Below, one piece after another: positions 1 through 64,000 of a stretch of DNA of 64,000 nucleotides. Every line of letters starts with the position of its first letter. Positions within the stretch are counted from its first letter, which is position 1. The notes under the pieces were generated by a model. The model saw only the letters and a list, made by a program, of their open reading frames with translations, was not told where the DNA came from and did no database searches. Position numbers and translations under genes: made by a program. The DNA is from Clostridia bacterium (GTDB lineage Bacteria > Bacillota > Clostridia > JAAYHZ01), in NCBI GenBank assembly GCA_050950825.1, contig JBMNIH010000011.1, positions 1 through 64,000 of the forward strand. Direction: 5' to 3'.

Positions 1-1180
1 CGCTTCCGATGTCCTTGATATGAATTCTCTGATCTTCGTCAATAAAGAAGATGCTGCACTTTGATCCGCGAATGATTTCCTTTATCTGATTTTCGCCTAA
101 GTTTGACATCATGCCGGATTTTTCGTTTAGCCGATGGGCTTCGTCCACGATGAGGGTGTCGATGTATCCCCTCGGAACATCGATGTAGCTGCCGGAGCCT
201 TTAAACAGGTTGTTAATGTGGCTTTTTTTAAAGGAGCCGGTCAGTTTGGCCACATAAACGTTTCTCGGGGCACTGTTTTTCGAAACGTACTGGCAGAACT
301 GCCCCCTGTTGGTGAGTTCCACGAGAAGATTTACCGCCACCACGGACTTTCCGGTACCGGGTCCCCCTTTTACAATATATACTCTCTTTTTTCCGTCCAT
401 TTTGCTTTTCATAGCCAATTCAAGGGCTTCCTCGTAAACCACCTTTTGTTCGTCGATCATGATGAATTCTCGATTGCCTTGAAGCATACCCGTGAGGGCA
501 TCCTGCAGGCTTTTCGAGGGACGAATTTGCCCTTTTTCAATTAAGTACAGGTTTTCCCGATTGTCTCCCTGCTTTATGAATCTTTTGATGAAAGCCCTCA
601 GTTTCCCGATGTCGCCGTGGGCGAATACCGGGGCCTTTTTTAAATAGTCCTTGTAGATGGGATGCTCTATGGCGTCATTCCTGTCTTTTTTATAGTTGTG
701 CAGGTATGCGCAGGGCACCAGTTTTATATTCCGATCTTGAACATTCGCGTTATAGTCTTCGAGAAGGGCACAATAGGACCAAGCCTGATAGGAAGGATGC
801 ACCACCTTTCGCAGCCCGCTTCCGATGTATGTTTCCACAAGGGCATCGTTTCCTTCCACTGGGTTTACCTTTTCCCACTGCTTCAGTTCTATGATTACGG
901 CACTTCGGCTTCGCTTTTCACCGTAGCCGGACAGTATAAAGTCGATTCTCTTTGCCGTTTGCGGTATGTTGTATTCGATAGCTACGCCGGAGTCGGAAGG
1001 TATGTGAGAATCGTTCAACACCATGTACATGTACCTTAGGGAATTCTCCCAAGCATTGTACTCGTTCTTCGTGGTTCTTCTCCGCATCTTCTCATAGACA
1101 AGCGCCTCAATCCGAGACGGAAGCCTTTCCTCTTCCATCTCCAGCATAAATTCCGACTTGGTTCCTTCATAAATGAGCAT
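1..1180 (-). CDS. DUF2075-family nuclease-NTPase/helicase (Schlafen group 3-like), runs off the window start
   Basis: Not in the ORF track. ATG at 1180 follows GAAAGAGG. Translation MLIYEGTKSEF...IEYNIPQTAKRIDFIL...IIELKQW (PD-(D/E)xK-like), Walker A GGPGTGKS, Walker B LIVDEAHRL. Frame stays open to base 1. Confidence 0.85.
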   Translation of the reverse strand, partial: MLIYEGTKSEFMLEMEEERLPSRIEALVYEKMRRRTTKNEYNAWENSLRYMYMVLNDSHIPSDSGVAIEYNIPQTAKRIDFILSGYGEKRSRSAVIIELKQWEKVNPVEGNDALVETYIGSGLRKVVHPSYQAWSYCALLEDYNANVQDRNIKLVPCAYLHNYKKDRNDAIEHPIYKDYLKKAPVFAHGDIGKLRAFIKRFIKQGDNRENLYLIEKGQIRPSKSLQDALTGMLQGNREFIMIDEQKVVYEEALELAMKSKMDGKKRVYIVKGGPGTGKSVVAVNLLVELTNRGQFCQYVSKNSAPRNVYVAKLTGSFKKSHINNLFKGSGSYIDVPRGYIDTLIVDEAHRLNEKSGMMSNLGENQIKEIIRGSKCSIFFIDEDQRIHIKDIGS

Positions 1181-1255
1181 GGTATTACCTCTTTCACTAA
1201 TTTTTCGGTATTTTAGTGTTTTTTATCTTTAGTGAGGTAACCTGCGTTACGATTA

Positions 1256-2635
1256 TCAATTTATATATTTAAATAAAATGTTTATACATTTTTTCCGTTC
1301 TTCTACATTCAACTTACGGAAGTGGAACACCACGTCTTCAATATTTGCATCACTCAGTAATCGCTCAACAACCTTTTTCGTTTTTTCATATTGCTCTATG
1401 GTTTCTTCTGATAAGTATTTCGGAAGTAGTCTTGTTGCCTCTATCCATTTTAACGCCTCTGTCCTGCTCATATCTTTTGAAACCCGTAAGATGTAGTATT
1501 CAATCCATATCTTTTCTTTGTTTTTCATTACTTTCAATTCTTCTTCTGCGATTGAGTGTAAAATATGAAGAACGTCGATTTCTATGCCGTTTCTCGAGTA
1601 TTTATCCGTAAGGCTCCGGTATTTTGCTAAAAATGCATGTAAGTCGTTATTTAACTCTTTCAAAGCTTTAATATCGGCAATAAATCCTTCAAGGACAGCT
1701 TTTAGCTCTAAAAAATCATTAATGTCCGATTCCGATATACCTTTTTTACAAACCGCGTCGATTCTATTAATTATGGAAATAACCGCATTAAAATCCGATA
1801 GATCGTAAATATCGTTCCAGATCTCGTCCATCTCGGATTTTATTTGCTCGTGACTCTTTGTAATTTCGGATAACCTTTCCGCCACCTTATTGTAGTAATA
1901 AATATAATCGCTACCTAATGCCTTTTTGTGTTTCTCAATATATGTAATAAGCGTGTAGCCGTATTTTTCCCACTCAAGCAAGTTAACATAGGAAACAAAC
2001 TCCCCTACTTGGTAATCCTCTAGAAATAGTTCACATCTTTTTCTGACTTCTTCTTTTTCTTCAAGCAATTTTACACTTATTAATTCATTTTCCGCATGTA
2101 TTTTTAACTGTTCAGCCGTTCTAAAAAAGCCTAATTTATTAAGGCGCGAATATATATTGTTTATTACTTTCTGAAATCTTGTTATATCCTGCATCGAATG
2201 GCATTTCTGATGCTTAAGCCATGAAGCTTGCTCAACGAATGCTCTAAGTTCCTTAGCCAACCTTGCTATTTCCCCTTCTTCTTTTTTAGGTATAGGATAA
2301 TCTTGCGTAAACAAGTCGAATATTTTTCGGCTTTCTATATTTTCTAGAGCATTTAAGGCTTTATTAATATTCATTCCATCTATCGCTTCCTGCCCTATCA
2401 ATTTTATAGAATTGAGCCTTTGAGTCCACTTATCTAAAATCTGCTTCCCTTGTTCCAATTTATATAAATTCAATTTGCATTCCGCTTCAAGTTCTGTAGG
2501 AAGCTCATCCGTCTTTTGGAGATCGTCTAATAAATTATAATAATGATTTACTCTATATATATCGTTGTTTCCTTGAATACTTCTAAACAGGTTTTTGTAT
2601 TTTTCATGGACTGTTTTTACATCATGAAAAACCGC
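1256..2635 (-). pseudogene. C-terminal ~460 aa remnant of a large alpha-helical protein (third gene of the Ssp restriction module), 5' end removed at IS256
   Basis: The frame of ORF 1256..2473 stays open upstream (AVFHDVKTVHEKYKNLFRSIQ...) to the IS256 left end. No RBS or true start. Leu/Glu/Lys-rich helical sequence with no NTPase motif. Confidence 0.7.
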
Positions 2636-2734
2636 GATTAAGTCTATATAATGGTGTAAAAAGAAGTTGAGCCAAAGCTCATGCCTCGGTTAGAATATAA
2701 ATTACTAAAAAACAAACCCGAGGAGGGATGAGCA

Positions 2735-3951
2735 ATGACTCAATTTAATATTACTATAAGCGGAGAACTTTTGCACGGATTATTTTTATCAAATGGCAAG
2801 GATGAAGCGTTTGCCAAATTATTGGAAGAAATATTTAACCAGGTTCTTTTAGCCCAGTCTTCAGAGCAATTGAAGGCCGACCCCTACGAGCGATCCGAAG
2901 AAAGAACCGCATACCGCAATGGATATCGAGATAGACAGTTAACTACTCGAGTAGGTACACTTACCCTGCGCATTCCCAGACACCGCAACGGGCAGTTCTC
3001 CACAGAGTTATTTGCCCGATATCAGCGCAGTGAACAAGCATTGGTGTTGGCAATGATGGAGATGGTAGTCAATGGTGTTTCCACTCGAAAAGTGGATTTA
3101 ATAACCGAGGAACTATGCGGGAAGAAGTTCTCAAGATCCACTGTCTCGGATCTTTGCAAGAAGTTAGATCCCATCGTGGAGGCTTTTAGAACTCGTCCTC
3201 TGCAGTGCCACTATCCCTTTCTCATAGTGGATGCCATCTTTGTAAATGTGCGGGAAAATGGTCGCGTACAATCAAGTGGTTTGTTGATAGCCACTGCAGT
3301 GAATGAGGAAGGCTATCGCGAAATCATAGGGTTTCAATTAGCCAACAGTGAATCCGAAAGCAGCTGGGGTGAATTCTTTTCCTCTCTTAAAGAAAGAGGG
3401 CTAAAGAATGTTGATTTGGTTACCTCTGACGACCATAAAGGGTTGGTCAAAGCTGTTAGAAGGCACTTTCAAGCGCGCTGGTTGGCAACGCTGTCAAACA
3501 CACTTTTCCAAGAACATTTTGGATTCATACACCGAAGGCGCTGCAACCTGAAATTAAAGAAGAGCTACGCCGGCTTTATGAGGCCGTTGACCTTGAGAGT
3601 GCTCGTAACATCAGAGATCGGATAATCCAAAATTATGAAGCCAAGGCGCCGAAAGCCACGCGCTATTCTGGACGAGGCATTTGACGATATCACTGCTGTT
3701 CTGGCCCTGCCCTTAAGGTATCGAAAACGGCTTCGTACTACAAATAGTGTGGAAAGACTCAACCAGGAAATTCGTCAGTCGTGAACGGGTTATTCGAATC
3801 TTTCCCAATGCATCATCAGCCATACGGCTTATGGGTGCTTTATTAATGGAACAGCATGAAAAGTGGCAAACAGGACACAAATATTTCAATATGCAGTTGT
3901 ATTACCAGATGCGGAAAGAGAACGATTCGAAGTCCGGTTACTGCTGCCTAA
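2735..3951 (+). pseudogene. IS256 (mutator-type) DDE transposase, frameshifted
   Basis: YRNGYRDRQLTTRVGTLTLRIPRHR, GVSTRKV, YPFLIVDA, LVTSDDHKGL. The C-terminal RTTNSVERLNQEI and RIFPN pieces lie in other frames. Stop TAA at 3949-3951. Confidence 0.85.
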
Positions 3952-3956
3952 GATCG

Positions 3957-4122
3957 CATTTATTCCACGGTCTGTTGACAACGACGCCTCTCATGGCATG
4001 TTTTCCGGCATCGGGGCCATCCCCCACAGTAACAGGGATGGGCTTCATAGAAGGTGGATGATGCCCGGCTACTCAGCCTAACATGCCATGTAACTCATTG
4101 TCAACAGCTTTCGCGGCATAAA
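3957..4122. ncRNA. 166-nt conserved nested-hairpin element (copy A), putative structured RNA or ssDNA element
   Basis: Ends CATTTATTCCACGGT...CTTTCGCGGCATAAA. Stems CTGTTGACAA/TTGTCAACAG, ATGGCATGTT/AACATGCCAT, GGCATC/GATGCC, CCATCCC/GGGATGG. Homologous to 15175-15340. Confidence 0.65.
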
Positions 4123-4192
4123 CGCTTGCGACCATAGGCTGATTGCTACATTTAAAATGCCGAGGTAATTTACACACTAATTTGACTTGACT

Positions 4193-5587
4193 TTGTTCTA
4201 GGTCAAGCTCTATTTCACCGATGCTCTTTTTATACTGACTCGGACCTATTACTATTCTGTAGCGTTCATACAAATCATCTAAAAAAGTATCAAAAGTTAT
4301 TTTTTCTTGAGGTTTTAAGGTTGAGAGAACCAAAAATTTAACCAAATCTTCGGACAAAGAAAATCTTTCATGATCTCCTCTCGCAGGTATAATGAGCTGC
4401 ATTATTTTTCCCAATCTTTTAAACATGTTTAAAGTATGATTTCTTGCATGTGTCAAATACTGAATTTCCGTATACTTCTTCGCCGAATCGGGGTTTTCTT
4501 CCAAGTAATCCTTAGTTGTCTTATTAACTGCGTTTACCAGCAGCTCATCTACTCGTCTATAACTTTCAGAAGAAATCTTTCTTACGGTTTTTCCTGCTTT
4601 TTTAGATCTCATATCAATAATCCAAGGCAGCGGCGATATGCCTAGAACTTGTTCGGATCGTCTGCACATCATCCGCATAACTTGCATAACGATTCCTTTT
4701 GCCAGTATTTCGAGCCTTGAAATGGGATGCATATCGGTATATAGGTAATTTATCAATTCGGTTATTGTAAGTTTCCCACACTCTAGATAGCCGGTAGCGG
4801 GTATAAACCCTAAGTTATTACTTCTCCATAATTCATCAAGCTCGATTCCTTGGCTCTTTATCCACGTGTCATAAATCCAGTTCGCCAGATTAGAAAAGCT
4901 TTTACTTTTAGCCGTTACAAGGTGTTTTAAAAGAGCTTCCAGTTCACCACGCTGCTCCTCAGAATTCTGTAAAGCTTGTAAGATATGCAGATAATATACC
5001 TCTCCCCCTCTAGCTAAGAAATTGTGTCTTGAGTAATCAAATTCTTTTTCTACAGCCACTGCATCATCCTGATTTATTCTAGACATACGTGTTGTTTTTT
5101 GAATCATAGCTTCACAAAATATTAATTCCGGTGCTATGGGAAGCAATGATTGGGCCGTCCAAGATCTGTTTTTTAATACTGCCGCATAACCGTACAGTAA
5201 ATCTTGGATTGCTTCAATGGTACTTTCCGCTTCGTTTTTCTCTACACCTTTTGCCGTCAGACTCTCTACTAAAACTTTTTTCATGTCCGCATATGCTCTG
5301 TCATCCACAGGGACTTTTGTATCTTTTTTAGATCGGTTGTAAAATATGAATCTTTTTAAACCCATGCGAGGCAAAACATAGTACACTAATTTCGAATCAA
5401 GATTGGTATGAAAAGCCATAGTCCCTTGTTCCTTGTCTTCATCTTTCGGCGAAACAAAGACCAGTAAAAACTCTATTAAATACTCATAAAGAGTTTGATC
5501 GGAAAAAATTCTGTCGCCAAAAAGGCGAATGGCCATATTGTTTTCTCCGTGCTTTAAATCAGCCTGCTTTGGGAAATATTCATACAT
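4193..5587 (-). CDS. DndG/SspG-like phosphorothioation-dependent restriction subunit, C-terminally truncated by IS256
   Basis: Lies directly after the DndF-like NTPase. C-terminal RFSLSEDLVKFLVLSTL...FDTFLDDLYERYRIVIG winged-helix-like motif. After LDLEQ the ORF reads into the IS256 IR (SQVKLVCK = AGTCAAGTCAAATTAGTGTGTAAA). Confidence 0.6.
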
Positions 5588-5608
5588 TCAATTCATCCTC
5601 CAAAATCT

Positions 5609-7299
5609 TTAATAGCTTGACAAAATGTAACCATCGCTATCTTCCTGCAAAACAATCGAATTCCAGCCTTGGACACTCATTACCAACATTTCTATTGTTC
5701 GATCTTCATGATTAGGGTTGCATACGGATAACATTTTCGCTTTGATGCTGTCAATTCCGTGGGAAAGCATTGGATCGATATTCGTTGGGATTGCGCCGTT
5801 TCTTATGTCATCAAAATAATTCAACAAAGGCAGTGTTATCGGCTGATCAATTTTTCTATTACCGACCGTGATGAACAGTTGTTTTTTATCTCCTTCGCCG
5901 TATTTTAAACTGCCGGTGCTTTCCGTTATCAATCGAACATCTCTGCTGGAAATTGTACAATATAAAAGCTGAACACTTTGGTCGATGCTGTCACTGCGCT
6001 TTAATGTTATCGGTATCTCTCTGTTATCTTGGGTTTTATACCCTGTGTGCATTATGGAAAAGGCCTCCATAATCAGCGCTTTATCATCGTTGTTCGGCAA
6101 TTTCCCATCTCGAAGCTCCATGTACCTGGGGAATTTATTTGAGAATATATTCTGCTGTAATAAGTAATTTTTTTCGGGGTCCGTTTCGATGTTGAATAAA
6201 ATACACATTCTCCTTACCGCATATTTCCACTCAAGTACATTTTTCGTTGTATATCGAGGATTCAAAACAGAGACAATGTTTTGAACTTTAGAATGCAGAT
6301 TCCTGTAATCTTGAAGAATAAACAAGGCTTCATCATGAATCAGGGTTTTGTGATCATATCGGTTTTGATGAATATCGGAAATCGCTTTAATGGCCAAAGC
6401 CTGTCTGTCCGGATTAATACCTTTGTATCCGAATAATGTATTGGAGAACAAGTGATTAAACAAATACCATTCGCGATGACTACCGCCATCAACATCCTCG
6501 CACTCCAAACCGGCGGTAAGAGAATATGTAATTTGGGCGATTATTTGCCTTATTGTCAGCCTCTTTCCGTGTTCTTGCTGCCAAACATAGTGATTATATA
6601 AAAATTCGGTTACTTTGTTTACGTTTTCTATGACCAGCTCTCTATTAAAATAGATGGGACAAACATCTTTCTTACTGCATTCTCTGCAATCTTCAAAAGA
6701 CTTATGGCTGATGATTTTCTTTAAATATTCGCCGGCAAAAGACGAATTATCGATACTTGCGAAATTTAGCGCTCGAATTTTATATCCCTTAATTTCTTTT
6801 ACATCTTCCGAATTAATGTCAATAACATCTAAGATATCTTTTCGACCTCTTTACCTAACACTTCCTTAAAGGTATTAATCAAAGGACCGGTATTTGCAAC
6901 AATAATTACATGCTTTGTCTTTGATTTTTCTAAACAATCTTCAAGAAGCTTTACTCTATTCTCGTCGGAAAACTCGCTAAAATCTTTTATGTAAACACAC
7001 TCGGTGCCATTCGATAATTTAACCTCGTCGTAATCCTTCAAAGCACCGTTAAGTCCGCCTAGATAGTCTAATATCTGTATAAGCAAGCTTGTTTTCCCGT
7101 CTCCTGCATGGCCGGTAATCAAAATCATGTGCGGATCTTGCTCCGTCAGCCATTTCGTAGCAACGTCGACAACAGGCCTTTTAACTAAAAGGTCTTTGTA
7201 AAATGGACTGTTTTTGCTCGCTTCGGCTATCGCGTTCTCATTTTTTGCTCCTACATTGTGCAACGTATTTAAATATTTGATAAATTCGCCATTCTTCAT
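5609..7299 (-). CDS. DndF/SspF-like P-loop NTPase; one -1 frameshift near 6840 joins ORFs 6829..7299 and 5609..6508
   Basis: Walker A ILITGHAGDGKT, YIKDFSE, IIVANTGPL. Adding one A to GAAAAGAT gives a continuous frame ...EVEKDILDV...CRECSKKDVCPIYFN...RLTIRQII... Confidence 0.65.
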
Positions 7300-7308
7300 G
7301 CTTTCACC

Positions 7309-8460
7309 TCACCAACTGTTTTCATAGATGTAATCTAAGGCTTCGTCGAGCATGCGGAAATCATCATCATCATTAAAGTAGCCTACACTAAAGCGCACGG
7401 TTCCTGCAGGAAAAGTGCCTAGAAACTTATGTGATGAAGGAGAGCAGTGCAAACCCGTTCTAACCTCAATACCCTGCTCGATTAATACTTGGCCTATATT
7501 GTCGCTGCTGTATCCGTCGAAGACACACGAAACAACACCGATAGAATCAAAGTCATTTGCCCCACCTATTATCCTAATATTATCATACTTTTTTAGTATA
7601 TTTAACAATCTGCAACGATTTTCCATGTCTTTTTCATAGATGTTTTGAATACTCGTTTTCTCTATCCATGTTAATCCTGCATGCAGCCCTGCTATGGCCA
7701 TGACATTTTGGCTTCCTACTTCATACCTTTCAGGTATCGAATCGGGCAGTTCCGGATTTGCGGAATCCACACCGGTTCCGCCATACAATAAAGGCTTTAG
7801 CTTAATATTGCCGCTGCATATAAACCCTGCAATACCAAACGTAGCATACAGAGTTTTATGACCGGCAAACACGGCAAAGTCGTAAATGCCGCTGCTTAAA
7901 TCCGTGTCTATAAGTCCTGCCGTTTGGCACATGTCAATAATATTTACGGCACCATATTGGTGAGACATGGAGCAAATACTTTCGATCGGTGCAATAACAC
8001 CGCAAACGTTGCTCGCATGATTCATAATCACAACATTCGGTTTATTCTCTGCAAATTGATATTTTATCTTATCTAAATTGTACGTGATTTTCTTTTCATC
8101 AACGGAGAGCGTGTATATGTTGAGTCGATATTTGGTTTTCAGATAATTCAGCACTCGCGTAACCGCATTATGCTCGAAAGGAGTAACATAGATATTGTAA
8201 TTATCCTCTAAATGCAGCCCCTGAAGTATTACATTGATCGCTTCCGTTGCCGTAGAAGTAAAAACAACCTTTTTCGCAGGACACCGAAAAAGTTCCAGTA
8301 TTTTTCTTCTTGCTTCTTGAACGATTTTATGAGAGGAAGTTCCCGTTCCTCTGCCGAAACTAAAGCCCGACTCTCGGTAAAATCGATCAACAAAGGTATA
8401 GACTTCTTCCGGTTTAGGAAAGGTAGTAGCTGCGTTATTGAAATAAGCAACTTTTTTCAA
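7309..8460 (-). CDS. Cysteine desulfurase (aminotransferase class V, SufS/CsdA type), in the SspA position
   Basis: YFNNAATTFPKP, FEHNAV, HASNVCG, PLP-lysine AGHK, catalytic RTGLHCSP. Sits inside the PT operon. Confidence 0.9.
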   Translation of the reverse strand: MKKVAYFNNAATTFPKPEEVYTFVDRFYRESGFSFGRGTGTSSHKIVQEARRKILELFRCPAKKVVFTSTATEAINVILQGLHLEDNYNIYVTPFEHNAVTRVLNYLKTKYRLNIYTLSVDEKKITYNLDKIKYQFAENKPNVVIMNHASNVCGVIAPIESICSMSHQYGAVNIIDMCQTAGLIDTDLSSGIYDFAVFAGHKTLYATFGIAGFICSGNIKLKPLLYGGTGVDSANPELPDSIPERYEVGSQNVMAIAGLHAGLTWIEKTSIQNIYEKDMENRCRLLNILKKYDNIRIIGGANDFDSIGVVSCVFDGYSSDNIGQVLIEQGIEVRTGLHCSPSSHKFLGTFPAGTVRFSVGYFNDDDDFRMLDEALDYIYENSW

Positions 8461-8465
8461 GTCGA

Positions 8466-11400
8466 TTATCCCCCTTTACACATCATTTCAATAAACTCCA
8501 TAAGTATTTGTCTTTTTTCCTGTTCAGAAATCGACTGTCCCATTTCATTCAAAGCGGTCGCAATTTCATTATAAAGAAGTTTCCCCCTTTGGCTTATAGC
8601 GGTTTTATCAAAGGCCTTAACAACCTCTTTTCCATCTTCTCCTACAAAATGCAGTTTATAACCGTTAAAGTCGGGCTGTGCACTCGATGAATGCTCTGCT
8701 GTCCGGTTATATTCCAAAATTGATTTTTTAATCCGCTCCAGTTCATAGTAAAACTCGGAAACGGTTTTTTCTTCCCAGTCGTCAATTCTCAAATTGATGA
8801 CTGTTCTTGCGAGTTTTTCGACAAAGGTATACTCATCATTGCCGATATCAGCCATTAATTGCAGTACCCTATGCTCGTCATTAGGGAATAAGTAACTTAA
8901 GGTAGACGGCTTCAGTTCTTCTACGAAATCTTTGATGATAGAAGTTAGGGAAGCGCTGTTATCTTGTCCGTCTTTAAACAGGTCTTTGATATCGTGAATC
9001 AAATGCTCGATCAGGTCCCTTCGGGCACTGTCGTATATGTCTTTTGCAGTTTCGATATCATTGATTATATCGAGTGTAAATTCATCATATTCGAATAGGA
9101 CAAAAATGCGGTCAAACAAGAACTCTCTGGCATTTATATTCGGACGCTTCAAACCGTTCATAAACCGGATATATTTTTGCGGTAGCTTTTCCGGCTTATT
9201 GTTCTTTCCTCTGTAGATGGTTTTGAGTTCTTTTGCGTATTTAGGCAAGCTCAAATACCAGCGGGTCATGGCCGACACGATATATGAAAAAGTATTAAAG
9301 TCTTTTTCTTTATCAATGATATAATCCGAGAAAAGTTCCTCTAAACGATTCATATAAAGAGCCTTTTCTTCGCTCCATTCCTCCATGTAGGCATAGTAGT
9401 CCTTTGGATTTTCATTAATGCTGTTTAGAAGATCCGCTGTAATTCGTACTTCCTCATCGCCGTTTTTAATAACCAAATATTTTTTTATAAAGTGGAGTAC
9501 GACTGCAATAAATATGGGGATAACTCCTTTTTTGATACCGTATCCGTATTCCGGTTTTCTCAATCGGTCGTATAATTCCTGAAAGTTCTTACCTTTATTA
9601 GAAGAGGACAAAAAGAACTCCCGAATCTCGCCTAATACCCGCGTCATATTTTCATTATCCGGCGTTAACGTAAGAACGGGCTCGTCTTCTACGTTTTTCA
9701 AAATCCCCGTCTGAATCAGAGTACTTCTCATAAACGAAACATCTTGGCTTGTTCCTGTAAGCCCTAGGTTTGGACTCAATTGATTTTCAAGTAGACCTGA
9801 AATTAACCTGCTTCTGCTGTTAATAGCAACTGTGGTTACATAGTCATTATTAATCGTTTCGTTATTGATAATAGGAGTATAGGGATACATCTCTTTACAA
9901 ATCTCAGAAAGTTTAGCGGAAATCTGCGATTTTCGTTTAATGTTCTGCTTCATTCCTTTCCAGAAGTATTCCGATTCGCCCATCTCCGGTCGAGAGTAGC
10001 TCATGATGTATCTGCCTATAACTTCTTCTAAATCTTCCATATAAAGATCATACTCTTGGTATAGAAGTTCATCTTCTTTTGCACTTTCCCTTAAGACGGA
10101 TACCGCGTTGTATTCTAATACGATTTGCTCGATATCCACATGCTTTATAGGCAATATAAACAGGATTCTGTGCTGATTGCAGCAGCCTCCGACAATGGCT
10201 TCTCGAATCTTAGCAATATCATCTTGATCGTAAGGAATGATTGCATAGATAACGCCGTCTGCTTCGATATCCTCAACATGTCTATCCCAATTTTCTATAG
10301 CGAAAAATTCAGCACTATCGATGAACGTAAAGTCAAAATATCTTGTTATCTCATTCTCATCATTGTATGCCGTAGGATACATATAATTATCATAAGAACT
10401 CTTATTCAAAACTTCCTTTACGCTTACATTGTACTTTGTTTTTTCGATAACATTTTCTATCTCTACAGTTATATCGACGCCAGTGCTCTCCTTAATCTTT
10501 AAGTAGCCGTTGCTCTTTTTTTGATATATAACGTATTCTTTTTTAATAAGATCATTGAGGGTATCTTCAATAATCCGTATATCGCCGACACTATCTATAA
10601 AGGTGTTGAAAATAATGTCTTTAACAGGCGGTAACTTCTCAAACTGCTCCACTATATAAATAAGTGAAATTGTTTTGATTATTTTTGCCGCAAGGGAATC
10701 GTTTTCGAGTTTTTGAAGCACCTTTCTCGTTGTCGTATACAATTTGTGAACATCACTGGTATACGGCTCTTTCTTTAAAAGGGGTTCGAAATAATCAAAA
10801 AGATAATCAGGAGTAAGCAGGGAGAAGCCTTCCGGTACCCTCTCCAGAAAATCCGTAAGGGTATTCTTACTGTCTGCAGATAAAAAGGTAAATAAAGTTC
10901 TTTCATTTTGCGCAACTTTTTCCGACAGCCTCGGCAGAATAAAGGTTGAAACGGGATGAAGGGGATAACACCCTTTAACCGCTATTTCAGCCGTTTTTTC
11001 ATCATCTTTATCAAGAACACCGTTTCCAATAAAGCGCTCAATCAATTGTTCGAATTTTGCTTGATGATCTCGACAAAAGTCTGACCAAAAGCCTTCCTCT
11101 TTTCGAATAACGAAGGATATGATTTCATAAATTTGGGCGTAATTGTTGTGAAGGCTCATATGCTTGAATCGGCCCGAAACGCCGCGCCATCCGTCGACTT
11201 TGTCTTTCGGAAGTTTTTTATCGATATAATTGGCAATATCCTTGTGGGAGATCAGCATCAAGTGCATTTGCTTGTCATCGCTTCGGTCGCATTTTTCGGC
11301 AAAGTCCTGCAGCAGCTTGATGTCGCTAATGGTCGTATTCGCTATACTAGACTCTAAATACTTGCTGAACTCGTCATATACGATATATACGCCACTGTAG

Positions 11401-12104
11401 CCTCTTTCAGTTAACTTTTCCGTCACCTTTTCATACAGCTCCACAATATCGTGGCCGATAAAGGGATTGAAAGTACTGCCGGAAGTCAATGCAGGATATA
11501 ATTCGACAAACTTTTCATAAGCGTTTACGTCGTATTCCTGCAGTGAAACTATAAAATCGTTTATCGGAACATTAATTTCCGACAAAAACTTTTTATAAGT
11601 ATCTTCATAGGATTCTCTCCATAGATTTATCGCATTTACGGCCGCTTCAAAATGGGTTTCGGGCATCAAGTCGGCTAAGCCTTCGTTTTTTAGGGCCGAT
11701 TGCAGCGCACTTAAAAACGATTGGCTTATACTTGTGCTGCTGCCGCTAATGATAATCGGCAGCAACTTTTTATCGCTTTTTATGTAATCGACGATAAAGT
11801 CATACAGTTCCGGCTTGTATTCATATATTTTTTCTAACAGGCTGCTAAAAAGGTAAATGTCTTTTTTAAAAAGGAGAGACATAAGAACCAGCACGATATG
11901 GGATTTTCCCTTGCCGTAAGCTCCGATCAATATTCGAGCTCTTCCTCTGTCTTGCACGGCAGTGCTGAGCATAATGTCTTCGATTACATCAATGGAAGAC
12001 AAGGTCGGTATGAAGTTTTTTATCTTGCTGTCGTTATGCAAATCATAAGCAATATTAATTGATGTTTGAAAACCTTTTTCAACCCATATTTTCTTGGTCA
12101 GCAT
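8466..12104 (-). CDS. sspC: SspC-like large ATPase of ssDNA phosphorothioation system
   Basis: FQTSINI, Walker A GAYGKGKS, Walker B VYDEFSKYLE, CYPLHP, AQNERTLFTFL. 1212 aa, downstream of DUF4007 and the PAPS-reductase-like gene. Confidence 0.8.
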   Translation of the reverse strand: MLTKKIWVEKGFQTSINIAYDLHNDSKIKNFIPTLSSIDVIEDIMLSTAVQDRGRARILIGAYGKGKSHIVLVLMSLLFKKDIYLFSSLLEKIYEYKPELYDFIVDYIKSDKKLLPIIISGSSTSISQSFLSALQSALKNEGLADLMPETHFEAAVNAINLWRESYEDTYKKFLSEINVPINDFIVSLQEYDVNAYEKFVELYPALTSGSTFNPFIGHDIVELYEKVTEKLTERGYSGVYIVYDEFSKYLESSIANTTISDIKLLQDFAEKCDRSDDKQMHLMLISHKDIANYIDKKLPKDKVDGWRGVSGRFKHMSLHNNYAQIYEIISFVIRKEEGFWSDFCRDHQAKFEQLIERFIGNGVLDKDDEKTAEIAVKGCYPLHPVSTFILPRLSEKVAQNERTLFTFLSADSKNTLTDFLERVPEGFSLLTPDYLFDYFEPLLKKEPYTSDVHKLYTTTRKVLQKLENDSLAAKIIKTISLIYIVEQFEKLPPVKDIIFNTFIDSVGDIRIIEDTLNDLIKKEYVIYQKKSNGYLKIKESTGVDITVEIENVIEKTKYNVSVKEVLNKSSYDNYMYPTAYNDENEITRYFDFTFIDSAEFFAIENWDRHVEDIEADGVIYAIIPYDQDDIAKIREAIVGGCCNQHRILFILPIKHVDIEQIVLEYNAVSVLRESAKEDELLYQEYDLYMEDLEEVIGRYIMSYSRPEMGESEYFWKGMKQNIKRKSQISAKLSEICKEMYPYTPIINNETINNDYVTTVAINSRSRLISGLLENQLSPNLGLTGTSQDVSFMRSTLIQTGILKNVEDEPVLTLTPDNENMTRVLGEIREFFLSSSNKGKNFQELYDRLRKPEYGYGIKKGVIPIFIAVVLHFIKKYLVIKNGDEEVRITADLLNSINENPKDYYAYMEEWSEEKALYMNRLEELFSDYIIDKEKDFNTFSYIVSAMTRWYLSLPKYAKELKTIYRGKNNKPEKLPQKYIRFMNGLKRPNINAREFLFDRIFVLFEYDEFTLDIINDIETAKDIYDSARRDLIEHLIHDIKDLFKDGQDNSASLTSIIKDFVEELKPSTLSYLFPNDEHRVLQLMADIGNDEYTFVEKLARTVINLRIDDWEEKTVSEFYYELERIKKSILEYNRTAEHSSSAQPDFNGYKLHFVGEDGKEVVKAFDKTAISQRGKLLYNEIATALNEMGQSISEQEKRQILMEFIEMMCKGG

Positions 12105-12141
12105 GTTGATCTCCGTTCTCTAAGGATGTGTTTTAATGGTT

Positions 12142-13028
12142 CTAATGGTTTAATCTTTTGTAGTACTCTTTTATGCACTCAATGAAATTCATCTTTTTCT
12201 CAATGCTTATAACATCCAGACCCGCCGTACGGATAACCTTGATGTAGCCCATTAATTCCAGCCTATTCAGTAAGGTTGTCAACGTAATAACATCAAGGTT
12301 TAAATTTTACCGGCATTTTTCTTGTCGTTTTGGATGGTAGAGATTTTTATAAGTCCTTCTTCCTCGTTCTTTTCCGCTTGGTCAACAATTATGGCAAGCA
12401 CAATAAGAGGATCGATACTATCCACTTTCGGCGTTTTCTTTCTGTATGTTTTCGTTCTTTTATCCACGATATCGACAAGCGAAAGCTCCCCTAACGGGCA
12501 GTCGATGTTGCTTTCGGGGTGAACCTTACCCGGATTGAGTTTTGATCTCGGTATGTAGGTATTGATAATACAATTAAAGTCATCTTCTAATGAGCGTTCG
12601 GAATAGGATTCACCATTAAGCAATATGTAAGCATTCAATTGCTTAACAAAATCATCTTTCGTAAATTCCGTCCGATTAAACTCATTAAAGAAGTAATACC
12701 ACGAAGTTGCCAAATGTTCGTTAGATGCTAGTTTATAATGCAGGAGCCATAAAGTACCCATTTCTTCCATGTACTTGTCGTTTTGATAGACAACTTGTCC
12801 GAAATCGGTAAACTCTTGGTATTTCTTACCGCTTGGGGGTTCTTTGGTCAATTCTACGGCTTGGAGCCAATATCGCAGTGATTTGACCATATTTGCTCCA
12901 ATACCTAAAACATCCATGGGATTCCCCGACCCTCCCATAAATACGGTCTTGTCTTCTTTGACGTATTTCATTCCTTTATAAAGCCAACCTTTACGAATAA
13001 AGAAAGATTCATGAGCTCTAAATTTCAT
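12142..13028 (-). CDS. sspB: SspB (DUF4007) nickase-like protein, one frameshift at ~12300
   Basis: MKFRAHESFFIRKGWLYKG, LGIGANMVKSLRYWL, TLWLLHYKL, CPLGEL. ATG 13028 overlaps the sspD stop (ATGA). Adding one base at ~12300 continues NLDVITL...IRTAGLD...RLNH* to 12142. Confidence 0.85.
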
Positions 13029-14746
13029 TCTGTCACCTTTGTCTTTAAGTATTTGTCCATCATACATCCGCCCTCTAAATATTTAGCGGTAACACACATC
13101 TTGCAGCGCTTGCATTTGAATTCGTTTATGTAATATTCGCCGCCGTAAATGCTGATTGCACCGTGTTTACAAAGGGATTCGCATTTTAAGCATTTGCGGC
13201 ATGCATTGAATTTTCTTACTTGATAGCCGATCATTCTTTGAAGATCATCGTGTTTAGCAACATTCATGGTTTTAATCTTGACCCCATAGTCGAATTCGCC
13301 TTGATTAAAAGGTTGAACCGATATAATAGGTACTTTCGTTTTGTAATCTAAAACAATCACTTCGTTTATAAGTTTTCGGCCCAATTCCTTAGAGACAATA
13401 CCAAAAGGAATCAGCAAGTTTAAAAACGAATCATCCACAGGATATTTTAGCTGATATATCTTTGCATTTTCTTCTGCAGTACAATTTGTAAACTTGATCT
13501 TTACATCTTCTGCAGCTTCGACTCCGTTGCCGCCCTGCCTTGCCTTCCACTTTCCACTATCTACATAAACCTCGGGATCCGGTTTGCCGATTCGTTTCGC
13601 AAAATCAATCAAGAAGTTCCGCCATCTTTCCGATTGTTCCGGCATGTAGATCTGTGAGAGAAATTGTGCTCTTAAATGATTGTTCGGGCAGCACCAGCAT
13701 CCCACACGGTCGTATCCGAGTCGGTAAGCATCGTTAAAGTCGATTTCTTCTCCTAAAATGTACAGCCAAATATCGATATCCTTCCAATAGAAAATCGGTG
13801 AAGCAACCTTTTGCTTTTGGATTTTAATAACTTCGGCATCGTCTTCGATGCGGTTGTATTTACTTCTACTGGCGGACTCATTTTTTCGTATACCATAGAA
13901 AGTAAGTATGTCGGTATCGCGGTAAAGACTGTTAAGCACCCGAGTAATTGGTCCTGTTTTAAACATGGAACAGCACCAGCGGAGCATTCGGGCAGGAGGA
14001 CCGATGTCTTCACAAACTTTAAAAAAGTCTTGGTCTTTATTCCTAGCCACTTTAAAAATGGCTTTCGAATTATTTTCCCGATAGCGCTCGGCATATTCGA
14101 TTGTCATTGGGAACTCTAACGTAGTATCACCGAAAATGTGGACGATACTCGGATCACTTAATGCCCGCATCGTTAAATCCGCCGTAACGGTAGAATCTTT
14201 TCCTCCGGAAAAGGAGATTACGATATTTTCAATTGGATAATCCTTTGCCGCTTCTTTAATGAAAATTGCCGCTTCGTTCGATATGTAGTGGAGTCTTTCT
14301 AAATTTGCTTTTACAAATCGATCAATGCTTTCGTTAAAAATGTCATAACTGTTGGCTTCCTTATATTTATCAAGCTCTTTCGCTATCTCATCCGCAGAAC
14401 GTTTCTTATATGAGCTAACCGGTATGGACTTAGGCTTGCCGTCGATATAAAAACGATTGTTGTACGCCCAAACGGTTTTGTCGATGAATTCAAGAGGTTT
14501 GCCTAAAAAGACCTCCAGCAGCAAACGCTCTTCAGGAAAAACGGGCCGTAAATCCGCACTCATATAAGTTGTTTCGCTTCCGCATAGGGAACATATATTA
14601 ATATCGATTCTGTCAGCCGATTTTATAATAGGAGTATTGCATTCCTTGCACCAATAGACGTATACAGGTGTGTCTTGCTCTGTGGCGGCACCACACAGTT
14701 CACAGTTTTCTTGATTCGATTCTCTGTTACAGTTTTTACACCACAA
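13025..14746 (-). CDS. sspD: SspD-like PAPS-reductase-family protein with N-terminal CxxC pairs and C-terminal ferredoxin-like domain
   Basis: PP-loop SFSGGKDS, RWCCSMFK, GIRKNES, RVGCWCCP. N-terminal CKNC/CELC/CKEC/CSLC. C-terminal CRKCLKCESLC..CKRCKMC. Likely TTG start at 14746 after GGGGGGTG. Confidence 0.8.
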   Translation of the reverse strand: MWCKNCNRESNQENCELCGAATEQDTPVYVYWCKECNTPIIKSADRIDINICSLCGSETTYMSADLRPVFPEERLLLEVFLGKPLEFIDKTVWAYNNRFYIDGKPKSIPVSSYKKRSADEIAKELDKYKEANSYDIFNESIDRFVKANLERLHYISNEAAIFIKEAAKDYPIENIVISFSGGKDSTVTADLTMRALSDPSIVHIFGDTTLEFPMTIEYAERYRENNSKAIFKVARNKDQDFFKVCEDIGPPARMLRWCCSMFKTGPITRVLNSLYRDTDILTFYGIRKNESASRSKYNRIEDDAEVIKIQKQKVASPIFYWKDIDIWLYILGEEIDFNDAYRLGYDRVGCWCCPNNHLRAQFLSQIYMPEQSERWRNFLIDFAKRIGKPDPEVYVDSGKWKARQGGNGVEAAEDVKIKFTNCTAEENAKIYQLKYPVDDSFLNLLIPFGIVSKELGRKLINEVIVLDYKTKVPIISVQPFNQGEFDYGVKIKTMNVAKHDDLQRMIGYQVRKFNACRKCLKCESLCKHGAISIYGGEYYINEFKCKRCKMCVTAKYLEGGCMMDKYLKTKVTE

Positions 14747-15174
14747 ATCAAACACCCCCCACATCCTATTGTAGCATAAGGATCCGCAATAACATAAAAG
14801 TAAAACTATGAAACGCAAAAAGAATATTATGCCATTCTTTTTGCTAGTGATTTTTTATTCAGCAGTCTGACTACACAGTAAATCCATTAACGGTGCTGTG
14901 TTAAATCGCTATTTTTTTGGCGAGTTTTGTTGAAAAATACACAAACAGTCTAATATATTTTGGACTTTTAGTAAAGTAAGATATCAGAGCTGATAGCGTC
15001 AATATACATTCGGAAATAAAAAGAGAGAGTTCACCCTTATGATAAGATTAAATCTTGTCTGTATCATATATCATTTCCATCAATTTTTCCACATTTGTTT
15101 TTTTAATTGATTATTACACATCACCCCTATTCAAGAATTCATGAAGACAATAGCAAATGCACAAGTAAAGTACT

Positions 15175-15340
15175 CATTTATTCCACGGTTCGCTTTACGA
15201 CGAGCCTCTGCCGGCATGTTTAGTGGCCTCTGCGGCATCTTCCTACAGGGTGAAGCCGGATACGGCTTTGTGTGTTTGATGCCAGGCAGACAAGCCTAAC
15301 ATGCCGTCTACTCATCGTAAAGCGACTTTCGCGGCATAAA
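15175..15340. ncRNA. 166-nt conserved nested-hairpin element (copy B)
   Basis: Same 15-nt termini as copy A. Stems TCGCTTTACGA/TCGTAAAGCGA, GGCATGTT/AACATGCC, GGCATC/GATGCC, AAGCCG/CGGCTT. Confidence 0.65.
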
Positions 15341-15383
15341 GCCTACCGTCACACGGTTACAAAGTCATAGCGGTTCAAGCTGC

Positions 15384-16868
15384 TTATGCGTCCCAAGCCA
15401 GTGTGGTCATATTCTTTAGCCACTTCATACTGCTCCTTTCCAAACCATGTATGTGACGTCTGGTATCTTCCGCATACGTCCATTTTGAATGTCTTCTTCT
15501 CAGATCTCTTATCAATTCTTCTTGTGCTTCACGCCTTTCCTTTTGCTTTTTTCGTTGTTTTTGATATTTTAGCAAGTCAAGAATCTTACCGCCGTTTCTT
15601 TTGTACGCTCTGAGCCTTGCCATGCGGTCGCAACCCAATTCGCTCCATCCCATTGGTCTGCTGCTCATTCTTGCCGACAATACATGGCTTATTTGCCCTT
15701 CTATGCAATATGTCCAGCCGCTTGTTTCTTCCACTCGGGTTTTTATCCCTTGCCAATGATTTAGAAAATATCTTAACGCATCTTCCACTTCTTGCTTCTT
15801 GTTTTCACTTTCCGTAACCTTCAGGATCTGCTCATAGATATTCTTCAATTCCTTTTTGTCCAAACGATTCAAGGCTCCCCAAATCCAGTCTTTCACCTCG
15901 TCCGCGCTATCGTAAAGATGCGCCACTGACCTGTTTATATATTTCATCATATGGTATTTATCAAGGACATATTTGCTGTTCTCCAAATATTCGCATCCTT
16001 TTTTTATCCACGAAGCTCCGTCTCCGACTACGTATATTCTCTCAAGATAGTCCGTATCGTATGTTTTTTCTATGTATTCGGCAACCTCCATCCAAAGCTT
16101 TTCGTTGCCTTTGCCACCCTCGTAAATACCGCAAAAGTATTTTTTTCCGATCAGCTTATATCTGGGATTCTTGGATGCTTCCCCCGATTCATTGATAATA
16201 TCCTCGAATACACAAACAAGCTTAGGCATCAGGGTATTAATCTTATGGCCCCTCGCATCTCGCTTCAAATCGCCCTTTTCATTCCAAAACTGTGCCGCCA
16301 CATGATCTTCATCGGCTATGACATGAAGCCTTTTTATCTTCTTCTTTCCTTCCGGTTCCGGCATCGGCATGTCCGCCTCAATCTCATGTACCAGATCCAT
16401 CACGGCTTGTTTGCTAATGCCTTCTTCCGCTTTTATGCTTGCATTCTCTCCGCCTTTGCGGTAACTGCTGTCTATACTTTCTTCCAAGGCTCTCGCAGCT
16501 GCGCCTAGCGTTACCTTCTGGTGCGGTTCAAATCCGAGCACCTGATCCAAAAGATATACATACTCACCCGTTCCTTTCGCACAATATCCGGTTCGGCAGA
16601 ATTCAACCTTACCCATGACATCTACGATGGTTTTCTTTTTGTTCCTGTGCTCGACATTCCAATACTTTTTTCTCACGCTGCTTTCTCGTATATCGTTATC
16701 AGCTTTCTCGTACAAATCCGCTATAAGGCTGACCGCTAACGTTGACGTAACTTTATTAACGAGTGCAGTCAAATCATCGGCATCTTTTTTACCTGCCAGA
16801 ATATCACCCATCATTTTTTCAATTTCGACTAACCCATTTTCAATAAAATGTAGTATACTTTTATACAT
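15384..16868 (-). CDS. ISLre2 family transposase (UPF0236)
   Basis: LHVIADEDHV, GDGASWIK, LDKYH, IEGQISHVLSARMSSRPMGWS. ATG at 16868 after AGGAAGGTG. Confidence 0.85.
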   Translation of the reverse strand: MYKSILHFIENGLVEIEKMMGDILAGKKDADDLTALVNKVTSTLAVSLIADLYEKADNDIRESSVRKKYWNVEHRNKKKTIVDVMGKVEFCRTGYCAKGTGEYVYLLDQVLGFEPHQKVTLGAAARALEESIDSSYRKGGENASIKAEEGISKQAVMDLVHEIEADMPMPEPEGKKKIKRLHVIADEDHVAAQFWNEKGDLKRDARGHKINTLMPKLVCVFEDIINESGEASKNPRYKLIGKKYFCGIYEGGKGNEKLWMEVAEYIEKTYDTDYLERIYVVGDGASWIKKGCEYLENSKYVLDKYHMMKYINRSVAHLYDSADEVKDWIWGALNRLDKKELKNIYEQILKVTESENKKQEVEDALRYFLNHWQGIKTRVEETSGWTYCIEGQISHVLSARMSSRPMGWSELGCDRMARLRAYKRNGGKILDLLKYQKQRKKQKERREAQEELIRDLRRRHSKWTYAEDTRRHIHGLERSSMKWLKNMTTLAWDA

Positions 16869-16977
16869 AGAGGACACCTTCCTTTGTGATTTTTTGTATG
16901 GAAATTTAATCATATCACAATCGGGGTCCTCTTTCTATTTGTTATATTCTTCCATTGATTATTATCCGAAACTTACT

Positions 16978-19900
16978 TTACGCTAATATATGATAGTGCC
17001 CCTTAGGTGTCCCCATACTATTCATTTCATGACTGCCAAATCGGATACTTCTTGTTCCATCTGCAGAAAAAATTCTATTTGGATCTACTTGACCAGTTCT
17101 TGGATTAATATTAGTCTGGTTTGGTCCTAAGTAATCATCCCAGCTTTTAATTACATCACTTGATTTGATAGCATTTGGTGCTTTTACTTCTGGTGTATTG
17201 ATAACTTTTGTATTAGCACTTGGAGTCTTAGGCGTTCCCTTAACCTTTCTCAAAAGTGAACTTAATCCCGTTGAAACTCCTGCGGAGACTCCTCCGCTGA
17301 CAGCAGAAAACCCTACGCTTATCCAGTCAACATCGCCTTTTGCTATCGCCTGCTCGGCTATGCTTGCTGTCGCACTGGATGCCGCACCGAGTGCCGTGTT
17401 ACCTGCAATTTGTGCAATCAACGAACCACCCATCGTAAAGCCTGCCGTTGCTCCGCCTATTGCTCCCGAAACGGCAGCGCCTACATATTCTCTCCAGCCT
17501 TTGTTGATTTGTCTGTCATCCAAATAATCTCTTGCTAAAGTTATGGTTGCATTGAAAATGGCTCCTAATCCTGCACCGAGTCCTGCTGCCACCCAGTTTA
17601 TTGCTTCTCCGTCAGGATCGTTGTACATGACCGGGTTATTATGCGCGTACGTATATAAATTCAAGCTTAGCGGATCTTTCGGATCTCCCCAATAACTGTC
17701 CTCGGTTATAAATCTTCCTATTGCAGGATTGTAATATCGCGCTCTCAGATAAACAGTGCCCGTTTCCTTGTCAAAGTACTCTCCACAGTAACGGAACGGA
17801 TTGGTATCCGTGATGTCGGGGTTTGTTTCGTTACCGAATGCATCGTAATCATACCTTTTCGTTATGATACCCGTTGCATCGGTCAACGCCTTCACATCAC
17901 CGTGGACGTTGAACAAGTAATATTGTCTTGTCCCTGTTTCCTCCACGGCAATCAAGTTGACCCCTTGTATATATTTTACACAGGACCCGTCGGACAAATC
18001 AAGAACGATATCGGATCCGTCCCATATGTGTTCGGTAATGACTCCGTTTACATTTTTACTCTTTCTTAAACCGTTGTAATGATAAACATAAGAAGCATCG
18101 ACTTGCGAAGTTTGAACTGATATAAGTCTGTTTAAACCGTCGTACCGGTAGAATGTCATAAGCCCCAAAACGTCTTCTTCCAAAAAGACGATATCTACGG
18201 AGCCCGTTACATCCGGGTCGTACGGCTTGATCCCGCTCTTGAACGTCGCGACAAGATTCCCGTTGCGGTCATATTCGTATACGGTTTCATGTATCACCGA
18301 GTTCAACGTAACGGATTCTCTTATCAACCGATTGCTCGGATCGTATTCGTATGTCGTGACGGTTCCGAGGTGATCGGTTTTACTTTCCCGGTTGTTACAG
18401 TCGTCATAGGTATATATGTATCCCGAAACCGGCGATCCGCCGCCGGAATGGGTTTCGCTTATTAATCTGCCGATATCATCATATACGTATTCGACAATTT
18501 TACCCGCCATGACTTCCGTCTTTCGGATTTGATTGCCGTCCAGCGAATAATCATAACGGTAATCTTCCAAAACGGTTTCTCCCGCTTTATTCACCAATCT
18601 TACGGGTACGTTTGCCAAGTTGTATTCGTATTCGGTTACATTCCCGTTGGCGTATTCCAACGAAGCTCGGTTTCCGTTTGCATCGTATCCGTAGATCGCC
18701 GTTACGATACCGTTATCTTTGACGACCGACAGCCTGTTCATTCCGTCGTATTCGTATCCCGCATCGTATAGAACCGTACCGTCGACCGTAACGACACACC
18801 CCGTCTTGTTGGAAGCGACATCGTATGTATAAGTTTTGACGACGCCTTCCGCGTTTTGTTCGGTCATCAATCTTCCGGCTCCGTCATACGTGTAAACGAT
18901 GTATTCCCCTTGCCCCGTGACGGTTTTCAATTGTCCCGTGGAAGTATATGAATACTCGTAGGACAGATTTTTATCGGCATCTTCGAGGTTGACCATAACC
19001 TCGGTAAGCTTGTTTCCGAGAGCGTCGTATGTATAGGCGGTTACGGTACCGTTTCTGTCCGTCACGGATACGAGGTTTCCGTTGTAATCGTATTCATACG
19101 TCGTTGCGTTGCCGGAAGGATCCACGGTCCGAATCATACGGTTAAACCTGTCGTATTCGTATTTCGTCACGGAAAATTCCGTATCCGGTCCGGTCGCATT
19201 GTCGGGGTCCGTTATCGTCAGCGGCGAAGACAATCCGGTGAACATTCGTATTTTGTTACCGACCGCGTCATAGCAGTATTGCGTATGCATTACGCTTTGA
19301 CCCTCGTCATACAAAGACACGAGAACAAGTCTTCCGTTTGAATCGTATCCGTAATCGACTCTGCTAAAGCTTTCGTTTTCTTCCGGGACATTGTTCGACG
19401 TCAAGAGCGTAACGACATTTCCGTTCAAATCATATTCGTAAATCTTTTCGGAATAGGTTATACTGCCGTCGCCGTTCAAAGAAAACGGTATGCGTTCTCT
19501 CAGCAATCTTCCCGCATGGTCGTATTCGAATATCGTCGAGTAAGACACCGGGGAATTGTTTGCCTTGTAATCGGTGATTTTGATCTTTCTTCCTAATTCG
19601 TCGTATTCGACGCTTGTATAATTGCCTTCGATATTGTATTCTCTTACCGCTCGGTTCGCATAATCGTACTCGTACTTTGAGGTGTACGGCTCGGTTCTTC
19701 CTTCCGCTTTATGTCTTGCGGTTACCACTCGAACAAGGTTGCCCGAATAATCATAATAGTAGTCGTTCAGATATTCCGTTCCGTTCAGTATGTATCCGTC
19801 CTTGGCTTTTTGTCCGTGGGGATCGTAATATTCCACCGTCGTTATATCCTGAGCATGAGAATCTCCCGGAACGGTTTTGGAAACTCTTGCGTATGCTCCG

Positions 19901-22900
19901 CCATTATAGGCATCGTCGTATGCATATATTTCACTGTAAACGACGGTGTCGCTTGCGTCCTTAACCGTCTTAGATGACAACCTGCCGTCTACGGTATAGT
20001 TGTATTCGGTTTTGGAGCTTCCGTCCGCATTCACGGTTTTTGCCAACCTTGATAAAGCGTCGTATTCGTTGCTCAAAAGTACGGTTCCCGTCAATACGTC
20101 CACTTCTTGTATGTGATTTCCCAATTTATCGTAAACCTTTTTTACGGAGTTCCCGTTTTGATCGGTTACCGTCACGTAATTGTTAAGATCGTCATATGTT
20201 ATCAACACATACGTATTATCCGGGTATGTCTGCATGGTCATGCGGTTTAACGCATCGTATTGATAAGACGTGACGTATCCTGCTCCGTCTACGTATGAAA
20301 CCAAATTACCCGTAAGGTCGTATTCGTATGTCTCGATGATCTCGCCGGGCATACCTCCGGGAGAAGGAGCGATAAGATCGCCGTAGGCATCCGTCACTCC
20401 GCAGATTGTTCTTCGGGTCACGTAAACTCCGTCGAGAAGTCCTCCTCGAGACGGCACGTTGTCATCGTACGAGTATTTCACGGAGATGAATTCACTCCAT
20501 TCCGGAATGCCGTCTTTTAGGTATCTTCTCTCCTCGATGACGTTCCATACGAATCATAAACGTATCCGACTTTTTCCTTTAATTCAGGTGACCCCAATCC
20601 GATGATTTCATACGTGCATGACGTTTCCACCGTTTTTCCCGTAGGATCGAGAGTGTTTATCGTTCTAATTACGGTGTCGGCATCCTTCTTGTACTCTTTT
20701 TGTACGAGAATGTGATAAGCGGAATCGTATTGATAGGTCATCTTGTGCTCGTCGTTTGCGGGATTTCCGTTCGTATCTCGTAATGCTTTCGTCCCCCAAT
20801 ATCCCGTAAGATCGTTGTATCCGCCCGCATCGTATGCATAGTTTTCGAAAGTCGTCATAACGTTCCCTGTCGGGTTGTACCGCATCTTTTTGGTTTTGAT
20901 CAATTGCCTTGTGGACACGTTATACGTATTTTCAACCTTGCTTAGCGGCACATTGTCGTTGTCCGTAACTTCCGTTGCAATAAGGTTGTGCTTGTTGTCA
21001 AACGTTTGTTTTGTCTTCAAACCGAAAACGTCGGTCCGGGTACAAGAATAGGTGAATGTATCGGGAAGATTATTGGGATCTTCGTGCGAAGGGTATCCGG
21101 TATAGTTATCGGTATAGGAATAGTATTTGACGTTATACTCGGTAATCGTTCCTCCCTCGCCGACCGTTTCTTTTCTGCCGGCTATTCGGTAGCGAGTCTC
21201 GCTTCCTTGGTTCCCCAAGTTCCCCGTGTAAAGCTCGTAAGTATACTCGGTCTGCGCTCCGGTCGGATATGTCACCTTCGTCAGCTTCGACATTTTATTG
21301 GATGCGTCTCGGGTACTTTTGTCTATGAATGAGAAAGCAACATTCGAAACCTCGTATTGGAATGCGGTGGTACGACCGGCGGGATCGATAACCGATATTA
21401 AATTGTAATTGTCGGTTTGCCCCGGTATTTTCTGCAATACGTATGTAACGGTATTGTTATCGGGCAGTGTTAATATGATTCTTTGCTCGTTCTCCAATTG
21501 AACATAAGTAAATTCCACCGTTCTGCCCGCCGTATCGATGATCTTGTCAATAACGGTGTTTCCGTTGAATGTTTCGTAATAAAAGGTTATGGTATTCGAA
21601 AAACGGTCTTGGATTGCCAGCAATCTTCCATCGGAATTGAAGTATTCCTTCTTGCCGTCTTTATAGTACAATATATAAGCGGACACACCTCCCGGGCCCG
21701 AGTAACTTCCGCTGTCGGGTTCCAATCTTATGTCCTTTAAGGGGTAATCCTTCAAGTTGGAATCTCCGGCCGTATCGGTAATTTCGACCTTATACGCTTC
21801 TCCCGAGGAAAGGTGTAAGTATTTGTCTTCGACGTAGGATTCGATGGAAGAAAAAGCGAATCCCCAACCGGTACCCAAGTTGTATATCTTGTCAAAGTAC
21901 GTATGCGGGTCGGTTCCGTTTTCCACAACATATTGCATGTATAAGTCGGATACCCATACGATTTGCCTTATATAGTAATAATAACATTCGAACCCGTTTC
22001 TATAAATCGGACCGGATTGGAAGTAAACCTCGTAATTCGATGCGGCGGCATACGGCTCGTCCGGGTGATATCCGGAGAATATGGGATAGCTGAGGTCACT
22101 TCTTACAAGCTCAAAATACCCGGAATCACTTGCATAAAACACTTCATTCAAACAAATCGTGTCAATGTAATACTTGGGCACGTATCGGTAATCATACAAG
22201 TACAAGTGTGCATCCGATAATCGGTATCTCGCCGTTATATCCAGATCGAGACCGTTTTTCCCTTCCAAATGAACCGAATTGATTTCATATATCAAACTGC
22301 CGTTGTTCGGAGATATGATCTCGTTGGTGTTTTCATTGAACCGGTACGGATTTTGCAGGTATTTCGTATATTGAACTTCCTGTTCTTCTCCGGACAACAG
22401 AATTCCGTTGTCTTGAAGAAAAGTTTGCGTTACAAGCGAGTCGATTTCCTCAAGGGTAATGCCTCTTCCGGCGATGTAAGCGTTGAGAACGTCGTTATTG
22501 ACTTCGTAACGCTCGTAAAAGGAGGAATCCGTGTCTTGGTCTTCTCTTTCTCCCTTTAACAGGAGCTCTTCCGGCGGGATTTTCAATACCGTAGCCACTA
22601 CATAAGAAGAGACGATATTCTTCGGATCGTATCCTTCCAATAAATACGGTTTCAATTGTTTCTTCACATTCTTATCCAAAGAATATTTCGTCAGACACAA
22701 ATCGAATTCCATAACGGCTTCGATCAGTTTTTCCATGCTTATGTAGCTTTTGTATAATGTTATCAATTCATCCGGACCAAATTCCAACACTTTATTCATC
22801 GAAGACAAATTTAAACTGTCCGGCAAACCGATACCCGTTTTCTCCAAGAAGATAATCAATTCGCCGTCCACACCGTAAAAATCGGTTATTTTCTTTTGCT

Positions 22901-23111
22901 CGTCCGAAGTCATATCGCCGAAAAATTCGTAGCGACTCAGGAAGGAGAGCATTTTTTGCATCTCATCCTTCTTTTCCGTTGCCCGTTCCGACAATTGATC
23001 CGAAAGGTTTACATCGGTCACTTCGGATGCACGGGCTTGGCTAATCGGTACCGTTTGACCGACCAATATGCATAAGATCAATATGTAAGCGATTACGGAT
23101 TTTTTCAGCAT
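16978..23111 (-). CDS. Sec-exported RHS/YD-repeat polymorphic toxin (~2040 aa), one frameshift at ~20545, C-terminus cut by ISLre2
   Basis: Signal peptide MLKKSVIAYILILCILVG. Many YD repeats. RHS core YCGEYFDKETGTVYLRARYYNPAIGRFITED and NPVMYNDPDG. Adding one A at GGAAC joins ORFs 20517..23111 and 16978..20481. Confidence 0.9.
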
Positions 23112-23131
23112 GATTCATTCTCCTTTTGCGA

Positions 23132-25796
23132 TTATTCTTCAACTACGGTTATTGCGGAATTGTTATTTACCAAAGTAATAAATTTTAATATATTGATAAC
23201 ACCCGTCCACATCTTTCCGGGCTCAATTTCTTTCATCACGGAAAAACGTATGATTCCGGTCATTTCGTCTACCTGAGTCACATGAATACCGTAAGCCGCG
23301 GGATTCCCGGTAAACATGCATACGTCCGTTAACCTGTAACAGGAAGGATCGTATGTCACTAAATAATTTTTAACTATGGTTCCGGTGAAATCTTTGGCTT
23401 GAACAGCCACATACTTTACTTCGCCGGCTTTGGTTATGGCGGTTGTCTTAAAGCTTGCGATATCGGACCAATCCGAACAAGCTTGACCGACATACACTCT
23501 TGCCTGCCACTCGTAAATACAGTCGGAATCAAAGGTTTGCGGTTCAAATACGTGAGTAATGCTTCCGTTGTTTTGTTGTGGATTGTCTATCGTATCCGTT
23601 GTTATCCAATCTTCTCCTTGTACTCGGTATCGTATTTGATACAGGGTTATATCCGGAGATGCATAGGAAAAATTAAATCCCGTGCGATAATTAATGTTCA
23701 CGCTTTTTGACGTGCCTTTCGGATAAAGCAATACGGGAGCGTTCGGTGCCGTTCCACCGGAACTTGTACGAGAGAATTGCACTGTCCGACCATAACGACC
23801 AAGCTTGTCCGTCGAATGTTCTGGCTTGCCATTCGTATGTACTGTCTCCCGTCAGAGTACCTCCCGGCAAAGTATATGTAACAATGGAATTGTCAGGACA
23901 GAATATTTCCGCAACAAGACCCTCCGTCCAAATGTCCGTCTGTAGAATTCGATATCGGATCTGACATTTCGTCATGTCTGGGAATCGTTATCGGTATATA
24001 GGAAAGACAAATCGTAGTATATCGTCGGATCAATGGCGGTCTCATCCGTATTCGGATTCAGCATGATCGGCTTGTTCGGTCGGGTATTCGTTTTAAAATA
24101 TGCGGATTCGGACCAATCGACCATAAATATACGTCACATACACGAACCTGCCATTCGTATAATTGTCCTGCCTCTAATGTGTTCGAAGGAATGGTAAAGC
24201 TGCAAGATACGCCGCTTGCCGAAAGCTTTTGGACTACAGGCATTGTCGTCCATTCCTCTTCGCCGGTGATTTTATATCGAACTTGGAATTGTGTCATGGA
24301 ATGCTCATTAGGATCGAAATACTCGAAAGAAAAGTCATTCGGTATCGTAGCATTAAGGGTGGTTGAAATTGTGTCGGGACTTAGATTTTCCGGCGGATCA
24401 GGCGGGGAATTGGGTAAGAAAGACAGCCGTTTCGGACCAGTCGGACCAAAACTCTCCGTCATACGCCGCCGCTTGCCATTCATATATCGTGCTATGTAAA
24501 AAGTTTTCACGAGGGAATGTAAAAGTAGCATAACTATTGGCCGGTTACGGATGTTATGATTTCATCGGATTCGGTCCATTCCGATTCGCCTTGTATACGG
24601 TACCGGATCCGACATTTGGTCATCGGGTCTCCGTCGTAATCCGAATAGTAAAAACCGAAAGTATCAGATACAAAAACATTCGATACGGAATTCGGACTTA
24701 ATGAGACGGGAGTATCCGGAAAATAGTTGTGCGGGACATATTCCAATTCAATTCGAGCATAAAGAGTATCATGAGCTCCTTTAAGCTTAGCAAAACCTTC
24801 ATGCCAATCATGTATTGACCACCTAAAACGATGCTCCGTTGCAGTACCTCGTCGGATTAGCCATAAAGCAAAAATTTTAGTCATATCTGCTGAATACCAT
24901 CCTGTATAAATATACGGATTAAGTATGATATAATTTTCATCGATGCTAATGTAAACGGAATTTGTAGCTAAATATACAAAGTCGCTTGCTCGATATGAAA
25001 AATATACTTTTAATGTCGCTTTATTAAGTACTTTTATTGAGTTTAAAACAGATGCAGGAAATGTTATTCCGAAAGTGGTATACAGGCGATCGTATTCATC
25101 ATCATATTCATAAGTTCCGGCAACTATATCCGTCGAATCGTAACTCCAATAATGAAACGTATCAGATGACTGATTAATATTGGTTACGGAAGACAGAGTA
25201 GTAGTATACGTTACGGTACGTTCATTATTAATCGGCTTGTATTCAATGGTAATATTGAAACTTTCAATATCCCAAAAAGCAAGACTGCATTGATCTAGAT
25301 TGTACACGGATAAGTATAATGAGAACATATTGTTCGATCGACCGTATGTAGAACCGTTCATCCAATTATAGAATATATCTTTAATATCTTTCGAGGAGGT
25401 TCCGGATAAACCAAATCCACTCATTAACGTTCCTACTGTATAGTCATACCCATATTCCCATGACGGTCCTTTACCCAATAAAATATTAATAATAGGGTAG
25501 TTAACAATACGGCGAAATTTAAAATCTAATGAAACGCAATACAATACATCAATTTCTTCTAGTATTGACTCGGGACAATACCATGTTGCCCACGAGTCAA
25601 TGGATCTATGCCAACCATTATCATAACCGACTCCTACCTGACCTTGTTCCGGATATTGACTAAAACCGGAAGATGATGTCGCTCTCCACATTGCAGAAAT
25701 GCGTTCCAAAACACAAAAACCGTCCGGAAAGGCCAAAGCTTTATAGCTAAAATTTGTTAATACTAATAGATAGATTAGCAATAAAGCAAAAACTTT
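23132..25796 (-). CDS. Secreted protein with four FN3-like repeats and a C-terminal cohesin-like domain, split by frameshifts; start lost or displaced by IS256
   Basis: ORFs 24534..25781, 24058..24531, 23691..23975 and 23132..23782 repeat the pattern P..P..LSP...QIRYR.....W...YEWQ.R....WS.WS. A signal-peptide remnant KVFALLLIYLLVLTNFSYKALA abuts the IS end. Confidence 0.65.
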
Positions 25797-27190
25797 AGAT
25801 AGTGTCTTGTCAAGTGGTGTAAAATGATTTCTACTTTATCTTCCCTTCGTTTCATTTATGTAAGATAGCAATCGGAGCTAATGAAAACCCATTAGCCTGT
25901 GTAAGCTTTTCCATAGATTCTAAACTGAAGTATCGCCGCCCTACCTGCCATTCATCGTTCTGCTCCATAAGCATAGTACCTACAAGGCGAATAACGGCAT
26001 CACGATTAGGAAATATGCATACAACATCAGTCCGACGGCGTATCTCACGATTAAGCCGTTCCAATGGATTCGTAGAATGAATCTGTATCCAATGCTCACG
26101 GGGAAAGGCCATATACGCCAATATATCCTCTTCGGCTGCTTCAAGGATTTCCATTGCTTTCGGAAAACGCCCCCTCAGTTCATCTACCACATGTCTTAGC
26201 TGTTCCCTTGCGGATTCCTGATCATTTTGTGCAAAAATGGTGCGTATGATTGAGGAGACCATTCCTTGGCACTTCTTCGGCACTTGGCTTAATACGTTCC
26301 GCATAAAATGTACTCGGCATCTTTGCCATGTGCTCCCGGTTAAAACCTTCTTTATGGCGGATTTTAACCCCTCATGGGCATCACTTACAACTAACTTCAC
26401 CCCTTTAAGTCCCCTTGCTACAAGCTTTCTCAGAAACTCTTCCCAAAAAGCTCCGTCTTCACTCATGCCGACATCAAAACCTAGTATCTCTCGTTCACCG
26501 GACTGATTTACACCTACGGCTATTACAAGTGCCATACTGCATACTCTTCCACCTTCACGAACCTTAGGAAAAGTAGCATCAAGCCAAAGATAAGGGTATT
26601 CTCCTTCGAGTATGCGGTTCTTGAACTCGGTGACAAAGCCATCCAATTGCTTGCTGATCCCGGAAACTTCGCTTTTATCCATCCCTTTAATTCCGAGAGA
26701 TTCTACCAACTCATCTACTTTTCTAGTGCTGACACCGTGCACATAAGCTTCCTGCACCACATTTAATAAAGCTTTTTCTGACATCTTCCGAGGCTCTAAT
26801 AAACTTGGGAAATAGCTTCCATGCCTCAATTTGGGTATGCTTAACTGTAACGTACCAAGGCGAGTATCCCATTCTCTTTGTCGGTATCCATTACGATGAT
26901 TGTTCCGATTCTCACTTCGTTCATACTTTTCCGCACCGATCATCGACGTAACTTCCGCATCCATCAGAGCATTGATTAACAGCGTAAGCGCTTCCTTTAA
27001 AAAATCCTTATCTTTTTCAACAACATACTTGCTAAGTTGCTCTAAAAGTGACATTCTATTTTTAGTAGCCACGGTATGACCTCCTTTACTTTATCTTTTT
27101 TGTTTGAATCTAATAAAGTAAAAATCATATCGTGGTTACTCTTGTCAAGCATACTCCACGAAATTTACACCACTACTTAAGACTATAACT
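25797..27190 (-). mobile_element. IS256-family insertion sequence (copy 2, distinct from copy 1)
   Basis: 27-bp imperfect IRs AGATAGTGTCTTGTCAAGTGGTGTAAA / (rc) AGTTATAGTCTTAAGTAGTGGTGTAAA. No target duplication seen. Confidence 0.85.
25852..27072 (-). CDS. IS256 transposase, intact
   Basis: RNGYRQREWDTRLG, IPKLRHGSYFPS, YPYLWLDA, VVSDAHEGL, WQRCRVHF, STNPLERLNREIRRR. Confidence 0.95.
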   Translation of the reverse strand: MATKNRMSLLEQLSKYVVEKDKDFLKEALTLLINALMDAEVTSMIGAEKYERSENRNNHRNGYRQREWDTRLGTLQLSIPKLRHGSYFPSLLEPRKMSEKALLNVVQEAYVHGVSTRKVDELVESLGIKGMDKSEVSGISKQLDGFVTEFKNRILEGEYPYLWLDATFPKVREGGRVCSMALVIAVGVNQSGEREILGFDVGMSEDGAFWEEFLRKLVARGLKGVKLVVSDAHEGLKSAIKKVLTGSTWQRCRVHFMRNVLSQVPKKCQGMVSSIIRTIFAQNDQESAREQLRHVVDELRGRFPKAMEILEAAEEDILAYMAFPREHWIQIHSTNPLERLNREIRRRTDVVCIFPNRDAVIRLVGTMLMEQNDEWQVGRRYFSLESMEKLTQANGFSLAPIAILHK

Positions 27191-27420
27191 CCGAAAGGCA
27201 TCGTTCTGCCAATTATTACCTTTTAACCGTAGTGGATTTTACCTTTGCAAAAAAGTGAAGAAATCAACACGGTTTGTTTGCTATGTAAAAAAACAGGTAA
27301 TAAATGAAGCATTCACTTGCTTTTTGCAGAAAAAATCCTTCCATAGTAACAATTCTTCCTTGTTAGAATAATTTTATCCCACCTTATGCAATAATTTTTT
27401 AGGATGGATGGAATTTAACC

Positions 27421-28998
27421 TTGCAAAGTGGACTTTACTTTTTCAATCAAGGATATAAAATTCCTGACGATGATCCGGTTCGCTTGTTGAGTCATTTTGT
27501 GGAGGAGATGGATTTAGAAGATTTGTATTCGACTTATTCTCGTATAAAGAGAAACCAAGCAAGCCCGCGTCAGATGCTTAAAATCTTAATTTACGCATAC
27601 ATGAATCATATTTATTCATCAAGAGACATAGAAAAAGCATGTCGTCGCGATGTAAATTTTATGTACCTTTTAGAGGGTATGCCGGTACCTGATCATGCAA
27701 CGTTTTCCAGGTTTCGAAGCTTGCATTTCACACCTTGTGCCAAAAGAATTTTGAGTGAAATGTCCGAATTTCTCTATGATATCGGAGAATTATCCGGCGA
27801 CGCCATATTTATTGACGGCACGAAAATAGAGGCGTGTGCAAACAAATACACTTTTGTCTGGAAAAGAGCGGTCACAAAAAATCAAGAGAAGTTGCTTGCA
27901 AAATTGGCGGATTTCTTCGCGGAATGCGAGGAAAAGTACGGAATCAAAATAGTATACAATAATCAAGTCGAAATGAAACACGTTAAAAAGTTACGCAAGA
28001 GACTGTATGCCATAAAGAAGGAAGAAAACATCGAGTTCGTACATGGAAAAGGGAAGAGAAAAACACCTTTCCAACGATCCATTGAGACTTTGGAGAATGA
28101 TTTGGATAAGCTGAAGGAATATACGAAAAACATACATGTATGCGGAGACCGCAACAGTTTTTCAAAAACGGATCACGATGCAACGTTTATGAGAATGAAA
28201 GAGGACGCTATGGGCAACGGTCGGCTGAAAGCGGCATATAACATTCAGCATGGCGTTGACTCCGAGTACATAACATGGGTAACGGTGAATCAATGCACAA
28301 CGGATGCACCGACTCTAATACCTTTTTTGAATGAAATGAGATCCCATTTAAAATTCAAATACAAAAAAGTTGTCGCGGACGCAGGATACGAAAGCGAAGA
28401 AAACTATATTTACTTGGATAAAAACGGCCAATCGGCGTATATTAAACCGTTAAATTACGAACAATCCAAAACCAAGAAATATAAAAATGACATTGGTCTT
28501 ATGGAAAATATGGAATACCATGCAGAAGGAGATTATTACGTCTGTCATAACAAGAGAAAACTTGTCGTTAGCGATATAATAAAGAAAAGAAGCAAAAACG
28601 GATTTTTGAGCGAGAAAACGGTTTATACATGCGAAGATTGCAGTGATTGCTCCTTCAAAAGTAAATGTATAAAAGGAAATAGCAAGATTCCGTTGACTGA
28701 AAGGGTAAAAAGACTTCACGTGGCGAAGGAATTTATCCGACAACGAGAAAAAGCCATGGAAAGAATACGGAGCGAAGAAGGCTGCATGCTTAGAATAAAC
28801 AGAAGCATACAGGCGGAAGGATCTTTCGGAACAATAAAGCAGGACATGGGATTTCGGAGATTTTTGTGCAGAGGTAAGGCGAATGTACTTGCCGAGAGCA
28901 TACTACTGGCTATGGCTTTTAACGTAAATAAGCTTCACAGTAAAATTCAAGCCGGACGAACCGGTACACATCTTTTTCAATTTGAAAATAGTGCTTAA
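27421..28998 (+). CDS. IS1182-family transposase (5' end possibly eroded)
   Basis: PDDDPVRLL, YSSRDIEKAC, PDHATFSRFR, FIDGTKIEACANKYTFVW, SKTDHDATFMRMKED, ADAGYESEENY, RSIQAEGSFG. Confidence 0.9.
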   Translation: MQSGLYFFNQGYKIPDDDPVRLLSHFVEEMDLEDLYSTYSRIKRNQASPRQMLKILIYAYMNHIYSSRDIEKACRRDVNFMYLLEGMPVPDHATFSRFRSLHFTPCAKRILSEMSEFLYDIGELSGDAIFIDGTKIEACANKYTFVWKRAVTKNQEKLLAKLADFFAECEEKYGIKIVYNNQVEMKHVKKLRKRLYAIKKEENIEFVHGKGKRKTPFQRSIETLENDLDKLKEYTKNIHVCGDRNSFSKTDHDATFMRMKEDAMGNGRLKAAYNIQHGVDSEYITWVTVNQCTTDAPTLIPFLNEMRSHLKFKYKKVVADAGYESEENYIYLDKNGQSAYIKPLNYEQSKTKKYKNDIGLMENMEYHAEGDYYVCHNKRKLVVSDIIKKRSKNGFLSEKTVYTCEDCSDCSFKSKCIKGNSKIPLTERVKRLHVAKEFIRQREKAMERIRSEEGCMLRINRSIQAEGSFGTIKQDMGFRRFLCRGKANVLAESILLAMAFNVNKLHSKIQAGRTGTHLFQFENSA

Positions 28999-29015
28999 GT
29001 GAAAACAAATTAAAG

Positions 29016-29175
29016 AAAAAGCCGATTATTACAAAAGGTGTATTAAGTGCACCCTTTTTTAGTAATCGGCTTCTTTGATGATTAAAATTAATTAAAATTC
29101 CTTAAATTCAAGGTAAAATATTGAAAAAGAGGCAGTGCATCAGAAGTTTAAAAACCTCTAATGCAACAGCCCTTT
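29016..29175 (+). mobile_element. IS1182 right-end region with two hairpins
   Basis: AAGCCGATTATT...AGTAATCGGCTT hairpin and GAGGCAGTGCAT...ATGCAACAGCCC hairpin, resembling IS1182 3' ends. Matching left end not found. Confidence 0.5.
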
Positions 29176-29208
29176 TCCAGTGTGTATTTGGTTTTCATTT
29201 TTCCCATA

Positions 29209-30378
29209 CTACGCTTCATATCGTCTCTTTTTGGATGTTACCAATGCAATGCCTAAGAATGCTACGGCAAATCCCAATTGTATCAGCATGCCGTTGAAAA
29301 CAGGCTCCAAGCTTTCGAAGGTAAACTTGGATAATCCCGCAATGATATTATTCCCCCGAACATACCAATATGCCGGTGTAAAGCTTGCCAATCTTAAGAC
29401 TCCCGTTCCGATCAAATCCTGCGGTACAAACACCCCGCTGATGAAGGATATACCTATGGTTACGATATTAGAAACCGCAGGTATGGCGTCTTTGCTTTTA
29501 ACCAAGCTGCCGATCAAGAAGCTGGTGCCTGCGCCCGTAACGGCAAAGACGGCGGAGTTCAAGAGGAAATACAGCATATTCTTACTCATACTGTCCCTCA
29601 GATTGAAAAGGACACAAAACGCCACCATAATCAACCAAGTAACAAAGGTAAAGAACAGGATGGATAGGAACAGTTGAATGTTGGCGCGAAAGCCCGGAAC
29701 AGGGGCGCATGCATTTCTCCTTTTGATATTGCTGTCGTTAAAGGTTAACATCAAGGCGCTGATTCCCAATATCATAACGGAGAAAAGTGAATACGTCATG
29801 TAATTGAAGAAATAGTTGGCATAGGTTTGGTCCGTTCTTTCTTCCTCCGGCGTACTGAATACCACATCGGCTTCTTTATCCATGTCTTTTTTGGCATATT
29901 CCAAAGCCTGTTCGAGGTCTCCTCCTTCAAGGTACTTTACATAAAGCCGTACGGCATTGAGGTATTTTTCTATCGCCATATCGATGTATACGCTTGAAAA
30001 GGAATCGGGAACCGTGGTTTTTTCTAACGACACCTCTTCTCCGTTTAAGAACCCTTCGGTAAATCCCTCGGGGATTCTTAAAATGTACGTTGCAAACCGG
30101 TAATACAAGGTGTCTTGGATTTCATTCGGATCATCCTTGATTTCCATGAAGTAAGCGCTTTTACTCAGTTCTTCTATGAGACCTTCCGTTAAGGGAGTAT
30201 TTTCCTCCGCAATAACCGCAACGGGCGTTTTCGATCTGTTGAAGGAGGTCTCCTGCTTTGTGTCCTTGGTCATGCTGAATGTCATGATCATGGAAACCAT
30301 AAGGAATACACAAAGATAAATGGCCATCATAGGTATACTCTTTTTGAAAATTTTCAAACTAAGCTTAAAGACTTGCAT
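29209..30378 (-). CDS. ABC-2 type exporter permease
   Basis: N-terminal TM, extracellular loop, six C-terminal TMs, FISGVFVP...FTPAYW. Confidence 0.85.
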   Translation of the reverse strand: MQVFKLSLKIFKKSIPMMAIYLCVFLMVSMIMTFSMTKDTKQETSFNRSKTPVAVIAEENTPLTEGLIEELSKSAYFMEIKDDPNEIQDTLYYRFATYILRIPEGFTEGFLNGEEVSLEKTTVPDSFSSVYIDMAIEKYLNAVRLYVKYLEGGDLEQALEYAKKDMDKEADVVFSTPEEERTDQTYANYFFNYMTYSLFSVMILGISALMLTFNDSNIKRRNACAPVPGFRANIQLFLSILFFTFVTWLIMVAFCVLFNLRDSMSKNMLYFLLNSAVFAVTGAGTSFLIGSLVKSKDAIPAVSNIVTIGISFISGVFVPQDLIGTGVLRLASFTPAYWYVRGNNIIAGLSKFTFESLEPVFNGMLIQLGFAVAFLGIALVTSKKRRYEA

Positions 30379-31501
30379 ATTTTCGCCTCCTTACAATAAG
30401 ATAAGTGCCGATGCAGAATACCGGGATAAACAAGGCCAAACAGCCCATGTTGACGGCATACCTTGTATAGGTGTCGTAGTAATACAAGCTGTAGTAAGCG
30501 TCCGTCAACAGATTCAAGGGATTTAAGTAGGACAATACGGGTACGTTTCGCTGAATGATGTATTTCATGCCTTGGTACATCATCCCGGCTAGGAACGACA
30601 TCAGCATGGACGTACCGACAATAACGGCAATCTTGATCCCTTCGGACTTTTTCAAAAGTGCGGATACAAAGGCACCGAAGGATAAGCCGGCAATCGATCC
30701 TAATAGCGTGGTAAGCAGGATGAATCCCACCTTTCCGCCGAAGTTCACCTTTATGACAAAGACCAAGAAGGAAAGCAAAAGCAACATCTTGATATAGTGG
30801 ATCAAAAGAGACGCGGACATGTACACGAGGAACGTTTTCATTTTGCTTACGGGGGTCAAATTCAGCCGTGCCGCCGTGTCGGTATTGTTTGCCTGGATAT
30901 CCGATATGTCTCGCGATCCTTGGAATCCGCCGTAAAAACAAGCCATGGCAATTAAAACGTAATAGTAGCTTGCCACGTTATCCGGTTTTGCATCCGTTGC
31001 CGATACCTCCTTGAGGTAGGAAACGGTATGAAACAAATCATCGGTCAGGGCCTTTAACGCTTTCGGATTCTTTTGCATAACGGTGGATACAAGGGACATG
31101 TTTTGGATATACGTATCCAAAAAGCTTCGGATGATGCTTTGCCTCATACCGGTTGTCTTCACCACCATGGTAACGGGCGATCCGGCCACAAAGTATCCGG
31201 ATATTTGATTATCCTCCAGCATTTTTGACGCAACCTGTTCCGATACGACATGAAGATGAAACAGAGGGTCTTCTCCCGAGGAAACCTCTTGAAGTATCGT
31301 CTGAAAGACGGTGTCGTTACGGTATTCCTCGTTATCCACAACCGCTACGGGGATGGTTTGAAAGGTTTCGCCTTTACCGATACCGGAAAAGGCCAAGTTG
31401 AAGAATATGCCCAATGCCAGAGGGAACAGCAATGTCCAAAACATTGTTTCTTTGTCTTTCAAAAGACATTTCATTCGATACTTGAATATATGTGCAAACA
31501 T
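30365..31501 (-). CDS. ABC-2 type exporter permease
   Basis: MFAHIFKYRMK...FWTLLFP, PVAVVD, FLAGMM, NPLNL. ATG 31501 after AAGGAGG. Confidence 0.85.
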   Translation of the reverse strand: MFAHIFKYRMKCLLKDKETMFWTLLFPLALGIFFNLAFSGIGKGETFQTIPVAVVDNEEYRNDTVFQTILQEVSSGEDPLFHLHVVSEQVASKMLEDNQISGYFVAGSPVTMVVKTTGMRQSIIRSFLDTYIQNMSLVSTVMQKNPKALKALTDDLFHTVSYLKEVSATDAKPDNVASYYYVLIAMACFYGGFQGSRDISDIQANNTDTAARLNLTPVSKMKTFLVYMSASLLIHYIKMLLLLSFLVFVIKVNFGGKVGFILLTTLLGSIAGLSFGAFVSALLKKSEGIKIAVIVGTSMLMSFLAGMMYQGMKYIIQRNVPVLSYLNPLNLLTDAYYSLYYYDTYTRYAVNMGCLALFIPVFCIGTYLIVRRRKYASL

Positions 31502-31511
31502 AGGACCCTCC

Positions 31512-32444
31512 TTAATCTCGTAATTCTTTTCCGGTGATTTCAAGGAAAACGTCGTTTAATGTGGGCAGCTCGGAATAGATCTTCCCGAATTGAATTCCTT
31601 CTTTCTTTATGAAATCCAATACCGCTTCCAAATTGTTTCGGCCTTTTCCGGATTGAATCACCAAAAGATTTCCGGAATAATGTACCGACAAGACGTTGGG
31701 GATACTCTTAAGGCTTTGAATTTGCTCGTCGGTAATGGAAAAGGCTTCTACGGTAATCTTTTCGCCTAAGGTGATCATATCCTTTAATTGCTCCTTCGTT
31801 CCTAAGGCAATGGCCTTTCCCTTGTCTAAAATCATGATTCTCGAACAAATTTGCTCCACTTCTTCCATGTAGTGAGAGGTATACACGACGGTAGCCCCCT
31901 GTCGATTCAGTTCCATTATGCCGTCCAAAATTCGGTTTCGGCTTTGCGGGTCAATGGCAACGGTGGGTTCATCCATAAAGATAAGCTTCGGTTTGTGGGC
32001 AATTCCGCAAGCGATGTTTAATCGGCGTAAAAGGCCTCCGCTTAGTTTTTTCGGATAGAACCGGGAAAAATCGTTCAGACCCGTAAATTCGATGGCTTCT
32101 TGCACAAGCTTTTTTCTTAAGGCTTTGTCCGGAACATACAAGCCGCAGAAGTAATCGATGTTTTCATAAACGGTCAGCTCGTTGTATACCGCTACGTTCT
32201 GCATGACGATGCCGATTTGGCGCTTGATGTCGTAAGCATCCGGTGTCATGGGCTTTCCGAAAATCTCAATGTCGCCCTTTTCATATTCCAACAAGGACAA
32301 TATGCAATTGATGGCCGTGGTTTTCCCGGAGCCGTTCGGACCTAAAAGACCGAAAATCTCTCCTTCTTTTACCTGCAACGATAAGTGGTCCAGCGCTACC
32401 AAATCTCCGTAACGCTTCACTAAGTTTTTAACGTTTATAACCAT
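31512..32444 (-). CDS. ABC exporter ATP-binding protein
   Basis: GPNGSGKT, LSGG, DEPT, SHYMEE, LNDVFL. Confidence 0.95.
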   Translation of the reverse strand: MVINVKNLVKRYGDLVALDHLSLQVKEGEIFGLLGPNGSGKTTAINCILSLLEYEKGDIEIFGKPMTPDAYDIKRQIGIVMQNVAVYNELTVYENIDYFCGLYVPDKALRKKLVQEAIEFTGLNDFSRFYPKKLSGGLLRRLNIACGIAHKPKLIFMDEPTVAIDPQSRNRILDGIMELNRQGATVVYTSHYMEEVEQICSRIMILDKGKAIALGTKEQLKDMITLGEKITVEAFSITDEQIQSLKSIPNVLSVHYSGNLLVIQSGKGRNNLEAVLDFIKKEGIQFGKIYSELPTLNDVFLEITGKELRD

Positions 32445-32515
32445 GAATAGGTATCCTCCTTTTTGCTTTTCGTATCTTACATCCTCATTTTACGGTTCCC
32501 GGATACCCGATAACA

Positions 32516-32551
32516 GTGTCTTCCATCATATTCTCAAGATGACAAATGTCA
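32516..32551. promoter_or_regulatory. Candidate NarL-family response regulator binding site
   Basis: Inverted repeat TGACAAATGTCA (32540-32551) with a degenerate copy at 32516-32529, between the divergent ABC and two-component operons. Confidence 0.5.
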
Positions 32552-32600
32552 CAAGATCGTGTTACAATGAAAAAAACGTTATTGGACATGAGGTTTTAAG

Positions 32601-33677
32601 ATGCATACGGAGAATTTAATCGATAAAACCGTTCTATTCTTATGCTGCCTGGTCTTTTATCTTTGCCAAAATGCATTTGAAAGCCGGGTGGCCGTCGTCC
32701 TTACGGCTGTGTCCTTCGGCACGTTCCTCAGCTATTTCGACAAGGAGATCGTAAAGGTCCTAATAACGGTTTTTTACTCCGTTTTATGCCTTCTTTATCC
32801 CCCTTTGGTCCTTTACCTTCCGGTTATTGCGTACGACATGATATTCAATAAATACCAAGCCGTAAATCTTGTAGCCATCGCTCCTTTTGTTCTTTTTGCC
32901 CAAAATGCTCCTCTTCCCGTAACCGCGACGGTTGCAAGTATGCTGTTTTTCTCCCTCTTGCTCCGCTGCCGCACCCAAAAGAAAATTGACTATAAACGGC
33001 AGTGCAGCATCCTATCCGACAAAACCTTGGAGATGTCCCGGCTCCTTGAGGAGCAAAAACGAGATTTAATCGCCCGACAAGACGACGAGCTTGCCATCGC
33101 CACCTTAAATGAGCGAAACCGCATTGCCAGGGAAATCCATGACAATGTGGGTCATCTTCTGTCCGGCTCGATTCTGCAGACGGCGGCCCTTCAAACCGTA
33201 GCAAAGGACAAAGGGATAAAAGAAGGCTTGGAAACCCTAAACCGCACCCTGACCCAAGCCATGGACAATATACGCCAAAGCGTCCATGATATTTACGACC
33301 AATCCATCGATTTGAATCTGGAAATCGAGAAAATCATAGACCGGTTTCAATTTTGCGAGGTCCGCTACGATTATTCTTTCAATAGCAATCAGGATAAAAA
33401 ATTAAAGTACGCCTTCATCGCCATTGTCAAGGAGGCTTTGGCCAATGTTGCCAAGCATTCCGACGCCACTTACGTCTCTATAACGTTTCGGGAGCACCCC
33501 GCCTTCTACCAATTGGTCATAAAAGACAACGGGCACGTAAAGGAATACCGAACCGATGAAGGGTTGGGCTTAAAAAACATGGCGGACCGGGTAGAGTCCT
33601 TTCACGGTCATATGAATATTTCCGTTGACCAAGGTTTTCAAATATTTATTACCATTCCGAAGGAGAAACAAGAATGA
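32601..33677 (+). CDS. Membrane sensor histidine kinase (HisKA_3)
   Basis: Hydrophobic N-terminus, ERNRIAREIHDNVGH, EALANVAKHS, DNG, GLGLKNM. Confidence 0.95.
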   Translation: MHTENLIDKTVLFLCCLVFYLCQNAFESRVAVVLTAVSFGTFLSYFDKEIVKVLITVFYSVLCLLYPPLVLYLPVIAYDMIFNKYQAVNLVAIAPFVLFAQNAPLPVTATVASMLFFSLLLRCRTQKKIDYKRQCSILSDKTLEMSRLLEEQKRDLIARQDDELAIATLNERNRIAREIHDNVGHLLSGSILQTAALQTVAKDKGIKEGLETLNRTLTQAMDNIRQSVHDIYDQSIDLNLEIEKIIDRFQFCEVRYDYSFNSNQDKKLKYAFIAIVKEALANVAKHSDATYVSITFREHPAFYQLVIKDNGHVKEYRTDEGLGLKNMADRVESFHGHMNISVDQGFQIFITIPKEKQE

Positions 33678-34291
33678 AAACAGTCATTATCGATGACGAT
33701 CCCTTAGTAACGTCTTCATTGAAAATTATTTTGGAATCGGACCCGGATATAAAGGTGGCGGGAACGGGCAACAGCGGTTCGGAAGCCCTTTCTCTTTACC
33801 GGCAAATGAAACCGGACGTTCTTTTAATGGATATCCGGATGGACGGTATGACGGGGTTAGAAGCGGCGGAAAGCATTTTAAAAGACGATCCCAATGCCAA
33901 AATATTGTTCTTAACCACATTTTCCGACTACGAATACATTGCCAAAGCCTTTCAAATCGGTGCCAAAGGATACATCCTAAAGCAAAACTACCAAAGCATC
34001 ATTCCTTCCGTCAAGGCCGTCTTTTTAGGACAGCGCGTCTTCGGAGACGAAATTATGAGCAAACTTCCCGCCTTCGGCGCGAAGGCTCCTAAGGATTTTA
34101 AAAGGTTCGATTTAAGCGACAAGGAAATCGAAATCATGACCTTGGTGGCAAAGGGGCTTTCCAACAAGGAAATCTCCGAAACCCTGTTTTTAGGGGAAGG
34201 CACCGTTCGAAACTACATCAGCACCATACTGGACAAGCTGAACCTTCGAGACCGGACCCAGCTTGCCATCTTTTATTATAGGAATATATAG
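33674..34291 (+). CDS. NarL/LuxR-family response regulator
   Basis: IIDDD, LMDIRM, LTTF, GYILK, GLSNKEI...EGTVRNY. Confidence 0.95.
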   Translation: MKTVIIDDDPLVTSSLKIILESDPDIKVAGTGNSGSEALSLYRQMKPDVLLMDIRMDGMTGLEAAESILKDDPNAKILFLTTFSDYEYIAKAFQIGAKGYILKQNYQSIIPSVKAVFLGQRVFGDEIMSKLPAFGAKAPKDFKRFDLSDKEIEIMTLVAKGLSNKEISETLFLGEGTVRNYISTILDKLNLRDRTQLAIFYYRNI

Positions 34292-34407
34292 ATATTTTAC
34301 CGTTGTCCCTTCACAAGATGAGGATAACAAGTCATTTTCATGCCGTATTTTTCTTACGATAACCGGTAAAAAGATGCTTTTTTATTGTCCTTCGCCTTCA
34401 TTGGCTT

Positions 34408-34444
34408 TCGGATAGTTGACTAGTCAACTATCCGACGCTATAAT
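34408..34444 (+). promoter_or_regulatory. Sigma-A promoter overlapped by a perfect 28-bp palindromic operator (likely MarR autoregulation)
   Basis: TCGGATAGTTGACTAGTCAACTATCCGA (34408-34435). TTGACT(34416)-17 nt-TATAAT(34439). Confidence 0.8.
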
Positions 34445-34480
34445 ATATTCAATCTTATTGGAAACAGAGGTCTTTTTATC

Positions 34481-34924
34481 ATGTTATACATCCGGGATAT
34501 GTGGCTGGCCATGAAAAACGTAATTCGAACCGCAAGAAAAACCATCAACAAAAATTTAGAGCCCTTGAATTTATCCGGTGCCGAAGGCGACATGTTATAC
34601 ATCCTTCTGACCGGCAGCAACGGCCTTCGACAGGAACAGCTTGCGGAGCAATTGGATATCGGAAAAGCCGCCGCCTCTCGTGTTATTGATTCTCTTGAAG
34701 CAAAAGGCTACGTGATGCGCATGCGCGAAGACGAAGACAAGCGAGCTTACCGTATCCTTCTTACGGATACGGCATATACTGCAGAAGAAAGTATCAAAGC
34801 CGTTTACGACAATCTCTACGCCCTCGTGAGAAAAGGTATCGCCGACGAGGATGTACTTCATGTGGGGCACCTATTGTCTCGCATAGTGGATAATCTAAAC
34901 GGAGGAACCGAAAATGTTGATTGA
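34481..34924 (+). CDS. MarR-family regulator
   Basis: QEQLAEQLDIGKAAASRVIDSLEAKGYV.R..DEDKRAYRILLT. Confidence 0.9.
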   Translation: MLYIRDMWLAMKNVIRTARKTINKNLEPLNLSGAEGDMLYILLTGSNGLRQEQLAEQLDIGKAAASRVIDSLEAKGYVMRMREDEDKRAYRILLTDTAYTAEESIKAVYDNLYALVRKGIADEDVLHVGHLLSRIVDNLNGGTENVD

Positions 34925-35624
34925 GTTTATTAAAGGTTTCGGATTATTGGTGGCCTATTATCTCGTGTTTATTGCCATCGCCGTGGTTATGCGCAAATTT
35001 ATCGATATCCCGTCGGAGATCTTTCGTAAAATGCTGCATTTGATTGTCTTGGCCTCCGTATTTATTTTCACATACGGCTTTCAGACTTGGTGGATATCCT
35101 GTATAGCAGCCATCAGCTTCATAATCCTCATATTCCCCGTTCTTTCTTTATTGGAACGCTTGGAGGGCTTTTCTTGGTTTTTTGTGGAGCGCAAATCCGG
35201 AGAGCTCAAGCTCAGCCTGATCGTAGGCTTCGCTATGTTCGCGATTTTGACCGCCGCCGGCTGGGGACTGTTCGACAAAAAATACATCGTTGTCGTCTCC
35301 GTCCTTGCCTGGGGCTTCGGTGATGCTACGGCAGCGCTATTCGGCAAACGCTTCGGCAAGCACTACATTACGGGGAAACTGGTGGAGGGGCGCAAAACCT
35401 TGGAGGGCTCCTTGTCCATGTACGTCATATCTTTCATTACGGTATCGGTGATTTTGCTTGCCGAGGGCGCTTTCGTATGGTACGTCAGTTTATTGGCCGC
35501 CGCCTTAACCGCAGCCGCTTGCACGGCGGTGGAGCTGTATACAAGAAACGGGATGGACACCATCACCTGCCCTTTGGCATCGGCAGCGGTGATTATACTG
35601 TTTAACCACTTTTGGAGGTCGTAA
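34914..35624 (+). CDS. CTP-dependent polyprenol/diacylglycerol kinase-like membrane protein (CTP_transf_1)
   Basis: RKMLH, WGFGDATAALFGKRFG, KTLEGS, GMDTIT. Multi-TM. Confidence 0.8.
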   Translation: MLIEFIKGFGLLVAYYLVFIAIAVVMRKFIDIPSEIFRKMLHLIVLASVFIFTYGFQTWWISCIAAISFIILIFPVLSLLERLEGFSWFFVERKSGELKLSLIVGFAMFAILTAAGWGLFDKKYIVVVSVLAWGFGDATAALFGKRFGKHYITGKLVEGRKTLEGSLSMYVISFITVSVILLAEGAFVWYVSLLAAALTAAACTAVELYTRNGMDTITCPLASAAVIILFNHFWRS

Positions 35625-36262
35625 TGGAAACACAAAAATCCGGAGAACGCACCCTATTGGCCTCCATTCTCTTAAGCTCGCCCGGCCCTCTTGTGTTGGG
35701 TACGGCGCTTTTTTTCGGCCGTTCGTCCACGCAGATAGCCGATTTCGTACGACGTACGTCGGAGCTGGCGGCGATCTTCGTATCGTGGATCGTGTTTCGA
35801 AGGATCCGTAAGGAAGAGGAGATATCCTTTGAGCATAAAGAAAAATTGGAGAAAATCGCAAACTTAAGCGTCGGTATCGCCATGTGCTTATCCGGAACGG
35901 CCATGACATTAATCGCATTGCTGTCGGAAAATACGGAAAAAGGGAACGTAATTCCCGCCCTTGTTATCGCTCTTTTGGGAGTAATTACGAATTCTTGGTT
36001 TTGGATTCGCTATACCAATCTGGGTCGAAGCTTAAAAGACAACGTTCTTACGGTTCAAAGCAAGCTGTATCGTGCAAAAACCTTTGTAGATCTCTGCGTT
36101 ACCGCGGCGTTATTCGTCGTTGTCATTAAGCCTTCCTCCTCCGTTGCGGAAATAACGGATTTGGCAGGCTCCCTCATCGTTTCGCTGTATCTTTTCGTGA
36201 CCGGCATCGCCGTTATCGCCGGAAAAAGCTCCGTTGTGAAAAATCAAATAACGAAAGAATGA
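35624..36262 (+). CDS. Cation diffusion facilitator-like membrane domain protein
   Basis: About six TMs, SSTQIADFVRR, KLYRAKTFVD. Start overlaps the upstream stop. Confidence 0.6.
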   Translation: METQKSGERTLLASILLSSPGPLVLGTALFFGRSSTQIADFVRRTSELAAIFVSWIVFRRIRKEEEISFEHKEKLEKIANLSVGIAMCLSGTAMTLIALLSENTEKGNVIPALVIALLGVITNSWFWIRYTNLGRSLKDNVLTVQSKLYRAKTFVDLCVTAALFVVVIKPSSSVAEITDLAGSLIVSLYLFVTGIAVIAGKSSVVKNQITKE

Positions 36263-36305
36263 TTGGTCTTAAGGCTTAAACCGAGAAAGATAAAGGAGGA
36301 ATAAT

Positions 36306-37214
36306 ATGGATAACGCAAAAATTATGGAACGGATTACCCGAAGGCCCTCCGGAAAATTGGACATGGTGCTTGATACGGATACCTACAATGAAATCGACGA
36401 CCAATTTGCCCTCTGCTATGCTCTGTGCGCCGAAGACAAGCTGAATGTAAAAGCCGTTTACGCGGCACCTTTTTTCAATCCGAAGTCGGCCGGTCCGAAG
36501 GACGGAATGGAAAAAAGCTACGAAGAGATCGTAAAGCTTTTAAGCTCTATGGGAAAAAGCCATGAAGGCTTTGTTTTCAAAGGCTCGGATCGGTACTTGG
36601 AAGACCGAAGCACTCCATGCGACAATCCGGCGGTGCGGGATTTGATTGAAAAAGCATTGGCGCAGCCTGCGGATCGCCCTTTGTACGTCGCCTCCATCGG
36701 AGCCATTACGAATGTGGCGTCGGCCATACTGATAGAGCCTCGGATCATCGAAAAAATCGTGGTGGTATGGCAGGGAGGACATATTCATAGTTATCCTCAC
36801 ACGAGGGATTTTAACATGTACCAAGACAAAACGGCGGTCAACGTTGTTTTCGACAGCAAGGTTCCCTTGGTGCAGATACCCGCTAGAGGTGTTGCGTCCC
36901 AATTGATTACCACGCTGTACGACCTTTCCGCTCATTTGAAGGGTAAAAACAAGATGTGCGATATGTTGTTGGAAATTTATGAAGCTTGTACTTCCGATCA
37001 CTTCGGATACGGACGTGTGATTTGGGACATATCCACCATCGCTTGGCTCATTAATCCTTCGTGGGTGCCCGGGGCTTTTGTCAGCAGTCCGATTGTCAAT
37101 GAAAACGATCAATACAGCTTCGATCCGAGGCGCCATTTGATTTACTGTACCTACGACATCAACCGAAATGCCGTTTTCCGGGATATATACAAACGGTTGA
37201 TCGATTACGTGTAA
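36306..37214 (+). CDS. Nucleoside hydrolase (IU-NH family)
   Basis: VLDTDTYNEIDDQFA, IGAITNVA, DFNMYQD, VIWD. Confidence 0.9.
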   Translation: MDNAKIMERITRRPSGKLDMVLDTDTYNEIDDQFALCYALCAEDKLNVKAVYAAPFFNPKSAGPKDGMEKSYEEIVKLLSSMGKSHEGFVFKGSDRYLEDRSTPCDNPAVRDLIEKALAQPADRPLYVASIGAITNVASAILIEPRIIEKIVVVWQGGHIHSYPHTRDFNMYQDKTAVNVVFDSKVPLVQIPARGVASQLITTLYDLSAHLKGKNKMCDMLLEIYEACTSDHFGYGRVIWDISTIAWLINPSWVPGAFVSSPIVNENDQYSFDPRRHLIYCTYDINRNAVFRDIYKRLIDYV

Positions 37215-37451
37215 AGAATTAATCGGATATCCCGAAAAAGCAAGAAGCCCTTTCGCTTTAAGAGCCATTGATAAAAGGAGCATTCGGCTGCCTGTAAACC
37301 GTATATATGGACAGGTATGCCTTTTGTTTTATATGACCGGTTTTTTGACTGTACACATTTTTATTGCGAAGCTTTATGTCAATCACGTGAAAAATAGAAT
37401 TTATATTTTATCGAAAAAAAAGAAATAATACAAAAATTCACAAAAAACGAA

Positions 37452-37510
37452 TTGACAAACGGTCTCTTTGTTTTTATAATTCATATAATTCCGATAGGAA
37501 TAATAATATT
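37452..37510 (+). promoter_or_regulatory. Sigma-A promoter of metY with a downstream possible Rrf2/CymR-like operator
   Basis: TTGACA(37452)-17 nt-TATAAT(37475), followed by ATAATTCCGATAGGAATAATAATATT. Operator identity is inference. Confidence 0.6.
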
Positions 37511-37550
37511 ACCTTCATAAAGTATAATATGAACGGAAAGGCGGTATGTT

Positions 37551-38855
37551 ATGAAACAAAATAAGCAGTACAAGTTTGAAACCCTCCAGATACACGTCGG
37601 TCAAGAACAGCCCGACAGTGCAACCGGTGCGCGGGCTGTTCCCATATATGCCACCACCTCTTACGTGTTTGAAAACAGCGCCCAAGCGGCGGGACGATTT
37701 GCCCTTACCGAAAGCGGCAACATTTATACACGATTGATGAATCCTACTACCGATGTATTCGAAAAAAGAATCGCCGCGTTAGAAGGCGGTATCGGGGCCT
37801 TAGCCACCTCCTCCGGAGCGGCGGCCGTAGCCTATGCCATACAAAACATCGCCATTGCCGGCGACCACATCGTTTCCTCCAATGCCATTTACGGAGGCAC
37901 CTACAACTATTTTGCCAACACGTTAAAAGAGTCCGGAGTGGAAACCACTTTTGTAGACGGAAGCAATACAGACAACTTTAAAAACGCCATTCGTCCGAAT
38001 ACAAAAGCCATCTTCATCGAAAGCTTAGGAAATCCCAACAGCGATGTCATTGATATTGAGGCTGTAGCCAAGATTGCCCATGAAAACGGCATTCCCCTGC
38101 TTGTCGACAATACCTTCGCTACGCCTTTCCTTCTTCGCCCCATTGAATTGGGTGCCGACATCGTAATCCATTCCGCTACCAAGTTTATCGGCGGGCACGG
38201 AACCGTCCTCGGCGGCGTCATCGTGGACGGAGGCCGATTCGATTGGGCGGCAAACGATAAGTTCCCCGGTCTTTCGAAGCCTTGCCCCGGATACCACGGA
38301 ATCGTGTTTACCGAAGCGGTGGGAAAAGCGGCCTATATCATCAAGCTGCGCACAACCCTCATGAGAGATACCGGAGCCGCCATCAGTCCTTTTAACTCCT
38401 TCTTGTTGCTGCAGGGACTGGAAACACTGTCGCTTCGCGTGGAACGCCACGTAGAAAACGCGCTGAAAACCGTGGAGTTTTTGAAAAACCATCCCCAAGT
38501 GAAAAAAGTCAACCACCCCTCCTTGGAAGATCATCGGGACCATGAGCTTTACAAACGGTATTTCAAAAACGGTGCAGGCTCCATCTTTACATTCGAAATC
38601 AAGGGCGGAAGAAAAGCGGCTCAAAAATTCTGCGAAAGCTTGGAGCTCTTCTCTTTGCTGGCTAACGTAGCCGATGTGAAGTCCTTGGTCATTCATCCGG
38701 CTTCCACCACCCATTCCCAAATGACGGAAGAAGAGCTTTTGGCAAGCGGTATAACGCCTTCCACCATTCGGCTTTCCATCGGTACCGAACATATCGACGA
38801 TATTATCGACGATTTGCAGCAGGGCTTTGACGCCGTTAAGGATTTGGAGGATTAA
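37551..38855 (+). CDS. metY: O-acetylhomoserine aminocarboxypropyltransferase / sulfhydrylase
   Basis: FETLQIHVGQ, NIYTRLMNPT, DNTFATP, HSATKFIGGHG, LANVADVKSLVIHPASTTH, IRLSIGTE. Confidence 0.92.
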   Translation: MKQNKQYKFETLQIHVGQEQPDSATGARAVPIYATTSYVFENSAQAAGRFALTESGNIYTRLMNPTTDVFEKRIAALEGGIGALATSSGAAAVAYAIQNIAIAGDHIVSSNAIYGGTYNYFANTLKESGVETTFVDGSNTDNFKNAIRPNTKAIFIESLGNPNSDVIDIEAVAKIAHENGIPLLVDNTFATPFLLRPIELGADIVIHSATKFIGGHGTVLGGVIVDGGRFDWAANDKFPGLSKPCPGYHGIVFTEAVGKAAYIIKLRTTLMRDTGAAISPFNSFLLLQGLETLSLRVERHVENALKTVEFLKNHPQVKKVNHPSLEDHRDHELYKRYFKNGAGSIFTFEIKGGRKAAQKFCESLELFSLLANVADVKSLVIHPASTTHSQMTEEELLASGITPSTIRLSIGTEHIDDIIDDLQQGFDAVKDLED

Positions 38856-38945
38856 TCGTCTAACAAAGATCTTGCTCCTTGTTTCGAATATCCCAGGCTT
38901 TTGTAAAACATAATAGGGATAGAAAACGAAAAGGAGCAAGCCGCA

Positions 38946-39785
38946 ATGAAGAAAATTACTCTCCGGGAGTTTGTAACCCTTCTTGTACAAAAATCCAAAG
39001 AGGACAACATAGCGGACTATGCTTATCGAATGACCTATAGCCTGTTGTTGTCCTTCTTTCCTTTTGCGGCTTTTCTTTTGTCCTTGATAAGCATGGCGGA
39101 TTTGGATTATACCCTCCTTATGACCTTTTCCGAAGCCTTTTTACCGAAGGAAGTCTACAGGCTGATACATGAGAATGTGACCCAAACGGAAAAAGAGCTT
39201 CGTACCCAATTCATGTCCTATTCCGCCCTCTTTGCCCTTTACGCGGCATCCGGCGGTTTTCGAGCCTTTATGGAAGGAGCCGACCGAGTCACGAATTCTC
39301 AAAAAAAAAGAAAAGCTTTTATGAAGTACGTTCTATCCGTAATTTGGGTTGTTCTATTTTCCTTCGCCATCGTTTCCGCCTTGTTAGGCATCGTTTTCGG
39401 GCAAAAGATATTGAACAAAATCAAAGAGCATTTACCCGCGCTGCCCGGGGAAGAGCTGTTGAATCTTTTTCGTATTCTGCTTCCCTTGGTATTTGTGTTC
39501 ATTCTTTTTTTATCGATCAATATGTTCGTCCCGTCAAGGCAAATATGTTTTTCATGCGCCTTACCCGGCTCTGTTTTTGTCACCGCCTTGTGGACGATAG
39601 CCACCTTGCTTTTCGGATTTTACGTCAACCGTTTTACCGACTACTCGAGGTTTTACGGAACCGTCGGCTCCGTCATTATCTTGCTGGTTTGGCTGCAATT
39701 GACCTCGGTGATTTTGCTTCTCGGAATGGAAGTCAACGATATATTCATGGATAAAGGCATAATAAAACCGAAAGAGCCTAAATAG
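38946..39785 (+). CDS. YihY/BrkB family membrane protein
   Basis: LLSFFP, LYAASGG, PGS, YGTVGSVIILLVWL...LLGMEVN. Confidence 0.85.
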   Translation: MKKITLREFVTLLVQKSKEDNIADYAYRMTYSLLLSFFPFAAFLLSLISMADLDYTLLMTFSEAFLPKEVYRLIHENVTQTEKELRTQFMSYSALFALYAASGGFRAFMEGADRVTNSQKKRKAFMKYVLSVIWVVLFSFAIVSALLGIVFGQKILNKIKEHLPALPGEELLNLFRILLPLVFVFILFLSINMFVPSRQICFSCALPGSVFVTALWTIATLLFGFYVNRFTDYSRFYGTVGSVIILLVWLQLTSVILLLGMEVNDIFMDKGIIKPKEPK

Positions 39786-39798
39786 ATCTTTCGGTTTT
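39764..39798. terminator. Hairpin between convergent genes
   Basis: AAAACCGAAAGA...TCTTTCGGTTTT. Confidence 0.55.
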
Positions 39799-39838
39799 GT
39801 TATACCTTCCGTTCAAATTTCATTTTTATTTTTCTTTC

Positions 39839-40867
39839 TTACGATACGATTCTTCTTGCCGTAACATACCGATTCGTATAGTAAGAGGAATTTAAGCTGC
39901 TGATGCACACGCTCATGGCCGAGCCGGAGGATGCGTGAATAAATTCACCGTTTCCTATGTAAATGCCTACGTGTCCGATCCCGGACCCGGAGCCGGGACT
40001 CGTAAATAGAATCAAATCACCCGGACGCAATTCCGATCTGGATACTTCGTATCCTACCGCTCGCTGGTCCGCCGCCACCCGAGGAAGGGTGATGTTAAAG
40101 TGTGCATATACGTAACGTGTAAATCCGGAGCAATCAAAGGAGTTCGGGCCGTTTCCGCCGTATACGTAAGGTACGCCGAGAAACTGTTTCGCATAAGCCA
40201 CGATGGCTTCTCCCGTGGAGCCTCCGGAATAGTTGTATTCCGCCGTATCCAAAGCCTTCGGATTGCCGAAAAGCTTGGCCAAGGTGACGGGTCCTGCAAT
40301 GCCGTCCACCGTTAAGCCGTTTACCCTTTGAAAGGTCATAAGGCCGTTTCTCGTCCTCGATCCGAAATCCCCGTCCGGATACCCTACGTTGTATCCCAGC
40401 TCGTTTAATCGGCTTTGCAGAAGGGCCACTTGGTGTCCCTTGCTTCCCATTCTTAATGCGCCTTGTATCGGTACGGATTGTCCGACGCTTGGAGCGGGTT
40501 CGCTCGGATTGGCTCTCGATTCCGCTTGGCTATCGTTATCGCCGCTTTCCGGCAGCATCCTATCGGTCTGTTCGACTCCCGAAAACATAACGTCCCATGT
40601 GGCGGGTCCTACAACACCGTCCACCTCCAAGTCGTTCATCTTTTGGAACAGGATTACGGCTTCGATGGTTTGAGGACCGGCTACGCCGTCAATATCGCCT
40701 ACCGGATAACCGAGCTCGTAAAGCCGCTGCTGCATTTGGCGAACATGCTCACCCCGGTCGCCCGCTTTTATGTACACCGCCGCAAAAACCGAATGCGACG
40801 TGAACATGACGGCTATCAGGATCACAATTAATAATACGATTCGTTTTTTTATTTTTTTCATCGTCAA
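39839..40867 (-). CDS. NlpC/P60 peptidoglycan endopeptidase with PG_binding_1 domains
   Basis: Signal peptide, repeated DGVAGPQT/DGVVGPAT/DGIAGPVT, PYVYGG...FDCSG, HVGIYIG, FIHAS. Confidence 0.92.
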   Translation of the reverse strand: MTMKKIKKRIVLLIVILIAVMFTSHSVFAAVYIKAGDRGEHVRQMQQRLYELGYPVGDIDGVAGPQTIEAVILFQKMNDLEVDGVVGPATWDVMFSGVEQTDRMLPESGDNDSQAESRANPSEPAPSVGQSVPIQGALRMGSKGHQVALLQSRLNELGYNVGYPDGDFGSRTRNGLMTFQRVNGLTVDGIAGPVTLAKLFGNPKALDTAEYNYSGGSTGEAIVAYAKQFLGVPYVYGGNGPNSFDCSGFTRYVYAHFNITLPRVAADQRAVGYEVSRSELRPGDLILFTSPGSGSGIGHVGIYIGNGEFIHASSGSAMSVCISSLNSSYYTNRYVTARRIVS

Positions 40868-41055
40868 TTCCCACCCGTCAAAGATTTCCCGTTGTTTACC
40901 ATTTAATCACAACGGACGGTGCAAGTCAATGCGTCGGAGATTACAATGTTATTACAAAAAGAATACAAGGCAGGACAATGAAAAAATTTTGCATAAAAAA
41001 AAAGAGAAAGGAGGAGGATTTTAATCGAACGTCCTTTCTCGTATTACAACAAATG

Positions 41056-43839
41056 CTATTTCACATTCTTGTATTGGTAGCTTACGTCGTTTCCGTTTAT
41101 CGTGACCAACATAAATTGCAGGGGTTCGGTTTCGGATATTTTCTTAAACTCCATATATCGAACACCCTTTTCCAAACGGACGGAATCGGTGCTTCCTTCA
41201 CTGAAAACCCACACTTGATCGAATTTTTTCCTTCGATATTCCTCCAATTTTTCAACAAACAGCTTCGCTTCCCGCCTGTCGCTAAAGGCGCCCGGTCCGT
41301 TTGTCATGAATATGAAAACATTTTTGGCATTCGCCTTGTCCAATTCATCCAAGAACCGCTTCCACTGTTCCGGTTTGGAGGTCAAGCTCTTGTTCTTCGT
41401 ATCCAACCGGATGATAAGATTGTCCTTTTGATAGGAGAAAGAATACCCTTCCTTCGTGTCCAAACTCGGAATATGAAGGGCCAAAGCCTCTTTCATGGCA
41501 CCTTCTCCCGGAAAAGCGGCGAAATCGTAAAGGTTATTCAAAGTGTCCGCTAAAGTCGCTATTTCCTTTCGCAGGCTCGGATTTTCCGCTTGTCCCATAA
41601 CGGCGAATCGGAAATCTCCCTCCGGTCGTAAAGATACCGTCGGTTTTAAAGCGCCGTCGGAGGGCTTCGGAACGTTCGGCAGGGTAACCGCATTTTGAGG
41701 GTACCGAATGATGCTTTCTTGAAGATCGTCAAGCAAAATGTATCCGAAATTGGATCCTTCTTTTGTTTTGGAAACGGAAAATCCCGTCAATCGCGCAGGC
41801 TTAGCGATTTTTTCAACGGATACCTTCAGCGTCCTCCAACCGGTCCAATCCATGGACTCCGCAAAAACAACCGTTTGTTTTTTCCCGTTGGCATCGACAA
41901 TCTCCCCTGTCAGCTTGTTGTAATTCTTCATGTTGGCATATACCCGGATGCTGAGCTCGGATACGTCCTTATCGATAAGAAGACCTTCTCCTTTGTAAGC
42001 GGCTACGGCCGGGTTCGATTGAAGCAGGTTGAAATTAAGCATTCCGGACATATATCCCGAGACCTTTTGCCCGTAGGAGGGAATCAACGCACCGGCGGAA
42101 TAAAGCTCGAGGTTTTCAAAGGAATCCAAGACCTTGCTTTCCCCTCGGGCGACCCTTAATACGGCATATGCCTTGGCCTTGCCGACGGATAGGGTCACCG
42201 TATCGGTTCCGCTTACATAGGGCGTCAAAAGCCCGTCTTTTGCCCCTCCTTCGTTTTTATCGAAGGACCATTGAATGTCTTTTGCCGAAATCATCGCTTC
42301 CATACCGTTTTTGTCCCTTCCGATCACGGAAGGAAGCTCCGTGGTTTCTCCCGCTACGGCATACAAATCGGAAGGAGGTAAAATACTCACCGGTTCATCC
42401 AATACCAAAATATCGAGTTCGGCGGTAAGAAGACCTACTTTTGCCGTGACGGTTCCTCTTCCCGTCGAGGAAGGATAAAAGGTATTGCCTTTGAAAACGC
42501 CTTCCACGCCCTTTACGCTCCATACGGGATTGTAGCCCGTAAGGTCCGCAAGGTTTCCGTTTGCATCCGTCGCCGTCACGGTAAAGATTCTTCCCGTGTT
42601 GACGAATACGGCATCGTCTTCCGTTCGTATGTACAGCTTACTCATGGCGGATGCGGGCGCGACGGATACGACTCCTATGGCCGCAGGCACCTTTCGCAAA
42701 TACCCGTCGGAAGGATTGTTCAAAACCTCCGTCTCCTTAGAGCCGGTTTTTCTTCCGACCATGGTAGTGGAGCCGCCTCCGTCAAAATTTAATGCATTGT
42801 AAGCACCCAATTCCTGCATAAGGCGAGCCAATTCCTCTTGGGTCATGCCTTTGCTTCCCTGCTGTCTTCCGTCTACCGCCACCATAATGACGGTACCGCC
42901 GTCTTTCGTTATTCCGATGGCGGTTCTCGGATGGGTTCCCGTTATGCTATGGGAAAATGAAGAAGGAATGACGCCGTCCTTGACAAGCACGCCGCCTCCC
43001 GTCAAAGCGTTTTGAATCTTGTTGACATCCAAATTCGCTCGAACTTCAAAACGGACGGTTTCTCCGATTTTGAAGTTGGAATTGAAAAGATGAACGCCGG
43101 CCTTTTTTGTAACGACTACAAAACCGTTTTCCGGAATTCTTACGGCAGGCTTGTAGTTTCGAATATCCGTTACGCGGCCGTTTTCAATAACCATTTCCAC
43201 GAAGTCGGAGTTGGCGGACCCCGGCGAATATTCGCCCCAATTTCGGTCCAAAACCGTAAGATCGTTGTAACCGTAATAGGGCATGTTGTACCTGCCTACG
43301 GGAACCTCTTTTCCTCTTTGGTTTACCAAGTAAAGATCGACCTTCCAGTAGTCGATCAAGGGATTATCGAATCGATCCACGGAAAAAGTGGCCATTTGGT
43401 TTTTATTTCGGTTAAAATCATACGATGCGGTTTTTACTTTTCCGGATTCCACCACAGGCCCTATAATCGCCGTTTCACCTGCAACATGGGTCGTATTGAA
43501 AAAGGATCCGTTAATGGCGGCAACGGCTCCCGCCTCTTCCGCAAATTCCTTCACGGTTTTCGGAATCACCAAAGAATCGGTATTAACAAAAGTCTCAAGC
43601 TTGACGTACGGATTTTTCACGTCCACATAAAGGACATGAATGTTTTGCCAGCCGGCGCTTGTAAAGCGGACGATGTTTTCATAATCGATCCCGGCGGCAA
43701 ACGTCTCTTTGGATACGGATTCGTAGTAGATAAGGTCGGATGCGAATGCATTCTTAAGTCCGAAAAGCGGACTTGCGGCCATGACAAAAGCCATAAATGC
43801 AATCCATATTTTTTTAAATAGTCTCTTTTTCGTAAACAT
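41056..43839 (-). CDS. Secreted phosphodiester glycosidase (NAGPA-family) multidomain protein
   Basis: Signal peptide, AAINGSFF, HPRTAIG, VDGRQ, NFDGGGST, NNPSDG. Confidence 0.85.
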   Translation of the reverse strand: MFTKKRLFKKIWIAFMAFVMAASPLFGLKNAFASDLIYYESVSKETFAAGIDYENIVRFTSAGWQNIHVLYVDVKNPYVKLETFVNTDSLVIPKTVKEFAEEAGAVAAINGSFFNTTHVAGETAIIGPVVESGKVKTASYDFNRNKNQMATFSVDRFDNPLIDYWKVDLYLVNQRGKEVPVGRYNMPYYGYNDLTVLDRNWGEYSPGSANSDFVEMVIENGRVTDIRNYKPAVRIPENGFVVVTKKAGVHLFNSNFKIGETVRFEVRANLDVNKIQNALTGGGVLVKDGVIPSSFSHSITGTHPRTAIGITKDGGTVIMVAVDGRQQGSKGMTQEELARLMQELGAYNALNFDGGGSTTMVGRKTGSKETEVLNNPSDGYLRKVPAAIGVVSVAPASAMSKLYIRTEDDAVFVNTGRIFTVTATDANGNLADLTGYNPVWSVKGVEGVFKGNTFYPSSTGRGTVTAKVGLLTAELDILVLDEPVSILPPSDLYAVAGETTELPSVIGRDKNGMEAMISAKDIQWSFDKNEGGAKDGLLTPYVSGTDTVTLSVGKAKAYAVLRVARGESKVLDSFENLELYSAGALIPSYGQKVSGYMSGMLNFNLLQSNPAVAAYKGEGLLIDKDVSELSIRVYANMKNYNKLTGEIVDANGKKQTVVFAESMDWTGWRTLKVSVEKIAKPARLTGFSVSKTKEGSNFGYILLDDLQESIIRYPQNAVTLPNVPKPSDGALKPTVSLRPEGDFRFAVMGQAENPSLRKEIATLADTLNNLYDFAAFPGEGAMKEALALHIPSLDTKEGYSFSYQKDNLIIRLDTKNKSLTSKPEQWKRFLDELDKANAKNVFIFMTNGPGAFSDRREAKLFVEKLEEYRRKKFDQVWVFSEGSTDSVRLEKGVRYMEFKKISETEPLQFMLVTINGNDVSYQYKNVK

Positions 43840-43977
43840 GGAACCCCCCTTGGTTGTAAATTCATCTTAGGCCTATTATATATTAGACGTAAAATTTGTC
43901 CGGTAAGTTCCGGCAGGTATAAAAAATAAAAAAAAAGAAAGCACCCTTTGTGCCTTCTTTAACGCTCCGTATTAGGT

Positions 43978-44166
43978 TCATTCGTCAATGGAAATGGCTT
44001 CCGTAGGACACTGATCCCGAGCATCTTCCGCAGTCTCAATGTATTCGTCGATTTCGTCTTCGATAGCTACCGCATACCCTTCATCGCTCATGCTGAAAAC
44101 GTCCGGACAAATTTCCGTGCACAGTTCGCAACCGATGCAAAGATCCTTATCAACAAATGCTTTCAT
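43978..44166 (-). CDS. Ferredoxin
   Basis: CIGCELC...CPDVF...CPTEAI, 62 aa. Confidence 0.92.
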   Translation of the reverse strand: MKAFVDKDLCIGCELCTEICPDVFSMSDEGYAVAIEDEIDEYIETAEDARDQCPTEAISIDE

Positions 44167-44390
44167 AAATTCTTTTCTCCTTTACATATATGTTTATTTA
44201 TGAGGGTGAGAAGCCTTCAAGGTTTCTCAGCCGCTTTTTGCGCAAAATGACGCTTAGAGATCCTTTCCTCTTTTCTCTCATTATATACATTTTTACACAA
44301 TTGATGTTGTCTTGTCTATTATAGGATACATAGGAGATGCATTCGGTAACCGGTGTTACCATAAGAGAAAAGAGAAAGCGACGGATAAAA

Positions 44391-44570
44391 TCACGGAGGA
44401 CCTATAAGCCTTTTCCATACGGGAATAAAGAACAGAAGAGATATCACCATGACCAAAAAATCGGCTACGGGAGTCGCCCATACGATTCCGTATACACCGA
44501 ACAAGGCATAAAACAAAATCATAAAAGGGATATCCAACCCCCTTTTTCTTAACAGGGATAAAAGCAAAGG
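44391..44570 (-). pseudogene. C-terminal remnant of a MATE efflux protein
   Basis: LLRKRGLDIPFM...GVYGIVWATPVADF resembles the last MATE helices. No upstream body. Confidence 0.55.
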
Positions 44571-44654
44571 ACGGCCCAAGAGCGGTTCCTCTCTCCTCTT
44601 CAAATCTTAATTTTTACAGAAATTTTATAACAAAGCAAGATAAAGTGTTACATT

Positions 44655-44688
44655 AAGGCAAAGGACGGATAATACCGTCCCCTGCCTT
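44655..44688 (-). terminator. Hairpin downstream of SLH gene
   Basis: AAGGCAAAGGACGG...CCGTCCCCTGCCTT. Confidence 0.55.
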
Positions 44689-44717
44689 GATATACTATGA
44701 ACTTGGCGTTGTTTTCT

Positions 44718-47700
44718 TTATTTCGCCAACAGATTGTATATGACTTGAGCCGCCTCCGCTCTCGTGGAGGTACCCTTCGGGTTGATCTTTCCTTCGTGCC
44801 CTCGGATGATTCCCGCTTTTACAAATGAGGTTACCGCTTCTTTCGCCCAAGAAGCCACATCCGATGCGTCGGAGAAGGCGTATAGGGATTTTCCGGTATT
44901 CTCTTGCGGAAGTTGTCCCAAAATCTTTAGGGCATTGTACATCATTACGAACATTTCCTGACGGGTGATTTCCTTGTCCGGCGCAAACAGGTTGTTCCCG
45001 ATACCGTCTACAATCTTCAATCGTTTTGCCATCGCCAGATAGGAGGTGTAATAAGTGTCCCCGGCATCGGCGAAGTTGTCTTTCGGATTTTCATCGGGCT
45101 CAATGCCGTATGCACGCATCAGGATGACAAGGAACTGTCCGCGAGTCAGTTTCCCATTCGGATTGAACTTGCCGTCACCCGTACCGAGGGTGATGCCCCT
45201 TGCCGCCATGAAGCTTACCGCATCATGATACCAAGCGTTTTCCGCTACGTCGCTGAACTTCACTCGGTTGTACGCCACCGCATAATGGCTGAAGTGATCG
45301 ACGGTGAAGGTAACCGTACCTGTTACCGAATCGTACCGTCCGTTAGTCACCGTTACCACGTTGCCGGCTCCGTCGATATACCATACCACGATACTGTCGG
45401 GGTTGGCCAGCTCTTCGGGAGTCGGGGTATACGGGATGGACACCGTTACGGGCGCATTCGGATTGTTCCATTCCGTTTGCTTTCCGTCCACCGAAAGCGA
45501 AAGATTTATCAACGGCCTGTCGCCTATTCTTTCTCTTACGTCTTCCGGCAACGTGGACTTATCCCCTTGCCCGATGGTAATACGAGCCTTGCTTCCGTCC
45601 GTGTTCGGAATACCGGTCAACATATTGGAGGGGATGACAATGCTTCCTACGTTCGTAGTGACCGTGATCGTCCTTTCGGTTGTATCCTTTTTCAGATCCG
45701 CCACAGGTATGTCTAACGAATAGGTGTAAACATTCGGAATCGAGGGCATGGTAAGCAAGAGGTCTTCTTCACCGGTTTCTTGAGCGCCCAAGTCCGTAAC
45801 CGCCGTTCCGGTGCTCATGTTAACGGTAAGAGGAAGGGATCTTTCCAAACCGCTTTCGAATTTCAAACCCGCTCTGTATAGAGGTGTTACCGGAGGACTT
45901 ACCGGAACGCTCGGAGTATCTCCGCTTGACTTCCAGTTAGCCGTTACGGTCACGGCTTTTCCGGGCATGACAAAGGTTGTCGTGGCACTGCTTGCATCCG
46001 CAAATGTTACGCCGTCTTCGGAGGTCCAACCGTCAAAGCTGTAGTTTTGGCGACTTCCCGCGTGAATCGTTACGGTCTCGCCTTCCTCGTAGCTTCCTGC
46101 ACCGGTTGTGTCCGCATAGCTTCCGTTAACCGTTACGGTATAGGTGGCTGCGGGGATATCTTCGTAAACGGCGGTTATTTCTACAGGATTTGCAGGCATC
46201 AAAAAGCTTGTCACGGGCTCATTAGGATTTTCCAACGTGATGCCACCGCTTACTACCTGCCATTCCTTGAATCGTTGCCCGGCCGGCGGAGTATCCGCCG
46301 TTATAACAACGGTTGCATCTTGTTCATATTGGCCGCTTCCCGTTCCGTTGTTGACGGTGACAGTGTAGGTAGGAACCGGTTCGGCGACGGGAGTAGCCGT
46401 CACGGTTGCCGCATCGCTGTTTCCTACGGCGTTGAACGCCCGCACCTTGAAGGTGTATTCCGTATCGTTAGTCAAGCCGGTGAAGACATAAGTCGTATTC
46501 AACCCAACATCCGTCCAACTTGCGCCGGCGTCGGAGGAAACTTCGTATCTTGTAATTGCACTTCCGCCGTCATCCGAAGGTGCAGACCAACTTAATTCTA
46601 CCTGACTGTCACCGGGGGTCGCAGTAAAGCCTTGCGGCACCGATGGCACGGTAATCGGTGTCTCTTCCGAACCTCGGTCGTAAACAAATACATCGTAAGA
46701 ATCGTTATTATCATAGGGAACCAAGTTGGATGCATACGATTCGAAAGCTACATAACGACCGTTTCCGCTAATGTCCACATAGCCGGAAAGATAGTTGTAA
46801 CCGACATCAGCCTCCGTACCGTCGGCGGCAACACTGACTCTTTCCGTTGTGTTGTTTACAAGATCGCGGACAAAAACATCATAAGCATTGTTGTTATCAT
46901 TAGGAACTAAGTTTGATGCAAGGGACGAGAAAACGACAAATCGCCCGTCGGCACTGATAGCCGCTGCATCGCTATTGTTGTTTCCTGCATTACCTTCGGA
47001 ATCTACGCTCACAAGAACCATTTTTCTTTCAACACGGTCATAAACATAGATATCGTCAAAGGTGTTGGTGTCTTCATCGACCAAAGGAATCTCATTGGTT
47101 GAGAAGATTACAAAGCGGCCGTCTCCACTGATATCGGGGTAAGCACCTGTTACAGGCACTTCCTGTTCGTTTTCATATCTCTTGGAAATAAGCTCGAAGG
47201 TATCGGTTTCGGGAAGATATACATATGTAAAGTTATCATTAACATATTCGTCGAAGAATACCCAAGCTTCGAAAGCAATCACACTACCGTCAAAACTAAT
47301 GGAAGGATTAAATGCCCCTTCTACGACTCCTCCCGGGAACAGTAGGATAATCGATTCGAGTTGTTGTTTGGCTCTCCCGATCTCGGATATAGATGTATTG
47401 TTTTCCGTCGTATATGTCGTTTGTTAAATTACCCGATTCGCTGCTAAAAGCAATATACCGGCCGTCTTCGCTTACGGCGGGCCTAGAATAGTCCGTAAAA
47501 CCTGCCGCCGTTCGTCCGTCCCGATGCTTACCAATTAAGGTGGTAATATATGGCACGTAATTGTACGGAAAAAATATAATCGGTAGAAGGAGCAAGTTCT
47601 GTAATCGGAAAGCGGTTAACGTTTGCGTCTCCGTATATATAATCGATGGGAATCACCGCTACAACTTGCCCTTGGTTAAAGATTCGATATTCCTGAATTT

Positions 47701-48079
47701 CACAATTTTCGTCAATAATCGTTGCCTTTGACCATTCCAAAACGGCACCGGTTCGGCCGACAGCCAAAACATCAATATAAGAATCCGCCGGCCAAACGGG
47801 AGTATCCGGCGATTCGGTCATAGTAAACTCCTCTAAGGAAATGGGCGTATTCCACGGCCAATTGCCGCTGTCAGTCGGGCTTGTATAAGAAATCCATGCC
47901 GGTACACCGCGAGGCACCGGAGTGTCGTTCTCGTTTAAAACATGAACAGGTTCGTTTTTTTCGTTCGTAACTTTTCCACAAATTACCAAATACTCAAGAC
48001 CGGCTGACGACACGGTTACAGGGTTGCAAAGCATGACAACCATCAGAACACATAGTACCAAAGACAAAATCTTTTTCAT
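44718..48079 (-). CDS. Cell-surface SLH protein (TolB-like/PD40 propeller, FN3, InlB-B-type repeats, three SLH), split into three ORFs by frameshifts
   Basis: Signal peptide at 48079. Repeated ISGDGRFVIFS/ISADGRFVVFSS/ISGNGRYVAFES. FN3 LSWSAP...YTFKVRAFN. SLH FNPNGKLTRGQ/FAPDKEITRQE/STRAEAA. Confidence 0.85.
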
Positions 48080-48292
48080 TTCAATCTCCTTCCATTAAAG
48101 AATTTCGATACCTTTCAATCTTCGGGGAACCTCAAAAGATTTTTCAACGAAGCCATACCCTTTGTTACAAGGGCATGTAGCCTTTTTATACTATTGAAGT
48201 TATGAGCAATTTCCCCTTAAAAAACTACCGATGCTATCCTAAGTTGTCCTTCGATTATATCTATATTTTATAAGTTTGCCGTATATATAGAT

Positions 48293-48468
48293 AGTTCATT
48301 TAGGATTAAAATTAGTAAGGAAAATGTTATTTACAATGTAATTGTTACGGACAAGCTGCCATGTCCTATATGGAGATGAGGTTTTGTATAGGGCATATTC
48401 ACGACGCGTCCCCTCGTGTGTCCCCTATGAGTTCATATAGGCTTAAATTTAGTAAGGAAAATGTTGTT
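48293..48468. repeat. 39-bp direct repeat (48293-48331, 48430-48468), 35/39 identical
   Basis: AGTTCATTTAGGATTAAAATTAGTAAGGAAAATGTTATT vs AGTTCATATAGGCTTAAATTTAGTAAGGAAAATGTTGTT. Confidence 0.85.
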
Positions 48469-48577
48469 CTAAAATATGGCAGAAAAAAATAAAGACTTCT
48501 TTTTAATACTGTGAAGAAGTCAACGCCGGATCAATTACGATTCTAAAGAAATAGGGAACTGTTTTATGATTCCGTAA

Positions 48578-49354
48578 TCACGAAAAAGACATTTTACGGA
48601 ATTCGGAGGGGGATACGCCGACCCTGTCTTTGAATAATTTAGCGGAATGTCCGTTGTATTTCATGTTGCAGGCGGTAAAGGCTTGGGTCACGGTAAGGTT
48701 GGCGTCCAGCAGCTTTTCTTTAATCTTATTGATTTTATAACATATATAATACTCGTAGGGTGTAACGTCGGTATGCCTTTTAAAAAGCTTGGAGAAATGG
48801 GCAATGCTGAGTCCCGTCATACTTGCCATTTCTCGTAAATCAAACTTTTCCATCCATCGGTTTTCGATGTATTCTTTCGCTTTCTCAATCTCTTCCTTGC
48901 CTTGATAAACTCTTTTATTGATTAACAATGCCACGACGCAGATCACATTATTCTCATCATCAAAAACGGGAAACAAGGAGATGTCTTGGTACAGAGCCTT
49001 CACATCCATATCGTGTATTTGGTAACGATCCGTGATGCCTTCTAAGGGCACTCGAACATCCGAGAAAAATACGGTCTCCCCCCGGAAAGCTCGTTTCACC
49101 AAATGGACAAAGCCTGACGAAAGAATATCCGGGTCCTTGAAAATATTGTACTTACCAATAATTAAACTTGGATCAATTACCTTAAAATGGGACAACATGG
49201 CCTTGTTAACCAGTATGGATGTACCGTTAGGATCATAAATCTGAATTGAAAAAGGGAAGCTTTCGATTAATTGGGCTAAAAGCTCCTTATTCTCGTAAAG
49301 GGTTTGAATCGTTGCCTTAAAATCGTCTCTCTCAAATTCCGCGTTACGTGCCAT
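48578..49354 (-). CDS. AraC-family regulator with N-terminal PAS-like domain
   Basis: IESFPFSIQIYDPNG..VNKA. C-terminal AHFSKLFKRHTDVTPYEY...LFKDRVGVSPSEFR. Confidence 0.85.
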   Translation of the reverse strand: MARNAEFERDDFKATIQTLYENKELLAQLIESFPFSIQIYDPNGTSILVNKAMLSHFKVIDPSLIIGKYNIFKDPDILSSGFVHLVKRAFRGETVFFSDVRVPLEGITDRYQIHDMDVKALYQDISLFPVFDDENNVICVVALLINKRVYQGKEEIEKAKEYIENRWMEKFDLREMASMTGLSIAHFSKLFKRHTDVTPYEYYICYKINKIKEKLLDANLTVTQAFTACNMKYNGHSAKLFKDRVGVSPSEFRKMSFS

Positions 49355-49381
49355 ATATTACCACCTTTTTTTATCCTAATC

Positions 49382-50104
49382 TCACTTGGGTCTGACGTCC
49401 TCAACCTCTCGCTCCAAAAGCTCCAATTCACTTTTCTCGTTTACATGATAATAGTCGGTGTAATATAATCCGTTCTCCACCTTATACCAAGCAACCAATC
49501 GTTTGTTTTCCGTGTCGATTTCCACAAGCTGTAAGCAAAAAGCGTACTCAAACCGCTTTTTTTGATTGTTCCAAATCCAATAATAATACGGAAGACTGTT
49601 GTTCGGAACCCATCCGCATATCTCCAGATCCAAATATCCGTCAAAATTGACGTCCTTTAGATACGCCGATTCTTCGGCCGTAAAACACGCCGTATAGCCG
49701 TCGTCAATGCCGTCCACACCGTCAATATCGATAGCTTCCTTTACTTGTACGGATTGAAGGAGGGTCTTTTTGTCATAAACACGGATTTCTCGTACGCCGA
49801 AAAGCTCCGCATTCTCACTTTTCTTCCCTAGGACAAACAAAGTCAACAATTTTCCTTCATCGAACGGCATCTTCAGTATTTTCAGCACTTGATCCGATTC
49901 GAGGGGCAAATCATTAGGGATATCCGAATCGGAAAAAGATTCCGTTTCTTCTTTTGTTTCTTCTTCCGTTTCTTCGGTTGTTTCCCTTGTAGGTTCTTTC
50001 GTTGTCTCCAATTCCGATAGGGAATCTTCTTTTGCACAAGCGGTCCATAGGACCATATTAATAATCAAAGATAATCCTAGCAAAAATACAATAAAGCGCT
50101 TCAT
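49382..50104 (-). CDS. Putative lipoprotein with FG-GAP-like motif
   Basis: MKRFIVFLLG...WTAC lipobox-like, E/T-rich linker, DVNFDGYLDL. Confidence 0.65.
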   Translation of the reverse strand: MKRFIVFLLGLSLIINMVLWTACAKEDSLSELETTKEPTRETTEETEEETKEETESFSDSDIPNDLPLESDQVLKILKMPFDEGKLLTLFVLGKKSENAELFGVREIRVYDKKTLLQSVQVKEAIDIDGVDGIDDGYTACFTAEESAYLKDVNFDGYLDLEICGWVPNNSLPYYYWIWNNQKKRFEYAFCLQLVEIDTENKRLVAWYKVENGLYYTDYYHVNEKSELELLEREVEDVRPK

Positions 50105-50488
50105 ATGCACTCCTCGGACATACACAAGATTGTAATCCGCTCCCTTTTTATCTGTTCCTCATAACCTTTTAAAATAACCAAACATATATTGCCATTTACA
50201 GATACAGAATAGCACAACCGAAAAATTTAATCAACGAATGCATACCCTCGGAAGGGTCTCCCGTAATACCTTGCTCAACATCGTACAACCCATCGATTCG
50301 GTTCTGCATTCGGCTTTTTATGTATATTTTATTGTCTTTCTGCGAATATATTCTTTCGGGAAATCCGAAAAAAAGGCACATCGTTTGATCGTATAGCTTT
50401 GTCCTCTGCAATGCTAAAGACTTTTTAGGAATGGAGATTCTTCATTATATGATTTTGCTCATTTATATGGGTTTAGACCTTTACGGAA

Positions 50489-51643
50489 TCATCGCAGCTG
50501 TAAAAAATCGTCGCATTTTATTCTGTTTGCCTGCTTGTCTTCGTACATCAGCATGTCCAACTTCTTCATGAATTCCTCCGGGCTTTGCCATGAGAGGTTG
50601 TCGTAAACCGCATAACCCATACTGAAGCTTAGTTTGTACGTATGGGATGCGGTTTTGTTATACTTCTCCAAGCCTTCGTTGATTCTTTCGATCACCGATT
50701 CCAAGTCCTCTCGGTTGGATATATCCAAAATAATGAAGAATTCATCTCCTCCGTACCGAGCGATGAAGTCGCTGTTCCGAAGGCAGCTTTTTAGCAATTT
50801 TGCCGTCGCCTCCAGAGCTTGGTCTCCTACCGCATGTCCGTAGGTGTCGTTAATACACTTAAAATTATTGATATCGATCAATATGGCGGAAAAAGTCTTC
50901 TCTTTTGTGCATGTATTGATTTTTTCACTTAAGTAGGAATCGAGTCTTTTTCGATTGCTTACTCCCGTTAAGTAATCCGTATGCAGGCTGTGGTGTTGAA
51001 TGTTTAAAAATACCACCAGCAAAGAAAGTACGACGGCGTTAAGCACCATGGAGGTTCCGTAGTATACATATTGAATAAGAATGCCGACGGAAGGGGGGAG
51101 ACCGAAAAACATCAACGAGTTAAAGCTCTTTTTATCCAGCTTCTTTCGGTTTCTTATAATGATATAGAAAGAGATAAGCATTAACAAGGCGGTGAGCAAA
51201 GCCGCCAACCCAAAAAGCGGTCCTCGCCGATAGATGTTATCCTGATCGATGTCGTAAAACAATCCGTAAGGACGGGATACGCCGATCACAACAATATTGA
51301 TGATATTCACAGCAAGGAGAATACAAGACAGTCGTTTGATTTTTCTTTCATCACGAAATATTTGAAAGTGAACATAAATGACCCATAAAGACGGTAAGAG
51401 AGGATTCAGCATAAAGCTTAACAAATTACCGACTTCATTGAATACGGGGTAAACGGGAGAAGCAACCCCGTCGAATCGAGCCAAGGAATCGACGACCAGC
51501 ATAAACATGGTAACATACAGGACGGCTATATACAATTTATCTGATAAAGAATTCTTTTCTAAAAATTGCACAGCATGAATACAGATGACGATAAGAAAGG
51601 CAATAGAAAATGAATTCAATATTAATATACTTTCCAAATTCAT
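50489..51643 (-). CDS. Membrane-anchored diguanylate cyclase
   Basis: About seven TMs, DYLTGVSNR, DINNFKCINDTYGH..GD, ARYGGDEF. Confidence 0.92.
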   Translation of the reverse strand: MNLESILILNSFSIAFLIVICIHAVQFLEKNSLSDKLYIAVLYVTMFMLVVDSLARFDGVASPVYPVFNEVGNLLSFMLNPLLPSLWVIYVHFQIFRDERKIKRLSCILLAVNIINIVVIGVSRPYGLFYDIDQDNIYRRGPLFGLAALLTALLMLISFYIIIRNRKKLDKKSFNSLMFFGLPPSVGILIQYVYYGTSMVLNAVVLSLLVVFLNIQHHSLHTDYLTGVSNRKRLDSYLSEKINTCTKEKTFSAILIDINNFKCINDTYGHAVGDQALEATAKLLKSCLRNSDFIARYGGDEFFIILDISNREDLESVIERINEGLEKYNKTASHTYKLSFSMGYAVYDNLSWQSPEEFMKKLDMLMYEDKQANRIKCDDFLQLR

Positions 51644-51844
51644 GAAAGTTCACTCCGCATTAAAAGACACGAATGTCTGCCGCTTCTATTTATTTTACTC
51701 AATTCACCTTATTAAAATCGTCATCTCTTAAAATGCATACAAGTTTATTGAGTATATATATTACAATAATAAGTCTTGGAGCTTGAATATGTCAACTTCT
51801 TTAATCGTACCGTCCCTTTCGCTGCAGGTTGTATCCTTCATGCA

Positions 51845-52520
51845 TTAAAAAAGTCCTTCTTTTATGACGAGCCCGAGTCGCTCATGACCGTTACCGTCCT
51901 TTTTGTATGTTATGGCCACAGGAACAATGCTTCCGCTTGTCATTTCCAACCGATTTCCGTAAAGCCTGTAGGTTGCGCCGAAGGTAGTGACAAAAACCTT
52001 TAAATAATCCTTCTCTTCATATCTTCCGAAAATTTTCGGTGCAACAATCGTATATCCTTGCCGTCGGAACGAATGCTTTTCGATTTCGGTAGCATACGTC
52101 AATTTTTCTACAAGATCATCCCCGTCGTACGAAAAATCCGGCAGCTAAATTTTCTTACGGATTGATAAGGCTTCGTACCATTCCCAAGGAGAAAGGGTTT
52201 CATCGCTTACATTGTTTCGAACCCCTAAAATATCCTTGCAAAGCTCCATCATAATATAAAGTCCTTCCGCATTTCCTTCCTCAAATTGAGACAGCATATA
52301 AGAAAGCGCTTTTTCTCCTCCGAGTTTGATTATCGTCTCGTTTTCTTCTTGATGCGCTTGGATATATGCTTTAGGGTCGGAAGCCTTAATCATAGCCAAA
52401 AGATCTTCGACCAAGTTTCCTATCTCGTCCTCGGAAAGCGATTCGAATCCTTTTTCCAAAGCTTCTCTTTCCCTTTCATTTATTCTTTGGCTGTGTCCGG
52501 ATTGTAAAATATCGACCTCA
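51845..52520 (-). pseudogene. Degraded fragment of an exported-domain protein (possibly an M56/BlaR1-type C-terminus)
   Basis: Two short ORFs separated by an in-frame stop at 52145-52147, with no full-length start. Family guess from recall only. Confidence 0.4.
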
Positions 52521-52541
52521 TACTTAAAGCCTTAACTTATA

Positions 52542-54524
52542 TTACGAATCGAATTTCCGATCGTATAGCAATGCCGCTATTAAAACCACAAATATAGAAC
52601 CGGCATTATGTACCAAAGCTCCGGTGGTCGGTGTCAGCTTACCCGTAAATGATAGAAAAATTGCGACAAAATTGATGAATAAAGACAAGGAAATACTGAA
52701 TTTTACGGTTCGCACAGTAGCATTGGAAAGCCGTTTCAGGTACGGAATTTTAGAGATATCATCGCTCATAAGAGCGATATCCGCCGCTTCCACGGCAATA
52801 TCACTGCCCATGGCTCCCATCGCTACCCCTACGGAAGCCGTTTTTAAAGCGGGAGCATCGTTGACTCCATCTCCGATCATACAAACCGTCCTGCCTTCCT
52901 TTTGCAGCTGTACGATGTTCCGGACTTTTTCTTCCGGCAGCAATTCCGCCTTCACAACGGCAATTCCTACCTGTCGTGCGAAATACTCTGCCGTTCTTCG
53001 GTTATCGCCGGTAAGCAGTACGGCCGAGGTATCCATTTTACAAAGCTTTTCCACCATTTCTTTTGCCGTAGGGCGTAAAACGTCGGATAACCCTACCGCG
53101 CCTATACACCTTCCGTCCGCAGCGATAAGGATCGAAGCTTTTCCTTGGTTCCGTAAATCCGAAAGAATATCGGTAACCTTCTTTTGGATATCAATTCCGT
53201 TTTCCTTTAAATACTTCTCGTTTCCGCATAGCAAAGTTATTCCTAAGACAAAAGCGTAAATCCCTCTTCCCGCTTCCATACGAAATCCTTCCGCATCCGG
53301 GATCGGGATGTTCTTCTTTTTGGCATATTCGACAATTGCCTTCCCTAACGGATGCTCGCTTCGTACCTCCGCCGAAGCAAGTAAAGACAGCACGGTTTCT
53401 TTCGGGATATCCGGCTCGAAAGATATAATGTCGCTAACCTCAGGCTTCCCGTATGTTAACGTGCCGGTTTTATCAAAAGCGACGGTATCCGTTTTGCCCA
53501 TTTTTTCCAGAGCCTCACCGGATTTAATAATAATACCGTGTTTAGTGGCCTGGCCGATAGCCGCCATAATTGCGGTAGGTGTTGCCAAAACCAATGCGCA
53601 AGGACAAAACACAACCGGTACGGTAACACCTCGGACGATATCTTGCGTTGTAAAATACGTTACGATGGCAATGAACAATGCAACCGGTACAAGCCAAGTT
53701 GCCCATTTATCCGCGATACGTTGTATGGGAGCTTGCTTTTTTTCCGAATCTTGGACCATCCGTATTAGCTTATGCAGCGAGCTGTCCTCTCCTTGGCTCG
53801 TTGCCTTTATATCGATGGCACCGAAGCGGTTTATGGTCCCACTAAAAACGCTGTCGCCGACTTCCTTATCCACAGGAAGGGATTCCCCTGTCATAACGGC
53901 TTGGTCCACGGAAGTATTTCCGTCGATAATGATTCCGTCAACGGGGATGGTTTCTCCCGGAAGAATACGCAAAATATCGTCTGTTTCTATGTCTTTTGCG
54001 TCGATCATTTCTACTTGCCCGTTTTGGATCCTACGTCCCTTTTGAGGTGCCAAGCCAATAAGCTTTTTTAAGCCTTTTTTGGATCGCTCTGCGGTTTTAT
54101 CCTCCAAAATGGCACCGATAGCCATAATAAAGGCGACTTCTCCGGCAGCAAAAATATCGCCTATGGCGATGGCGGCAATCATAGCCATGGAAATCAAGAG
54201 CGCGGAGGAGATCTTTCGCATACCCTTGTTATGGACAACCCGCCAAAGGGCCAAGTACAGAAGAGGAATTCCACAGATGATAACGGAAACCCAAGCCGGG
54301 TCAACGGGGACATGGATCTTTTTAAGCATAAGAAAAAGACTGAAGACTAAAAATATTCCCCCCACAATCGTCATAGGCAAGCCTGCAAAAAAATCGTTCC
54401 ATTTCTTGATGATACAAATCCCTTCCTTCCCGGTACTCATAAACATATGATACAATTTATACGTTATCGAACATGATGTTCGGTATGATTGTATTTTACA
54501 TTCGTCGAAACATGCAATAATCAA
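52542..54524 (-). CDS. P1B heavy-metal translocating ATPase without N-terminal HMA domain (start uncertain)
   Basis: TGES, CPC, DKTGT, SEHPLG, TGD, GDGVNDAP, HNAGS. Confidence 0.92.
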   Translation of the reverse strand: MIIACFDECKIQSYRTSCSITYKLYHMFMSTGKEGICIIKKWNDFFAGLPMTIVGGIFLVFSLFLMLKKIHVPVDPAWVSVIICGIPLLYLALWRVVHNKGMRKISSALLISMAMIAAIAIGDIFAAGEVAFIMAIGAILEDKTAERSKKGLKKLIGLAPQKGRRIQNGQVEMIDAKDIETDDILRILPGETIPVDGIIIDGNTSVDQAVMTGESLPVDKEVGDSVFSGTINRFGAIDIKATSQGEDSSLHKLIRMVQDSEKKQAPIQRIADKWATWLVPVALFIAIVTYFTTQDIVRGVTVPVVFCPCALVLATPTAIMAAIGQATKHGIIIKSGEALEKMGKTDTVAFDKTGTLTYGKPEVSDIISFEPDIPKETVLSLLASAEVRSEHPLGKAIVEYAKKKNIPIPDAEGFRMEAGRGIYAFVLGITLLCGNEKYLKENGIDIQKKVTDILSDLRNQGKASILIAADGRCIGAVGLSDVLRPTAKEMVEKLCKMDTSAVLLTGDNRRTAEYFARQVGIAVVKAELLPEEKVRNIVQLQKEGRTVCMIGDGVNDAPALKTASVGVAMGAMGSDIAVEAADIALMSDDISKIPYLKRLSNATVRTVKFSISLSLFINFVAIFLSFTGKLTPTTGALVHNAGSIFVVLIAALLYDRKFDS

Positions 54525-54588
54525 AACCGTTGTCTTGTATGTTACCGGACATTTTCTCGACTTTATTCAATACGAAAGGGGTTTTGCA

Positions 54589-55140
54589 ATGGACAGAAGA
54601 CAGCAAAGAACAAGGGACGCCATTTTTAAAGCGTTTCGATCTCTGCTTGAGAAAAAACGTTATACGCATATATCGGTACAGGACATTGTCGATGAGGCGA
54701 ATATCGGCCGCAGTACTTTTTATGCACATTTCGAAACGAAAGACGAGCTACTCAAAGCCATGTGTACCGAAATCTTTAACCATGTCTTTTCGGAAGAACT
54801 CAATTCCGAAGAAACGCACGATTTTTCTAAGGACAACAACGGTATTGCACCGAGGCTGACACATATACTCTACCATCTGAAGGACAGCGAAAAAAACATT
54901 GCGGCGATATTATCTTGCGAAAGCGGCGAATTGTTTATGAAGTTTTTTAAAGAGTACCTTTCGGAGCTATTTTCTCAATATTTGCCGGAAACAAAGGCAA
55001 ACATCCCCGTCGATTTTGTACTAAATCATCTTACCGGCAGTTTTACCGAAGCGGTGAAGTGGTGGATAGCAAACAGAATGAAAAACACACCCGAAGAAAT
55101 TGTCCGATACTATACGGAGGTTCGCTTCCCTGATTTTTAA
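54589..55140 (+). CDS. TetR/AcrR-family regulator, divergent from the ATPase
   Basis: MDRRQQRTR...ISVQDIVDEANIGRSTFYAHF. Confidence 0.92.
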   Translation: MDRRQQRTRDAIFKAFRSLLEKKRYTHISVQDIVDEANIGRSTFYAHFETKDELLKAMCTEIFNHVFSEELNSEETHDFSKDNNGIAPRLTHILYHLKDSEKNIAAILSCESGELFMKFFKEYLSELFSQYLPETKANIPVDFVLNHLTGSFTEAVKWWIANRMKNTPEEIVRYYTEVRFPDF

Positions 55141-55179
55141 CCTCTTAAGTATTCGTTAAGCTTTGTCTTTACAAATAAA

Positions 55180-55536
55180 TTATTCGATGCTTAGTTTTTC
55201 CTTCCATTCGTCTTCGTTAAACCCTACCAAAACAAATTCATCACTGACAAGAACGGGACGCTTTACAATCATGCCGTCGGAAGCTAAAAGATTATACTGC
55301 TCCTCCTCGCTCATATGCGGGAGCTTTTCCTTTAGCTTCATTTCCTTGTACAAAAGCCCGCTCGTATTGAAAAATTTTTTCAGCGGAAGACCGCTCTTTT
55401 CGTGCCATTCCTTTAATTCCTCGATGTTAGGATGATTCTCTTTTATATTTCTTTCCGTATAGGCTATGTTGTTTGCCTCCAGCCATTGCTTGGCCTTCCG
55501 GCATGTGGTACATTTCGGGTAACATACAAAAATCAT
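55180..55536 (-). CDS. ArsC/Spx-family thioredoxin-fold protein
   Basis: CTTCRKA, FFNTSG, KRPVL. Confidence 0.9.
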   Translation of the reverse strand: MIFVCYPKCTTCRKAKQWLEANNIAYTERNIKENHPNIEELKEWHEKSGLPLKKFFNTSGLLYKEMKLKEKLPHMSEEEQYNLLASDGMIVKRPVLVSDEFVLVGFNEDEWKEKLSIE

Positions 55537-55554
55537 AATCTTCCTCCGTTCATA

Positions 55555-55998
55555 CTAGCTTTGCACAATCCTCGTAAAAAACTCGACTGCACCCTTTATA
55601 TCCTTTTCATCGGGATGTCCTTTCGCGATTCCGCCGAAAAGCTTTAAAGGTCCAAAGGTGTCAAAGCCTCTGCACCCGTACATTCCAAGCAATCGGCAGG
55701 ATTTTTCCTCAATGACCCGCTTCATATCATTGATTAATGCGCTTTTAAGTCCGTAGGTGTTTATAAGGAAAACTCTTTTTTGGTTCGGTAGATTCTTTTT
55801 CGCAAAATCCAAAACCGCTTCGCTGAATTTTCCGAAATACGTACCGGATGCAAATCCGATAAGATCGTAGCCGGATAAGTCCGCCTCTTTTCTTTCGGTT
55901 ACATCGATTAATTCTATGTCCCCGCATTCCTTCATGGCATCCGGCAGCTTCTTTGTATTCCCGTGATGCCCGGAATAATAAGCAACGGCAGCTTTCAT
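55555..55998 (-). CDS. Flavodoxin-like protein
   Basis: YYSGHHGNTKK, GFASGTY, CRGFDTFGP, KGHPD. ATGA overlap with the upstream gene. Confidence 0.85.
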   Translation of the reverse strand: MKAAVAYYSGHHGNTKKLPDAMKECGDIELIDVTERKEADLSGYDLIGFASGTYFGKFSEAVLDFAKKNLPNQKRVFLINTYGLKSALINDMKRVIEEKSCRLLGMYGCRGFDTFGPLKLFGGIAKGHPDEKDIKGAVEFFTRIVQS

Positions 55999-56840
55999 CG
56001 GCATTTTCCTTCTTCCTTTTTTTCATCCATAAATCTCACCCATTCATCATAAATCGAATACAGCTCGTCATCAAGATAGGTAAGCGCTTTTTCCTTCAGA
56101 TCCTCGGGAACCGTGTAGTATGCTTCGGCAATGGATCCCGTGATGGCGGCGATGGTATCGCTGTCACCGCCTATGGATACGGCATTTCGAATGGCGTCCT
56201 CAAAGGATACGGATTCCAAAAAGGCTACAATGGCTTGGGGGACGGTATTTTGGCAAGAAGCGTCAAACAGGTAGGTATCTTTGATACCTTCTATTGTAAA
56301 ATCCAAAGGGTAATAATCCCGCTCTATTCTCTGTCGAATCTCTTCCTTTGTATATCCGTGTCGCACCATATAAATTGCCATGGCAACGGCTTCCGCTCCC
56401 TTGATGCCCTCCTTATGGTTATGGGTCACTGCGGTTACGACTTCGGAGAGCTTTATTACATCGCTTTCCGTAATCGCGATATGACCTACCGGGCTTATCC
56501 TCATGGCCGCACCGTTTCCGAAGCTGTTGTAAGGCTTCGGATCATCGCTGAAAATCCAATAACTGAACCACCAACCGTAACCCACATAGGGATATTTTCT
56601 GCCGATTTCCTGCATGCATCGGACGGTCATTTTTTCAAGCAACGAATAATAGTCATTCATACCGTCGTCTTCGGAATTCATAATTTTCTCGGTTTCCATA
56701 ATGGCTTTTGCAATTGCTAACGTCATGACGCTATCATCCGTCGCCCGACATTCTTCATCAAAAAGCTCAAAATCTTTACCCTTGTGATTGCTGCCTTCGA
56801 ATCGAGAACCTACGATATCTCCGATAATTGCCCCTAACAA
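55995..56840 (-). CDS. ADP-ribosylglycohydrolase (ARH/DraG family)
   Basis: GAIIGDIVGS, TDD, SFGNGAAMR, TH, GGDSDT. Confidence 0.92.
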   Translation of the reverse strand: MLGAIIGDIVGSRFEGSNHKGKDFELFDEECRATDDSVMTLAIAKAIMETEKIMNSEDDGMNDYYSLLEKMTVRCMQEIGRKYPYVGYGWWFSYWIFSDDPKPYNSFGNGAAMRISPVGHIAITESDVIKLSEVVTAVTHNHKEGIKGAEAVAMAIYMVRHGYTKEEIRQRIERDYYPLDFTIEGIKDTYLFDASCQNTVPQAIVAFLESVSFEDAIRNAVSIGGDSDTIAAITGSIAEAYYTVPEDLKEKALTYLDDELYSIYDEWVRFMDEKKEEGKCR

Positions 56841-57005
56841 CGGATGTTCCCCCTTTCGAAAAAAGAAAAATAAGGATGCACATTACACCTTGCCCGAATT
56901 CCGGACATTTAAACGATATGTAAATTTTAACATAATCATGAGAGTTTTACAAGAAACCTTGGAAAAAGTGATACGACGTCCTTGTCCCGTAGCCGGATAC
57001 AGGCT

Positions 57006-57391
57006 TTATAAATAAGGGCATTTTCTTTCATCGAGGGTCGTGAGGGTAAATTGCTTTAATATCCTTATAGCCTCGTCCATATCCTCTTCACCCTTACACA
57101 GTACGCGTCCGACCGGCCAAGCCATGTTCGTGGGCGATTTCACTTTGCTCCCGTAGTACGCCGCCCTAAGCTTGCAAAGGTATTGGAATAGGCATCCATG
57201 ATTTGCATGACATAATGCCTGTCGCTTGTATCGGGGGCATGAAGAACCACGGGACTTTTGGTAAGATCCAACCAAGCGGTGCAATATACGGTATCCACGT
57301 TGGGCGTTACCACATCCTTGAATTCCGGTGTGATGAGTTTATAGAAGAATACATTGGATGCCGTAAGGACCGGCTGCGTTGTATTGTCCAA
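57006..57391 (-). pseudogene. DUF1254-family remnant
   Basis: VVTPNVDTVYCTAWLDL..PVVL..PD..RHYVMQIMDAYSN, then WPVGRVL in another frame. Short and frameshifted. Confidence 0.7.
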
Positions 57392-57472
57392 GACTTAAAA
57401 AGCACTCCTCGTTAACATAATAATGCCATTGGCAAGGCTTGGCACGGTGATACTCCTTAGGGCTTTCAAAAG

Positions 57473-57524
57473 AAAAAAGGGACCCGGTCCTTTTACGGCT
57501 TGAAAAGACCGGTTCCCCTTTTTT
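57473..57524. terminator. Intrinsic terminator-like hairpin
   Basis: AAAAAAGGGACCCGGTC...GACCGGTTCCCCTTTTTT. Confidence 0.65.
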
Positions 57525-57542
57525 AACCTTATAACTTTCCTT

Positions 57543-58466
57543 TTATATCTTCTCCACCCTCAAAACGGCGGCATTAAACTCTTGTCGTATTTCCTTAAAC
57601 AGCGAGGATACGCCTAAGATCCCCATAATCAACCCGATAGCAAAGTTAGGAGCAATATCCCTTAAAATTTCCGGTGTCGATATAATGATATATATAATAT
57701 TCATTGAAAAGGGAATTTCGTAATAATTGATTACGGCAATGGTATAGGCTACGACCTCGGCAAAGAGAATGCCGAATACGGTACATCCCATAATGATCCA
57801 CCAGGTCGCCTTGCTCGTCTTTCCTCCCGTTAATTTATAGCCCTTCAAGGAAACCTTGCCGATTACAAAACCGAAAATCGCTGCAAACCATCCCGCATAG
57901 GAGGCGATGATCCAAGGTATGGAGCCGATAATACTTCCGATAAACGCACCTGCAAAGCCCGGTATGTAATTCTTTTTGGTATTGGCGTACTCCTCTTCAT
58001 TTTGCTTGGAGATACTCTTTGCTTCCTCGTAGCAGTAAGGACAGATGCTCACGGGGATATCGTTGTAAAGGACGGATTCCGTATCCTCCTCTCTTCCGCA
58101 CTTAAAACACTTTCCGGTTTCGGGTATTTTTAATTCCATGAAAAGCTTCGAAGCATGATCCAAGTATTTTATGATATCATCATACTTCAGTGATCGCAGC
58201 ACTTCCTTGAATGTAGCGGTTAATACGCCGTCGTCTAAGCTTACATCGGATATCCGTAATTCCTCTTTGTGCCGATTCAGGTCCTCCAAAATTTGAACCT
58301 TTTGCGTTTCATCCAAGTGCGGCAGCGATACGGATACAATTGTTTGATAGTTGTTCCAATACGCCGTAAAGTAATACCCGTTGTGCTTCCCGTAAGCTCG
58401 TTGCTTTTCTTGCCTTACTTTCCAATTGTTTTTCTTCATCAAATCTTTAATTACCCGTATGGCCAC
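57543..58466 (-). CDS. Hypothetical membrane protein with CxxC...CxxC motif
   Basis: Soluble N-terminus, CFKC...CPYC, C-terminal TMs. Confidence 0.7.
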   Translation of the reverse strand: MAIRVIKDLMKKNNWKVRQEKQRAYGKHNGYYFTAYWNNYQTIVSVSLPHLDETQKVQILEDLNRHKEELRISDVSLDDGVLTATFKEVLRSLKYDDIIKYLDHASKLFMELKIPETGKCFKCGREEDTESVLYNDIPVSICPYCYEEAKSISKQNEEEYANTKKNYIPGFAGAFIGSIIGSIPWIIASYAGWFAAIFGFVIGKVSLKGYKLTGGKTSKATWWIIMGCTVFGILFAEVVAYTIAVINYYEIPFSMNIIYIIISTPEILRDIAPNFAIGLIMGILGVSSLFKEIRQEFNAAVLRVEKI

Positions 58467-58512
58467 GTTTGATTTCCTCTCAAAGTTCTCCTCTTAAAGT
58501 TTTATATCTTTT

Positions 58513-58544
58513 CTCCGTGGCTTCGATCCATCGAAGCCACGGAG
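58513..58544. terminator. Strong hairpin after the sialidase-like gene
   Basis: CTCCGTGGCTTCGAT-CC-ATCGAAGCCACGGAG. Confidence 0.65.
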
Positions 58545-58549
58545 TATTT

Positions 58550-59983
58550 TTACCTGAAATTTCGAAACCGATGGAAGGTAAGATGATTTGCGTTATGATA
58601 ATTGTATGCACCGTTTATGGCCGTTCTTGAAACCGCCGAGATGTCATCGCCGTCAAAAATCCAATCCGGATATTGAAATCCTACCTTGGTGTCATCTTCC
58701 GGCCACCGGTTGTCCTCATAGTTCAACAAATCTCTTTCAATTTTCCAGTGTAAAAGATCGGTAGACGATGTGAGTGTAAGAATATTTCTTTGGGATACAT
58801 TTTTTGTTGTTACCCTGTTCACCAAAGCGTAATATTTTTTGCTTACCTCATCGAACCGTACGGTAAACTTGGACATGTTCCCCGGAAAGTCGATGACCCT
58901 TCCGAATTGGAGCGGAGCTCCCGGATTGTCCTTGTCGATTTTTAAGATGATTGCCTTCCCGTAGTCCGGTATTGCGCCTTTTGTATTGTACCTCAAGATA
59001 TTTACAAGCTCCCCTTCGGGAGTTATTACCACATTGCCCTCTAACAAGCTCGGATTACCGCCTTTAACGGTTCCCGGCCACCCGGAATCGTAGGGGAGAA
59101 ACGGTGTTACGGTCCAATTTTTTCCGTTCATAATATCCGCATCCTCCGGAACGGAGGCTACACCGGAGGCATGGCCGCCTAAACTCCAAGCGCCGTAGTC
59201 GATGGCCGTCCACAATCGCCCGTTATACCGTACCACCGGCATCGGCGCCTTGTGAGGGCCGCCTTTATCTTCTCCTCCGCTTTCCAACAGGGTCGCAGGA
59301 TCGCTCCAGGTTTTTCCCCCGTCCTCGGAGCAAAATAGCAGCAGCGCTCCGTATTCCGTACTCGTTCCTAACATATAGAGCTTGTCGTTATGGACAAACA
59401 GTTTTCCCCAAAAACAAGGCGATACATCGGATAGATACTTCCAAGATTCCCCGTTATCCTTCGATACAAACACCTTACTGAGATTCCGGCCGCCGTTTCC
59501 CCAATAAATATCGTGAGACGCCAAAAGACGGCCGTCGGGGAGTCGAACAATGGAGGGGCTGCAGGTGGATCGGCCGGAAATATTGTAGGTATAGTCCTCG
59601 GGGTGAATATAGTTGATCACGACTCCCGGCACAAAGCCCGTCCTGAAAAATCTAACGGGACTTCTTGCCCGTATGTCTCCCTTGTTTTTATCGATCATTT
59701 TCAGCTCGACCTTGTAATCCCGTCCGTTTCTTAAATCCGTATATTGAAAACAGGATGCATCCTTCGGCAATATGGCATGAACGATTTTTTTACCACTTTC
59801 AAGATCGTCGATTTCTACATAAATTTCGTATTCACCCTTTATGGCATCCCTAAGATCACTTCCATAATACTCAAAATCCAAAGAAATGCTTTGGTCTCCC
59901 GGTGCCATCCGTACGATATGAAGACCTCCGTATGCTTTGCTATTTTCCGGTTTCGTAGGATTTTCCGCAAACCTGTCGCTCAT
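58550..59983 (-). CDS. BNR/Asp-box beta-propeller (sialidase-like) protein
   Basis: SKDNGESW, SEDGGKTW, STDLLHW, FQYPD..DGDD..SRTA. Confidence 0.8.
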   Translation of the reverse strand: MSDRFAENPTKPENSKAYGGLHIVRMAPGDQSISLDFEYYGSDLRDAIKGEYEIYVEIDDLESGKKIVHAILPKDASCFQYTDLRNGRDYKVELKMIDKNKGDIRARSPVRFFRTGFVPGVVINYIHPEDYTYNISGRSTCSPSIVRLPDGRLLASHDIYWGNGGRNLSKVFVSKDNGESWKYLSDVSPCFWGKLFVHNDKLYMLGTSTEYGALLLFCSEDGGKTWSDPATLLESGGEDKGGPHKAPMPVVRYNGRLWTAIDYGAWSLGGHASGVASVPEDADIMNGKNWTVTPFLPYDSGWPGTVKGGNPSLLEGNVVITPEGELVNILRYNTKGAIPDYGKAIILKIDKDNPGAPLQFGRVIDFPGNMSKFTVRFDEVSKKYYALVNRVTTKNVSQRNILTLTSSTDLLHWKIERDLLNYEDNRWPEDDTKVGFQYPDWIFDGDDISAVSRTAINGAYNYHNANHLTFHRFRNFR

Positions 59984-60004
59984 TGGCGATTTCCTCCTAT
60001 ACAA

Positions 60005-60436
60005 TCATCGTATCGGTGCATCCGTAAACTTCCCGACGCCAAGCTCTTTTAACATGTCGTGAAATTCATCGACCAATTCGGGGTAGAACTTCCACAACAG
60101 ATTTTGACCGTCATTCGGATGTCTCGGCGCAATATGCCAATGAGCATGGAAAACCGACTGTTGGGCGGCTTTCCCGTTGTTTGATATGATCTGTACCGCG
60201 TCGATGCCTAGCTTCTTGTGATAAAGATCCGTAACGTACTTTAGCACGGCCATAACTTCATTAAGAGCCTCTAACGGAATGTCGAATATATTTTCGTAAT
60301 GTCTTTTCGGCATCACCATGGTATGCCATTTGCCCATGGGATTAATATCAAAGATGGCGCAGGCATGCTCCGACTCGGCAACCATCCAAGAACGGGCTTC
60401 ATGCCTTCCGATTTTACAAAAGATGCAGTCCTCCAT
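60005..60436 (-). CDS. HIT-family nucleotide hydrolase
   Basis: MEDCIFCKI, HTMVMPKRH, NNG..AQQSVFHAHWH. Confidence 0.9.
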   Translation of the reverse strand: MEDCIFCKIGRHEARSWMVAESEHACAIFDINPMGKWHTMVMPKRHYENIFDIPLEALNEVMAVLKYVTDLYHKKLGIDAVQIISNNGKAAQQSVFHAHWHIAPRHPNDGQNLLWKFYPELVDEFHDMLKELGVGKFTDAPIR

Positions 60437-60746
60437 CTTACTCCTCCTTACCATGTCTCTTTTATGATAGTTTTCGTCCGTTATGGGAATCCCGTACAAA
60501 TTTAATTATACTATACAGTAATAATTTATCTACAAGTATTTTACTTTATCGGATTTTTTCGTGCTATCGGTTACCGTATGTTTTCAATTCACCCGCTTTT
60601 CACCTATTTTTCATCCGTTTTTCGTCTTCTTTTACGGGTTCTCGCCTATCTTTTTCTTTAATTCATATACAATGTGATATATAATAATCACGGAGATCTT
60701 TTCATTTACCGATCCGACATATTGAGAATAAGGAGTATTTATATAC

Positions 60747-62591
60747 ATGAACGAATCGAAATCACCGAAGAAACCGTTAATATATTACTACATCATATCC
60801 TTGGTCGTATTGATGCTATTAAACTGGTCCATCATACCGGCATTGTTCAAAATGCCGGAGGCGGAAGTGGACTACGGCACGTTCTTGGACGAGCTTTATG
60901 CGGGTAACATTTCGGACGTAAGCGTAACCGACGAAGAAATCAGCTTCCTGCTAAAAGAATACGAGGGCAAGCAAATCCTGTATAAAACCGGGAACATGAA
61001 CGAGCCGGATTTGACGAACAAGCTGTATGAAGCCGGCGTAAACTTTTACAAGGTACTGCCGAAACGCCAATCCTACCTTGTCAGCCTGCTGCTGACTTGG
61101 GTTTTGCCCTTTCTTATTGTCTTTTTAATCGGCCAAGCCGTCTTCCGCACCCTGCAAAATAAAATGGGCGGCTACATGTCCTTAGGAAAGAGCAACGCCA
61201 AAATTTACGTGGAAGCCCAAACCGGGAAAACCTTCGCTGACGTAGCGGGGCAAGAAGAAGCCAAGGAAGCGCTAAAGGAGATTGTGGATTTTCTCCACAA
61301 CCCGGATAAATACAGGCAGCTAGGTGCGAAAATACCGAAAGGCGTTTTGTTGGTAGGACCTCCGGGTACCGGGAAAACCCTTCTTGCGAAGGCGGTAGCG
61401 GGAGAATCCAACGTTCCCTTCTTTTCCATTTCCGGCTCCGAATTCGTGGAAATGTTCGTCGGAATGGGAGCCGCCCGTGTACGAGATTTGTTTAAGCAAG
61501 CCCAAGAAAAAGCCCCTTGTATTGTATTCATTGACGAAATCGACACCATCGGAAAAAGCAGAAACGCAGGCGGTTTAGGCGGAAACGACGAACGGGAGCA
61601 AACCTTGAACCAGCTGCTCACCGAAATGGACGGATTCTCCTCGGACAAAGGGGTTATCATCTTGGCCGCTACAAACCGACCGGAAATTTTGGACAAAGCC
61701 TTATTAAGGCCGGGCCGCTTCGACCGAAGAGTGCCTTTAGAGCTTCCGGACCTGCAAGGCCGCGAAGCCATTTTAAAGCTTCATGCCCAAAAGGTGAAAG
61801 TGGACGGAAACGTGGACTTCAACTTGATCGCCCGAGCCACCTCCGGTGCATCGGGAGCGGATTTGGCCAACATCATAAACGAAGCCGCCTTACGAGCCGT
61901 ACGATTGGGGAAGCCCGCCGTGGACCAATCGGATTTGGAAGAGTCCGTGGAAACGGTTATTGCCGGCTACCAAAGAAAGAATGCGGTTATCAGTAAAAAA
62001 GACAAACTGATTATTGCCTACCACGAAGTAGGACACGCATTGGTAGCCGCCGTACAAGACCATACGGCACCGATACACAAAATCACCATCGTTCCGAGAA
62101 CCTCCGGGGCGTTAGGATACACGCTGCAGGTGGACGAAGGGGAGCAAATTTTAATGAGCAAGGAACAGGCTTTGAGCCGAATCACCACCTACATGGGAGG
62201 GCGAGCGGCGGAACAGTCGGTCTTTAACAGCATCACCACCGGCGCATCCAACGATATCGCCCAGGCCACCAAATTAGCTCGCGCCATGGTAACCCGATTC
62301 GGAATGAGCGAGGAGTTCGGAATGATGGCTTTAGAAACGGTAAACAACCCCTACTTAGGAGAAGAAACCACCCTTTTGGTGTCCTCCGAAACGGCTTCGA
62401 AAGTGGACCAAACCGTATTAAACATATTGAGGGAATGCTACCAAAGGGCTTTGGACATCATGGAAGAGTATAAAGGAAAGCTCCACGAATTGGCCAAAGA
62501 GCTTTTGGATAAGGAAACCCTATCCGGCGATGAATTTATGCGGATATTTAATGAACCGGGCAACAAATTGCTGCCGGATGCGTCGTCATAA
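60747..62591 (+). CDS. ftsH: ATP-dependent zinc metalloprotease FtsH
   Basis: Two TMs, GPPGTGKT, FIDEID, EREQTLNQLL, ALLRPGRFDR, HEVGH. Confidence 0.97.
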   Translation: MNESKSPKKPLIYYYIISLVVLMLLNWSIIPALFKMPEAEVDYGTFLDELYAGNISDVSVTDEEISFLLKEYEGKQILYKTGNMNEPDLTNKLYEAGVNFYKVLPKRQSYLVSLLLTWVLPFLIVFLIGQAVFRTLQNKMGGYMSLGKSNAKIYVEAQTGKTFADVAGQEEAKEALKEIVDFLHNPDKYRQLGAKIPKGVLLVGPPGTGKTLLAKAVAGESNVPFFSISGSEFVEMFVGMGAARVRDLFKQAQEKAPCIVFIDEIDTIGKSRNAGGLGGNDEREQTLNQLLTEMDGFSSDKGVIILAATNRPEILDKALLRPGRFDRRVPLELPDLQGREAILKLHAQKVKVDGNVDFNLIARATSGASGADLANIINEAALRAVRLGKPAVDQSDLEESVETVIAGYQRKNAVISKKDKLIIAYHEVGHALVAAVQDHTAPIHKITIVPRTSGALGYTLQVDEGEQILMSKEQALSRITTYMGGRAAEQSVFNSITTGASNDIAQATKLARAMVTRFGMSEEFGMMALETVNNPYLGEETTLLVSSETASKVDQTVLNILRECYQRALDIMEEYKGKLHELAKELLDKETLSGDEFMRIFNEPGNKLLPDASS

Positions 62592-62616
62592 AACAAGATA
62601 ACAAACGGGAAATTTT

Positions 62617-62648
62617 AAAGGCCGGAAAACAAGCTTCCGGCCTTTTTT
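62617..62648. terminator. Bidirectional terminator
   Basis: AAAGGCCGGAA...TTCCGGCCTTTTTT between convergent genes. Confidence 0.75.
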
Positions 62649-62652
62649 CATC

Positions 62653-64000
62653 CTACTTTAAGCCCTTGAAGGACCTTATGGTGCTGTTGAAGTCCGGCAA
62701 GGTGTAGGAAGGAAACTCCAAGCTGTTGTAGTATTTTTCAACGATGCTTCCTAACCCCGCTTCGTACAATTCCGCCATATAGGTATCCCATGCGGCATTG
62801 AAGTCTTTTATTTCGTAATTCCAAACCCGCTTTTCAAACGCTCGTACCTTTTCTTCGACGGCTTCTTTTACCGCATCGTAGTCCGCAAGATATTTTTCGT
62901 ACAAGGCTCCCATCTGTCGGGGATTTATAATTTTATAGGGCTCGACGGTATACTTTTTCGTCCACTTGCTTTTGTATATAAAGAACAGAAGATCTCTTTT
63001 TCCGGGGTATTCGAAATAGTCTTCGACACCGAAATAATTCCCGAGCCAAAACCCTCCCATTTTATAACGATTCGGCACCTTGTCTTCGGGAACGGTGATT
63101 TTGGGGCTTTTAAACGGCACATCGGACCAAACGTAATGAATCCCTTCGATACCCGAGGAAAGAGTGTAGGAAAATTCGGAATAAGGATCCGAAAAACAAT
63201 CGTTCCAGATGGTAAATATACGGATCAATTTTTCATCGGAAACCTCGCTTCCGAAGGTAAAGACCTTTCCCTTCTCCTCGCTCATGGCCTCTAACGTAAG
63301 TCTTTTGGTTCCGAATTCTCTTTCGGGACCCTTTATGGCCGGAAAGATGACATATACGGCCGTATCATCGGAACCCTTCCAAGGCGCAAAAGCGTTTTCT
63401 TCATCCGCAGGCGAAAGAATGGAAGATAAACCGATACTCATAATTCCGACTTTTCCGCCCGCCCAAAGGGATTGAAGCGCTCTTTCGTCTGCCGGAGTCG
63501 GTCCCGTCTTTACATACCCTAGCTTTCGCATGTCCGTCATCCAACGCATGTACTCTTTGTAGGAGGAGTGGGCGAAATAGGGTACAACATCCCCCGTGAC
63601 AAAGTCCCTGTACAAGAATTGGTCGTCGGAAGCAATGATGCCGAATTGTCCCGTGAAAAGATCCGCATAAAGATTTCTTTCGTTAAAAGGCCAAACATAG
63701 GCGGCAATCGTGTCGTTTATTCCGTTTAAATCCGGATCTTCCACGGCAAAGGCCTTAAAAATTTCATTCCATTCGATGTATTCGGGATATGCGTTGGTTA
63801 TATATAGCCTCGCGGTACCTTCCGTCTCGGGCTCGTTCGTGAGGATAAGGGGGGTTAAAAACTCTTCGGAGATTCCGTGCCCCGTGTTCTCCAGCCAATC
63901 CAATCGTACCAAGGGGACCCTCGAGGGCAACAAATAGGAATTGTCAATAACGGACAAGCCGTAATATGCCTCGGAGTTCCCTACCCGATTGTAAAGCGGA
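62653..64000 (-). CDS. Extracellular solute-binding protein (carbohydrate ABC type), N-terminus beyond the window
   Basis: VRLDWLE, EDPDLNGINDT, GIEGIHY, WDTYMAELYEAGL. Frame open to base 64000. Confidence 0.75.
   Translation of the reverse strand, partial: PLYNRVGNSEAYYGLSVIDNSYLLPSRVPLVRLDWLENTGHGISEEFLTPLILTNEPETEGTARLYITNAYPEYIEWNEIFKAFAVEDPDLNGINDTIAAYVWPFNERNLYADLFTGQFGIIASDDQFLYRDFVTGDVVPYFAHSSYKEYMRWMTDMRKLGYVKTGPTPADERALQSLWAGGKVGIMSIGLSSILSPADEENAFAPWKGSDDTAVYVIFPAIKGPEREFGTKRLTLEAMSEEKGKVFTFGSEVSDEKLIRIFTIWNDCFSDPYSEFSYTLSSGIEGIHYVWSDVPFKSPKITVPEDKVPNRYKMGGFWLGNYFGVEDYFEYPGKRDLLFFIYKSKWTKKYTVEPYKIINPRQMGALYEKYLADYDAVKEAVEEKVRAFEKRVWNYEIKDFNAAWDTYMAELYEAGLGSIVEKYYNSLEFPSYTLPDFNSTIRSFKGLK

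What the first reader, a model, noticed from the sequence alone, without database searches (positions are those of the whole stretch)
3957..15340. Same 166-nt covarying hairpin element inside two unrelated IS families
Seen: 3957-4122 (6 nt after the IS256 transposase stop) and 15175-15340 (43 nt after the ISLre2 transposase stop) are both 166 nt. They share identical 15-nt ends, CATTTATTCCACGGT and CTTTCGCGGCATAAA, plus GCCTCT, GGCATGTT, GGCATC, GATGCC, AGCCTAACATGCC and ACTCA blocks. The second stem differs in sequence but stays perfectly paired (CTGTTGACAA/TTGTCAACAG vs TCGCTTTACGA/TCGTAAAGCGA), and the apical hairpins also differ. Both copies sit between the transposase stop and the terminal IR, in opposite orientation relative to their transposases. 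Inference: this is a structure-selected module that moves between or targets IS 3' regions. Candidates are a non-autonomous hairpin element, an ssDNA recombination or HUH-nuclease substrate, or a passenger ncRNA. It is not a simple terminator because there is no U-tract and the bulge sequences are conserved.
Basis: partly seen in the sequence, partly recalled or inferred. Interest (0 to 1): 0.85.

Follow-up and report, generated by a model that had tools for sequence, protein, structure and literature searches.

The report
Plasmid-type single-strand replication origins inside insertion sequences
The two 166-base hairpins are copies of the lagging-strand (single-strand) replication origin known from small rolling-circle plasmids, here carried as a passenger inside two different jumping genes, a setting my literature searches did not find described.

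Summary
Window 3957-4122 and 15175-15340 are two 166-nt hairpins with identical 15-nt ends and covarying stems. Each lies between a transposase stop codon and the IS end, one in an IS256-family IS and one in a UPF0236/ISLre2-type IS.

The element is not an unknown family. Its ends are the RSB motif of ssoA/palA single-strand origins and the complement of that motif (13 of 15 bases match the published RSB). A covariance model built only from this genome's copies gives one full-length hit on each of pUSA02 (pT181 family), pC194 and pE194, ending on their RSB. It gives no hit on pUB110 (ssoU).

In other Bacillota the same element follows rolling-circle Rep plus serine-recombinase gene pairs, and once a MobV relaxase gene. 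These are the expected homes of such an origin.

The unusual part is the IS setting. The window's genome has 29 copies, all inside six ISs of three families. Other genomes show it behind transposases of further families. Within one IS256 clade it is kept with compensatory changes.

What it does for an IS is inferred. The options are priming second-strand synthesis on any single-stranded form of the IS or its vector, or being an unused passenger.

The parts
3957..4122 (-). ssoA/palA-type single-strand origin, copy A (type-1 core). The conserved module with flanks is 3955-4126. The strand given is the one on which RSB reads as published; the active strand was not established.
4108..4122 (-). RSB-like motif of copy A (minus strand reads TTTATGCCGCGAAAG, 13 of 15 to the published RSB). 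Its partner arm is 3957-3971.
4075..4104 (-). On the RSB strand: TTGACA (4104-4099), an 18-nt spacer, then TAGGCT (4080-4075). This is a candidate -35/-10-like pair within the folded origin. It is an inference; the promoter scanner does not call it.
2636..4192 (+). IS256-family IS (1557 bp, about 6 copies in the genome) that carries copy A. The transposase frame 2735-3951 is broken in this copy.
15175..15340 (-). ssoA/palA-type single-strand origin, copy B. RSB-like motif at 15326-15340. TTTACG (15321-15316), a 17-nt spacer, then TAGGCT (15298-15293) on the RSB strand.
14991..16987 (-). UPF0236 (ISLre2-type) IS, 1997 bp. 13 copies of its origin module are in the genome. Transposase at 15384-16913.

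Best explanation
Both hairpins are members of the ssoA/palA class of single-strand origins. This is the roughly 160-nt imperfect hairpin that lets a rolling-circle plasmid, or a conjugatively transferred strand, convert single-stranded DNA back to duplex. According to the papers read, on ssDNA the hairpin forms a duplex-like region. Its loop-distal part (RSB and its complement) and the internal promoter-like boxes recruit host RNA polymerase. The polymerase makes a short primer that DNA polymerases extend. Here the origin sits as a passenger between the transposase stop codon and the right inverted repeat of an IS256-family IS and of a UPF0236/ISLre2-type IS, and it has been amplified with them (29 copies in this genome). 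Shown: homology to ssoA, the structure and its covariation, the IS and Rep/relaxase contexts, and retention within an IS256 clade. Inferred: that the IS-borne copies still prime second-strand synthesis whenever the IS or its carrier is single-stranded (rolling-circle replication, conjugative entry, possibly a displaced IS strand during copy-out), and that this is why ISs keep them.
For: (1) Published RSB of pT181-family pSSTET1 is TTTATGCCGAGAAAA (PMC6395029, passages); that of pSELNU1 is TTATGCCGAGAAAATTT (PMC4598088). The reverse complement of the element's 3' end is TTTATGCCGCGAAAG, and it lies at the loop-distal base of the hairpin, as described for RSB (PMC8860593). (2) ssoA is about 160 nt and forms a large ssDNA structure primed by RNA polymerase (PMC5703833). 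The element is 166 nt. (3) Model R1 was built from 7 copies of the window's genome only. With filters off it gives one full-length hit on each plasmid: pUSA02 at 2851-3008, 31.9 bits, E 9e-9, next best 6.9 bits (this stretch holds the RSB and CS-6 given for the near-identical pSSTET1); pC194 at 2049-2206, 35.8 bits; pE194 at 641-796, 28.6 bits. pUB110 (ssoU) gave no hit at E<=0.1. Internal blocks also align, not only the ends. (4) Covariation: in 97 distinct sequences aligned to the model, the P2 and P3 pairs show 3-4 Watson-Crick types each. (5) Native contexts: 20 of the 80 loci read have the element 9-20 nt after a large serine recombinase gene, all in one orientation. All 10 ORFs tested just upstream of those recombinases are PF23343 rolling-circle Rep, above the curated cut-off. 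In L071 it follows a Mob_Pre relaxase gene, as in pUSA02, where the mobV gene ends 9 nt before RSB. (6) Retention in ISs: 13 IS256 relatives with 77-100% transposase identity all carry it 3-21 nt after the stop. IS-borne and recombinase-linked copies keep the same conserved blocks.
Against: The exact CS-6 motif (TAGCGT/A), a usual ssoA feature, occurs in only 4 of 103 distinct copies on the RSB strand and in neither window copy. The promoter scanner finds no sigma-70-type site in either window copy, because TAGGCT matches only 3 of 6 positions. The wobble-pair count does not decide the active strand: 156 G.U against 116 A.C. Orientation relative to the transposase differs between ISs, and 14 of 29 copies have the RSB strand on the G-rich strand, so there is no bias. 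blastn against 72,556 plasmids found no match to copy A. No function was tested. No ssDNA stage is documented for these ISs; the paper read says only that replication converts the figure-eight into a double-stranded circle (PMC7780238). Other ISs of the same families lack the module: 24 of 27 IS256-homologue loci and a third UPF0236 IS in this genome.
Confidence: 0.72

Rival explanations
1. The identity is the same (an ssoA-derived hairpin), but inside ISs it is a functionless relic. It would have been picked up by recombination with rolling-circle replicons at the recombination-prone RSB site and then copied passively with the IS.
For: RSB was defined as a plasmid recombination site, and sso cassettes are shuffled among plasmids (PMC5703833). 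The core differs between closely related IS256s with the same ends: L125 transposase is 89-90% identical to type-1 carriers, but the origin is only 65-67% identical. There is no orientation bias in the chromosome. Many relatives do without it.
Against: It is retained at the same place, with compensatory changes, across an IS256 clade down to 77% protein identity. All conserved blocks are kept in IS-borne copies. Relatives at 62-64% identity hold different hairpin modules of about 150 nt in the same slot (L204, z -7.3), which suggests the slot is selected for such cargo.
Confidence: 0.17
2. It is a miniature non-autonomous mobile element (MITE-like hairpin) that inserts preferentially into the 3' ends of ISs.
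For: The boundaries are sharp and identical in many different contexts (loose ends at 3954/3955 and 4126/4127 in community contigs). The ends form an imperfect inverted repeat. All 29 copies in this genome are inside ISs.
Against: There are no target-site duplications in the six contexts. No solo copy and no unpaired end motif occur elsewhere in the genome (0 exact matches outside the elements). The ends are RSB and its complement, which are conserved for function in plasmids too. In other genomes the hairpin runs on into a variable outer stem instead of ending. No transposase with matching ends was seen.
Confidence: 0.05
3. It is a structured RNA: a 3' UTR stabiliser, terminator/insulator, antisense regulator of transposase genes, or a passenger ncRNA.
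For: It starts 3-43 nt after stop codons. It is a very stable hairpin. A terminator-like apical hairpin is called in copy B at 15250-15271.
Against: It occurs in both orientations relative to the upstream gene: in the sample, about 31 sense and about 13 antisense at a gap of 34 nt or less. Rfam gives no hit even at E<=10. There is no U-tract after the main stem. It is homologous to an element known to act as DNA. It also sits with Rep and relaxase genes.
Confidence: 0.05

Closest known systems
ssoA / palA single-strand (lagging-strand) origins of rolling-circle plasmids (pT181, pC194, pE194 families)
   Same: Size of about 160 nt. Long imperfect hairpin. RSB motif and its complement at the hairpin base (13 of 15 bases). 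Shared internal blocks. Direct covariance-model hits. Location just after a MobV relaxase gene in one relative, as in pUSA02.
   Different: CS-6 is not conserved. It forms a clostridial sequence subfamily with two core types. It lies in chromosomes, inside insertion sequences and in Rep + serine-recombinase integrative elements, rather than on small plasmids. Activity is untested.
[quoted passage not shown]
   Same: A single-strand origin carried by an integrated mobile element, needed after ssDNA transfer or rolling-circle replication (PMC4595007: abstract in the search listing, and a term search).
   Different: Those lie in large conjugative elements, not in ISs. Their sequences were not compared here. 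The mention of Tn916 is from recall.
Single-strand promoters / minus-strand origins (Frpo of F, ssi of conjugative plasmids, filamentous-phage minus-strand origin)
   Same: A hairpin in ssDNA that mimics a duplex promoter, so that RNA polymerase can start on single-stranded DNA. This description is from recall; I read nothing on these.
   Different: Proteobacterial and phage elements with no sequence relation shown. Some of them drive gene expression rather than only priming.
Bacterial MITEs and structured repeats (Correia, RUP, bcr1, EFAR)
   Same: Size of about 100-170 bp, imperfect terminal inverted repeats, stable predicted folds, multi-copy.
   Different: Those are dispersed in intergenic regions with target duplications. 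This element has no duplications and no solo copies here, and it is homologous to a replication origin. The names are from recall; no sequences were compared.

Membership tests
ssoA/palA-type single-strand origin | Conserved RSB sequence at the loop-distal base of the hairpin | tested here: met
   TTTATGCCGCGAAAG against the published TTTATGCCGAGAAAA (13 of 15). It lies at the outermost stem, paired with CATTTATTCCACGG.
ssoA/palA-type single-strand origin | About 160-nt extensive imperfect hairpin formed by one strand | tested here: met
   166 nt; z -4.5 and -6.4. Pairs are supported by 3-4 Watson-Crick types in 97 sequences. The size is from PMC5703833.
ssoA/palA-type single-strand origin | Sequence-and-structure similarity to experimentally studied ssoA | tested here: met
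   R1 hits: pUSA02 31.9 bits, pC194 35.8 bits, pE194 28.6 bits. Each is full length and ends on the plasmid's RSB. pUB110 (ssoU) gives none.
ssoA/palA-type single-strand origin | CS-6 (TAGCGT/A) in the apical loop, where the primer terminates | tested here: not met
   The exact motif is in 4 of 103 distinct copies on the RSB strand and 3 of 103 on the other strand. Neither window copy has it. The review passage says it is 'usually' present.
ssoA/palA-type single-strand origin | Association with rolling-circle Rep or relaxase genes | tested here: met
   Met in relatives: Rep PF23343 beside the recombinase in 10 of 10 ORFs tested (11 of 101 ORFs in 20 loci), and Mob_Pre in L071. Not met in the window itself, where the carriers are ISs.
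ssoA/palA-type single-strand origin | Orientation-dependent, RNA-polymerase-dependent conversion of ssDNA to dsDNA | not testable with these tools
   Needs plasmid ssDNA-accumulation and in vitro priming assays.
MITE (miniature inverted-repeat transposable element) | Target-site duplication flanking each copy | tested here: not met
   The six contexts have flanks ..CG/TG/CT on the left and CGCT/AGCT/GCCT on the right, with no repeats.
MITE (miniature inverted-repeat transposable element) | Dispersed solo copies, and a parent element with the same ends | tested here: not met
   All 29 copies lie in ISs. There are 0 exact end motifs outside them.
Any Rfam RNA family | Match to a curated covariance model | tested here: not met
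   No match at gathering score in the window. No match on the element at E<=10 in six loci.

The most novel reading that the evidence does not exclude
Insertion sequences of replicative (copy-out/paste-in and related) families in Clostridia deliberately carry a plasmid-type single-strand origin. The reason would be that their transposition, or their establishment after conjugative or transformational entry, passes through a single-stranded IS form whose complementary strand must be primed by RNA polymerase. The non-coding slot between the transposase gene and the right inverted repeat would then be a dedicated 'origin slot', filled by interchangeable hairpin modules: two ssoA core types here, and other hairpins in relatives.
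Probability: 0.2. Interest if true: 0.85.

Novelty: new variant of a known kind. Interest (0 to 1): 0.58.

Why it matters
If IS-borne origins are active, they add a replication function to elements thought to carry only a transposase. [quoted passage not shown] It would further mean that ISs scatter single-strand origins over chromosomes, plasmids and conjugative elements of gut and digester Clostridia, which could affect how well incoming single-stranded DNA becomes established. On the practical side, ssoA-type origins have no Rfam or Pfam-like model. A covariance model such as the one built here finds them (29 copies in one genome), so it can annotate a recurrent 'mystery hairpin' and mark rolling-circle integrative elements.

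Tried and rejected
Rfam gave nothing: no match at gathering score over the window, and none on the element at E<=10 over six loci.

blastn ('distant' mode) of copy A against the plasmid collection found no match.

MITE reading: rejected for lack of duplications, of solo copies and of unpaired ends. The 28 near-matches to the left end with one mismatch look like chance, apart from one repeated IS noted under Noticed in passing.

A small ORF inside the element (ATG in GGCATGTTT to TAA in GCCTAA) was considered by eye only. I dropped it because copies differ by single-base indels. It was not computed.

Strand of action by wobble pairs: 156 G.U against 116 A.C, undecided. A first MAFFT/RNAalifold attempt on 78 sequences recovered only the outer stems.

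Orientation against GC skew: 14 of 29, no bias.

Promoter scanner: no site in either element.

CS-6: not conserved.

A truncated ISLre2 copy at C2:187983-189581 was examined as a possible empty site. It is only a truncation.

Sequencing runs: only assembled contigs were available. Contigs from RNA libraries lie over the IS and the element, but that does not show transcription. Joints that skip the inside of the hairpin have sides of only 18-25 letters, so they may come from other variants or from repeats. Nothing is concluded from them beyond the shared module boundaries.

The primary ssoA papers (PMC106852, PMC27924, PMC1170209) are not held. What I say about primer synthesis therefore rests on passages of later papers and on recall.

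Four literature searches listed no paper describing a single-strand origin inside an insertion sequence. PMC12016507, read by passages, concerns IS5 inverted repeats placed next to a plasmid sso, which is a different thing. Supplementary files were not consulted.


Full report
WHAT IS THERE.
Window 3957-4122 and 15175-15340 are both 166 nt. They share identical 15-nt ends and several internal blocks, and are about 71% identical overall. Each folds as a single strand into one long hairpin that ends in a three-way junction: -63 kcal/mol with z -4.5, and -72 kcal/mol with z -6.4. The second stem differs in sequence but stays paired.

Copy A lies 5 nt after the stop of a Mutator/IS256-type transposase. 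That IS is a 1557-bp repeat at window 2636-4192, and the transposase frame is broken in this copy. Copy B lies 43 nt beyond the stop of a UPF0236 transposase, in a 1997-bp repeat at 14991-16987.

HOW COMMON IT IS.
The window's genome (3.55 Mb, 11 contigs) has 29 copies. They fall into six flank classes:
- three IS256-type ISs, with 6, 1 and 3 copies;
- one IS with an rve-type two-ORF transposase (IS3-like), with 5 copies;
- two UPF0236 ISs, with 13 and 1 copies.

In every class the element starts 5-43 nt beyond the transposase stop. Where the repeat unit could be delimited (four of the six classes), it ends 70-184 nt before the IS end. It lies on the transposase strand in the IS256s and on the opposite strand in the others. 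There are no target duplications, and no end motif occurs outside the 29 copies.

I built covariance model R1 from seven of these copies. It found the element in:
- 14 of 100 other genomes of the same class;
- 14 of 150 other genomes sampled across the phylum, at 1-4 matches per genome (some are the two strands of one place).

I read 80 of them. They are nearly all Clostridia or other Bacillota. A few contigs are in Bacteroidales, Treponemataceae and Sumerlaeota bins.

WHAT IT IS.
Rfam has nothing for it. The reverse complement of the 3' end reads TTTATGCCGCGAAAG. The published RSB motif of ssoA/palA single-strand origins is TTTATGCCGAGAAAA in pSSTET1 (PMC6395029) and TTATGCCGAGAAAATTT in pSELNU1 (PMC4598088).

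The reviews I read by passages describe ssoA as a structure of about 160 nt formed by the displaced single strand. RSB is the loop-distal part of the stem and is needed for RNA polymerase binding. There are promoter-like sequences inside. A CS-6 hexamer is 'usually' present where the primer ends. The element works in one orientation only (PMC5703833; PMC8860593).

The direct test was to scan plasmids with R1, which contains no plasmid sequence, with filters off:
- pUSA02: one hit, at 2851-3008, 31.9 bits, E 9e-9, full model length. This is exactly the stretch holding the RSB and CS-6 reported for the near-identical pSSTET1. The next best hit scored 6.9 bits.
- pC194: 35.8 bits.
- pE194: 28.6 bits.
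- pUB110, which carries the different ssoU type: no hit at E<=0.1.

The ends seen in pE194 are CATTTATTCCAATTT and TTTTCTCGGCATAAA.

STRUCTURE AND MOTIFS.
In 97 distinct sequences aligned to the model, the pairs of the second and third helices show three or four Watson-Crick types each. On the RSB strand, 91 of 103 distinct copies keep a TTGACA-like hexamer in the second helix. 77 of 103 keep TAGGCT, and the spacing is 16-18 nt in 66 of the 72 copies that have both. I read these as the internal promoter-like boxes. That is inference: the promoter scanner does not call them. CS-6 is not conserved (4 of 103). Wobble pairs do not decide the active strand (156 G.U against 116 A.C).

WHERE IT NORMALLY LIVES.
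Among the 80 loci read, 20 have the element 9-20 nt after a large serine recombinase gene. All 20 are in the same orientation, and in them the hairpin continues into a variable, complementary outer stem. The ORF just upstream of the recombinase is a PF23343 rolling-circle Rep in 10 of 10 cases tested, which fits the 11 PF23343 ORFs among 101 ORFs in these 20 loci. These loci therefore look like integrative rolling-circle elements laid out Rep, recombinase, origin.

In L071 the element follows a Mob_Pre relaxase gene. This is the layout of pUSA02, where the mobV gene ends 9 nt before RSB. Both contexts fit an origin for second-strand synthesis.

THE UNUSUAL PART.
In the same sample the element also follows:
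- IS256 transposases (12 loci in one orientation, 2 in the other);
- UPF0236 transposases;
- rve-type transposases;
- IstB/IS21 genes;
- HTH_38 (IS30-like) proteins;
- an unclassified 475-aa DDE protein.
In the relatives it also follows IS110 and DDE_3 (IS630-like) transposases.

Within one IS256 clade, 13 ISs with 77-100% transposase identity all keep it 3-21 nt after the stop. Two core types occur between the same ends. One IS whose transposase is 89-90% identical to type-1 carriers has the other core, with only 65-67% origin identity. That points to a core swap.

More distant IS256 homologues mostly lack it: 24 of 27 loci gave no hit. Three relatives at 62-64% identity in one genome are instructive. 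One is 'empty', with the stop codon, about 14 nt, then the conserved inverted repeat. The other two hold different hairpin modules of about 150 nt in the same slot; one of these folds at z -7.3 and the other only weakly. A third UPF0236 IS in the window's genome has no module.

HOW IT LIKELY WORKS.
Identity as an ssoA-type origin is well supported. That IS-borne copies still work is inferred from their intact conserved blocks and their retention with compensatory changes.

For the benefit to the IS I see three options.
(a) The origin primes the complementary strand when the IS's carrier (plasmid, integrative element, or transferred strand) is single-stranded.
(b) It primes on a displaced single IS strand during copy-out. 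The paper read says that replication turns the figure-eight into a double-stranded circle and that either end can be the donor, so orientation is not constrained (PMC7780238). No single-stranded circle is documented there.
(c) It gives no benefit.

Chromosomal orientation shows no bias (14 of 29).

NOVELTY.
ssoA origins have been known for decades, and a single-strand origin has been described in a conjugative element (PMC4595007; abstract in the listing). My four searches listed no report of such an origin inside insertion sequences. I therefore rate this a new variant of a known kind. The interest is moderate, and it rises sharply if option (b) holds.

Noticed in passing
window 12300-14818 and neighbours 4073-12104: DUF4007 (12300-13067) and a PAPS-reductase-domain protein (13025-14818) lie next to very large ORFs (8466-12104, 1212 aa). 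From recall, this resembles a DNA phosphorothioation-type defence island. The ISLre2-type IS starts 173 nt beyond it. The 504-aa ORF at 4073-5587 (minus strand) runs 120 nt into the IS256-type IS, so that IS appears to have cut its 3' end.
   Followed up: no
G000 C2:38907, C6:115336/115337, C8:56482/56511: The UPF0236 IS sits inside or directly against the IS256-type IS at three places. At C2 it interrupts the last bases of that IS's origin module. This may reflect a target preference of one IS for the other.
   Followed up: partly
G000 C2:465284-465345 (also C2:530297 and C8:123378): Another IS of about 1.3-1.4 kb (3 copies) has, upstream of its transposase start, the two end motifs in swapped order: first a TTTGCGGCATAAA-like motif, then 33 nt containing a small GC hairpin, then a CATTTATTCCACAG-like motif. 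This could be a remnant or a minimal RSB hairpin.
   Followed up: partly
L204 (G061:C52) and L206 (G061:C112), between transposase stop and right inverted repeat: IS256 relatives carry unrelated hairpin modules of about 150 nt in the same slot as the origin. L205 (G061:C86) has an empty slot. Whether these are other sso types was not tested.
   Followed up: partly
L059-L138, e.g. L086:707-3427: A recurrent three-part integrative element: a PF23343 rolling-circle Rep, a large serine recombinase and the origin hairpin, in Christensenellaceae-like and other Clostridia MAGs.
   Followed up: partly
window 3474, 3524, 3661, 3777, 3938, 3985, 4072: Community contigs of four runs each lack one base at these seven places relative to the window. 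The window's IS256 copy is therefore either a decayed pseudogene or carries single-base assembly errors.
   Followed up: no
L089, L103 (Bacteroidales bins), L096 (Treponemataceae bin), L137 (Sumerlaeota bin): Elements with exact ends occur on short contigs binned outside Bacillota. This is either horizontal transfer of the carrying IS or mis-binning.
   Followed up: no
L090:4435-4583 and 7787-7961: Two copies of the element lie 3.2 kb apart in one Caldicoprobacterales contig.
   Followed up: no
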